Origin: Chlorokybus atmophyticus
Lineage: Eukaryota; Plantae; Mesostigma and Chlorokybus algae
Direction: 5' to 3'
Length of the DNA: 64,000 nt
NCBI GenBank assembly: GCA_009103225.1
Contig: RHPI01002090.1
Coordinates: 336,370 to 400,369, forward strand
Shown here: positions 1-64,000 of the stretch, in pieces
How the letters are laid out: each line of letters starts with the position of its first letter
How positions within the stretch are numbered: the first letter of the stretch is position 1
Translations under genes and position numbers: made by a program
The notes under the pieces: model-generated
The model's database searches: none
Seen by the model: the letters and a program-made list of their open reading frames with translations, nothing else
What the model was told of the DNA's origin: nothing

Positions 1-2897
1 TCCTTGTCTTTGCATCAATCAAGGCTGCATAGTTGGTTTTCTCAAACTCGTCCACTTGTCTTTGACACTCCAACTCCTGTGACAGTCCCACCCGACATGA
101 GGGGCTGCTTTAACTGAAAGTATGCAGCAGTAGCATACATGTTGGCCGCTTGGATTCAAATGGCAGGCTTACCAACCTTTGACCGCTTTGTTCGCACTGC
201 TTCTCGGCAGTCTACTTCTGAGAAGGTGGAGTTGTCAAGATCTTGCTCCAGCTGCCGCAGATTGCGCTCCTTTTCAGCCTGTTGTAAGAAATGAGAGATC
301 CGCTACCTACGCAGCATCACCTACTGTGGTAATGACCACTTCAAAGCATCCATATTCATACCAGCTGCTGCTGCTTGTGCTTGATGTCAGTGTTTGCTTT
401 TGTGTTCTGCTCTGTAGCGCCATCTATCTTGGCTGAAAACTCGTACTCCTTGCGCCGATGAGCGTCCTGAGTAAACATACAACAGGGCTCAGCAGCGCAG
501 GATGTGCACAATGCTTTTGGTTGCAGGCAAACGTGCATGCCTACCTTGAGTTCTGTCAAGCCTTTGTTGAAGGCCAGCAACTTAGCATCAGCCTGCCTTC
601 TGAACTCGTTCAGCACGCTGTCTGACAACGGTAGCTTGTCTGCACGAACACTACCGCCCAGATGCTTGCTGGATATCTGTTGAATGGAGAGGTCTCTCTG
701 CTGCTTCTGTTGACCATGAGCCTGTGCGCAAAGGGCGTGTTTGAGCCTGTGACAACTACCACGCATGGGCAACACAGCAGTTATAGGGACACACGCAAAG
801 TTACAGCTACACGGCACAGAGCGCGGCTTACCTCAGCCTCAGCTTGCAACTTGCCCTGCTGTTTCAGCTTGTTCTCATAAAAGGTTTTGCGAGCAGCAAG
901 CTCTATGCGGTCGTCTCTGAGAAGCGATTCCTGCTTCCCAATTTCCAACTTGAACGCCCGCAAAGCACCTTCGAACTGTTGAATCTCGTTGATCAGCTCC
1001 TCCTCAGTTTCTGCAAACGCCCAGACTTGTCAGCTCAAATGCATGCCCCATAACTGTGCATCCCCACACCACATGAAGTGCCCGCACTGACAATTTTGCC
1101 GTACGCCAGCTTGATTCATACATGACGTGCCCACTTGACATTTAGCAAGCAGCAACAGGGTCTCAAAGCCCCCCAAGACTCGCCTGTTGGTTCGCCATCA
1201 TCCTCTTCTCTGAGCGGGTTCTGGCGAAGAACCTCCCAGAGGTTCGTGCGTTGGCGGATGAGCATCGTCTTTTGGGCATCCAGGACTTTCATCTCGTCCT
1301 GTAGTGCCTTCACACGCCTGATTTTGCCGTTGTACTCTTCGGCACTCTTGGAACTCGCACCAATCTGAGCCTCAAGCTCACGAATCTGGTTCCTCAGATG
1401 CGTGATTTTGGTAGTATCGTCTTCTATACTCGTTCGGTACTGTACAAGTACATACCACGACCTGAGCATATTTGTTTACAGCCGCGATACAATTGTAGGA
1501 ACAGGCGTACAAGCAATAATGCTGACATGTGTCATGCACAGGTGCAGGTAGTCACAACCTTTTCTGCTTGGTCTTTCAAAGTCTGCAAGTTTTGCAGCTT
1601 GAGCTTGAACTCTTTTACATCGTGCGTATGCTCGGACTTGAGCTTCTTGATAGCCTCCAACGCCTTTGTATACCTGCCGTACACTTGCTGATTTAATACA
1701 AACACAATAGCTGTGCAAGCATCGGATGTAAAGAGACCTCATGCGCACCTTGTGGAAGAGAAGATGTCGTCAAACTTCTTTTTCAGCACAGCAGCTTCTG
1801 CTAACGGCCAGTTTGCCTCGTCTTGGTGCACAAATATGACGTTCTCCAGTATGGCCTTTGGAACACCCATCAGCATGCCTACTTGTCTGTCCAAGTCCGC
1901 GCAGCGATAGCTAAGCGCCGTTTTCTATGGGTGTATGTTAAGTTGTAAGTAATAATCCGTTGTTACTTACAATTATAACATATTGTAAGTGTGATCTGCT
2001 TACAACTATGGCGTAATCCTGCATACGCAATGAATCAAGCACAACAGGAATCAGGTACCTCATTCAGCTCATTGTACGTCTGCAGGATGCTTTCAATAGC
2101 TTTGTACTCCATCTTGGAGGCCTTCTGTGTCAATTGAAAAGACCGAACGCAGACAACCGGCTTGCCACTGATGGATCGGAATCGAAGTCGGATCTGCGCC
2201 TTAACCTCTGTTTCTCCTGCAATCTGTGGCATATCTCAACATGCAAACTACACAAGCACGTATGCCCACAATCAATTGTGTTGGCACATAGAACTAAGAT
2301 GATAAGCATATGTTATATGTTATGTGTGCCCGACCAGGTATGTAACTGGATGCGCCTAACTGTTGAACTGGTTGTTGTGTGTATTCAGATGTATAGCCAC
2401 CAACAGGTCGCTATGTTTTGAGTCTGTGGTGTTGACCAGACACATAGCAACCGATTGGTGGCATTGACGCTTTCTGTGCAGAACAAGCTATGTTTGCCAA
2501 GCATGAGGCACCAGCTGAGAGTGGGATAAAGCTCAGGGAGTCGTACCTTCGGGTCATGTATAAACGTCTGACCGGAGCGCGCGTTGGGTGGAAGCTCCCC
2601 GGTGCACGCTTGCTTGAGGCACTCAATAACCGTCTGCAACGACAGGTTGCTTGCTAGCTTCTTTGTTACTTGTGCATGCAACGCAGCACAATCAAACATC
2701 GATGTTAAGAGAAGGAAATACTGCCACTTGAAAGTCGAGCAAAAAACTGACAACCAGACTCGCTTGTCGCTTACCGTTTTGCCGGCGCCATTTGGACCAA
2801 CAATCAGCGTCAGAGGCTTGTAGAACTCAATGACGCTTTGATTGTTTGGGCTAAAACTTCGAATGCCCTTGATGAGCATCTTGTCGATGGTGGCCAT
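1..2897 (-). CDS. RAD50: DNA repair protein RAD50, 5' part (multi-exon; continues beyond the left edge)
   Basis: Starts MATIDKMLIKGIRSFSP...LTLIVGPNGAGKT (Walker A). Later exons read TVIECLKQACTGELPPNARSGQTFIHDPKV, GETEVKAQIRLRFRS and YCTKTRQICLLENVIFVHQDEANWPLAE-like SMC-head segments, followed by coiled-coil exons. GT-AG boundaries read by eye. Confidence 0.95.
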
Positions 2898-4105
2898 CTT
2901 GTCAACAGCATCACACTAGCACTGACACCCTGCCTTTGCTTCAAGCACACAACCTGCTGAAGTGAACGAACAACATGCTTGTGACCAAACTTTCGACTTT
3001 GTGGCAACAGGGAAAAGGAGGGCAGGCTGACAGCAACCAATCGGGCAGCATGCATGCTGCAGTCAAAGCCACACCCAAGCCTGCCGCAGTTGTGGGGATG
3101 CAAGCTACAACCTCAGCTCACGCAGATTAGTACCTGCAGGCGAATACCAACACCGGTGGTATGTCTCTTCCGTCAGGACCGGCCGAAGATGCGACCGCCG
3201 CCCCCACCACCAACGCCGCCGCCGCCGCCACCTCCACAGCGCATGCACTGCCTCTAGACGGTCTGACGTTGCCGTAAATGGCGCCAAGTAGTAACGTGGT
3301 GACTGGCAGGCGACTTGAGTTTGCACAAGGAGCACTGCGCCTGGAGCAGTGTTTTCCCTGCGTGGCCTACTCAATGTACTTTGCCCACAGCTGCGCTTTC
3401 GTGCTATCATCACCAAAGCAGACCAAGCATGTAAGGACGCACCTAGCTTGAAAGTGCTTGTGCCAGGACATAGGTGCTCTCTGTGCACTCATTGGCAAAG
3501 TGCATACGTATTGGTTCCGGTGGGTGAGTGGGTGGGTGGGTGCGTAAATGGGAGGGTCCTGGGTGCGGGGGCATGCGGGTCGGGGGCATGCGTATCATAC
3601 AAAAGCGATATGTGAGGGAGATGTAACACAGAAGGCAAGGCATTGTCTATGCACCCGCACACTGCGCTCATGAACTGTTCTGTGTCAAAGCTGTTGGTCT
3701 CTCCGTTCAATGGGGAGCTGGTACGCACATACGTGTCACGTAATGTGAGGCTGACAGTTGCACCAGGCTTGGCTGCAATTGAAGGTAAGCAGTAGCTAGC
3801 TTGGCTCAACCATGCCTTAGCAACTCCATGTGTTGAGGATGCACATCAGACGTGTAGTGCAGCAAACTGCACAGTGATATGAGACCTGTTGTCGCACAAT
3901 AGACAACAAGTACAGTGAACAACAAGATCAGATCAGAAGCATGCAGTTCCATCACAACTTCAACTCAAGTAACAACTGCGCAGCACTACTTATTGATCAA
4001 AGTTCTAACAGCAGGTCCACGTTAGCTACATGCAAGTGGTCAATGTGTCTGGTAGCTGTAGAAGGCCATGACAACACATGGGGGTCAGCACCTTTAGCCA
4101 GCCCT

Positions 4106-5506
4106 CTACATGGCACAGTATTTGCCGTCTTTGCCAGTGTAGATGACACCATCTAGCTGCAACTGCGAACCCAGGGCATGCATGTTAGGCATGGGTAATG
4201 TTCTTCACTGTGTTGGGAACCGCTGCTTGCAGGTCAATGAGCCAGCACTGCTGTCTCACAAGCAGCCATTGGCGAGCAACAACGCAGCCTACTTACTTGG
4301 TCGAGTGCAGCCTTGATATGCGAATTGAACTGGGGAAAGGCACTTTGTATTTCGGCTTCACTGCATCCCGGACAATCAGCTATTTTCGCTGCCAACTTAC
4401 CAGCAACCTCCTCGAGTGTCACTGCAACCACGCAGTTAGTGCTGCTCTGCTGCACACAAGTGGGACAGCTCCTCAGGACGACCGGACTGCTTACCTGGCT
4501 CTTGCTTGGGTGGCCTGCGACTCAACTGTGGCACCATGCTGCGTTGCACATGGAACCGGCCTAGTTCGGCAGGTTTGTGGTTGACTGCCTTTGCAAACAG
4601 CTCTGCAAAGTAATGTTCCTGTGCAAGGATGTGCAAGGATTGCTGTTGAGGAACACTGTGCAGTGTAATGCAGCTCTTTACTCAGCCTGGAACCAGAACA
4701 TGCATAACACCATACCCGGTACAGCTTGACTATCTCAAGTTGTCGCAGAGTTTCGTAGTTGTCCTCCTTGACATCAATACTAACAGTCAGCCATGTCAGT
4801 CTTTGCAGTAGTGCAACAAGCTGAGGCTTCCACAATTGGCCCGTTCAACCATGTGTGTAGCTGCTGAGCACGTTTAGGGGAAGCGTGCTCACCCATATGC
4901 GAGAAGGTACCGCTCCGCCCTGGCAGTACTTGTAGCAATCTCCAACGACCCAATGAAGTCCACTAGCATGCCAACAACTGGAGGGATGGGACGGAATTGC
5001 AACACCTTGAATGGTATCCGCACGCGCATTACAGCCGTTGTGTCGTCTGCGCAAGCTGGAGTCACCTCGATTGACCCTCACAGGCAGTGCGCTTATTCCA
5101 TCACATAGCGAGGATCACTGACTCAATGCGCTACAGTAGAGACACTCATGAACGAGAATCCCGTACCCACGAGCAAGTCCGTGGAGTCAACGTCATTGTG
5201 CAGCCCAACAACCACTCCAAGCAGCCTGTTGTCATGACATGCACATGTGTCAGCCAAGCACCACCGGCACACAGAGATGCGAGCATCAAGTGTGCAGCTG
5301 AACATTGCGGTAGGCATCGATTGCAACTTGGGTCTGTGCGTATGTCATTGCGGGAAAATACCGGAAGAGTACCTCAAACGCTTGAATGTAAACACAGGCC
5401 GTCCTGCCTTGAAAGCGTCCCCAACTGCTTCCGCAGACAGGGCGTCTCTCGCCCACAGCTTGCGGTGCACCGCAAGCTGAGCAGCACCGTCCTCAGCCTC
5501 CGGCAT
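4106..5506 (-). CDS. STN1: CST complex subunit STN1-like (OB fold plus C-terminal winged helix), 7 exons, about 240 aa
   Basis: Manual splice (5506-5373, 5225-5167, 5046-4893, 4779-4716, then three more exons to TAG at 4108-4106) gives MPEAEDGAAQLAVHRKLWARDAL...KRLRLLGVVVGLHND...LLVDDTTAV...EDNYETLRQLEIVKLYR...HIKAALDQLQLDGVIYTGKDGKYCAM*. The H-x-KL-x-ARD, LGxVV, VDDT and E-x-L-x-x-LE motifs match STN1 OB folds. Confidence 0.8.
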
Positions 5507-6399
5507 CCTTTCCCAGCAGCCACATCCGGCAAGCCCGGCGTCACCTCACGACAATGCCAAGCATGCCTTCCACGCGCAACAGCTCGTGCAAGCGGAAACT
5601 GCAGCTGACAGCCCGACTAACCCACTCAGCCCTCCCAACCTAGATTCCTCAAGCCCGTTCCTCTATCGGCATTCCGCCTCCGCCACCACCACGACCGCCG
5701 CCGACGGCACCCACGACCGACGCTTCACTGCAAAGGGCGGGAGAGCAGTGCGCGACGCCACGTATGCATCTCGCGAACTGCTGTTACGTTAACTCAGTGC
5801 TACGAGGCTAACAAACGGGAAACTTCGTCACTACAGCTCGGGTTGACTGCGCCACTGACCGTGTTGTCCAGCTGCGATCCGCTGTCAACGCACCCTGCGC
5901 CGGTTAAGAATCTCAGTCAGTGTAAACCACTTGCTGTGCTTAGCGCAACAAGCGCAACTTGGACTTGCTGGTGGCGGCAGTGGCGGTGGCATTGGCGGCG
6001 GCGAACGTTGTATTGGGCCTGCGGCGTGCACATAACAGGTGTGTTGCTGTAATGTACATGCTATACGCGTGTTAAGCAGATGTGCAACGTAAGCTAGCGC
6101 TGTTGCACACAGCTACCGGTTGGTCGATCTACACTTCTGGTTTTGCATGGCTTTTGTCGAGAACATATGTGGGCGACCTATATTTCACTTCGTTGCGTAT
6201 TAACATCATCGTGTGTTGCAAACAAGTGCATGCCGTTCCTTTGCATGGGACCATGCTGACCTAATGCACTTGAACATGGCAATGCTGTGATGTGTTGAGC
6301 AAGACATTGCAGTTTCAGGTTGTACTTGTGTATTGACGCTATCTGTAAGCAAGACTGGTCGTCTGAAGCGATTTGTTGGTTGAAGTACAGACCTCAGCT

Positions 6400-8122
6400 A
6401 TGGCGCTGGTGACAGCCACCACTGTGTCTGCGCCGCTGCTGCTCCGGTCCAAGCAGACAGTGGCGTCATGCCGCAAGCAGCATAGCCGCCAAACCTTATG
6501 TGCACAGCAAGGCAGCGAGCATGACGGGAAAGTGTGCACAAAGCCAAGGTCTTCAGAGCTGAAGCTGTTGAGCACCGCACCCGTGGTTGGAGTTGCTGCA
6601 GGTGCCGGATTTGCACAATTGCTAGTTGTTTGAACAATTGCACAGTACGCCAGTGGAAACAACAATGTTCCTCACAACGAATCTGTCCTTACAGCTGGTG
6701 CTGTCACAAGCTTTCTTGCGCCATATGTGGAACTGGTGAAGGCACAGAACTACCCGGACTGGCTGATCCACTGGGGTCATCCAGGCAACATGGTAATTTG
6801 CTCGTGGAGCATGGCGTGCTCTGATTCAATGACATGGTATAAAATCATAAACATTATCGTTTCCTCAGGCTGTCGTCCTGCTTGCTATGGGTGGCTATGG
6901 CTCGTACTTAGGCTGGCAGATTCGCACCAGCGGAGATCAGGTGTGCCTTGTTACAATGTTACTTGTGGTTTTCAGCCGTCATGAGAGGTCTCTGCACTCA
7001 TGGATGTTGTTTACAGGCCTGGATTGCCAAAGCAAAGGACTCGCACCCTAAGATCATGGCAGGAATGTTCTTCTTCTTCGCTGCTGGTGCAGTTGGCGGG
7101 CTCACCTCGCTGCTCACCCAGGGCAAGCCTTTGCTGGAAAGGTACAGTCATGGGTGCCTATGATACACATTGCACCTTTGGTTGTAGCAGGTTGCCCATG
7201 CTTTAGCATGAGTTCTGACCAGACTGTGGTTTTCAGCCCGCATGCTTTAACGGGATTGGCGGGGCTGTCACTTCTCGCAGCACAGTCATTGTCTCCTCTG
7301 CTGTTTCAGGTACAAGACTGTACATGTCAGTTAGCATTCATGCATGGCAGGTGCATTGGCAGTTGTCGGGTTGCCGGGGATTCTGCTGCTCAGCAGTGTT
7401 CCACAGGAGCCCAAGCTGCAGTACGCTGCTGCGAGCGCCGTCTCTTCACCATCAAGCCCTTTGAGCTCTAGGCTAGCTTTCAGCAGTGGTTCCTCGCTGT
7501 ACCGCTCGCAATTTGCTCGCGGCAGTGTAGCTAGCAAGGCGGTGAGAGGGTCCTCAAGCGGTCGGTTTAGCAGCCAGCGCGGGCTGCGTGTTGTGGCTCG
7601 GGCAACACCGTCTAACCGTGATTCAATTCTGTCCGATGCCATCCAAGAGCCCATAGCATTTCTCGGCGGGCTGTTTGCGGGTCTGTTGCGCCTGGACCTC
7701 AAGGAGGACCCACTCAGGGAGTGGGTTGCCGAGACTGCTGAGAAAGCAGGAGTTGAGCAGCCTCAGTCAACTGTTGTTAATGATAACGATGAAGACGAGG
7801 GGCCCGTAGATATTGCCATTGAGTAGAGTGAATATTCTGCTCCACATTGCAGCAGCCTGCAGCTATTTCCTGGGCTTTTCAGTCAGTGAAACAGACGTAG
7901 TCTTGGAAACAGCAGGCCGCTTTGTACACTCCTTGTAGAGTTATGTGCAATTGCGTGTGTTCATGTACTAGTATTTGCGCTGATGCTTTTGTTGTTTTTA
8001 TGTGTCGTGAGCAGGAAAGGCCGGAGTTGCGAACTGCACACGCCTTCCTGGGCTCAGCGACAATGGCCCTTTTTGTCGTGCATGCCGTATTTGGCCTGCA
8101 GCTCGGCCTCAGTCTGCCTTGA
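6400..8122 (+). CDS. DUF4079 family plastid membrane protein (cytochrome b561-like); last exon 8015-8122
   Basis: Transit peptide MALVTATTVSAP..., then LIHWGHPGNM|AVVLLAMGGYGSYLGWQIR, AKAKDSHPKIMAGMFFFFAAGAVGG, PHALTGLAGLSLLAAQ and LFQ|ERPELRTAHAFLGSATMALFVVHAVFGLQLGLSLP*. These are the motifs of the plant/cyanobacterial DUF4079 family. Confidence 0.9.
7344..7826 (+). CDS. UPF0426-like chloroplast protein (At1g28150-like), lying inside the last intron of the DUF4079 gene
   Basis: 160-aa uninterrupted ORF with a Ser/Arg-rich transit-like segment, then SDAIQEPIAFLGGLFAGLLRLDLKEDPLREWVAETAEKAG...EGPVDIAIE*, the UPF0426 signature. Start codon uncertain. Confidence 0.85.
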   Translation: MAGALAVVGLPGILLLSSVPQEPKLQYAAASAVSSPSSPLSSRLAFSSGSSLYRSQFARGSVASKAVRGSSSGRFSSQRGLRVVARATPSNRDSILSDAIQEPIAFLGGLFAGLLRLDLKEDPLREWVAETAEKAGVEQPQSTVVNDNDEDEGPVDIAIE

Positions 8123-9097
8123 GGCGGACTTTTCGTATTGCTGGTGTCGCAGTTGACAGGGCACATTGCCCAAAGTCAGTTATTGTTGTTGTTGTTAATG
8201 TTTTGCAGGGTTATTGCGATCATACTGGTAGACACCTCAATTTGCACGCCATCAGTGACAACCTCTTAAATTTTGTGCCAATCGTGCACAGACATGCGCC
8301 GCAAACTCTGTCTCGATACAGTCAAGTCTGAATGTCATTTGCTTTTGTGCCCAACAATACACGACAACCGCACAAACAGCCCCACAGTACACAATGCACC
8401 CACTACTGCACTACTCTCACACCATCCCCGCCAACCAAATTTTGCTCCGTCATCAGCCTTGACGCTGTGCGTGTGCTGATCGCGGCTGCCATAGAGTGCA
8501 CACTTGCATGTCCATCGCAACAGATTAGTAATGAGAAACATATACAGATATAGTGTACAGGAAATTGTAGGCGCCATTGCGTGCATGCATTATTGCAACA
8601 CACGCGTTTGAACATGATGCACAATGCACATTGACAGCGCATGTCAACATACTCACCTACTTTACACATGTTCGACCACCGGGCTACCTACCCTACGCAC
8701 TCTGCTCCTACCCCACCCTGTTAGTCATGCCAGCATGCATGTGCAGCCCTTGTTACATCATCGCCACCACGCACTCTATCGTTCGTCCTGCCGAGAACTT
8801 CCTGTTGGCGTGCCGTCGCTGTCCTGCGGGGGGGCGGGCGGGGGGGGGGAGGACCCCAACAATTGTGTACAACAAGTTGTGGTTGGTCTGCCACACTGTA
8901 GCAAAAAGTATTGTCAAGTCCAAAACAGAAAAATAGCACACCTCGTGTACATTATATAAGCACAGAGTATGGATATTCGCCTAGCAACAATAACTGTTCA
9001 GTTCCCAGCCTCGCTGGTTAGTGCTGCTGGCTTCACGTCTGTACAAAACAATACCAAACAGTCATGTCCAGTTATTACCAGGTCGCATGCCAACAGC

Positions 9098-10691
9098 TCA
9101 CAGTGCTTGCTCAACGTTGACAGGCAAAGTGTCCAGACCGAAAAACAAAACAGTATCAGCGTCTACCACAGCACACATCAATGGTGCGTCCACTGCCTGC
9201 TCTGTAGCATGCAGAGCGGGCCATAGCGGTATGCAGTCATCAGCCCTGCAGCGACACCAAGTGAGTCAAACAACGGGGCTCCCCACAGCGGGATCAATGC
9301 GTAGTCACAGCATGCTAGCGTAAGGAAAACGGGGCGTCCCGCACAACAAGAGCCGCAATGCACCGCCGTTCTTGTGTTGCACACAGGCACACGCACTGCA
9401 TACATACCTGCATATGCAGATCCAAAAGGCTGGTGGGCCAGGGTTCCGCTTGCTGAAATGCGCATCCGGTAACCAAACGCCATACGCCAGTTTCATGGCT
9501 TCCGCCTCCCTATTACGTACGGCGTTGGCCGCATGCTGGCGAGGATCACAGAAAGGATGCAGGATTTCTGCACATTGGCGTAAGTACGCCGCCCATACAT
9601 CCTGACCCATGCAATGCTTGTTGTAGACTTCAACATGAATATTCGGCATCCATGACAGCACATGACGCAACACCGTGTTGACTTCTGAGCAGCAGCACAA
9701 TGCAAACAAACATAAGCAGTCTCCAAAACTTGTCTTTCTTACCCTTGCAAGCATGGCTTACCATCCAAACTGAGGACTGCTGCAGAGTCCGTGATGGCGT
9801 GCAGGTGCTGCTCCTGAAGACCACGATGAGATTGCCTTGAGTAACGCAGCAAATGCAACTGATAAGCCTGCTCTGTAGCAGTGAATGCTACTGCGTGACA
9901 AGCGCTTGTGGTTGGGCTTACCGTTGCACTAGTTTTTGCGACAACAAAATACTGAGCATTGCTGACTTCAGCCTCGGATTCAGCAGTGACATCTGGTGTT
10001 ATCTGCTCCTTCTGTTGTGAAGTTACACCCTTTGGTACCCATTGCCCTCGCCGGCCCACGACATAACCAAGCTTCCTCAAATGGGAGTACACTTGATAGT
10101 GCTCAAGCGGAACACCTGGACACCCCAGGTGAGAATCCTACATGCATCTTCCCTTGCAACAAGTAATGCAATACAATCAGATTTGCTATAACACTCCACA
10201 TCGAGAGCTCCTGCACAACAACACAAACCTGCACTCAGCATGAGCCCAAACGCTTTGTGCACGGACACTGTGATGGATTCCAGCAACAGTGTGAGGCTTC
10301 CCGTCTCCACCATGTGCCTGTGGAATTGTTGTGTCAGCCATGCTGGCTCGATGCACACTGCACACTTGTTTGTATGCAGTCGAGCGCTTACACTGCTTCT
10401 TCAGGGTAGCAAAGAGAAACACCGTTGCGAGAGAAGCCGACGGCGTGCCACTGCGAGCCACATACGCTTGTCAACTCTACAAGCGCCAGATCGGAGCGCC
10501 ACACGCCTATGGATGTTCGCTTCCTGTAATCAAACCAGTAATGTTTAACACCTTCCAAACAGCAAGTTCAAACGCTAGCATTGCAAGTATGCATGCTCTC
10601 ACCGTGCGACTCTTGCGTCATTGCAACTGCTTGATGCAGACTCGCTGTCATCTACAGCCTCAGCAGCCTCCTCTCCAGTACTCGACACCAT
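9098..10691 (-). CDS. TSEN54: tRNA-splicing endonuclease subunit Sen54-like
   Basis: Exons give GFSRNGVSLCYPEEAV|HMVETGSLTLL (Sen54 N-domain), VPLEHYQVYSHLRKLGYVV, PDAHFSKRNPGPPAFWICI and the C-terminus APLMCAVVDADTVLFFGLDTLPVNVEQAL*. ATG at 10691 is presumed. Confidence 0.8.
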
Positions 10692-10795
10692 GCCTGCCAA
10701 GTGCTTATCATGAGCATTGACAAAACCGAAAGCAACTCTGTCATGTGCAAAGGACAAGACCAAATAACTGGACCGAATGGGGATGTGTGCACATA

Positions 10796-11444
10796 CTATG
10801 GCTGGTTGGCTTTGGGTGCGATGTAGTAAGGAGGGGACGTGCGTTGCGCAAGGCTCAGCAGCTCCTGGCGATCCACAGCAGCGAGAGAAGTGTCCGACTG
10901 CTCCTCCTCCCGTCTCATGCGAAGCGTGTACTGCTCCTCCAGCGGACTCCACATAGGCTCTACGCCCGTCGTGTCCAACTCATCAATGCAACGCACTGCA
11001 ACAACAATCAACTCAGAAACAGAGACCAGAATTCCTCAACGTCTTGCATGTCAACATATGCAACTCATCGGCACAATTGGTGCACAGCATGACGTGACAT
11101 GACATGACACGACAGTGCGAGCAGCTTTGCGTTGCCCACGCCATGGACAACGTGTGAGTGAAGCAAGTCAATGCGCTGGCTTAAACAGCGCAACAATGCT
11201 CAACAATCGGCTGTGAACGTCTGCTTGTCATTGTAGTAAGACTTTCCCAGTGTCTCGCTCAAAACACAGGTTACTGCTTACCAAATTGCAGCAGGGACTC
11301 CAAGTCTGGGCGGAGCGCCTGTGTGTCTTGGACGGGCAGCGCGGCGAGCCTGGCTAGCTTGGTGAGGTCGGGCGTGTCCTTGACGGGGACGCTCTTGGAC
11401 AGCAGTGAACGCACGGCCCAAGTGGCGCGGGGCGGGAAGGCCAT
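10796..11444 (-). CDS. gatC: Glutamyl-tRNA(Gln) amidotransferase subunit C (2 coding exons)
   Basis: MAFPPRATWAVRSLL...PDLTKLARLAAL...DLESLLQF|VRCIDELDTTGVEPMWSPLE...RQELLSLAQRTSPPYYIAPKANQP*. Contains the KLARLA, LDTxGVEP and C-terminal YxxxPK GatC motifs; phase-1 GT-AG intron. Confidence 0.8.
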
Positions 11445-12527
11445 CAATCAGTCGCCTGAGCAGCATGCACACCCGCCCATCATGCACAGACGCACACATT
11501 CAACGCTGAGCGCAGCTAACAAGGAACAAGGGCAGGCACCATTACAGCCAACCAGGTGAAGCAGGCAAAGTAGGCATAGTAGAGAAGGCACAGAGCTGCT
11601 GTGAGACCGTACCGTGCCACCACCGCCGCCGCCGTTGTCCCAACTACACGTCGCCAAATGCGAAAACGCATAGCGTCAGGAGGGTTTGCAGCGCGTCATC
11701 GTCGGCGTTGTCGTTGTTTGCAAGCTTGCGGGCTGCTTGCGGGAGCTGATCGGGTTCATGGTGGGCTGGCCTGAGCTGAAAACGGGGTGTTGTGGAGCGC
11801 TAGGCCTACAAGCGTTGGCCAACACAAATCTCTGCACTGCTTCATAGGTGAGTCACGCTGATCAGCAACATGCACGTGCGTGATGAATGCTGCTTCGATG
11901 AGGGGGGAACAAATGGCCGACGGTCAAGGCTGTGGCATTCTGTGCATGTCACGCATGTGTTGAAGCCATCAGCATTTATTCGATTGACTTGCATGACGCT
12001 GGGTTTGTGGCTGTAGTATTGTGTGGTTATGACGCTGTCATTGAGCGTCATTGCGAGGCTGTGTCACGCAGCACTTGCCGATATATATGCTCGTCCCCTT
12101 CCCCTCCCCTTTGCCCCTCGCTTGCCTCCAATGTGCCCCCCCCCCCCTCCCCCAAATAACCAGACCAATGCACATCCAGTTCAAGAAATTAGTTGCTGAG
12201 ATGCACACAACTTCTTACTGGCAGTTGGACTGTGCTGTTGCCGGTCTGCAGTGGCTCAACATCAGTGTGTGATACACGCTATGGTCATTGTGTTCAGATT
12301 GACTGTGCAAGGGAGGGAACACAACAGCCAAGTAGTTGCGGCGGTTTGTCTGGTTGCACCAAACATGGCAGGCACACGCTAGGTACGGGCTGAAGGTCTG
12401 CAGCTCAACATACCGACAAGTGCGGGCTTGCAGACCATGGAGCAGATGAAACATAGCTTACGAGTACTATGGATTCCTGTCTAAGTAACTCGCGACAATG
12501 CATGCAGATCCAGCCTACGCAGTCAGC

Positions 12528-15500
12528 ATGCGAGCGCGAGCAGGCTGGTGGCAGGGCAGCCTGCTTTGCTGCTGCTTGACAGCATGTTGGTTGCACGCCT
12601 CGCACTGCACACATGCCAGCGCTACCACCAAACCGACTGCGGATGTGTTATACGAGGAGGCCATGCGGTACGCTGCTTGCTGGAGGCTTTGATTTGTGGA
12701 TTGCACAGGCACAGGACAGACTGTAATCTGAACACTGCAATGTGATCGTGCCAACACCACTTGCACAACAGGCACAGGGCTTTGCGAGACACGCAAGCTG
12801 CTGAGCAGTCGCTTGCAGAGCTGCGTGAGGCTGCGGAGAGGCACGAGGTGAGCTATACACACTCCTATGCGTGCGCACGCACACACGCATATGACTTTGT
12901 CGAGCCTCACTTGTGAAGTGTACTATACTTCTGCACACAGGCCGGTGACGGCGTGCAGCAAAGCTTTGAGGAGGCCGCACGCTACTATGCGGCTGCGGCG
13001 AATGCGGGGGACGTGCAGTCGCAAGAAGCAATCGCGTTTATGCATGCAACTGGTGTTGGGGTTCCCAGAGACATTGCAAAGGTAGGACAAGCATGAAGTC
13101 GCACACAACAATGCAGCAACCTACTCACAATATTTAACTTCTCGTTCTGGTTAACAAAGTTGGCTCGTCATCCTCGTGCACAAGTAATGCGCTCTGCCTG
13201 CAGGCTGTTGTGTACTGGCACTTTGCTGCGCCGGATGGCTCTTCCCTATCGCAGATGGCGCTAGGCTATCGATCCAGTCAGGGTCTCGGCCTTGCAGAGT
13301 CTTGCAGACATGCCTTTGTTCACTACCGCGCAGCAGCGCAGACAGGTGTGTGTGATGTCAACTTCTGGTGATGTCAACTTTTGCTGCTGTTGTAGTACAA
13401 CACATGTGTTGTACAACGGCACACGCATTGTACAGCACAACAATAACAACAACATATACAACATGCGTGTCGTTGTACAGGTTGTGTGTTGTTTTGTGGT
13501 GGTGGTGTTGAAAATCAACCACCTTACCATCAGTTTGCTCCCAGTTGCCTCAGCGGCGGAGGTGCCCGGAAGGCTGCCGCTGCCTTACAGGCGGGTCCGC
13601 CTCGCCGCACAGTCGGCTCCGGGCTACTACTCCAGCACCAACGAGAAAGAACTCCTGCAGTTTTATGAGTACAACGCCGACATGGGCAACACCGACGCGC
13701 AGGTGTGTGGATGCGGCTGTGTTGTTCCAATTCACCCAAGCAGTTTTCATGGCATGATGCAATGTCATGCTTCCTCCACTGTTGAATTGAACACAATGTG
13801 AGTAGGTTGCTATCGGCGAGCTTTTCAGCAGAGGTTCTAGCGAACTGTCGAGAGATACCAGCAAGGCGCTGTACTATTTCAGACAGGCTGCAGCTCAGGT
13901 AGGTGCCTTTCAATGGGATGTCATTACGCACATCCTAACGAGAGAAGTTGTAAAATGTGACCTAGTTTTGATACGCGGGCAACATGGCAGGGTGATGCAG
14001 ACGCCATGGCACAGGTTGTCATGAAGTGATGAGTAGCAGTGTCGAGCTGCCCATGGTGGTGGTGGTTGTGTTCTAACATGTTGGGGTGTTGTATTGCCAC
14101 CAGCTCGGCACGATGTACGCGCACGGCCTGGACGTGGCTGCAGACAACGAAACTGCGCTCGAATATTTCCGGCAAGCTGCAGAAAAGGCGAGTCATATGA
14201 CGCGTCTCATGCGGGACAATGAGGGTGTTGCAAGCCACTTGTATCTCAAAATGAACTGTTTTGCAGTCAAGTCCAGCGGGGCTTTACGGCTTGGGCATGA
14301 TGTACTACGAGGGCAGAGGCGTTGATATCAACACGAACGTCGCGATGCACAACTTCATGCAAGCGGCAAAGCTGCATGAGCCCAACGCACTCTACCGACT
14401 CGGCATGATTTCCTTAGGTGCCGTACAAACAAAATGACACCTAAACATGGCTGTATATACGCATTTGTCACATGTAACTCGCTCCTCAGATGGTGCCGGC
14501 ACAATGGAAGCGAGGCATGCAGGAGCAGCGCAGCGTTTCATGGCAGCGAGTTCGCAGGGGCACCTGCCATCCATGTACCAGCTGGCCCTGCTTCAGTTTC
14601 AAGGGCTGGGCGTCCCGGCCAGCTCGTGCTCTGTGGCAGTGAAGCTACTGAAACAGGTGCACATGTAAGGGTTTCCCTTGACTGCATCACCGCCGACAAT
14701 TGACTGACCATTGGGCAGCCCGTGTGCAAGAGTTTCTGTTCTGTTTGGTAGGTTTGTGTGCTGATGATAAAAGCACAAGCAGGTTGCGGAGCAAGGAAGA
14801 TGGTCGTCGAGCATACACGAGGCGTACAGCGCGTACACTGCTGGGAAATATCGCATTGCTCTGTACCTGTACTTGAAAGCTGCAGAGGCTGGTTACGAGG
14901 TGCGCATTGCATTCGGTGTGTCTCACATTATTGTAGTGTTGTGTAGCTCAGTGGTATGTTGCTTGCCAGCAGTGCTTGCTTGACTCGATTCGTGCCTGTA
15001 TTCGGTGTGTGGTTGTTATAGCTGGCGCAAAGCAATGCTGCGTGGATGCTGGACAACGGCTACGGTGAGAGAGACATCCGGGTGCGACCGTCCCCTTCAT
15101 CGCTGGAGCGGGCACTCTACTATCATGCGCGCTCTGCAGATCAAGGCAGTGTCCATTCCCTTCTGCAGGTCTGGGGCAGATGCAACATTTTGCATCTGGC
15201 AACCCATGTCTCTTTTATTGTGTGGTCTACTTGCGCACCAAAACGAGTGTGTGCCAGCACTTGCTGAGTATTGCTGTGTACTTTTCAGATTGGGGATCAT
15301 CACTTCTATGGGCGGGGTACTGGCATCGATGCTACCAGGGCATTCTCTCTGTACCAACAGGTGCCACTGAGTTTTGAGAAATCACGACATTGCAAATGTG
15401 GCAGTATGTCGGCAATAGCGGTCTTGACATTTATTCATGCTTCTTCAAACAGGCGAGCATGCTAAAAAGCGCGCAGGCGCACTTCAACATGGGCGTCATG

Positions 15501-15779
15501 CACGAGCACGGTTGGGGCGTGCCGCAGGACTTTCACCTCGCCAAGCGCAAGTACGACGAGACGCTCACAATGAATCCAGGCGCCATCCTGCCTGTCTACC
15601 TCGCGCTCGCCAAATTGCACGTGCATTCATATGTCGACGCCCGAGACTTGTGGTGGGTCGGCGACCGCCTGCTGAACCTCTTTGACAAGCACGACAACTT
15701 CGAGAGCATCATCATACTCCTGCTGGTGCTGCTGCTGACCATTGTCATGTACAGGCGCAATAACTTAGCACAGGTCTAG
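12528..15779 (+). CDS. HRD3: ERAD ubiquitin-ligase component HRD3/SEL1L (Sel1 repeats, C-terminal TM helix)
   Basis: Signal peptide MRARAGWWQGSLLCCCL..., many Sel1 repeats (e.g. AQSNAAWMLDNG, IGDHHFYGRG, AQAHFNMGVMHEHGWGVPQDFHLAKRKYD, ILPVYLALAKL) and a TM segment IIILLLVLLLTIVMYRR. Confidence 0.92.
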
Positions 15780-15953
15780 TGTTGACAAGTACAGAATCAG
15801 CCGGCAGTTGAGCTTAAACCAACTGTCAGACTCTTGGTGTGCTGAGACGCCATAAATCTATATTGCCACTGCCAATAACACATTGTCTGTGTAGCCACTG
15901 GATGACACGCTACACGCTGGAGCACAGGCTCTTGTCATAGTAGACTGTTTCAG

Positions 15954-17672
15954 TCATGTTGGCGCGCGTCTTCTGATCAACTCTCTAGAGCGCATGTCTG
16001 CCTGCCAAGCATACAACGCAAATGTTTGTTTGTTACACGAGTGTCTGCGCGCAAGACCACAAACCAACCTGGCGAATGGGTTCAGGCACACGATACCGGC
16101 AGCAGAGCGTGACCAGCTTGACTGCCGTCTGTAGTGAGAGCCGGTGACCCACCGACACAAACAGCGGGCGGGCGCTGCCAGGGCAACTCCGCAAAGCCTG
16201 AGCGAGAGAGCACAAACACACACTTGTCAACGTGGCCAGAGTTCATGCGGGAGCGAGAGAGCAAAGACACGCGGCGATGCGGAACATTCTGATTCACGCA
16301 CCGCACCCCACGTGCGTCCCGACTGGCCGATGAGAGGGAGCCAATCACCCGCAGCGGATGTCTCCCGCGCAGCTCGCGCTTTTACGTCCACAGTTGTCAG
16401 CCCATCCAGTTGCAGAAACTACAATAGCACAGTGGTGTTCAGGCTGTGATGCTGCGAGGCTATCGCTGTGCACTGCAAGAAGCACACAGCAATATACGTG
16501 CATTCTTGCCAACTCCTATGGTTGGAATGTCTGCGAGTATGCCGAGCTGGCAAGCCAGTCCACAGCCTGGCAGGTCAAGTTGTTTAAGCGACAACAGAGG
16601 GTTTAAGGTAGCTTATAGCAACCATCAACTGTACAATGTGTGTCATCACTGTCGGTTGTACCGACTGCCTCTCTCAAACAATAGATGCTTGACTGCTTAC
16701 CCCGTGGGTGTAGAGTCCCGTTCCCGTCAACCATAAGCACCTGCATGCGGCCATCAGCGCAATCAGAGTCAGACATGCATAGGTGATGATGACATCGGAA
16801 CCGATAAGACAAGTAGCTTGCAGACCTGCCTGAGGCATGATGGCGGGTTGACTTGCGCGCAGCTGTGCGAGCAGTGACAAAAGCACTGGGCACTGCAAAG
16901 GCAATGAAATGAGAATGGCACCAATACTCAGCGGTTACACTGTGCCATGTGTACGTGTATGCGTGCAAGGGGGACGTGCATGTTTGCATACGGCTAGGAG
17001 GACATCTGGGCGGTTGTCTCCGTGCTAATGTGTGAGTGGGCATGCGTGTAGATGCACGTGGCTGTGCAAGAGTATGTGCATGCCTGTCCCTGCACGAGTG
17101 CGAGCGCAAGCGTATGTGTACGCGAGTGTCTGTGTGTGCATGCGCATGTGTGGCATGCACTGCAAGCAACCTGGCAAGAGTGCGTGTACCTCCCGGAAAG
17201 CCAGATACCCGGCAACATAAGGCGCGGTGATCTGCACGGACTGCATGACCTCCTGAACAACCTGCCGAGGAAGACGCAACGTACTCATCACACCTTCGAC
17301 CACCTCCACCAACCCATCCTACCACAAAACACTCACGTGACCTCCTTCCCACCTCCATCGAAGGGTACTCCAGCACAACAAGTGCCGCGCACGCCATCTG
17401 GCCACTGGACATGATGCCGCTCTGGTCGTCGCTGTCGCCATCGAAGCTCACGTCCACTCCGCCGATGTACCGCAGCGGCGGCAGGTGAGGCGCCTCCTCG
17501 GCCGTACGCCAGGGAGGGCGCCAGGGGACGTCGTCATGCTCGATGACTCGCGCACGAAGCTCGTCCTGCTGACTGCTTGGTGGTGACAACAGGGTTTGCG
17601 AGTCAGTCTGATGTGCAGTGCTTGCTGTCAAACACACACATGCACACATACGCGCGCACGCACACGCGCGCA

Positions 17673-17721
<49 letters not shown>

Positions 17722-18301
17722 TCCTAGACGTGCCCGTGCGAGCACCTTCGTGCACAAACATACACACGCACGTGTGTTCATGCGTACGCGCATGTTGTAT
17801 GAAGCACGTAGGTGTGCTGCATGTGTGTTGTGTTGCGCGTCTGCTGTAGTCACGGTTGGCATGTTTGTGATGGCTAGCAGCGTAGTAGCTGGCTTATAGC
17901 TTTTTGCAAACCGGTAGCTCAGCAGACTGCTTTACCGCTTGTCAGCACTCTGTGCTTGCTCCACCCGCTAGTACTGCTATTGCTGCTGCGCTTGTGAGAT
18001 TAAAAATGCGGCCAGCTTGAATGCTTTGCATGTTTCCATCCATGTTCACCACAACCAAGCAAGTTGAGAGAGTGACAAAAGTCGTTCAAGGCGGCCGCAC
18101 AGGCTGTGTGCGGCACAGCACCACTCTTGTGTTTGTCTTTGCCAAAGTGCTTTTACTGCTCACTGGACTGGACGCAAGCTAGGCAACCCACGCGCAGGCA
18201 CACAACAACGACAACGACAGCCATGCCGAGTCGTACACACTGCACCTTCGCCACAGGTTGAGCTGGTCGTCCAGCAGGTCGCCGCCGACTCCGGACGCCA
18301 T
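15954..18301 (-). CDS. ENDOV: Endonuclease V (inosine/deoxyinosine nuclease)
   Basis: [18 protein letters not shown]|RQQDELR...[35 protein letters not shown]|[33 protein letters not shown]...YRVPEPIRQ|ADMRSR. The catalytic D, E and D residues are present. Confidence 0.92.
17676..17718 (+). repeat. (CA)n intronic microsatellite; similar tracts at about 18762-18796, 26121-26140 (TG) and 39308-39369
   Basis: Directly visible dinucleotide runs in EndoV, SDR-leader, G-patch and DmpA introns. Confidence 0.95.
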
Positions 18302-18750
18302 GACGACGCTAACGCCGACACTACCGACAACTGCCACGTCATCTCACCCAAGTGTGAATCGTCGTCATCAACATCATCATCAGCACCATCATCAACATCT
18401 TGGCATGCAAGCAGCTTGAGGCGGCGGCGGCAGCGGCGGTGGAGGTGAAGGTGGAGGTGGCGGCAGATAGCGACGCAAGTGCCTACCTGCTGTTAAGTCT
18501 GCAAGTGCGGTAACCCTGATCAGACTTGCACAGGCAAGGTGTGGAGAGCATGCGTGCTGCCCACGTCTCCCTGTGCATGTTGCGTGCATGCTGGCAAAAA
18601 AAAGTTGCCTTTGGAACCTGTCGATCTGGCACCCCATGCTGCAGTTCTCTTCGCATGTTGTACGTGTTGCTTAGACTCCACCGCAACGTGGTTTTTAGCC
18701 ACCCCAACCAACAGCTACACACACACGCATGCATGTGTCCACCCTCTCAG

Positions 18751-18799
<49 letters not shown>

Positions 18800-18928
18800 C
18801 TTCCTCAGCGCAACGCAATCTCTCACCCACCCACCCACCCACAGGCACACGCGCCGCACGCAAGCACTCAGTCACAGGAGTTGAGTTGAGGTCGTCGTTG
18901 CTTGTTGCTCTTCCCCCCTGCTGCTCAG

Positions 18929-20233
18929 ATGGCCGCTGCCAATATCGCCCTGGTGACGGGTGCCAACCGCGGGCTTGGCTTCGAGGTCGTGCGGCACCTG
19001 GTGCAGCGACAGCCAGTGCTGCCGGCGGCAAGAGTGGAGTCGTCTCTCGCAGAGCTCGAAGAAGCAGTCAAGGTACTTGTGTGCATTCTGCCATGGTTGC
19101 AGTTGCAAACTTACTTACCTGCTCATGTCAAGTCATCTGCGCAACATCAGCTGCTATGCTGTCTCATGTCATTGCATACTCTATGCACTGGTTGCTAGCT
19201 GTGAACACAGACTAGCATTGCTGAAGGTGTTCCACTCTCTTACCAACATCAGGCGGAAGGTGGGTCCCAACAGACAGAGCACAAGTTGGTGGGGAGGCTA
19301 CAGCTGGACGTGTCGGATCCAAAAAGTGTCTCACAAGCCGCGGTGACCATTCAGCAGAAGTACAGCGGGCGGGTGTCCACACTGGTCAACAACGCAGGCA
19401 TCTTTCTGGTGAGTGTCCGGTGTGGCCTCAAGAGACATGCAGGACAGCTTGGGGTTATGTTGCATGCAGCTATACAGTTATACACATCAAGACTTGCAGG
19501 ATGGGTGGGACCAAAACACTTGGGACGAGTCCATGCGCACCAACTACCACGGCACTATGAACCTGACTATGCAACTCCTTCCACACTTGAGTGATGGAGC
19601 CAGGATAATAAACGTCACATCTGGTACGCACGACACGTAGTTGTCTTCCTCTTGTCTCTTCAAGCGTGTTGCCAACTACACTGCTGCTCAGGCTATGCGC
19701 GAAGGGAGTTTTTAAGCGCCAGCTACCAGAGGCAGATTGAGCAGGCCAGCACGCTGGAGGACTTGGCCAACATCAAGTTTGACGCCAGCGACCAGAAGAT
19801 GTCTAACGGCGCGCATGCGACTTACAAGCTCACGAAAGCGATGGTGAACCGAGCAACGCAAATCCTGGCGGATGATCCAAAACTGACCAGCAGAGGAATT
19901 TCGTGCAGCGCAGTTGATCCTGGCTGGTGCAGGTGCATTACTTGTGTATTGGCTGTGGCATGCAATTACTGCCAGTCTGCTGGCAGCAGAGCATGCTGTG
20001 TGTACTTGCTATCGTTTTACCAGGCTGCAGTGCGCTGCGTGTGCATGACATGTTGGGTTGTGAGATGTACGACAACTTTGGTGGTTCTCACGTAGTGCAG
20101 AACACGTATGGGTGGCCCGTCCGCCACGAGAAGTGCGAAGCAAGGAGCTGATTCGATATTGTACCTATGCTTGCATCCCAACCCCATGCCCACCGGTGGG
20201 TTCTTCTTGGATGGGAGGCCTGCCCGTGTTTGA
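18929..20233 (+). CDS. Short-chain dehydrogenase/reductase, carbonyl-reductase type
   Basis: IALVTGANRGLGFEVVRHL (TGxxxGxG), LQLDVSD, LVNNAGI, RIINVTS, YKLTK (YxxxK) and VDPGWCR|TRMGG. Confidence 0.9.
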
Positions 20234-21281
20234 AACCTTTGGCCCTCTGCGTGGTTGTAGCATAACAACGGCTGAGCCATGTTGCATAGCCACTGTCAGT
20301 GTGCGTTATGCAACATGCAAATCATGGCAAGGGCGTTGGTGCTTGTGTCAAGGCTCATGTGTGTATTGAAAACTATCAAGCTGGTGTATGTGAGATGTAA
20401 GCATTGGCTCAGGCTCCGTGTGCGTTCAATCCGCACAATTGGGACAACAATCATGACATGCCGCAAGTTATTGAACGGAGACTGGAAGAGGAAATTGCAC
20501 ATTGATGATGCAATTTGCTTATGGTTAACATGTGCACGTGCTGTGATTGACGCATATACTCACTTTCTGCATATTTTACACTTGCTTTCATGTTGCTTGC
20601 ACCTCGCTGGCATTCTGTTGATCTCTACAAGTTTACTATGCTGCAACCGTTAATTATATCAAATTGTATTCCCGGTGATTTTCATTTAGAATACAAATAC
20701 AAATTGTGTATCAATGTTAAAACACAATGAAGCCGCTTAAAAGTGTTCAGTCGCAATGCCAAAACATATCGACTTTTGCATAATATGCTCAAGTGACTCA
20801 ATAAAATATGCATATATATGTTAAAGACACATATATTACATTTTAAAGGTAACAATGTATTATAATCACGCGCTTCATTATCATTAAAAGTAAAGCAGAC
20901 ATAAAAACGTGTATTAGCAAAGAGGTAATAAAGATGCGTACAATTTCAAACCCGTTCATGTAAATATCGCATCCTCGTATATGTTAACAGAATTCCTTGC
21001 GGATGCCGTTCAACGTGTGTGTGTTTTTTCAGCAAGGTATGAAAAAACTCATGTACGTCGCAAAAAATCATCAATATATATTATATATTATATATTGCAG
21101 TCACATGGCATTGCATAACGTTATTGTTCAACAACGAATATAACATTATTATAAATTACTTATCCAATCACAAGAGCTTGTTATAGCAGCTTATGTTCAG
21201 TTAGACGCAGCAATAGTATATTGGTTATTGCATGCGAGAAGTGGGCAGACTTGCATGGGCTCATGCATGGATCATCAATGG

Positions 21282-21355
21282 TGAATTACCAATGGTGGCA
21301 TGGTAATTCATGCCGCATGAATCATGCGGCACGAAGGCGGCATGAATCATGCCGC
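21282..21355. repeat. Cluster of three short inverted repeats
   Basis: TGAATTACCA/TGGTAATTCA (10 bp perfect); TTCATGCCGCATGA-A-TCATGCGGCACGAA (14 bp, one mismatch); GCGGCATGA-A-TCATGCCGC (9 bp perfect). Confidence 0.85.
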
Positions 21356-21740
21356 AACTTTGGTTGTTAACTCATGCCTTGATTGCTGCGTCCATGCGGT
21401 CCCCCTGCCGCGCGCCCCAAAGTCGCGTAACGGGACACGCCCCTCGCTTTGCAATTCGTAATTGGGGGAGCGCCGCGCACCGGCCAAACAGAACCGAAAC
21501 ATGCTCGCCGTCGGCTCCGACCGTCGCGCGCCTTGACCGACCGGAGCTTTGAATATTTGAATACCGGAGACAAATATACAAAACCGCTTTCTCGCACAGG
21601 CGGGAAGACCAAACCGACCTTGGTTGGTGTCCTTCCCCCCCAGTCTTTCACCCCTTCGACGACCAGCGTCAAAGGCTCATGATGTGACATTCCACTCAGT
21701 TTGGTGTCCTACTAGGGGTTGGAGTTGGCACCAGAGTTCG

Positions 21741-21749
21741 AAACCCTAA
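21741..21749 (+). promoter_or_regulatory. Telo-box AAACCCTAA upstream of NSE4
   Basis: Exact plant telo-box about 190 nt before the NSE4 ATG. Function is inferred. Confidence 0.5.
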
Positions 21750-21939
21750 GCTCAGCTTGCCGTTTTGCCTCAGCGTGTGTGTACTGCTTGGCTTGCTAGA
21801 GAGGCGGCGACGGTGGCGGTGTTGGGTGCGGCGTGGAAGGGAGGAGGCCTGGTTCTGGGGGTGTGGTGGATTGAGGTTACTGGCCGAGAGCTGAGTGTGT
21901 TGTGTGTGGGGTGGCTTCCCTTTCCGCTCTGCTCACGCC

Positions 21940-23943
21940 ATGGCGGTGCCGTCCGAGAAGGACGTTGATGACGCCATGACGGACGTGGACAAGCGGCGAA
22001 AGCTGCGTCAGGACTTCAAAGCGCTAGAAAAGCGCTTTGAAGGTGAGGTGCATTGTTGTGGTGTTGTTCGTATCGCCATCGCTCTGTCGTTGAGGCGAAA
22101 CTCTCATTCTCTAGGTTAACAATTAGAACCTGCTGTGACCTGTTATGTCACGCTTTGAGTAGCATCAAACAGGGACACAGCAGCAGGCGGGTCAACATCT
22201 TGCGGTCGTAACAGTTGTCAATTTGTACTTGCCGCACAAGTGACACATTGTACCTTCAAGGGGCACACGTTGTCGTAGTAACGCTGTGCTGTGGTTTGTA
22301 GACGCACAAGAGGGAAGGCTTGACCAGTCCCAAGACTTCGCAGACTACATTTCGGCAAGCATTCAGCAAGCAGACCAACTCCATGCAGGTGAGTGGCTAT
22401 TGTTGCCTGGCACGTTGTGTTTTGTTCAGTTTTAAAGTAAGCTGCTTACGCCAATGCTTATCAGTCTTTTCACTTGCACGTGCATGGTCAGCCTGGATGT
22501 AACACTTTTCACTGCACTGACCTCAACAGACGTTGTACACACAAGGGAGCTTGCGACAGACATTGATATGTTTTGCAAGATTGCCAACTCCGCGTTGACT
22601 CACTACAAGCAAGCACTTCAGGTCAGCTGTAAATACTGACATTGCGCTGCTCGCAAGTGCAGTGTGTCGTAGATGTAATCTACGACTGACTGGATTCATA
22701 TTGTCATTGCAGAAAGGCGGCACACAGCACAGTCCAGCCCAGGTCATCACCAAGCTCAAAGAAAGATACGCGGCCTGTGAGGAGGGTTCCCAAGAAGGTG
22801 ACATTGATTGGTTTACGCTCGGCCGCGATGCGTCACTGCTCTTCAAGACGTTCACTGCCCCCTGCACAATGTGCGTACACTTGTGCCGTGTTCTTGGAGG
22901 GCGATGTTGGTTGTGGCTGTAGGCAGTGCACACAACTGACTGGTTTGTAAACGTTGCTACGTGAGAACAGGCACGGTCCCATGGACCTTTTGCCCAAGCC
23001 CAAGGCAGTGCGCCAGCGTGCACAGCGGACAGCTCTTGCTGAAAAGATCGCGCCTGGCCAGGTAGCATTCGTAGTAGATCTGACCGCAACACATAGCATG
23101 TACAGGACTGTGTGGCCAGCACATACTACGCGTTGTGCAGTGCTACCAACTGTGCTAACACCAACATGCTCCTGTCACTCACTCACTGTGTGGTGGATTT
23201 GGCAGGTCACAGCCACAGACGCTTCCAACAGAGAGAAACAGACGGATCGCAATATGTCAGTGATGGTGAAGCTGTTGAAGAGCAACCCAGACGCGCCTGT
23301 TGTGAAAGTCATCAACAACCCGCAGTCCTTCGCCCAGACTGTGGAGAACTTGTTCACTCTCTCCTTTCTGGTCAGAGAAGGGCATGTACAGGTTCGGAAG
23401 AACGATGCCGGGATTCTCATTGTTGGTGAGTGCCACGCAGTTGTGGTGAGTGATTTGTACAGTGTACGTGCCATGAAGTACTGACATTGCATGCGACTCG
23501 GCAGCTTCAGCAGAGCCACCCACCAAGGCTGCTGGTGGCAAGAAGGTTGAGATGTCGCAGTGTGTGATGCGCCTGGACATGGCAGACTGGAAGGTACTGA
23601 TTGTGTCTAAACAGGCCACACTTCCGCAAGTGACCCGCCACTACTGCAAGTGCATATTCTGATGACAATCGTGCTTGTGCTTTGTCACCAACACGTGTGC
23701 TTGCAGATGCTCCAAGCGCATAATGTCGGTAGCCTGGTACCGCATAGATCAGGCGTTGTGACGGATACCGAGGACCAGCAGGGCTGCATCCTGGAGGAGG
23801 AGCACCACGCACAGCAATCCACACGCAAGCGTCGCGAGTCGGGTAGAATGCATTCTCGTAATCGGCTAGTAGAGAATAGTCAAAGTAATGAGGAAGAGTA
23901 CGAGGAGCAAGAAGGGTCTCCTTCCAAGCGAAGGAGAAGCTAG
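21940..23943 (+). CDS. NSE4: SMC5/6 kleisin NSE4
   Basis: RRKLRQDFKAL, VVHTRELATD, IDWFTLGRDASLLFK...M|HGPMD, EKQTDRNMSVM and VINNPQSFAQTVENLFTLSFLVREGHV (Nse4 C-domain signature), ending LDMADWK|M. Confidence 0.88.
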
Positions 23944-24929
23944 GAGCTGCTTTGCTTTGTGTGTACATATATTACTGACCTACTACTCCCCTAGCCATCC
24001 GCCATATTCAACTTGTGGTTGCTATGTCTTGCAACTTGCACATTTGACAACTACACAAAAGCATTGTGGCGGCACCAGTTGAGGTTCATAGCAATCTCAT
24101 GACCATATGTACTCACAAAGACATGCGCCTACAACCTCGTACTACCTGCAATCCCCCAACATGAGGTGTCGTGATGCTCATTGATTCTGTGGCATAAGGT
24201 GATATGGTAGGGTGTGCCTTGTATAGTTACCAATCAACATTGTTGCCATCTTGTACTTGCAAAGTAGCAGCAATATCACTAACAGCCATGTGCAACAGTG
24301 CATAGCATGCAAACAACTTATATGCGAATTGAACAAGCCATAATCAAGCGACATAATTCATTCAAACATTAATTATGTTAACCAGCACGGCAACAACACA
24401 TACACATAGTTTGTTTTACTGTGTATGCTATCTATTTGCTATCATTTTGCATGTGCTACCATGCCATATACACGGCGTGCCTCCAACACCAACACAGCAT
24501 AACGGCCTACAATAACGTTAGGGCAACAGCAAGTCAAAGCCGCTCAAGCCAGTGCCACATCCGTATCCGTAGTATAATGGCATGAACATGATGGATGTCC
24601 ATCGTCATAGCCCAAGATGGATAGCTTTGGTGTAAATGGATTGCGTATAATAGATAACCGTAAAGAAAGGTGGAGCTAGCATAATGGCTTAAACAACTAC
24701 TAAGGTACTAAGTGCATAATCAGTATCACACATGCATGCAGTAAGTCACACAAGGACGCGTTATCCTGCACGGTTTACAAGCACCTTATTGAAGCTTCAT
24801 GTGCAAAATTGCATATTGGCAAAAAGAAGAACACATCCACAAATCAATAATTGACAAAGATGTAAAGTAAGACAACATTTCAGAAAGCAGTATGAACAAA
24901 GCGCCTTGAATGATGATGCGTAAGCACCG

Positions 24930-24990
24930 CCCCCCCCCCCCCCCNNNNNNNNNNNNNNNNNNNNNNNNNNNCCCCCCCCCCCCCCCCCCC
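24930..24990. other. Assembly gap (27 N, 24945-24971) inside a poly-C run
   Basis: N bases flanked by homopolymer C on both sides. Confidence 0.98.
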
Positions 24991-25725
24991 ATCCGCGCTT
25001 TGACTTTCATCATACACCAATATCATCATCACTCAGTATGCCGCAAAGCCAGTGACAATACTACTCCGCATAGTCTACTGCCTGACGTCGTCAATAGCTG
25101 TCGCTGCACAAGAGGTGAGTAGTGTAGCATGCTACACTACTCACTTTTCATCTCACTTTTGCTGCGGGTTGGGGACACATGTTTCTGGTACTGCGCTTGC
25201 ATTGCAGCCCCTTAAATTTGAGTATGGCATATGTACAAGATGCGCGGGAGTTGTGTGTTTATGGCTATCATGTGACTGCTCGATGCGTGGGTGTGTTTAC
25301 GTTGGCGCATGAGTTATGTGTACACAAGATGCAACGGGGATGTGCACGGCATGGTGTTCATCCATAGATGTACCTTATGCTCTTCATACTTCCCTGCCCT
25401 ATTGTAATACACATCTTTAAAACGAGACAAGACGTCATACCACTGATTCGCTTGTGACATCAACAATTTCGTTGCTTTATGCACAATTTATTGTCAACAG
25501 CTTAGCCATGCAAATTGGCAATTTGCCACTGACTCAGTGGCACGGACGCAAGTTCCATCAGACACGCGATCTTGGGACTTGCTATCACACGCATGGTCAC
25601 TGAACACTGCTCCAAGTGATCACTGAACGCGGTCGTATAACCTCAGGCCGATTTGGGCGACTGGGTCAGGCCGGACCAGGCCAGGCGGCGGCGGCGGTGG
25701 GGACGCAGCGCAGAGCTGCGCGTGC

Positions 25726-26698
25726 ATGGAAAGCCCAGCAGACTTTTACGCACGGTTGCTGTCCGGTTCGGAAGCGGGCCCAGGGCCCAGGAGCTTTCCG
25801 CAACTGCCGCCGGCAGCCTCCCGCACGCAGAGCGCAGCAGCAAGCCACGAAGCTGGCAGCCGGGGCGCAAGCGGACGCCTGCTTCCTGCGAGTGCTGCTA
25901 GGCCTACTACTGATTCTACAGCGGGGCTTGGACGGAATGGAGGCGGAACACTTGAGAGCTGGGATGGAGGAGGAGGAGCAAACGCTGACGGGCTTGGCCG
26001 GCAAGTGCCTGCGTACAGCATATCCCAGTCGAATGTTGGGTACAAGGTAACAGACGCTCGTGCGCCGCAACTCGTGTGCCGCTGGCCAAACCGCTTGTGC
26101 GTGTGCACTTCACGTTGTGTGTGCGTGTGTGTGTGTGTGCGCACGCTAGCTAGACAAGTAACTGATAGATATGCACAACTCGACGATCACCAGGATAGCA
26201 TGCATAGCTGGTAGTAGTTGCATAGACAGTCAACTGAGCGTTCCCCCCTGTGCTGTTTGCATACCCCATGCACACATGTTGACTGTTGTGCACCTGCAGT
26301 TGTTGAAGAAGGCAGGTTGGAGCGAAGAGCATGGGCTCGGCGCGGGCGAGCAAGGCAGGCTGCAGCCTGTTGTCCCGCAAATGAAGGCCGACAAAAAGGG
26401 AATTGGCGTGACGATAAAGAAACCAAGTGTGGATGCAGACAAGGTACTGCTGGTACTGCTGGTATTAGTATTCGCACGTATTTTTATAGCTCAAACTGAA
26501 ACGGTGCATGCGCAGGCCAAAAGGAAGCGCAAGCGGGTTGGCGGGGTACGCAAAAAGGACGACGATGACGAGGTGCCTGAAAGCGTTGAGCAGCGATCCG
26601 AGCGTCGCAAAGCACTCGCGCATGCCGAGAAAGACAAGCTCAAGGAACAGGCCATACGCCAGTACCTTGCGTACGCGTTTGCACCGGACAATGTTTGA
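25726..26698 (+). CDS. G-patch domain protein (3' end uncertain; may extend to about 26813)
   Basis: ISQSNVGYK|LLKKAGWSEEHGLGAGEQGRLQPV...KKGIG is a canonical G-patch, followed by a K/E-rich coil. Confidence 0.75.
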
Positions 26699-26873
26699 TT
26701 TTTACAGCCATGTAGAGAGACAGGAATACTGGTTGCTATGCTATAACCTCTATCAATTAGTGCCCACAGTGCCCGCAGAAGAAGCGAGCACTGCCCATTG
26801 TAACACACAGTAACGTATGTACAGCTATCTGGCATATGTAAGCTGAGAGAAAGCCCACTCCCATCTGAAGCAG

Positions 26874-28668
26874 CTACCAGTTCAAGTGGTTGTCATCATC
26901 GGGGTCGCGGAGCTCCTCGTAGTACACGTCTTCCATCTCTATGGTATCCTGCAGGCACAATTTGGTGGGTCATCAAGAGTATGTTGACAAACAACAGCGC
27001 AGAGTTTCGGTAAAGCAGTGTCACCATGAAGAAGTCAGCCAAGAACGTCATGTAAAGCAGCGGCGGATAGAACGCGTAGTATGCGAAGTTCATCAGACCG
27101 TACATGCTGCGCAAAGCATAGCACAGGGTTGGTGTGATCAGGCATGGATATCACTGCTTAGGACACAGCTGCGCCTGAATCTGCACTCAGGCTTGGCAAG
27201 GAGAGCGAGACTTACCAGTAGCCGAACGGCACGCGAATGGCAATCAAAAAGCTACCAAATGACAGACCCGCGTAGAGCGAGAATAGCACGAGGACGTAGC
27301 GGTAAAACGCCGGGCGTGCTGCATTGTTGCATAACGGTCACAATTACTTAGTATCATACACCGCAAGCCATCAGCAGCTTAAGAACAAATGTGACAGGAC
27401 ACCGCTCTCACAAAGAGCTAACCTGGCAGACGATCGCGCCATCGCGTGTGCGGGAGCGCTAGAATGGCCAGGTACACCAACGCAAACACCAGGGAATGGA
27501 AGAACCAAAAGCCCCACTTGGCCCACGTGTCTTGAGCCGCCACGCTCTCATCGCTAACGCCTACTAGAAACAGTTGCACCCCGAACCCGAATATGTACAC
27601 AGCCTGCAGCACAGCCACACTGATTAAAACAAAACACAGCCATGAGGTGAATTAACAAACATGCCCATACCTTGATCAAGGTGTCGGCAAAAGCAATGGC
27701 CCCAGACACTGTCACTGTGCGTATGAGCGCTTCTCTTCCCGATGTGAGGTATCCCTGTGAGAGGAACACCACCACGGAGACCTCCAGCAGGACAAGCCCG
27801 AAGCGCGTGAGCAGCCACAGCGCGTTGTACAGATCCGTAGACGCTGCGCTGCTACTCGGCACGGTTTGCCACATTTGTACAACACACCTGCCAGTCGCGT
27901 GTCACATCCCAGGAAGTCTACGCATTGTGTACAGGGTATGTCAAAGTGGTGTATATCTGGTGCAAGTAAGACAGTGCATGCGTACCGTAAGAGATTGAGC
28001 AGGCAGACAGTCCACAGGAAGGCATAGTATGTCGCCATGATGTGCGACTGGCTCTGTATGAGCCGTTGCATGGACTTGCGTGCATTGGACACAAGGAAGC
28101 ATACGAAAGCCACCGTTGGCAACCCCACCTGCATGTGCCAGAGACACACTCATACACACAGACAGGCTTCTGATGGACCCACAACTAGCAGTTTCCATTG
28201 ATTGCCGCATTCAGCACCGGTTATTGGCGTAGAGCAGGCGGTAGCCTCTGGCATATCGTAAACATAGCACATACACGCCAAAGTTCTGTTCGCTTAAACA
28301 AGGCACGCGTTGCGTAACGTGCGTTGCAGGACGCATACAATATGTTATGCAGCTGGTGCTTGCCAGAATGAAAAGGCGGGGGGTTGCAGCCTGAGCAGCA
28401 GGCTCGGCTGCTGCAACTTGTGTGAAGACGGACTCGTATGAATGCAGCATTTCACGTCCGACATCTGAATGAGTCGTTTCCAAACAACCGAGGCTAGGCG
28501 TACCAGCAGGTCGTATATGACAATGTGGAATTTGCTGCTGTGCGGGCTGATCAAGTTGAGGCAGAAGGAGCTGGGCATGGCTGCTGCCGCCGCCTCCGCA
28601 GGACCAGAGGCGTTTGCGGCGGCATCCAGCAGCAGCCGCCTCGCCAGCAGGCAAGGGCCGGAGTCCAT
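26874..28668 (-). CDS. 7-TM CAND2/TPRA1 (GPR175)-like candidate GPCR
   Basis: GLPTVAFVCFL..ARKSMQRLIQSQSHIMATYYAFLW, LWLLTRFGLVLLEVSVVVFLSQGYLTSGREALIRT, KWGFWFFHSL, YYAFYPPLLYMTFLADFF and acidic tail DTIEMEDVYYEELRD...W*. Confidence 0.88.
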
Positions 28669-29690
28669 CACCGCCGCCACCACCGTCGCCGTCAACTGCA
28701 GCCCGCCCCAGTCAAACAGCCCACATCACGCTGTGACCTGCCTCCTTCCCTCACCCCAACATCTCCGCCACCGCCACCGCCACCGCCACCGCACGCAACG
28801 GCAGCAGCATGCTGTGAGCGCAGTCGTACGCAACGCAAAGTTTGCGTCGCAAACAGTTCGTAAATGCTGACGCGTGACAGTGGTGAACGGTGGCGCAGTG
28901 AATAGTTGCCACCACAAAGAGTCGACGCCGCTGAAGGCTTCGGGTTGTTTGTAGGCTGGGGTTGTGACGGAAAGACTTGCAACAGCTGTGCGCTAGCCGC
29001 AAAATTATTTCTCATGCTGCCGTGGCATTCTTCGTTGTGAATGAAACAAGTTGTGATGCTTGGTTGGCATGACTACGGATGCGAAGATGCATCAGTGGTC
29101 ATAATGGAGGCCGCGCGGTTACGCCGTGCAAAACGCTTGCCATACAGGAAGCAGTTTCTCACGGGAATGAGAGTGAAAAACCGTGAAGACTACAAGGAAA
29201 ACAAGTGTGTGCAGAAGGAAGGTCACCACAGCCTACAACTTGTGAATGATCACCGCCAGCGCAGTATACTTGCGCTTGTTTAGCCTACATGCGGAGTGTA
29301 CGAAAGGGGCTGCTGTGTCAGCATGCACGCATGTACAACAGATAATATGCTAGATCGTGTTATGTCTGAAGAATGCACATTCCTTTGACGATGCCACAAC
29401 CTTTGTTACTTCTACTACTTCTGGCTGTACTGCTCAGGAAAGCTGCTAATGCATCGATAGCTGACACAACGTAGCAACTGCTTAATTCACTTTCAACTAG
29501 TCCGGAACAACGCTAATGCCCTTGTATCAAAACAAATGCAATCCTCATTAACTAGCACACTGCCGTGTGCGCATGTGATTGCGTGCCTAATGTTACAGAC
29601 CACACAATGTGACCAACCCCTACAGTCGTGCTGCCATGTGCCTAAACCACTAGCTTCACGTCACCCAAGCAGCTTGCGCGTACATGCCAG

Positions 29691-31537
29691 TTAAAAGTGC
29701 ATGTTGTTGCCGTGCTGCGATCCGCCTGTTTGAGCGGCGGCAAGGGGGTTTGTTGAACTTGTTGCGGCATTACTCTGCAGGTGCTCGGCGCCAAACACAA
29801 ATGGTTGATTCGCCGGCAAGCTGATCTGTGCACCAAAACTGATTGTTGAGCCCGCTCTGTCTAAGTGAGAGTTACCAAATGCTGGGACGGCTGGGGGTGG
29901 TTGCGCGTTGCCAAGTGCCGCAAATGGAGGAGGAGCCCCAAGCTGCTGCTCTTCAAACTCCTGTAACTGCTTCGCGTGCTCTGCAATGGTTGGACAATCA
30001 GAGTCAACGCCAACACCTTCGAGACACTGTCACAGAGTATGCCAACAACAAAACACCCTCCTGTACGCAGCACAACCAGCTGCGCATGTTATGTTACACA
30101 CAAGATGTGACAACGGTTTTGCTTACCTGGAGTGATGTTTGTGGATGGCTTCAGCTCCTTGATATACTGGTGGGCTTGCGGTAGTCGCCACCCTTTGTGA
30201 ACAATGAGGTACGCGATCACGACAGCGGGGGCTCGCGAAACACCCGACATGCAATGCACGAGGACCTTTTGTTGAGAGATCCGAATCTCCTCTGCGAGGT
30301 ACAACGACGCTGGTGAGGTCGCATACAACAGGGCTATAAGTGCCTTGCGAGCCACTTACCTATGGCAGCAATGGCCTCCTGAAGTGGTAGCAACTTGGCT
30401 TCGCTGCAGGTATAGTATTTGAAGGAATTTCTGTACAGGTTCTGGCAGGAAGGCACAGTCTGCACGACAGGCATAGGACGTAGAGTGTTGATTGATGGCG
30501 AATAACGCTGGCAAGCAAGCCAAAGCTCCCTACGGTCAATGTACGACAACGAGCACTGTGCTTAGGTTGCATTGACTGGACGCCATGGGCACTCACATTT
30601 ACAATGTTGGTGATGTTGAGTGCTTTGAGGACATCACTGCGTGACGCATGGTCGAAGGACCCCAAAAACAAAAATCTCGGCAGGATCTCTGTCGGCAAAG
30701 CGCTTGCAATGGATCCTTTGGATGATGAGGCAGGTTGCGGCTGGTGTCCACACACACCACAGGGCTCCCCGTCCTCGTACCTACCACAACCAACAAAGCC
30801 TTGCATTAACGTTATGCAACTTCATTCCTGTCACCATTGAATGCAAACGCAGCATATGAGCAACGCAGGTGGCACCACATTCCATCCACAGGTGCAGCGG
30901 CTGCAGCACTCATGCGGGACGTTGTCTGCCTCATGTGACGTATTTATTACGCACGATCAACAATGCTCGAAGGCAGGCTTCATATCGATTGAGGCTCAGA
31001 GCAGCGTGCACAGATGTGCGCTACAGCCAGATGCAATACCAAGACATACGACCTACTAGCACACAACGTACATACAGACAGCTAGCGGCGACGTTGACTT
31101 GGGGTTTAGCAATACTTACCCATGTCGTAACGCAATCTATCTGAGCGATGGCTGGGCGTCAGTGCCTGCCCAGTGATAACATTGCTGTAACCAGCTACAT
31201 CCCAGTATTTGTGATGTGCTCGCGCTGTATGCAACTGACCACTGGACCATGATAAATTGAACTGTCATCGGTGTTGTTCGCTTGATCAAAATTTAGGCCA
31301 GCTGAAGCATGTTACCTACAACTGACTCTGCTCATGATAACACGGTACCCATCGCCAAAACAACCCGACTTGCAGACGCTTGGATGCAGACGCTCAATTG
31401 TTCACGAATAAACAATCCATGAGAACGATATGACCGTCGTAAACCCTTCCACGCACAACAGCTTCACATAGACGTGCAACTCACCGATGGTAGTGGCCGC
31501 AGACAAAGCAGGGGTTCTCCCTCTCCCGCTTCCGCAT
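29691..31537 (-). CDS. IBR5: IBR5-like dual-specificity (MAP kinase) phosphatase
   Basis: MRKRERENPCFVCGHYHR|YEDGEPCGVCGH...ALPTEILPRFLFLGSFDHASRS...TVPSCQNLYRNSF closely matches plant IBR5. Catalytic motif VHCMSGVSRAP. Confidence 0.92.
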
Positions 31538-31811
31538 TCTAAGCCTGCCACGCCAGCAGCAGCTACCACGACCTAAGCTCTCCAACCAGCCTGTCTGATC
31601 CACCTCCACCTCCGCCTCCGCCTCCGCCTCCGCCTCCACTGCCGCTTCCGCCGCCGCAGCGCCAACGCAGCACTGGCTTTGATTTGCCGCAACCGCAAGC
31701 AACAGGCGTGCAGCTTCTGCCGCTCAACCCTACATAACGTTCGCTTCAATGCCGCTGCTGTACACCGACTCACCCAATCAGTGCAGCTAACGTTTAAGTG
31801 CCTCAGCTCTT

Positions 31812-31819
31812 TTTCCCGC
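31812..31819 (+). promoter_or_regulatory. Canonical E2F site TTTCCCGC in the IBR5/FAN1 divergent promoter
   Basis: Exact TTTSSCGC consensus about 130 nt upstream of the FAN1 ATG. Confidence 0.55.
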
Positions 31820-31948
31820 CATTGCTAAAGCTGCTACGGCTGCTTGCTGTGAGCTCGCCATTGGGGTGGTGGCGGCGGCGGGGGAGGCTGCAGTGTGGAG
31901 CCTCCCCCCTACGCACTGTCAATTCCCACAGTGTGATTTTGCTTCACC

Positions 31949-34900
31949 ATGGCTGGGGCGCAGTTGCGCGGGCTGGAGTCGCTGCGCAGGGTGGTTGGTC
32001 CGAGACGGACCAACACTACAGCAGCAAGCTCTGCGTCCAATTGGCAGGTAGGCAGTCGTTGGTTGTCACCTGCAGACTCTTGTGTTGCATACTGTATCAA
32101 TGCATCAACCAGAGGGGTTAACTAGGAACGGTGAGCTGCATTGATGGATACAGCACTTTAGTCAGCTTGGAACTGCGGAAGCAAGTCGACTTACACCATC
32201 GATTGACTCATTCACAGGCATTGTCTATGCCTTATGAACAAATACTAATGCACAGATGGCTTGATAGTCTCATGCAGTACAAAGTATAATCATGTGGACT
32301 GCCGACCACATTCCTGTTGGTGAACATGAAGCATTGGACGATGTAGAGACATTTTGCAAGACAACACACCAATGCTGCCTGATAAACTTGGCTTTTGCAT
32401 GCACCTTAACAGGGATAATGTGATTAATGGATGACGACTACCTGTATATACAAAGCCGAGCATGCACTCATAGAGAACACACACATTTGCTTTCAAGCTC
32501 AGTGATTCTCTCTCCCAGCAGTGTTGCAATCAATCTACCTGGCTTTGGCGAGTCATGTGGTACCCTACAGCATTATAGTCCATATAACGACACTACAAGG
32601 CCTAATACAGATAGTGCACTGGTTGCTCAATTTGTATTGTCTGTTCAGATTGAACATGCACAACTAGCGAGTGGTGCAGAGGCTACCGCATTGCTGCATC
32701 GGCGGCTGTCTGGTGCCTCGGCTTCAACCTCCGCTTCGTGTGCCAGCTTTTTAGACGTCGGGGGAGCATTTGCTCTTTGCCCAGTCTGCAACAAGGAGCT
32801 GCCTGAACACCCGATTGCAGTCAACGCACATATAGGTGACAAATGTGTTTGTGTTACATAATTTGTCAAGAGCATGTCTTGCCTCTGCTGTAAATCAAGG
32901 GCATGTCCTGTCTGGCTGTACATGGAAAATAATGCCATGTTAATCTGCCCGGAATCGGCATACGCAGATGCGTGCCTAGCCCTAAAGAAGTGCCGCCGCC
33001 CATTGCAACAAATGACGTTGCTGCAGTTCACCAGCATCCGCAAACTGAAAGAAGTAGTGGTCTCAACAACTCTTCAGGACACTATGCCACCGACGGACAA
33101 AGTTACTACCACATCAGGGCTTGTTCCTCTGACATCCGCGGTTGTAGGCCGCCGGTTTGCTTCAACAGCTGCCGTGTCAGTTGGACAAGTGGTGTACGCC
33201 AAAAGAGAACCAGACAACCCGCAAGACTGCAATGCAATACTGGTATGAAGGAATGAGATGGGTTTGATTGGTACGTGCGTAATGTTTTACCGCTGATTGA
33301 ATGTTATCAGGTTGTCAATGAAGATCAGGAGCACTTGGGGCACCTACCCGCACGCATCGCACAGATCCTTGCCCCTCTTCTCGATGAGAAGCTGTTCGTT
33401 CTGAAGGTACCATGCGTTATCAATGGACATACACGTTGTAACAGTGATTGTTAGCCGTCTACATGAGTACCTGTTTGAAATGAGGTATAATGCACAGGGC
33501 GCAGTAATGTCCTCCAAAGCTGCAGCGCTGCAAGTGCGATTTACACCGGAGCTTACACATACAGCGGCAAAGTCTCTAGCACCAGTGGAAGAAAGTTGGC
33601 GTGAGGTTGTCAACAATGTATCAGAAGATCTTCTCATCGCACGCGCTGCCGCAAACTTCCAAACACTACTCAAGTCTGTCATGTCCAACGATGGTCATCT
33701 GTTGATTGAAGCCGAGCACAGGCTACTTGGTCAGTGCCTCCTCATGGTGCCTAACGTTGTGCATGCTTGACCAGCTTGACAAACGTTGCTGCTCAGGCAA
33801 ATACTTTGAGCTCTCGGCAAACGCGCAACGCCTGTTTGTTCGTGTCTTTCAGCGGAAAGGTCAGCAGGAACTCCTACAGGCAGCACCCTGTGCCAGTGTC
33901 TCAGGCAGCAGCTGCAGTAGCAATGCTGATGAACATTGCGGCTGGCAGGCCCTTGGTTTCGTGTAATTAATCTTATGGACAGCTACTGTGACATTGATGT
34001 GCGGGCTGCACTACAAGAGTTGACTGGTATGTTGTAGACCTACATCTTGTACGTACAGTGGTGCCTGGCTTGTGCACACGCTGCGTGTTGTGGAATTGAT
34101 TGGCGTGCTACGCAGAGCAACACTTCTTCCGTTCTTCCACGACCGCTGATGTGGAAAGCGTGAAGGATAGGTTGGCAGTTCTGTCTGTTGCTGAGTTGCG
34201 TGACATAGCGACAGCCACTAACTCCTTGGTATGTGGCCTCCATTCCTGTCAGCTCCATTCCTGTGATGTCTGGCATTGCTGCATGCACAGTGGCAGCTGC
34301 TGACTGTGCAAACATGACGCGTGCACAGAAACGCGGCGACATCTCCAAGGCACTAAAAGAGCAGCTGCAGACTGCAATTGCTCAGACAGGCCGTCAACAA
34401 GGGCCTGATGCATATGCGCAGTACGTCACAGCATTCGTTAATGTACTCTCTTGCATATGGCATCAACGCCCATTCGGTGGCTGAGCTCAATAAGTATTTG
34501 ACAGGCACTCAAAACATTTGCCCGTTGTGTCCCTGGCACATCATCTCTCTCAGTCACACCAGAAGTGTATTGATGGGAATATTGTTTGCTGTGCAACCGA
34601 GGTAAATCTGCACGCAGGAAAGGCGTTGAGACACTACTGCAGCAAACCGCGGGCTGCTGTACTGCCATTGATGCTGGTGTCAGCGTTTTGATGCAACGCA
34701 TGCAGGTAAGACCCTGGCCTCCTGCATGCTGCCTTGCCCTCCTACATTTGCAGGCATGACTCCCTATGATGTATCGCAGAGGTTGTTCTTCTGCAACGAG
34801 CACCACGACCTCTCCACGTTCTTGCTGGTGGACATAAGAAAGCGGAAATACCCGGCATACAAGTGCAACCGCACGCGATCTTCATTTCCTGATCGTGAGA

Positions 34901-37091
34901 TTTTGCTGCGCTACGAGCAGGTAAGCAGTTATAGCTGATCGTGGTGTGTATGCCCCAATGAATGACAATGTCACCAATTGAAGTCCTTGCAACATGCATT
35001 TACTTCATGTGACCCACAGGCCCTGGAACGCGGATGCCATGTCAGTAGTTTGTTGGAAAGCATGGCACTGACTGACGTCCTGCCGCACACTGAGAACTTC
35101 CTTGATGAAGCTCTGCATAGCCTGATATGTGCACCTTCCAAAAGCGCATACAATGACTACCCTTTCCTGGCGCGGTTCACCGCTGCGTGGGTGGACGCTC
35201 TGGTGCTGACTTGTGGAGTGTCGCTGCTTGAAAGGCACAAGCAATTTGACCGCGCCATAGAGTTGTTGCAGGTAAATGCATCACATTGTTGTGAATATGC
35301 ACATGTTGGTTGTCAATACTGGGGGAACAGATTGCTGGTTACAACTATGACGTGCTCAATGCTACTGGCAGGCATTGCTACGAGAGCAGTGGTGTCCTTC
35401 CAAGCGAGGTCATTGGTGGGAGCGCCTATGCATTGACCTGCAGCATGCCAAGGTGTTGGTTGGCTGTCAATCAGCCTGTTGGGTATTGCTAGGCTTGCCC
35501 TGCCTGCTGAAGTGTCGGCATGTGGCAGGGCCCAAAAGCCAGTTTAGAGGTGGCTAAAACCGCCCTTCAAGACAGTTGGGTTCGAGGAGGCTCGCGTGTC
35601 GCTCTCGAACGGAAAGTGGCACGACTGACCAAACGCTTCAGCCCCTACTCCACTAATCTTTATCCTGCCGCATTACAACCTCCATGCACAGAGGTAGGCT
35701 GCACATGCTGCACTCGTTTCATGGGGCTATGCGTATGGTACCAACATTGGTGTCCAGCCTTGACTGTTACAAGGATGTGCATATGCTTGCAACCGAAATG
35801 AACACATCTGCGTAAGCCCCCCCACTCTTCTCACGCACATGCACATGCACAATAACGCCCGCCTCAGTCAAACTTGCCAGCCAGTTTACTCAATGAATCG
35901 TGCATGGTGCAGCGCATCTCATTTCATCTGCTGAGTTTACAGGTGCAGGTGACGTCAACCAGCTACCACGATGTTGGCTAATCATCCTCTTTCTGCAGGT
36001 AGTACTGGAAGGTCGTCCACTCAACTGTGTTGTTGGCATGAAAAGCCTGTTCTTTGGCTTTGATGACTCCATGTGCAGTGTTGAGCAGCTTGCGCTACAA
36101 CACTATGCAAGGTACAGTATCTACATGGTGAAAGCAGTCAGTGATGCATGTACACATGTATTCATGCCTGACATGCGAGTCAAAACTGCCACACTCATAG
36201 CCAATCTCTGTACAGCTCTGAAGCAGGCGACTGGCAGGGTTGCCATTCGGAAAGCGGCATCTTCCTCACATTATTCGGGCTGCTCATGTGGGAGGTGTTA
36301 TTCACTGACGTGCCTGATGTGTTCAGAACAGAGTTCCAGGTGCATTTATTGTGTTCTGGGTACAGGTGTTGCATAAGACGGTTCAACCTGCTGCAGAGTC
36401 GTGTTACTGTTGCATGCAAACGCTCACATTCACTCCACAGACAGCACCGCTGGACCTGCACACAGATGCATTTTATGTGGCGAGGACGGATCTCATAGCA
36501 GCCCAAGTTGAAAGAATCCGTGAGGGTGGTCAAGTTGAGATGCTCACAAAGGTTGGTGTCTTTGTGCTGGCTTGGCGAGCTAGAGTGTGGTTGGTAGAGT
36601 ATGCACACACACGCGTTGCTGGCAAAATCAACGCACGGATACAGGTTTGGGAGGCACAGCAAGGGACCTGGTGTTGTGGCGTGTCATGGGAACGGTACAC
36701 TCTAGCACAGCTGCAGGAGATTGCAGCATGCATTGGCGGCCCAGGACTAGCAGCCATCTGCAGTTTGCTTGCTGAAGACTACGCGCTCTGGGTCGGCGGG
36801 ATGCCTGATCTGTTACTGTGGAAGCCAGAGCAGCTGAAGGCCAAACTTGTTGAGGTATGTTTTAATGCTCTGTGCAACAACATATCAATCTATCTTTCAA
36901 CACTGGACCTGGCAATGCTTACTGCTGGTGTCTGCGTGCAGGTCAAAGGCCCTAATGACCACCTGTCCGACGACCAGCGTGCGTGGATCATGCAGCTACA
37001 AGCTGCTGGCGTTGACGTTGAGGTCTGCAAAGTGCTGCCCCCGCAGGAAGCAGCGGCACGAGAAAACAAGAAGCGCGGGGCCCGGCGGTAA
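31949..37091 (+). CDS. FAN1: Fanconi-associated nuclease 1 (UBZ, HIRAN, TPR, VRR-NUC)
   Basis: MAGAQLRGLESLRRVVGPRR (plant FAN1-type start); CPVCNKELPEHPIAVNAHI|DACL (UBZ); AVVGRRF...KREPDNPQDCNAI (HIRAN); FVRVFQRKG; RGHWWERLCIDLQH; GGMPDLLLW...LVE|VKGPNDHLSDDQRAW (PD-(D/E)xK). Confidence 0.92.
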
Positions 37092-37560
37092 CTGTTGCAG
37101 CATACCCTTGACATTGCATCTGTTCATTGTCAAGTTGACAATGAACAGATCAGCAGTTTATAGATCACGGTGTGCCCTGCTTCTGTTGCAGTCCAGTTGC
37201 AAGCAGGTCTGATCACAGGTGCAAACATATGCATACTGCCGAATCAACCAACTTCTGATATAGCACTGCCCGCCTTTTAGCAGCATCACGTGCTTTCAAC
37301 TGTGACCATTACGTGTGAGACCAGTTTAACTTTTTTATTACTAGCAGCTTTGTCACACCATGCCAAGGCGTTTATCATTGCAAGAGTAAGTGACGATGTG
37401 CTGTGAGGGTTGTGGCAGCTGTGAACCAGAACCTGACAAGCCAACTGCTGTTGAAGGGCCACAGCACCCGTGCTCGCATAACTGAATCGGATGTAACAAG
37501 AGCATCACGGGCACTGGTGTTGTTGCCATGTGCAAGGATTGCGCAATGGCGTATATACCA

Positions 37561-39832
37561 TTATCGGTTATATCTATGCAGGCAGCTCATCAACTTGTCG
37601 TGCGGGATGGCATGCACTGTGTGCCCATCTCTGCCCACCATTGTCTCATTGGCGATCATGGAGTTGATGACCGCTTCATCAGTTGCCTGCAATATGCAAG
37701 TTTAGGCTATGCCAATGGAACTTCCCATGTAACGTGACAACGCACATCCGACACAAGGGTCTCACCTGTATGGCAGCTTCAAAAATGGGGTTGAGGTGTT
37801 TATCTGCGATATATGTCAACTCTGTGCGTGCGACTAATTGGTCACTGATGGCAGCCTCATTCCCAGTCGAAAACGCCAAGAATATGTCCCCCGACCCGTG
37901 CGCAGCTATCGAACCCGACCTACCTATCCCCAGGCCTGCTCGCCTAGCTAACCTGCTCCCAACATGAGAACGTCATTTACAGCTGGGGATGTTGTTAACT
38001 TGGGCAATGTTTGAAACTGCACGTACATACAACGGTGGGGTTCACTGACCTTTTCAACTGGTGAGGTATCAGTGGGGCGTCCGTGGCGATGATGCCTATC
38101 ACCGATCCGGCTTCTTCCCGCTTGCCCATGACACAGTTCTCAGTCAAGTGCTTCCCGACCGGCACTCCAGCAACCGTCAACAGCTGTCTGAAGAGATGAA
38201 ATGTGTGAGCGCTGAGCATGTGTATGCACACAATTGAATGGTCAACAAGTGCGTGTCTGCCAGCAAGTGCGTGTGCTGCACTGCAGGCATCACGCACCTC
38301 AAACCAAAATTGGCCTGCACAAACGCCCCAACAGTGTACCGCTCGCTCCCTATCGTCACAACCTGAGATACACATATACACAGACGATATTCATGAACAC
38401 ACGCATGATGCATGGGAAAGCCTACAACATACCCAACATGCAACACAGCCTCTCTCACCCTGGAAGCCGTCCCCGAGCCCCCTTTGTACTCGAAGCACAT
38501 CATGCCTGTCCCGCCACCAACGCTGCACACAAGATGAAGCGTCCACCACTTTACATGACAACAATGTTGTTGTCCACACCCAAGCACACACGCACCTGCC
38601 CTCGTCGATGGATCCACCCCGCGCGCGATCAATAGCTTGTAACACGTGTTGCTCCTTGACGTGGAATCCGTTGATGTCGTTGAGGTAGCCGTCGTACGTC
38701 TCTCCCGCGACGGGGAGACCCCACGCGTCGTCCATCGGAGCCCGCTTCACCATCCAACGCACCGACGCGTCGCGGGCCACGCCGCAGGAGTGGGTGTTTG
38801 TAAGCGTCACGGGCCCAGACAGAAGCCCTGCACACACGACACAACAACAGCATCAACAACAAATGTTTCTGCTCAGTGGTGTCGCTCCCAACAACACGCT
38901 TGTTGTATACAAGCAGGAGCCAGCAATAAGTGCAAGGCATCGAGTTGCTGCCTCAACTGAACCAACAAACTGCTTGCAATGAAAGACTCTGGAGTATCCG
39001 TGTTCACGGAACAATCAGTGTTGTGCACATGCTTGTAACAGCGAAGCCACACATAAAGGATACGTGTTTCTTGCCTGCTTCTTCTATCCATACGAATCCT
39101 GTCATCTCCCCGTTTCCGTTGAGTGAGTGACATCCGGCGAAGCAGGGCGCCGATGCGGAGCGCTCGCGGCCGCGAGGAAGCAGGGCCGTCACGCCCGTGC
39201 GAACAGGGCCCTCGCCAACGATGAGCGGACCCGAACCCTGCACACGCTCGCGTGTTGAGGTCAGTGTCCTTCGTGCATGCACTGGCATATACATACACAC
39301 ACGTGCGCACACACACACACACACTCACTCACGCACATGCACGCACACACACACACACACACACACACATGCAGGTACGCGCACGCGTATATCCTGTGCA
39401 CACACCCTGCACTCTCTCTCGTTCAATGACGGTCTTGAGCATCATGTGCCCAATCTACTCTTCGCAGCCACATTGTCGACCCCCCACACCTACCTCGATG
39501 AGCGTGACGTACCCGACCTCGACCCCTCCCACGTCCGTGATGGCGTTGAGTTCCCCCGGAGTACCCTCGAACGGGACGCCGAGGCGACGGGCGCGGGTCA
39601 GCCCCGAGGGAGTGAACGCGTGCGCATCTGGAAGTGTTGCGGGACCGGACCTTGCATCGACGGGACTGGACTCGGCACCGCTGGTGGTAGATAGATCCAC
39701 GTCCATCCCAGCCAATGTTATTGTTGTTCTTGTTGATGACGATGATGATGATGATGGTGGCGGTGGTGATGAACCGTTGGCATTGGCTTTTGGTGTCTCG
39801 CCCAACAATGGGGACGCCACTCCAGCAACCAT
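37561..39832 (-). CDS. DmpA-like L-aminopeptidase/D-esterase (Peptidase S58, MEROPS P1), multi-exon
   Basis: RARRLGVPFEGTPGELNAITDVGGVEVGYVTL, GPVRTGVTALLPRG, SLNGNGEMTG..WIEEA|GLLSGPVTLTNTHS, LPVAGETYDGYLNDI, GSVGGGTGMMCFEYKGGSGTASR, VQANFG, EAGSVIGIIATDAPL (G|S autocleavage site), HGSGDIFLAFSTGN and ATDEAVINSM. Confidence 0.92.
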
Positions 39833-40766
39833 GGCGTCGCTCTCAACCGATAAAGGAGCAAGTGCAATGCCTGAACTACAGTGCACCACACTACAGAGCA
39901 CTAAACTGTGCACTGACTTGGGGGAGTTGCACGCTGTGCTGTCCTGCACAGCTGCTTGTTCCGAGACTACACAAGCAACTATCAACGTGAATGAAAGCAG
40001 ATCTTGTTGATCAGGCAGCAGAAGGAGGTGTGTTTGAGTCAGCCCATCAGCCTCGTCTTCTTTGCGTTGCTGTTCACAATAGGCAGAGACCCCAAGACAG
40101 AGACTGGGTAGAAAACGAAAGAGAGGAAGAGAGAGAGATTGCAGACTGTCTCCAAGTTGATCCTAGCTCAACAAAGCAGCCATCAACAGTCAAGGCTCAG
40201 TCAAGCACCAGGCGCATGATGCAGGCCCCTGGCTCTTGACGCAATCACGCAAATTGTGTGACAAAGCTATTGCATTGCCTGCCAACAATTGGCAAACTAC
40301 TACTGTGTGACGGCACTCACCCAAACTGCTTGCCTCATCATGACAAAATTTCAGAATAAACTCAAGGCTAGGGTGTGGCACTGACTGAACTTATTTTGAG
40401 AGGGGCGGACTTTTCTGTCCCGCCCAGCGGTGGCCGGTGGACGCGAGGGCTTGTGACCGGCTCGCTGTACCGGCCATGGCCGAGAGATCGGCCGGTTGTG
40501 AAACACGAGGGCGCGTAGCGTAATTGCGATACGCTGCAGCTGGGTTTCGTTTACGCACTGTAGCAGGAGGACAAGACGGCGGCGGTGGCGGCTGCGGCGG
40601 AGCAGGGAGCGGAGGAGGAGGAGGAGGAGGAGGAGGAGATCCTGGTGAATGTGATTGTGTTGATTGCTGCTTTTACAAGCAGGAAGGAGTGAGGGGGATT
40701 GCCTGTTGAGGTCGGGTTGAGGTAGGCGCACGCTGCAGCACTTAGAGCAGTAGCAGCGGCAGCTGC

Positions 40767-42463
40767 ATGGGGAGGGAGGCGGCGACGTCGGGACGGGCGG
40801 GTCGTGCGCGGCTGACGGCGCACGCGGCGTCGGCTACTGCGGGTCTGCGGGGGGCCCTTTCCGCGTTTGACACTGCCGCCTCTGACGCCACGCGCGCCGT
40901 CACGCCCGAGGCGCTCAACGCTGCCGTCGCCACAGCATGCAACGAGGCCACCAAAGGTGGCATTGTGTTCATGCATGCAGAATGCTGTACATCACCTTGC
41001 TTTGTCCTGCTCACATGTAATTGCCATAGTGACAATGTTACCCTCTTTTGAGATATACAGTACTAACCAATTCGCTGAGCAGTAGTTTGTACTCTGACAG
41101 TTCACAGCTGATTGAACTACATGTACTTGTTCCAACAAGTGTTCGCAGCGGGGTTGTTGTGAAAAACCTAGTCCAGCATTGCACAAGCATGCTGCATGGG
41201 TAGCACGCCAACAAACTCAGCATCAAAGTATAGCTGCTGCTTTGTGACCGTGTGCGATTGTTGGTGTGTGCACGCAGTCGGACTTGTATGCAAAGGCAAC
41301 ACAATTATCGAAGAGAAACTGTCCGTTCTGCAAGGCTTTGAAGTCTCCGCGCTGGGCCTCATATCTTTCTGCCACGCTGCCACAGTTCGTGGCGGAAAGA
41401 CTCACTTGCTCGTAAGCCAGCGCATACCATAAGCATACTATCAACAATGCGTCTCTCAACTGAGTCACATCGTGTGAACTGGGCTCATTCGGGCGTTGCC
41501 AGGCTGTTCATTCAGCGGTTGCACCTGTCATTGAAGCATCCGTGCAGCTGGTAACCGCAGCAGCTTCTGAGGAGGAGCTTGAGGGCAACAAGCTCGCCCA
41601 GCTCACTGGTCGTGTTTGGGAAACGGCGGAAAGGGTAGGTGTGTACTAGGGGCCTGTATGAGACTGAGACTCACTTCTCCTGCCAGCAACGCACGTGTCC
41701 TGTTGTTCTGCACTCCGGCCACACACACATCATCAAGCACAACACACAGCCATAACGTCCTATCTGTGTATGCTGCAGCTCAAGAAGCTGCCTTTGGATA
41801 ACCGCACAGCCATCGGGCGCGCTTTGATTGCGACTGCAGCGCTTGTCAAAGACGTCATCAGGGAGTTTGCGGAAGTCACAAGCACCAGCCAGCAGCAGCA
41901 TGATGAAAACCAGCCGTCGTCTACTTCTTCCGCTGCAGATGAAGATCAAGATAGGGAAGAGGAGCTGTCCGCCGAGGAATTGGCAGTCGCGCGCAGCATT
42001 GAGAAGCTACTACACGCTATCAACGCATTGTACAGGTACGTCCAGCAGGCAATATGCACCAGTCAGCTTATCGTATCGTATCGTATCGTAAACATATTTC
42101 ATAAGCGTATGGTACACTCGTATTGTATGCAGGCCAGTGTTGAGAGCGGTGTCCACATGCGACGGGCAGTCGTCTGCCAATGTGGCGCTAATGGAGGAGA
42201 TCCTCGAAGCTCACTACCGGTTGACTGCGGAGGTGGACAACCTGGGCTCGTCCGTGTACCCGCCCCAGCAGCCGGCTGAGCTCCAGCAGCATGCCGAAAG
42301 CGTGCACGACTGCATCGCAGAGATAGTGTCGCTGACGGAAAAGCTCACGTCAGACCCGCCTTCACCCCGCGAGAGGCTCAGCTCGACAGGCCGTCAAGCA
42401 TTGGAGTGTTGTGACCAGATAGTGCATCTGGTAAGGACGCAACTAGTTGATGACCATGAATAG
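40767..42463 (+). CDS. GCIP/CCNDBP1-family helical protein
   Basis: ACNEATK, VWE..., LKKLPLDNRTAIGRALI...LVKDVIREF, an acidic linker, ELSAEELAVA and VDNLGSSVYPPQ match the Grap2/cyclin-D-interacting family pattern. Confidence 0.7.
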
Positions 42464-44093
42464 CATTTCTCTTCATCATGGCGTACAATGTGACACACAT
42501 GTTTGCGTGAAGTATGGTATAAGGTACATGCACGACTCTGCACACAGCATTAGCGCAGTAGGCAAATGTGCATGTCTATATGAGTAGGCGCGTTGCTTTT
42601 GTACAGTATCTGTGTCGCACACATTTATACGCATTTGTGTCGAGCGACACTCATCAACTATAAGATTTATGACATTGCCATTACATTCATAGAAACTCAT
42701 ACCAACTTTTTTACTAAATATGGGTAGTTTTATGAATAATAACAAAGCAACGTCCTTGTATGCACTTTAATCTAACAATATGAATGTCCCAATGTACCAA
42801 CATGTTACAAAGTGCAATCGTGCTATGACATGCAGCCTGTTAGGTAAATACAGACTTATAAAAGCAATCCGTTAATTACCATAATGCTACATACAACAAT
42901 ACAACCCGCACTCTACTTTAAGAGTTGCTTTTTACTTCAACCTTCTTCTTATCATAACAATATTGTCAATGGGTGCATTGATAATTGCATAATTGTATCA
43001 TGACATTGAACCTTATTATCGAAATTTATTGAAGTTAAAGGTCATGTATGAAATCCATGACAGTCAATTTTATCTTTGATAACATTTGTGCCGTTCACAT
43101 AACAAGCAAGAGACTTATGTATCTCTTGTATGTAGGTTTACAACTTGTATACAAACAATTTCTCCATTTGACTGGAGGCACTTCGAACGGAAGAAGCCAC
43201 TTGCTTGAAATGGAAACTCTGATGGCTGCTTGAACCTGTTGTGTGTTATGATTGCCATTAGGTAGTCATGGCCATGATTGCTATGATTGCCTACAGCAAG
43301 CCTCAGGTAGCAGCCACGGTCGATATCGCTTCCTCCCAACCTGAATTCCGAGATCCACATTCTCAACGAAATCCCGCCACGTCAACGGTACACAGGTGCC
43401 ACGCGGCGACCTCACGCTGGCACGCCACCTCCCCGCGCTCAGCAGCTAACCTGACCGCAGTCAGTCCCATTGACCGTGGACAGGTCAGTGGCAGCCACGA
43501 AGCCCAAGCAAGAAAGTCCTTCGGCGAGAACCGCGGTGGGCGCCGTTGGACATCCCGGTGCGAGGTAAAGTTCAACCCCTGTGTTGTGTTGGTCGGAATC
43601 CCCGGTTCGACGACTGCGAGGTTAACTTGACAGTCAAGACTCACTGTGGACGGTGCAGGGCTTCAGGAATCCAAAGTGGACAAGAGCCGTAGCCCGAGAA
43701 CAAGCATACAGCAAGTGCCTGCCTCGAGTAGTGTGAAACCGAGGGGTGTTGTTACTGGGGGCGTTGCGGCAGCTGCGGCGTCGGCGGAGGCGAGGGCGAG
43801 GGCGACATCAGCTGTGGTGCGCTGAGAGACAGGCGTTCAGTGCGTGTTGCGTTTGTGGGACGCTTGGTTGGTTTGAACGTTTTGAGCCGTGTGCATGGGC
43901 TGGCAAGTTGCATGCCATGCAACATGCCAGCGCATGCACTCTGCTGTATTTCGTTCTAGAATTTGTCAATGGCCTGTTTAAAGCAAACAAAAGCGCTGTC
44001 TCCTTTCAAGTTTCACTGTCTACTGAAACGCAACACTTGCTTGCTTCACTGGCAGTAGTGTTTCGCTCTCTGGGGTGTTAGAGTTCCGGCACC

Positions 44094-44639
44094 ATGGGTG
44101 CCATCCACGACTGCTGCGCTATCCTCCTCATCGTCCTGCTGCCCCCACTGGGCATTCTCTTTGTGGTAAGCCACAGGACAGAGCTGTCCTCTCACAGTCT
44201 GTCGATGTTGTTTGTTGAAATATTTCTATGTCGTGAGTCCTGCTTGCAGTCTGAATTTCAATCTGGCATGTGCTGGCTATAATGTGAACCTTCTGTACAG
44301 TATGACACAGGCTTCTCGGAGTTCTGCATTTGCCTGATCCTGACTATCATCGGCTACATCCCTGGCATCATATATGGTAAGCACCTTGTTTTGTCCCACT
44401 ATCCTCCTGCACTGTGCCTGCCTGCAGAGGATATGTTTGAAACGCTGTGCCAGGCATGCAAACCAAATACTGCTTCAGCCGCATGGGTTCTTTGTAGCAC
44501 AGGTTCAGAACTGTGCTACAAAGTTTGTGCTCGTTGACTAACTGGCTGTCATTGCCTGCTCGTCTTTGCAGCGCTGTATGTCTTCTTCACGCATGGCAAG
44601 AGACATACGCTAGGGCCGCACGCCACCGCCACCTACTGA
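44094..44639 (+). CDS. PMP3/RCI2 (UPF0057) small membrane proteolipid, copy 1
   Basis: MGAIHDCCAILLIVLLPPLGILFV|YDTGFSEFCICLILTIIGYIPGIIY|ALYVFFTH...*; 3 exons. Confidence 0.9.
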
Positions 44640-46148
44640 GCAGCCTGTAGTAGTGAGGTATGCAACAACTTGCTTGAAGGCTGTGCAAATTCGGTGAAGT
44701 ATTCAATCCAATAGTGTGTCGTGCGCATTCATGCTCATGTCATTGTTTGGGCAGTGATGCGTGTGGTGACTGAAGACAGTTTTGCGCCATGCGCTGTGTT
44801 GCACAGCGCAGTGGCTGGTTTGCAAGTCTGCAGTAGACATGTCTTAAATTGAGGTAGCGTTTTCAATGTAAATAGCCATTCATTGTGTCGTGTGTGTGAC
44901 TTTAGAGATTGGCCCGCGGCGAGGTGCCGTGTTGTCATGAAGCTTGATAGCGTTGTCAAAGCTCTGTGTGCGCACAAGTTGTGTATGCCATAATCTGTCA
45001 CTGACGCACATGGTCTCCTAGGCATATGACACATGCAAGCAATGTTGCACAGGTACGGTTGCTTTGTTGCGTGATTGTGAATTCTGTACACGCTTGCCCA
45101 CAGGTAATACTAATCATATGTGGCGGCTGTATACAATGCTCTGTCTCTTGTCGGTTGGTGGCTGTTCCTCATTACGAATCAGCATTAGGTGATAGTCCTT
45201 TGATGGTTGCTACCTGATGGGGGGAGTTGTTTGCAAAGTTGTCCGCCCATGCCACTTGCAAACGAGTTTACTCATGTTTACGTCGTAGCATCTCGCAACA
45301 CTTGGCTGCGAAGGATAATCATCCGCAGTAAGCTTTAGAAGTAACCATGCAAGCTGTGTACAAAAAATGCAAGTGATCATGATACATGCAACATGCAAGC
45401 TGTATACAATACATGCGCGAGGCATTGTACAAGAGATGGTAGGAGATGTTAGGCTGAGCTCCATGTCTGTGCGGTACCTACCCTGCGCAATTATGAGCAG
45501 CGCGAGGGTAGGCACAGCACTGAGCAGCATCAGCACAGGTTGTGTTCATAGCACACGACTTCCTAGGACACTTTTACACACAGCTGCCTACACAGTACAA
45601 CACGATGTTGCAGTTATGGCCATACCTATAGCCGCTGTTGCAAGCATGTTTGTACGTGGTGTCGTCTACAGTTTGTTGGGTCATATTGTAGCTAATTGTG
45701 CACATGCACTGCTGCTTTCGTCAACTGCCTCTGTGGGTTTGCTGATGGTATGGCCACTACAACAACTGAATTACATGGGAGCAGTGAGTTCCTGAGCTGT
45801 TAACATCTCGCAAGACTACTGACATTCGTACAATGGTTGATGGTCAGCCTTTAAATGCTTTCAAGCATTGCCCTGGCATACAGCTTGGCCCGTCCTTCTT
45901 TCGCACCGTGCACGTCTGCTTGCGTCGTGCACAGCTTCTCATGCATGCAGCCACAGATAAGCACATCAAACACATATTTTTGTGATTTCAAACACTTCGA
46001 GCGCCAGACAACGCCATGCTATCACAAGTACTACACCGTACCATACGTACTTGCTTACGAGAGCCTAAGCTGCATGGCTCCATGCAATCAGTCACCAGCG
46101 GAGAAGCCCTGCTTGGCGGCGGCGGCGAGCGGTGCACAGGTTGTAGCC

Positions 46149-47316
46149 ATGGCGACTCAGCAGGTCAGCTCCGCCAGCAGTAACGCAGACAAGCCTAGCA
46201 GCAGTCATCACGACGACATGGCAAGCTCGAGCAACCAGCAGCAGCAGCAGGATCCGGAAGCTCAGCAGCAACCCCAGCAGCAGCAACCCAACCAACAGCA
46301 GCAGCAGCAGCAGCAGTCCAGGCGTCAGCTTCCGCCTCACTTAAAATGCTGGAGGCCCAAGGTGGAGATGGAGCTGAAGCAGGGGGACGACAAGCGCGGC
46401 CCGCGGTTGAGGCGCCGCTGCGGGCCATGCAATCCAGGACTAGACCTGGAGGAGTGGATCGTCTTTGTGCTAATCGCCGTCTTCCCACCCTTTGGCATCA
46501 TCTTTGTGGTGCGTATGCGTGCTGCGTATGTACTTGCATGCAAACGCCACAAGCGCACCCATGCATGCCTGCAGGGTGGCTTTGCATGTGCCAAGCTCGC
46601 CAAGTACAGCCGAGTGCTCAGTTCGTTTGCTGATTGAGCGTGCATGGTTGCCTTAGGTTGTGCTTGAAGATGGAAAGCAGTTCTTGTTGCATGCAAGCAC
46701 CTGATACTGCTTGATGCAGCCTGGCGCTCACCTCGAGGAGTTCTGCTGGTGCGTTCTGCTGACGATTCTGGGCTTCATCCCGGGCATCATCTACGGTACG
46801 TTACGCTGCCGCAGAGGCTAAGCGTGCCTCTGCAAACTCACCCAGTATCGGTGTTCACCACTTGTGCCTGGCAGTGTTAGCTATTAGCTGTCAAGGCAGC
46901 AGCGCTGTCACAGCACGGTGCTGCTATGTCAGTGTGTTGCCGTCTTTGCATGCTGGACTTGGCACTCAGCAATACGCAATAGCGTTGGAGTGGTGCATAG
47001 CTGAGCACTCTTCCAACTGGCACCGACTTGATTTCGTGATGAAGATTACCAGCATAGTATACGTAATACCACGCGTGCACGCACGCGTATCATGCAGTGC
47101 AGACAGATACTGGGGTGAGGATAGGAATATGTGTGTTTGAGTCTACCGCACACGTTCGCTAGCACGGTGCTAACTCAGCGTTCGACACACACGTGCGCAG
47201 GGTGGTACGTATTCTTGGATCGCAGGGAGACTCTGCCTCCCGAGCTGAGGTACCTGGAGGAGGACAAGCCGTTGACGCCACGCATGGCTGCTGTAATATC
47301 TTCCAGCATCGTGTGA
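46149..47316 (+). CDS. PMP3/RCI2 copy 2 with long poly-Q N-terminal extension
   Basis: MATQQ...QQQQ...LIAVFPPFGIIFV|PGAHLEEFCWCVLLTILGFIPGIIY|GWYVFLDRR...SSIV*. Intron positions and phases are the same as copy 1. An in-frame upstream Met near 46074 is an alternative start. Confidence 0.85.
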
Positions 47317-49111
47317 TGAGCCTCAGGCTGAGGTGCGATTGAATGCGCAGCATCGCACCCTCAGCGCAAAGCTTGGAGCTGCCGCTGTCTTAGTGTACGC
47401 CTTGTGTATGTGACGTTCAACGTTCAACGTTCAAGCTAACGCTGTTGCTACCACTGGCGCACAAGTGGTTCAGTGTGCCACCAGTGGTACACTGCGACTT
47501 GATGCAGTGTACGTTATGCAGGTGTACTTACCGCTCATTGTGTTGCACATCAGCAATGCCGCATGCATGGCATGCATGACGCTATGTACCACATGTTGTA
47601 TAGTTCTGTTACGGTTGACAACGTCAGGTATGCAGTCAGTCATCAGCATCTTGTAAGTGCTACATAGCAGTCACTATGACCACTCTGGTTGTGTAGTAAT
47701 AATTGTAAACACGCGTTGTTTGTACTTTGAAGTGCTCAAGAAGTGCATGCACCTGTGTTTTCATGCACATGCATGCATGCATGGTTCACGGGGTTGGGAC
47801 ATAGGAGTAGTTTGTAAGCCAAGTGAGTAATTAGCCTGGTGGCGGCTGTATGACTGAATGCCAATGACTACACATGTTGCTGTGACATGCATGATGCATG
47901 TGCACTATATGCATGCTGCGAGCCATCACCCCCCCTAAGATCTTTGTGCACAAGTCCATCACATGAATGTGAGTGCAATTGTATCAGCTAACAAGATGAG
48001 TGTATAGGAGATAGTATGCTAGATTAATCTAGCATACTATACCAATTGGTAGCACGCATCAATGGATCAGTAATGATGCATTGGTTGACATTGTATTATA
48101 GGATGTGGCATACACATTTGATCTACAAGATGTGTACGGCCAATTGTTAATAAAATTTTGAATATCGTGCACACCCTTATGCATTGTGACAACATCATGT
48201 GTTATAAACACGAATTGTTTATCGTTATTAATGTAAGATCTATGTGTGCTTAAATGTTAAATGTGTGCCAAATGGTACACACATGTTTATAAACAATCTA
48301 TTTATCATGCTATGCTTATATAATATGTAGCATGCCAAGCATCCATCAATCGGATTGCATTTATACATATATTGCATCTACATCAAGATAAAATTCAGTG
48401 ACCCCAAACCTGCGTGCAATTGCATTGATGTTTAACAATTTGTTTATTACAATCATGCACATGCGCCAGGCAATACAACAAAAACTTGTAATAAAGCAGA
48501 ACATAAGTCATATATTATTTTAATCATGAAATATGGCATATGTGTGCATACATGAAAAATCTTTGTTTTACGTATTATAAAATGTGTAAGCATGTATCAA
48601 CATGTAAATATGTTGAGAATCTCACAATTATATATAAACATTAAATAGTGAAAATATTATAATAATATACGCTTATATAGATACACGTAATCACGAGACC
48701 ATGCAGGGAAATTGTTATATTAACGTACCTGTTTTTATTTTGCAGCAAGTACATTGCTGTTTGCAATTGCCCACTTCATGCGCAAAGACCCGTGTTGTTT
48801 TGTATATTATATGCGTAAACTTATTTCTGCGGATTTGTTCATAAAAATTTCATTACTGCAATATTTATTCAAAAACGACATGAAATGTACATGCCATGTA
48901 CATCACAGTGTGATGGAACCTATTTATTGTATATCCTATGTCATACAACATGTATGATATAACATAATACTTTTGAGTAACCACTCTACTCGATTGAACA
49001 CCAACTTGCTGTCTGTGTTCATCAGCGATGATCACAGGAAGTAAAGTGATAGAGATAGCGCTTGTGGCCATAGTTTTATATCTTTAAAATTTAGCGGTGT
49101 GCTGCAACACC

Positions 49112-49184
49112 TCCTGCGTAGTCTAGTTGGTTAGGATACTCGGCTCTCACCCGAGAGACCCGGGTTCAAGTCCCGGCGCAGGAA
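49112..49184 (+). tRNA. tRNA-Glu (CTC)
   Basis: Acceptor stem TCCTGCG/CGCAGGA, D-arm GTCTAGTTGGTTAGGAT, anticodon loop CTCTCAC, T-arm CCGGGTTCAAGTCCCGG, and TTTT about 10 nt downstream. Confidence 0.97.
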
Positions 49185-50082
49185 GACGACACCTTTTGGT
49201 TGCTCGGAAGCATCCCGAGCCGCCATGGTCACGTGACGGCTCTGCGCACTCTAGGCGTCATCCCCCTGGATTGAGAAAGTGTTTTTTCTTGGCGGTTTCC
49301 GTTACGCCGCTGCTGCTGTTGCATCATCCGCGGCAAATGCGGTGACGCTGGGCGCACGCTGTGCCCGGCCGGGCATCGTCTGCAGCAGGGCATCGCAGGG
49401 CAAAGTCATCCTGCTGCTCTCCTCGCTCGCCAGGCCAGGAATCCGCCACACCAGACGGCGGCAGAGGCGGCGGTTGGAGGAGCAAGAGAGTATCTACTTT
49501 GTGCACTACCTCACCCTTTGTTGATTCACATTACCTACCTGTTTCACATCACCAGCTGGTTCTCTTGACGCTGTTGCCGGGAGATCCAGCAGGCGTCAGG
49601 AGGACGGGGGGAGCGACTGAGTGTATCTGAGGTATGCGCAGCTGCAAGACGGTGCTGCATACGTGCAATGTGATGCGTATGCATAGCATTCACAGCTCCA
49701 CAGAGCGTTCTGGCTATGCTGGATCCACCAGATCTTGTCAGGAACAAGTTCAGACACAGATAGAAAGCGTTTGCAATGTGTGCAGCAGTGCAGCCAGCGG
49801 TGTCCTCTGTAGCGTGTTAGTGTGCACATCATTGGAGCGACAGTGTTGCCAAGTGGCATTATAGCTTCTTTGCAGGCTTAAACAGCACTATCCTATGATA
49901 CATAAATACAATCTGTATCTGCTACCAATCAACCAATACATCGCTGTACCATCGGCTCGTATTTGACAAACGCCTGCGGTTGCAGGAAGCAGTGCTTGAC
50001 TGAGAACAATCACTTACGCGCACACATCTGGACCTGGTGAGGACTCCCTACTTGCGCAAAGGGCGCGGTGCTGTGGTCAGCA

Positions 50083-51104
50083 ATGGAGGCACCAAAACAG
50101 CAGTGGAACCCACAGGTACACGTGGGTTTGTTCAATGTAGAATTGAAGGGTCTATGCTGCTCTTTTTGATCTGTAGATGTATATGCTGTGACTTGTTTGC
50201 ACATGCTTGCCATCCCAACACTGCCGCTGCGTGTTTGACTTCGCTCGACCCAGGCTGCGACACGCGGGGAGCAGCAGCAGCAGCACCATGGGCAGCGCAC
50301 CATGTGGGCGCACTTCAGCCAGTTGGCAATCGCAGCATGCACAACTATTGGACATGTGAGTATTTGTGTCCGCATCACGCACACGTATGCCAGCCTGCAG
50401 TGTGAGTGCGGGTCACTGATGCGGCGCATACGTGACAGGCGGTGTTGAGAGTGCGGAGTGCGACACCAGAGCAACAGTTGGCTTCGCGGCTTCGTCGTCA
50501 CGGCGTGCGCTTGTACGGCGCGGACTCCTGCCTCAAATGCTCCGCGCAGAAAGCCATGCTGTATCACCTCTCACCCACGCACTGGAGAGAACTGTGAGTC
50601 TTGAGATCCAACGCACTGAGATACATGCATGCGTGCGAGTGCTCCTCAGCAAGCTGACTTGTGGACACGTATGTGGCATGGCCTGGATGGCAGGTATGTG
50701 GACTGTGAGAAGGAGAGGAACTGCCTCGAGTGCTGGGACGTCAGTCAGGTGCCCATGTGGCGCATATCTGGTCAGAAGGGCCAGATACGCAACGTCGGGG
50801 CCAAGAGTTACCAACAGCTACAGGTAAGACCAACAAAGATCAAGTCGCACGTATATTCACAACATCTGGTACAAGGAACCAACAACCTGACTGTTGTGTG
50901 TAGGCTCTTGTGGATGAGCATTGGGGCGACGCCCGCACGTGGAAGGTTGGCGCGGTTGGCAGTCAGCGTCGGCACCATCGACGCAGCCGTTGGGCCACGG
51001 AGAGCTACTCCAGCGCCGTGGAGAGGTACGTCACGCAGCAGAGGAGGGACGCGTCCGTGGCGGCCAACCGCGCGGAGGCACTGCGGCAGAGGCACAAGAG
51101 TTGA
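50083..51104 (+). CDS. Thioredoxin/glutaredoxin-like protein with CxxC (resembles the LTO1/VKOR Trx domain)
   Basis: Manual splice gives ...QQLASRLRRHGVRLYGADSCLKCSAQKAML...REL|YVDCEKERNCLECWDVSQVPMWRISG...GAKSYQQLQ|ALVDEHWG...*. Start exon uncertain. Confidence 0.65.
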
Positions 51105-52478
51105 GAAGATGAGGCGATGGGTGATAGTGGTTGTGGTGTGTAAACAATGAGGAAACAAGAAGTGGAGTCGGCGCTGCTTTTGTAAAATGAGAGGCGGAGG
51201 AGTAGAGTCGGTGACAGCGCTATGTGTACTATACACTAGAGTACTAGTAGATAAATAACTGTAGATTTGCAGCATCAATAAGCAGTTGATTACTCTGAAC
51301 ATATAACAGACACAAGAGCTGCGCGAAGCACATATGACGATCTCTCCTGATGCATTCTGCCTGGTCATTATGTCGATCTATCAAGCACTGGCTACTGCAG
51401 CACGTTCCCTAGCAATGGCAGATGCTGTAGACAGACCTACATGCGTTCTACACACCACGCCCATGTGGGCAGGTGATTACCAACTGCGTATTGACTGCTG
51501 CATGTCTAACGGGGTAGAGGCAGTAGATTAGCGTGCTAGTAGTAGCCCGGTGGTCAACTAATTGTCATTTGTACGACACCTTGCATGTGTTGCTGCGTGC
51601 TGACTGACTACACGTTGTGCATGCGCATGCATGTCCTGCATTTGATGTACACCGCATGTACATATGAATATGGTAAGAGAGGGGCCCGGAATAGCAAGCA
51701 GATACCAGGGAATAGCAAGCAACAGCCAGATGTATGTAGACGGCCTGCATGCCAGTACTGACAGCTTAGATCCACAGTGGTCGCGTCTGTCAACGTCAAG
51801 CCTTGGAACGCATGTGTTTTGCTTGGTGCTATGTACACTGTGACTCAAGCAACCAACAACAGTCGCACAAATAATCACTATGTGTATGTATGCACAAGTG
51901 TGATGATAGTATCCACGCGCCCACCAGTTCCGTGGCACACATGCAACCACTACAGCTTGTACACGCGTCATACTGCCATGCTTGCATGCCGTGCCTTGTA
52001 ACATGCATGAGCAACTCTACTCCGCATTGTTTACAACACTTCACATATCCTATAAAGTCGTACACCCTCTCCACGCCCACACCACCACCGCCACTCACCC
52101 ACCCACAGCCAATCTGCACAGTGACTGCACAGTACTGACATAACTATGCGGCATTGTGTGGCAACCTTTTGCTGGCAAATGCAATCAGCCTGCATATTTG
52201 CAGTGCCTTGAGAATCCAATTCTCCTGCACCACGCTGTCACTTCACAGTCGACACCCGAAGTTGGGTGAGATGCCAGAAGACGCACTCAGCACTTGGTAA
52301 CAGAGCTGAATAATGCTCGCGCGCAAACAGCCACAACCTGGGGAAACTCTAGCGACAATGTGTCTAGCAGCAAAACAAGCAGCAATAATTGACAAAAAGG
52401 AAGGACCTCCAAAAAGAACCAACAACAGTCTGCGCATGGTAGCACCATGATTTACGCCTATCAGGTGGCGACCCGCGC

Positions 52479-55330
52479 CTAGTACTTGTGTAGGTATACC
52501 CACCTGCAATAATCAACGTGACTATGAAGTAGTGCACGGATACTCCGCAACACAAAACAATTATGACAAACCACAGCGCATACAAGACACCACTGGCATG
52601 CAAGTTTGCACTCACTCTTCAATGGCGTCCATGGCGGATATGTCATTGAGAGCTACCTTGGACGGCTCCTCATCAACACCGATGGCCATGACAGCCTGTT
52701 TCCGCGGGCCCGTGCGACCAACACTCATGAAGGAGATGTTAACGTTTTCGCGCCCAAGGATGGTGCCAACCTTGCCAATCATGCCGGGCTGATCAACTTG
52801 TCTGTAGAGCAGCAGGGAGTTGTCGAGCGCAACATCGACGGAGAAGTTGCCAATGCGTGTCAGGAAGGGCTGGCCGTCCCTGACTCGGCCCTCTAATGAG
52901 ATGTTGCCCTCGGCACCAAGCGCTCCAGTAAAGTTGGTCTCAGCTCTGGCGAGCTCCAATGCCACAGAGTAAAGGGGCGCATTGTCTGCGCCGCCTTCTG
53001 AAGGCGACTTCAGCTCGCTGACACGTAGGCCGCGCTGCTTGGCAATGTAGTCCGCGTTCACCAGGTTGATGAAGGAGCTGGAAACTGGCTCAATGAGGCC
53101 CTGCAATGTCAAGTCAGGTCAATAACTGCGGACGGACAAGGACCAATCTCAACCCAAATCGAAGACTCCAGGCTCTTACCTTCACGACCATGGCGCGCAG
53201 CAGGCGGGTATCAAGGTCATCAGCACGTGCTGACTTGTACTCGATCTGAACGTCCTTAACACCAGCACCCTTGACCAGCTGAATGGCAATCTGTCCCAGC
53301 CGCTCAGCCAAGGAGACGTACGGCGCAAGCTCCTTCAGGACCTCTGCAGGCACCATGGGTGCATTGACGGCGGTAGACGCAAGCTCGCCATTCAGAGCGC
53401 CAATCACCGCCTCTGCTATCTCCACAGCAACACCGTCCTGAGCTTCAACTGTGCTGGCACCCAGGTGAGGAGTCACAACCACATCGGGACGTCCTACAAG
53501 CGGGTTGTCCGCTGGCGGGGGCTCCACGGTGAACACGTCCAGCGCGGCTTGAGCGACAATGCCCGAGTCCAGAGCGCGCGCAAGAGCCGGCTCATCAATG
53601 ACCCCGCCGCGAGCAACATTGACAAGGCGAGCACCGCGTTTCATCTTGGCAAAGGTGTCGTCATTGAACAACTTATCGGTTGAGGGTGTGAGAGGCATGT
53701 GCAAGGAGAAAAAGTCGCCAATTGTCAATGCCTCTTCAAACCCGATCAGCTCAACACCCAGCGCGCGTGCCCGGTCAGTAGCAGCATATGGATCATGGGC
53801 GTACACTTTCATGCCAAGACCTTTGGCGCGTCGTGCAACTTCAGACCCCACCTTGCCAAAGCCCATGACCACCAGCGTCTTGTCAACTAGAGTAACACCA
53901 GTGTACTTGCCGCGCTGCCATTTGCCTGCGAACCATGAAGTGTTCTCAGCCATCGTCTTGTACTTATATAGCTTACACTGTACTTCAGCATCAAGTGCTC
54001 AGTGACCCTGACAATACCTACAGTTCAAGCCTGCAACCAAACCCTGCAATCCATTTGCTTGCGCTCGAACTAAGCCTGTTCATGCCAGATAAACACGAGG
54101 TACACTGCACCTGCTTTCATGGAAGCATCTGCCTGAGAAATGTTGCGAGAAAGGGCGGTCAGCAGCGCAATGCCATGCTCCGCAGCTGCCACAGTATTTG
54201 CAGTTGGTGCATTCACTACCAAGCACCCAACCTGCATCACGTGCAATGCAGCATGTCAGTCGTTGTATGGCAGACCAGAGCCATAACCTTGACACATGAA
54301 GGGGAGCAGGCACCTCTGTGGCCGCTAGTAGATCAACGTTGTCAATGCCAACACCAGCGCGCCCAACCACTTTGAGCCTGCCGTTGGCTGCATCAAAGAC
54401 TTCGCGCGTCACCTGGTCCACCCAGCTATTTGTTTGCACGCAGCTCAAGACATAGCATGCATAGCATACACAGGGCTCACTATATCACTTCGGTTTGCAT
54501 GATAGTCAGTGAAGGCGGCAAGTTATTCAACCAGCAACAAGAGTGGTGATATTAACCATGCAACAATAGTTACTGATAGTGGTGATATCTTGCTGTTGGT
54601 TAACACAAACAATGTAGCTGACCTTGGTGCCTGAGCGCACAATCAAGGCGTCGCACAAGGAAATCTTCGAGCACAATTCTTCTGGTGTCAGGTCATAGCT
54701 GCAATCAACGTTTGCGTACTGCTTCAGGAGGGCAAGTCCGGCCTCCCCGAGCTTCTCAGCCACCAGCACTGTCGGCTTCGAAGTGCTGCCAACGGCCTCA
54801 GCCGCGTTCCTGGCCTGCCAATGGATCACTGTTAGCGGCAGCGCCACACGTTACGTCACTGTTCACAACATTCCAACTGCGCAGCGTTGCACTACTGCTG
54901 CCCAGGCATGCACTTCGCTTGCATGACGGAACTATTGCAACCTGCAGCGGTGTGTTATAACCTTGCATGCAATGCTCTGGCATGAACACGCTAACGACCG
55001 ACCATTTCAAGACAGCAACGCACAACTTGCTGTCAATGCGCTAGATTACGCGGGGAGGCAATGCATGCCACGGTGCCTCCGCACCTGCGTTCGCTCCGGA
55101 GCTGCTGTGGGCGCCTGGGCACGCGTGACCGACAGGCGACCATCTCTCCTCTTAGCAGCCGTCGACTTGACGGACAGCTGCTCCCCTGCCCAACCCCGAG
55201 GCTGGACGAAGCCCGCCGCGGCAGACTGCTGCCGCTGCTCATGCGCCACTCTCCGTGACGAAGAAACAGTGGACGGCGTGGACACCGCTGCGGCGACCAC
55301 CGCCGCAAGAGCAGACGTGCTCGCCGCCAT
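52479..55330 (-). CDS. PGDH: D-3-phosphoglycerate dehydrogenase, plastid type with ACT domain
   Basis: Transit peptide; KPTVLVAEKLGEAG, VVGRAGVGIDNVDL, GFGKVGSEVARRA, VVTPHLGASTVEAQ, ACT domain QVDQPGMIGKVGTILG; last micro-exon E|WVYLHKY*. Confidence 0.97.
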
Positions 55331-55913
55331 GCTTGTACACCCTGTTTGCCTCCGTCACACCAGCTCCACACTTTGCCAACCACCAAACCCTTGCCTCTAC
55401 CGACTCCACCGCCGCCTCCGCCGCCACCAGTGACGACACCCGTGATGACACTCTGTTTCGAAACGCGGAGGCACCAAATATCAGGGAAGCCTCCAATTCT
55501 GGCGACAGCTTTTCGCGAAAGTCTCGCTGGAATGCAGTGCTCGTCGCTCGACCCTTGACCTAGAGCGTGTTACGACAGCGTGGGTCACGGCCTGGACACC
55601 ATATCTCAAATACCGCATCTTGGGTGTAATTCGGTTGGCGGCCGCCGGTCCAGAGCACGATTAAAAAAGCGCATGCGGTGCATTGATCTTGACAGCTTTA
55701 GGCATGCGCCGCGGTGCCGTGCTGACATGGCAGCCGCTTTACATGCGCGAGCCATTGATTCGGCGCTGCTGGGGTAAATTGGCTGCAGGTATCGGGAACA
55801 CCTGGAATTGGCTGCAATGCCACGAGCCTTGGGAGGAATCTTACGCAGTTGAACTGACCGTGGTTGACGAGACTGAGACGACTGGGCGCTGACTGCGGTT
55901 ACTGGTGGGCAAA

Positions 55914-55922
55914 TTAGGGTTT
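55914..55922 (-). promoter_or_regulatory. Telo-box (AAACCCTAA on the minus strand) just upstream of RBM34
   Basis: TTAGGGTTT 46 nt before the ATG. Telo-boxes are known from plant ribosome-biogenesis and translation genes. Confidence 0.55.
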
Positions 55923-55967
55923 GAGATTATCCGCGGCGGCGGGGGCGGCGAGGAGGTGAGTCCTGGC

Positions 55968-58171
55968 ATGGCTGCCATCTTTGACAGCCTGTTTGGTGGG
56001 AGTGACGTCCCGGCAAGCGGATCTCATCTGTTTGGTGATGCTTTTCGTCGGCATACTGCTAATGAGCATGGAGAGAAGCCGGATAAGATAGCAGCACAGC
56101 ATAGGGCCGCAGATGGAAATGGGGTAAAGGGCAAGGACACCAAGCATGCAGGTGATTGCGTACTATAAAGTTGAACCAAATCCAGTAAGTTGTCCAATGT
56201 GCTGCTCATTGCGGCCATTACAATTGCACTGAACAACAGAACAATCTGTATCAAATGACAGGTCTGCTGCATCATTCACAAGCTAGCGCACACGATGAAG
56301 TCTATTCTAGATTTACGCTTGCTCTGTTCTCTTGCGGCTATCCAGCTGCAGTATGGATGCAATGCGGACTTTACGCTGAGAATATGCGCTTCCGCAAGCT
56401 GCACTACTTCTTGCCGATATTCCAAGCCATATATCAGTTCTGTGCCGTATACCATGCTATGTTCTGTCTTACTAACGTGGTGCTTATGATGCAGACCAGG
56501 AGAAGTCCAAGAAGCAAAAAATCAGTGACAATCATGATGCTGGGGAACCGTTGCCAGAAGCAAAGCTCAACAGGAAGCTTGCCAAGGCAAGTCCTAAAAC
56601 CAAAAGGAAACAGCCGAAGCAGGATAACGCGGATGAGGTGCCTTCTACAACCGGGTTGAGTATGGATGAGCGCAAAGCCACCCGACCAGTTAAATCAGGT
56701 ACATTGCAAATGGGTCAAGGTCGTGTCTTGCATAGTTATTGTGACGTGTGCAAAATGGTCCTAGTGAAACTGTCGGCTTCATAGCTGTGCTAGTTCAGAC
56801 AAGGTTTTGATTGTAGTAACCTAGTATCGCCACTGTTGGGATACACAGGACAAGACAGTGAAGAAAAGCTTGAACGCACCGTGTTTGTTGGAAACCTCCC
56901 ATCCGACGTGAAGAAGAAACAAATCAGCCGCCTGTTTGCACAGTTTGGCACTGTTCAGTCCATACGATTGCGATCAGTGCCCGTAGCTGAAGACAGCAAG
57001 CTGCCAAGGCGAGCTGCGTGCATAACTGGCGTTCTCAGCCAAAAGCGCACGAACGTCAACGCTTATTTGGTGTTTGAGCTTACGGACGAGGCCAAAGCAG
57101 CATTGGCGCTCAACATGCACGAGTTTAATGGCCGACATCTGCGCGTGGATGCTGCTGCGCCAGTCAAGCAGCCATCCGGGGTGTCGAGAGCTAGTGTAGA
57201 GTACGATAAGACTCGGTCTGTGTTCATTGGCAATTTGCCCAGAGACATAGAGGTAAGCAACAAAGTCACATATCCGGCAACTTGCGGAGTGCATTCTAGT
57301 ATTGCAACAGTTGAGCCAGTGCATAGTTGACGGGAAGGCATGTGAAACTCAACCGCATGATTGATGCAACGCAGCGACTGCTCATCATTTTGCTTCGTTC
57401 TGACAGGAAGATGAACTGATAAAGCTGTTCAACGGCAAGAGTAGTACCATTGAAGCTGTATCTGAGCTTAGCAATCAGGTGGAAGCAGTGCGTGTCGTTC
57501 GCGATGCACACACCAATGCGGGCAAGGGCATTGCCTTCATACTGTTTAAGACAAAGGTATGTGAAGCTGTTGCGCTTTTGATCTTCATGCATACACGCCG
57601 GCAGAGGTTGTTCTCTTACGCAAGCAGTCAAGCACTTGTAACCTGGACATAGTAAAGGTTGTGATCAGCTAAGTCTTTGGTCTTGTAGGGTGCAGCTCGA
57701 GCAGCATTGTCGTTGGCTGGGACCAAGGTGAAAGAGCGGGAGATACGCGTCACTCGTGTGACTGCTAGTACAGCCCTCATGAAGACACCTGCCAGCATGA
57801 AGAAGCCCATGCAAGGCAAATATGCCGCAAAGTTCTCAAAGCAGCATTTGCCAAATACAGGGAAACAACAGCAGGGGCAGCACCACAGGCCGCAGCCTTT
57901 TGAAGGTATGAGGGCCACGAAGCCGGGTAAAAAGGCACCAAAGGGAGCCAGCTCAGTCCGCGTGCAGCAAAAGGCCGGCAAAGGCAAAGACTCGTCTTCG
58001 AGTTCGGTCCAAAAAGCCAAACGACCTGCAGTCCTGGCGCGCAAGGCGGCTGGGAAGGCTGCGCGACAGGCGGGAATAACGCCAGCTGCTTTCCAGCAGT
58101 CGACGCAGAAGGCACCCAAGGGCTCAAAGGGAGCGCAATCAAAGGCTGGAGTGAAACGGAAGCGCTATTAG
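55968..58171 (+). CDS. RBM34: RBM34/Nop12 nucleolar two-RRM protein
   Basis: EEKLERTVFVGNLP...FGTVQSIRLRSVP...NAYLVF...HLRVD, then RSVFIGNLP...VEAVRVVRDAHTNAGKGIAFILFK, with a Lys-rich tail. Confidence 0.88.
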
Positions 58172-58583
58172 TTTGTCATATATACTGTGCATAGGGCACC
58201 CGCAGTAGCGCACGCGCATGTGCCCAATGGCTGTCATGTGATTTCGTTCAGTGCTCGAGTGCTTCAACATGTTAATGGCGCATGGGTGGTATCCCCGTAG
58301 GAGCGGGCAGGAGTGCTCATGGTTGCAACCCTACATTGCAAGTGTGCCATGCCAGTGTCAAGCTTGTGGTATTCTATATGACATGTTGCGTAATGTGCAT
58401 CCGGTTGCCAAAATTGCTACACTCTGGAGCGCCGAGAGCATTGCATCAGGCCATGCAGCATACACTGGTGCACACTGCACTGAATGCAGCCGGCATGCTG
58501 CTCATACGAGTTCAAAACAAGGCAGCATTACTGACTGGCTGCAATGGTAACAAATGGTAAGGCAAACAACCTGCATTGCATGG

Positions 58584-60671
58584 TCATACAGCAGCTGTCC
58601 TTGCGCTCATTGTCGCGAGCGCAGGCATGCACTCGCATCCGGGACAGTTATGTAGGCTCTCGTGGATATACGCGTCGCAGTCAAAGCAGAACCTCTGGCT
58701 GCACTGCGGGCAGAGCAGCTTGAGCCCTGCTGCCTTGTCATTGCCAAACGGCTGTCGGCAGCCAAAGCATCGCTCAACGGGGTTGCCCCGCGCCGTATTC
58801 GCATGAGCAGGTTCTTTGACTTCGCTGAATCGTGGCACGGGAAACAAGTGGTGGTAGGATCGCGCAAGGTGCGGTGAGGAGACAAGCGTGAAGGCGCAGA
58901 CGGGACACTGTGTGGGGAGGTCCCACACCCTTGTGCGGCAGCGCGGGCAGGCGTACCCGCCTCCCCGTACGGATCGGTCCGAGGGCCACAGCACGGGCGC
59001 GCCGCCCTCGGCCTGGCGTTGCGGGAAGCCCATGTGGACGAGGCTGGCGGGGGCGCTGTCGGCGAGTGCTGGCGGAGGTGGCGCGTGGGCCATGAGTAGC
59101 TCCGTGAGGTGGTCCTCGTTCATGGCCACCCCGTACACTCCCCCCGTCACCTCCGTGAGCTTCTTGCACACGTACATCTCCGCGGCGAGGCCCACGACGG
59201 AGCAGCGGCAACGCGCCTGCTTACACGCCTCCATGGTGGCCATGAGGTCCCCCGGGTCGCACGTGGTGAGGGCGGAGAACAGCACGAGGACCTCCCTGTG
59301 GCCGTAAGAAGGGATCTGCGAGAGAGAACCACGCGCGGCCTCGAGAGCGTTCTGGAGGGAGGCATCCCCGCCCGCGTCGAGACGGCCACCTTTGGTCAAA
59401 GCTGCCGAGTGCGTGCCGGGACTCGCGCTCAGCTCAGTCAGCTTCTCCGCCACGCCGTTGCGCGTCACGATGAGACCAAGCTGGCTCAAAGGGTTCTGGT
59501 CGAAAAACTCCACTATGAACTTCTGCTCACACGCACGCACACAGGGATTAGTTATAATGATCTCATCAGTCGTGCGATCGGCTACTCATTGTATGTCATG
59601 CCTGGAGGTTTGTGGATAGGACAGAGAGTCTGCTCGGCCGGAAATCGGTTTCAGCTACGGCGCGCGAGAGGTCCAGCACCACGTAGAGGTACCGTATCAT
59701 CCCCTTGCGCACGCGTGCTGTCGGAGCCTCCTCTTGCAACCTGCACGGTTGACGGGGTGCATCACATTGTGCAACACAGATAAAAGGGTTGGCAACCAAG
59801 GGGTGCGGTTCTTGGCTGAGGCTGTGCTTCGCCTTACCTGCGGCGTCTCTCGCGCTGGAGCGCTGTGCGGTCGAGCGGGCGCAGCCTGCCGTCCTCATCC
59901 TCTTCCAGCAGCTGCTCAGATCAACAGAGCTGAACTTAAAACTCTTGTAGACTCGTACAGCAGCGAATGTCGTGTGCGTGCGTGCGAATGACAAGGAAGA
60001 GAGTTGCTATGCTCTCCCCGATGATGCAATCGCTGCGGCAACAATTACCTCCCACGAGCGCTCGTCAGCATACTGCCTCTCCCACGCCTGCAGCAGACAA
60101 CACACTGATCAGCGGATGCATGTTGCGCGGAGTAATACAGGCAGGTGTTGAGAATCCCAACAGCATCATACTGGCACGCATGCACGCCAACGAAGAAGGT
60201 GTGCATGCATGACTCGACTGTCCTGACAACCCTTGGCTTAGAAGAGACTTTGTGCAGAGCACACAGAACATGCGTGTCCACACGGGTCACGCACAGCAGC
60301 ACACCAATGCCAAAACATGGACATATTGTCCGCATTGTGCGAGCAGCACCAATCATATTGGCGAATGCCACCGCAATCATCTCTCATATCCATTCATTCG
60401 CATGCGCGCATCATGGCATGCGAAATGTGAGTAAGCATGCCAAACAACCACAGCATAAAGCATGCAGAGTAATAAGCCAACCAATACCTAAAGTCACACA
60501 TGTCGAGCAACGGCAGCACTATAACAACATAAGCAGCATAAGCATGCGATCGGACTGCTGCTAAAACTATTTTGTGTGCTTTCATTGTTTACAGCTCACC
60601 TCAAGCTCCTCGGCGGCCTCCTCCGGGTCCACCTCGCCGTCTTCTTCCACAACCTCACCGGCGCGGTCCAT
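58584..60671 (-). CDS. GTF2H2: TFIIH subunit 2 (p44/Ssl1)
   Basis: AWERQYADERSWE, VRKGMIRYLYVVLDLS...DFRPSRL, EFFDQNPLSQLG, ASLQNALE, LVHMGFPQ, GYACPRC...CPVCAFTLVSSPHLARSYHHLFP and CFDCDAYIHESLHNCPGC. Confidence 0.95.
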
Positions 60672-60820
60672 GCTCACGTCTCTGCCTCTCACCAAGCTGC
60701 TGAGCCCAACCAGCAACCCATCTCAACCCAGCAACACAGTCTGGAGCAAGACCGCCACCACCAGGCTAGAGGCCTGCCAGACCAGACCAGACCAGACCAG
60801 GCCAGCCGCTAAGCCGCTTG

Positions 60821-62706
60821 ATGGCTCAGGCGCAAACTGCTGGCGGCGGCGGCGGCGGCGGCGGAGAAGGAGGAGGAGGAGGAGGCGCAGTAGGGCGACC
60901 CACAACGCAGCGGCGGGTTAGCAACAACGCGTTCTTGCGTTCGTGGACGTGGAAGCGAGAAGGCAGGTGAGAGTAGTAGTAGTAGTAGTAATGCCGCCTC
61001 TACCGACGTCGTGTAGTCCACGTGTAGTCGTGTAGTGCATGTGTGTCTCCTTTTCGTGTAGTGGACATCACCCTTTGCCCTACCAGGCCGGACAGAGATC
61101 GCTTCCACAAGCCTTACTTGTACGTATTTGACAACAACGACGACGACGACGACAACCGCAGCAACAAGCAGCTGACAATCCAGCAGCGGCCTTTTTCTGT
61201 TGAAGGCTTTGCTTCTACAGGCATGGCATGTTTGTTGGGCACATGCATTGTGTTGCGTTTCTTTGTGTCTTTTTTTTCTGCAATCCCTTCCTACTCAGCC
61301 CAAGTCTCAGCTGCCATTCCATAAAGCGTCCCACCCAACTTGATACTCAGCAAGCAATGCAGTCCAATCTGCGTGTGGCCCAGTTGCATGGTGTGGTTGT
61401 GTTTGTGTTCGGCTGTGCATGCAATCCCTGTGCTTGTGTGTTTGCACTCATGCTGGGTGTCATGCATGAGTGCGTGAAGTGTTGCTAAGCTGCGCATTGT
61501 TGTGATTGGCGTGGCAACGCAGTTTGGGACAGCTCCATAGTGCTTGCCAAGTATGCGGAGCGCTGGCCTCAACACTTCAAAGGCGAACGCTGCATTGAAC
61601 TCGGCGCTGGATGCGGTCTTTTAGGTGCAGCAACTTAACATCAGCTTCATGTTCAATCAGTCTCTTTGAACCTAAACACACTGATTCACTCGCTCCTTGT
61701 ACATCTGCCAGGCTTAGTGTTAGCGCGGTTGGGCGCCAGGGTGACCATCACCGACCTGGCGTGTAATTTGCCATTGATTGCAGAGAACGCTGCTGGTAAC
61801 AACATTGTTGAAGGTGGTGATGGCGACAACAACTTGCGCATCGAGCCGCTTGCGTGGGGCGATAAGCGAGCTGCGGCACGGCTGTCACCGCCGTTCGATG
61901 TTGTCGTGGCCACGGATGTCATGTACATCCGAGAGGTGAGTGTCTGTGAGTTGGTGGACTGCACGATAAACAGCATTGGTACATAAACCACACATGTACA
62001 TAGCCGCACTCGTACATACAGGTACATGTGTTCATCAAGGATTGCATGCATGCATGCATGCATGAGAACACGTACGCGCGCACGCATATGCCTGTGCCCA
62101 TGCATGCATACACGCACACATGCACGCACACTTACAGCCAAACGCACAGGCCGTGCCGGCACTGCTGATGACCCTCGAGCTGCTATCCGGCAGAGGCACG
62201 CAGATCTACCTCGCATATGGCCGCAACCGGTATGACGTGTGCAACATCCGCATGCACATACTCTATCAACTTGCCATACAGCATCGATGATGACGCATTC
62301 CATCCCTGATGATGGTGCCAGCTGCTGCATTGCCGCTGCCACATGCAGCAGGCCGGTGCAGTAGCGCATGCATCATTCGTGAGGTCAATAAGGCGAATCT
62401 GAGCTGCGGTTGCATGCACATTGCCACTTACACGTTATGATTCCTCTTGTGCCAATTGTGTACTTCTGTGTGTCATTGGCACAATCGCTGGTGTGGTGGT
62501 CATCATGCTTGACGGTGTTTGAAGCTGTTCGTGGTATATGCGTACACAGGTGGGCGGAGGATCTGTTCCTGCGCGGCTGCGCAGGCAGGTTTGAGGTCGG
62601 CGAGGTACCGCAAGAGTCTCTCCATGCGGTGTACAACTGCGTGGACGTGTCGGTGATGAACCTCCCAACCCAACGGGCAGCTTGTCAGAGTCCGAGAAAG
62701 ACTTGA
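60821..62706 (+). CDS. METTL21-like protein-lysine methyltransferase (Methyltransf_16)
   Basis: GFAST|VWDSSIVLAKY, CIELGAGCGLL|GLVLARLGARVTITDL, EPLAWGD, PFDVVVATDVMY and AYGRNR|WAE; 5 or more exons. Confidence 0.88.
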
Positions 62707-62890
62707 TTGAAAGACACAGCAATTGTTGCATAAGCAGGCACTCAGGTAGCTGAAGTTGACGCCCATCGGCTATCTGCTGTAAGGTGAGGTAACCTCATTG
62801 TGCACGCCTGCTCGTCGAGTGTGTGTGGGTGGGGGCACTGACATGCTCGTGTAAACCAGTTCTGCACATGGAAGGCGTGGGGATGCAATA

Positions 62891-63250
62891 GAGATGACGT
62901 GGCGTTGTCCGCGGTGTTAGCGCCATGGCGTCCGGCAGCGGTGCCGACTCGGTCGACCAGCTCAACCTGTGGAGAATGTGAAGCATGGTTGTCATGGTCG
63001 TCGTCGTTGATGTCCTTCCGCAGCTTGCTATGTGCCCAAATCGAGCAGCCTTGGCAGCTTGGCACGACAGAGAGGTGCCGTGCAGTCACTCTCAGCGACT
63101 TGTCATGAAGAAGTGACATGAAAGAGATACAGCAAGAAGTCAGGTGCATATGCTCTAACTTGCAAGTGCGCAGCACTAGTAGCTGCGGGCAAGCACTAGT
63201 AGTGCTCTCTAAAGCAGCTTGAGCTACTATTTTGCACAATTGCTACAGTC
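62891..63250 (+). pseudogene. Diverged inverted copy of the EndoV 5' leader, exon 1 and intron-1 start
   Basis: Shares exact blocks GAGATGACGTGGC, CATGGCGTCCGG and CGACCAGCTCAACCTGTGG with 18345-18243 (minus strand). Reads MASGSGADSVDQLNLWR versus [18 protein letters not shown]; patchy similarity continues through intron-1 sequence. Confidence 0.7.
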
Positions 63251-63809
63251 CAACCTCCTTGTAATAACTCGTTCTAAGCACAACCTCGATTGAAGCGCAT
63301 TTTTTGGGGGGAACCAACGTGCACTAGGCACATCACTCTCCTATACAAGCACTATCACACTCAATGTAAGCACCCTCCATAGAAGCCTATTGTAATTACA
63401 AAACGGGTGGCAAAGTAAAAATGCGTTGTATATACCCGGACTGTTATATACATACATTGCTATGTATACATATGTATAACATATACACTACGTGCATGTG
63501 CAAATACATACTTAAGTACACATACACACACGGCGGCGGCCACGATGGCGGTCGAGGGTTTGAGAGCGGCGGCGGGGGGAGTCTACTGGTCGTCCTAGTC
63601 ATCATGGTGGTCATGTGCAAGCCTAACGCTGCTGGCGGTGTGGCAGGTATGACAGCAACTGCGGGTGGTTTTGGGGGCTAGGGGTAGTGGAGTTAGCGTT
63701 GGCATTTAACCTGGCGGTTGTAATAGAATGTTGGGTGTTAATGACTGCGTGCATGCATACTGATCATGCAGCACCATCCTGCGCATGTATGTCCTAGCAC
63801 CCGGTACAC

Positions 63810-64000
63810 ACACACATATGCATACACATATATACATATATATATGTATATATATATATATATATATGTATGTGTGCATGTGCATGTGCATATATGTGTG
63901 TATGTGTGTATATATAATATATATGTACATGTAATGCATTTACATATATATGAATATATGGATATACACACACACACACACATATATATATGTATATATA
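63810..64000. repeat. Compound (TA)n/(TG)n/(CA)n low-complexity microsatellite
   Basis: Directly visible. Confidence 0.9.

Follow-up and report, generated by a model that had tools for sequence, protein, structure and literature searches.

Alternative last exons that follow shared 5' exons are known from the calcitonin/CGRP gene (CALCA) and from the secreted and membrane forms of IgM. At the cholinergic locus, VAChT/unc-17 lies on the same strand as its host, nested in the first intron of ChAT/cha-1, and shares a 5' exon with it. Polycistronic nuclear mRNAs have been described in green algae (Gallaher et al. 2021, PMC7896298). Here we describe a locus of Chlorokybus atmophyticus that resembles each of these in part. 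It lies in a 64,000-nt stretch of DNA, referred to here as the window, and it brings together two protein families, DUF4079 and UPF0426. From our analyses, the locus is probably one nuclear transcription unit in which the donor at 7309 serves two last exons that exclude each other, the form fused to UPF0426 being the major one and the distal form apparently the minor one. The 329-aa fusion product (isoform A) is identical to P0008, the EukProt copy of the public model jgi/Chlat1/3876/Chrsp26S04016 from Chlorokybus atmophyticus, and therefore the fusion itself is not new. New is the finding that the canonical last exon of DUF4079, which is missing from the public protein models, is also expressed.

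The RNA data consist of Logan contigs. Runs X1 and X2 belong to two studies (2013 and 2021) and are 100% identical to the window, and run X3 is labelled with the study and the organism of X2. Comparison of open reading frames, splice sites and RNA contigs identified positions 5930-8300 of the forward strand as one spliced gene. Its first exon (5930-6038) is non-coding and lacks any ATG; its left end is a minimum, as the X2 contig begins at 5930 and the X1 contig at 5997. The following 5'UTR intron (6039-6390; joint 6034->6387 with the cut at +4, GT..AG, in X1 and X2) measures 352 nt and far exceeds the coding introns (76-97 nt). Exon 1 (6391-6601) contains the ATG at 6400 and encodes a transit-peptide-like N-terminus and the beginning of the first hydrophobic helix. 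Exon 2 (6695-6792) and exon 4 (7017-7141) are bounded by joints found in X1, X2 and X3, those of exon 2 being GT..AG. The Pfam DUF4079 domain begins in exon 3 (6869-6940; profile positions 11-30), which is also defined by RNA joints, and exon 5 (7237-7309), defined by splice sites and RNA joints, ends in ...LLFQ in phase 0 at the donor common to both endings. The coding segments 6400-6601, 6695-6792, 6869-6940, 7017-7141 and 7237-7309 total 570 nt, or 190 codons with a phase 0 end. Every donor is GT and every acceptor AG, and the upstream coding introns measure 93, 76, 76 and 95 nt.

Two phase-0 acceptors lie beyond the donor at 7310, namely 7406|7407, which closes a 97-nt intron, and 8014|8015, which closes a 705-nt intron and is preceded by a T-rich tract. 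Use of the proximal acceptor gives a 329-aa reading frame with its stop at 7826, and use of the distal acceptor a 225-aa reading frame (isoform B) with its stop at 8122. As the other coding introns span 76-97 nt, a length of 97 nt is normal for this gene and 705 nt is the exception. These features agree with the original prediction, which had been made from the letters of the window. It had placed the end of a DUF4079 exon, LFQ, at donor 7310, and exon 5 does end in ...LLFQ at 7309 with GT at 7310. The predicted phase-0 acceptor CCACAG| at 7406, with its 97-nt intron, is used in RNA-derived contigs of two studies. The 705-nt interval contains, as claimed, an intact 160-codon ORF on the same strand (7344-7826), the relatives of which are UPF0426/PF26369 proteins. 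The conserved last exon proposed to start at 8015 lies in phase 0 behind a CAG acceptor, and its translation is ERPELRTAHAFLGS...LGLSLP and a stop.

X1 and X2 each contained one contig covering the main mRNA, 1197 and 1211 nt long with a depth of 28 and 608, respectively. The contigs run through 5930 (X2) or 5997 (X1) to 6038, 6391-6601 and exons 2-5, and then through 7407 to 7982 (X1) or 7929 (X2). All six gaps are GT..AG, from which we conclude that the runs are cDNA-derived; the contigs of a further run, X4, include the introns, and X4 is thus DNA. The intron 7310-7406 is removed in this main mRNA (joint 7306->7404 with the cut at +3, GT..AG), so that both contigs contain the junction 7309|7407 and the shared donor is joined to the proximal terminal exon. 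The spliced mRNA is a single ORF of 329 codons, the frame of which continues into UPF0426, with no Met beyond residue 141. The in-frame fusion that had been predicted was hence assembled in two independent RNA sets and equals the public gene model. A polycistronic message, which had been offered as an alternative, does not agree with this mRNA, which has one continuous ORF with no start codon for its UPF0426 part. Short-read contigs can join isoforms, and the fusion transcript could in principle be a chimera made during assembly or the product of an unproductive splicing error. We regard this as highly improbable, as the same junction was found at full contig depth in two independent studies, the intron has GT..AG ends and the usual size, the join is in frame, and the genome annotators independently arrived at the same model. 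The stop codon of the fusion lies in the last exon, and the transcript therefore carries no signal for nonsense-mediated decay.

Terminal exon A consists of a linker rich in Ser, Arg and Ala (7407-7622), the UPF0426 (PF26369) domain with the stop codon (7623-7826) and a 3'UTR (7827-7982; contig ends at 7929 in X2 and 7982 in X1). The domain and its plant homologues have 28 invariant columns in common, and a UPF0426 family profile matched residues 213-329 of P0008 with an E-value of 2.4e-36; a precomputed match of PF26369.1 to P0008 is also on record. A local Pfam-A scan of the 160-codon ORF returned no family. Chlorokybus retains intact both the core EPxAFxGGxFAGLLRLDLxEDPLxxW..T...G and the acidic tail, which ends in IxIE. 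Among the relatives, AT1G28150 (UPF0426) appears in lists of plastoglobule proteins (PMC12587418, PMC13409515), and the Anabaena homologue asl4034 is enriched in cyanoglobules (PMC12923008). In joint alignments of the two families (A6, A9 and A10), MAFFT repeatedly superimposed the UPF0426 core (AFxGGxFAG) and DUF4079 helices, all of them rich in Gly, and caution is called for when the fusion protein is aligned automatically. Two candidate homologies within the locus were rejected. The similarity of the UPF0426 exon start (EPKLQY) to the canonical exon start (ERPELR) was considered as a sign of duplication, but in local DNA alignment a fraction of 0.64 of the shuffles scored at least as high as observed. 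For the UPF0426 core (AFLGG) and the last helix of DUF4079 (AFLGS), profile-profile comparison (hhalign) gave a probability of homology of 0.7%, and the likeness is compositional, both being Gly-rich helices.

The linker comprises 72 residues, including 20 Ser, 9 Arg and 10 Ala. Its two acidic residues are confined to the ends, Met is absent, and the segment aligns with the N-terminal transit peptide of stand-alone plant UPF0426 proteins. The original prediction had pointed out that this transit-like segment has no adjacent Met, which is borne out: the exon after the acceptor has none, and the sole in-frame ATG of the 160-codon ORF, at 7344, lies within the 97-nt intron. This arrangement bears on two further explanations. 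Firstly, the locus may be a same-strand nested gene, in which UPF0426 is made mainly from a promoter of its own in the long intron, as a 160-aa precursor starting at the ATG at 7344, and the fusion mRNA is a by-product. The ORF is indeed intact, starts with MA... and stays in frame across the acceptor, and its Ser/Arg-rich segment retains the composition of a working transit peptide and matches those of its plant homologues. However, positions 7310-7403 have no contig coverage in X1 or X2, although the adjoining exon is part of contigs with depths of 28 and 608. Contigs lose short alternative 5' ends, and an alternative 5' end of at most 97 nt would be clipped as a tip by the assembler, so the missing contigs over this interval prove little. 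No 160-aa protein with the sequence of the stand-alone ORF is on record, and we estimate that 21 open codons and an ATG would arise by chance with a probability of about 0.1-0.2, which is not improbable. Moreover, both studies yielded an assembled transcript across the junction, and this is also the form that the genome annotators selected. We therefore consider predominant expression from a nested promoter unlikely.

Secondly, the fusion may be a polyprotein precursor, which would be imported by way of the N-terminal transit peptide and cut in the linker near ...RVVARA|T, giving free UPF0426 and a truncated membrane protein of four helices. Such processing would be consistent with the transit-peptide composition kept by the linker, the end of which coincides with the start of the mature domain in plant UPF0426, and with the main mRNA, which offers no other route to translate UPF0426 because the exon has no Met. 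Nevertheless, a recently captured exon could retain a segment of this kind because there was too little time for decay, or as a flexible linker, and contigs cannot show protein processing. We give cleavage of the precursor a rather low probability.

Terminal exon B encodes the canonical last helix of DUF4079, with two invariant His residues and the stop codon (8015-8122), and has a 3'UTR at 8123-8300 (contig ends at 8265 in X2 and 8300 in X1). Its identity was established from Pfam, plant alignments and RNA contigs. Translated on its own, the exon matched positions 109-140 of the 141 in the Pfam DUF4079 profile (E 1.1e-5, 26.1 bits) and, weakly, cytochrome b561. P0008 covers positions 1-103 of the 141 in the same profile, PF13301, with 69.4 bits (gathering score 31.4 bits), and isoform A thus lacks positions 104-141. 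The 225-aa isoform B was compared by alignment to fetched homologues and by tblastn on fetched loci; the queries of the database searches were single exons or P0008. Identity between isoform B and 12 land-plant orthologues of the AT2G36885 type amounts to 67-73% for residues 85-190 and to 54-66% for the last exon, and land-plant DUF4079 proteins are 63-69% identical to P0008 over residues 60-190. All 12 aligned orthologues end in ...GLQLGLSY/F, and the distal exon stops at the same place. Six His residues are invariant in 16 aligned plant orthologues. Isoform B has all of them (H93, H96, H134, H168, H199 and H213), and isoform A keeps the first four, the last two lying in the distal exon.

In some sources, AT2G36885-type DUF4079 proteins are labelled 'di-heme cytochrome, transmembrane'. 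Sequence searches of the PDB returned nothing for either DUF4079 or UPF0426. AlphaFold applied to the 16 plant DUF4079 orthologues gave a mean pLDDT of 56, and with this low-confidence fold Foldseek found no PDB entry at an E-value of 0.001 or better. As there is no PDB relative by sequence, or by fold from the low-confidence model, the di-heme label is unconfirmed. AT2G36885 has been reported to be down-regulated under iron deficiency (PMC3254695).

The distal exon is represented in RNA by an island that is separate from the main contig. It spans 8012-8265 in X2 (depth 44, against 608 for the main contig) and 8033-8300 in X1 (depth 5, against 28). The gap between main and distal contigs is 7983-8011 at its narrowest, and RNA depth is 0 past about 8343. 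These limits and the flanking zero coverage match a terminal exon of 108 coding nt with a UTR of about 150-180 nt; the contig stops at 7929/7982 for exon A and 8265/8300 for exon B are ends of contigs, which cannot show poly(A) sites. Distal depth amounts to approximately 7-18% of that of the main contig in X1 and X2, but contig depth is one mean per contig and cannot rank the parts of a gene, so that this ratio is only suggestive of a minor distal isoform and a major assembled fusion mRNA.

The junction 7309|8015 was absent from all Logan contigs listed. The X2 island begins at 8012, three nt ahead of the exon, and the letters CAG at 8012-8014 are also the last three letters of exon 5; the bases preceding this shared CAG differ (T at 7306, G at 8011). 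A start at this position is the expected merge point of spliced and unspliced sequence in a de Bruijn graph, and thereby lends indirect support to a 7309|8015 junction, by way of the behaviour of the assembler. The switchable terminal exons of the original prediction thus receive indirect support: the distal exon is expressed as an island from its acceptor and is conserved, but no contig contains the junction that would join it to exon 5. We infer the splicing of the distal exon to 7309, the ratio of the two isoforms and the plastid targeting of both products through their shared N-terminus.

Run X3 provided a comparison between lineages. It contains a diverged copy of the gene at a depth of 238 and a trace contig identical to the window at a depth of 2.2. 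X1 and X2 contain no diverged copy, and as that copy is present at high depth in X3, this run looks like another Chlorokybus species with slight cross-sample carry-over, rather than evidence of a paralogue. Several cryptic Chlorokybus species with transcriptomes have been described (PMC8611356). Compared over 6475-7141, exons 1-4 of X3 diverge from the window by 5-17%. In the distal exon (8042-8122), only one of 81 nt differs, changing Val to Ile, and the 148 nt past the distal stop cannot be aligned to the window. Judged by this contrast between a nearly unchanged exon, more divergent exons 1-4 and an unalignable 3'UTR, the distal exon is under purifying selection. Its depth in X3 is 11.6, against 238 for the main contig, a low ratio as in X1 and X2. 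No UPF0426 exon was recovered from X3 at an identity of at least 90%.

These observations also bear on the view that the fusion is complete and the distal exon a dead remnant, with 8015-8122 no longer spliced, its RNA representing read-through or noise and canonical DUF4079 lost. The missing junction contig would fit such a loss, as would the absence of the canonical isoform from the protein collection and a public annotation with the fusion only. On the other hand, the exon keeps its open frame, a good polypyrimidine tract, the AG acceptor and both invariant His residues, and it retains the above-mentioned identity to plant orthologues. It is also the best-conserved part of the gene between the two Chlorokybus lineages, next to a post-stop sequence that is unalignable, and the RNA island of X2 begins at the acceptor and is set apart from the upstream contigs. 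A dead distal exon is thus quite unlikely in our assessment.

We searched for the same pairing in other organisms. A UPF0426 homologue profile, run against 1.84 billion representatives, had 270 relatives, and among the 150 matches listed none but P0008 carried DUF4079. With the DUF4079 half of P0008 as the query, 437 relatives of 181-576 aa were found, and none but P0008 among the best 120 of these carried PF26369. P0008 is the only DUF4079 relative from Chlorokybus atmophyticus in the protein collection, and the canonical 225-aa isoform is therefore absent from it. Five cyanobacterial loci (L002-L006), three prasinophyte contigs (L007-L009) and L010 were inspected by tblastn and gene tables, and in none of them did a DUF4079 lie within 6-8 kb of UPF0426. 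Synteny of the two families elsewhere, which the original prediction had suggested as a check, is thus not seen in the prasinophyte and cyanobacterial loci. As far as these sequences go, the fusion and the gene adjacency are confined to Chlorokybus among the organisms sampled.

Other long UPF0426 matches carry unrelated domains, namely a mitochondrial carrier or a dienelactone hydrolase, and have the appearance of merged models. In the Closterium proteins P0074 and P0275 (541-550 aa; loci L011 and L012), a UPF0426 domain at residues 44-129 is combined with a dienelactone hydrolase, which occurs alone in P0274 and P0276 (394 aa). These UPF0426-hydrolase models are probably two adjacent genes merged in annotation; they could possibly represent a second independent UPF0426 fusion. 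P0076 (299 aa) has a mitochondrial-carrier repeat followed by the complete UPF0426 core and tail, and is likely a merged model or a chimera. In marine prasinophyte contigs, a 128-aa gene with no Pfam match precedes UPF0426 by 146 bp on the same strand (7469-7855 and 8001-8492 in L007), and the two may form a two-gene transcript.

According to the preferred explanation, alternative last exons, the proximal choice removes the 97-nt intron and joins exon 5 in frame to one large exon, formerly an independent UPF0426 gene with a relic transit peptide, and this transcript would end near 7930-7980. The 329-aa product comprises a predicted transit peptide, four of the five DUF4079 hydrophobic helices, the 72-residue linker and the UPF0426 domain; missing from it are the last DUF4079 helix and, of the six invariant His residues, two. 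The distal choice would remove the 705-nt intron, skip the UPF0426 exon and use the canonical exon at 8015, yielding a 225-aa orthologue of AT2G36885-type DUF4079. With an intron of the usual size and a putative 3' end of its own, the proximal acceptor would capture most transcripts. Most likely, the arrangement originated when a stand-alone UPF0426 gene located in the last intron came to use the host donor and its own start codon fell out of use. The in-frame ATG at 7344 may be this former start, or may be due to chance. In a further and improbable elaboration, the main product would act as a plastid polyprotein, in which UPF0426 enters the plastid attached to the truncated DUF4079 membrane module, the linker is the processing site that releases UPF0426, and the choice of exon sets the balance between full DUF4079 and a plastoglobule-type protein; plastoglobule proteins are known to be stress-responsive. 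If true, this would point, in the manner of a 'Rosetta stone', to cooperation between two uncharacterised families that descend from cyanobacteria.

Under the preferred explanation, the locus would be of evolutionary importance as a gene birth caught midway, with a complete nested gene and its transit-peptide relic serving as the dominant terminal exon and the original exon still under selection. The fusion also provides a testable functional link between two conserved plastid/cyanobacterial proteins of unknown function, although synteny elsewhere lends this link no support. As a mechanism, alternative last exons are well known. There is in addition a practical consequence. The public annotation lists the chimera only, and Chlorokybus therefore appears to have no canonical DUF4079 protein, which affects orthology tables for an early-branching streptophyte that serves in reconstructions of the ancestral gene set of plants.

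Compared with the two protein families elsewhere, the locus has both shared and divergent features. The distal isoform ends exactly as canonical land-plant DUF4079 does, whereas the major isoform is without the C-terminal part of the profile. Stand-alone UPF0426 proteins share the conserved core and the acidic tail with the Chlorokybus form; the other members seen are small (approximately 60-190 aa) and have their own Met, and only the Chlorokybus form is attached to DUF4079. Like the polycistronic mRNAs of green algae, the main transcript delivers two conserved families on one mature mRNA, but those mRNAs contain separate ORFs with their own starts and stops, and here there is a single ORF, in which the second protein has no start codon. 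In the cholinergic locus, similarly, a gene nested on the same strand is expressed under the promoter of its host, with alternative splicing from an upstream exon that both share. There, however, the shared exon is non-coding and the proteins are separate, whereas in Chlorokybus 190 codons are shared and the fusion is in frame. The resemblance to genes of the calcitonin/CGRP type lies in a single promoter, in upstream coding exons used by both forms, and in one donor for two terminal exons that exclude each other. Each of these has an acceptor, a stop codon and, in Chlorokybus, a putative 3' end of its own, and the proximal one is situated within the intron of the distal form; for Chlorokybus, the distal junction in this comparison is an inferred one. 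The Chlorokybus gene differs from that type in that its proximal exon holds a whole conserved family, UPF0426, together with a relic transit peptide, and takes the place of the host protein's last helix, along with a third of its invariant His residues.
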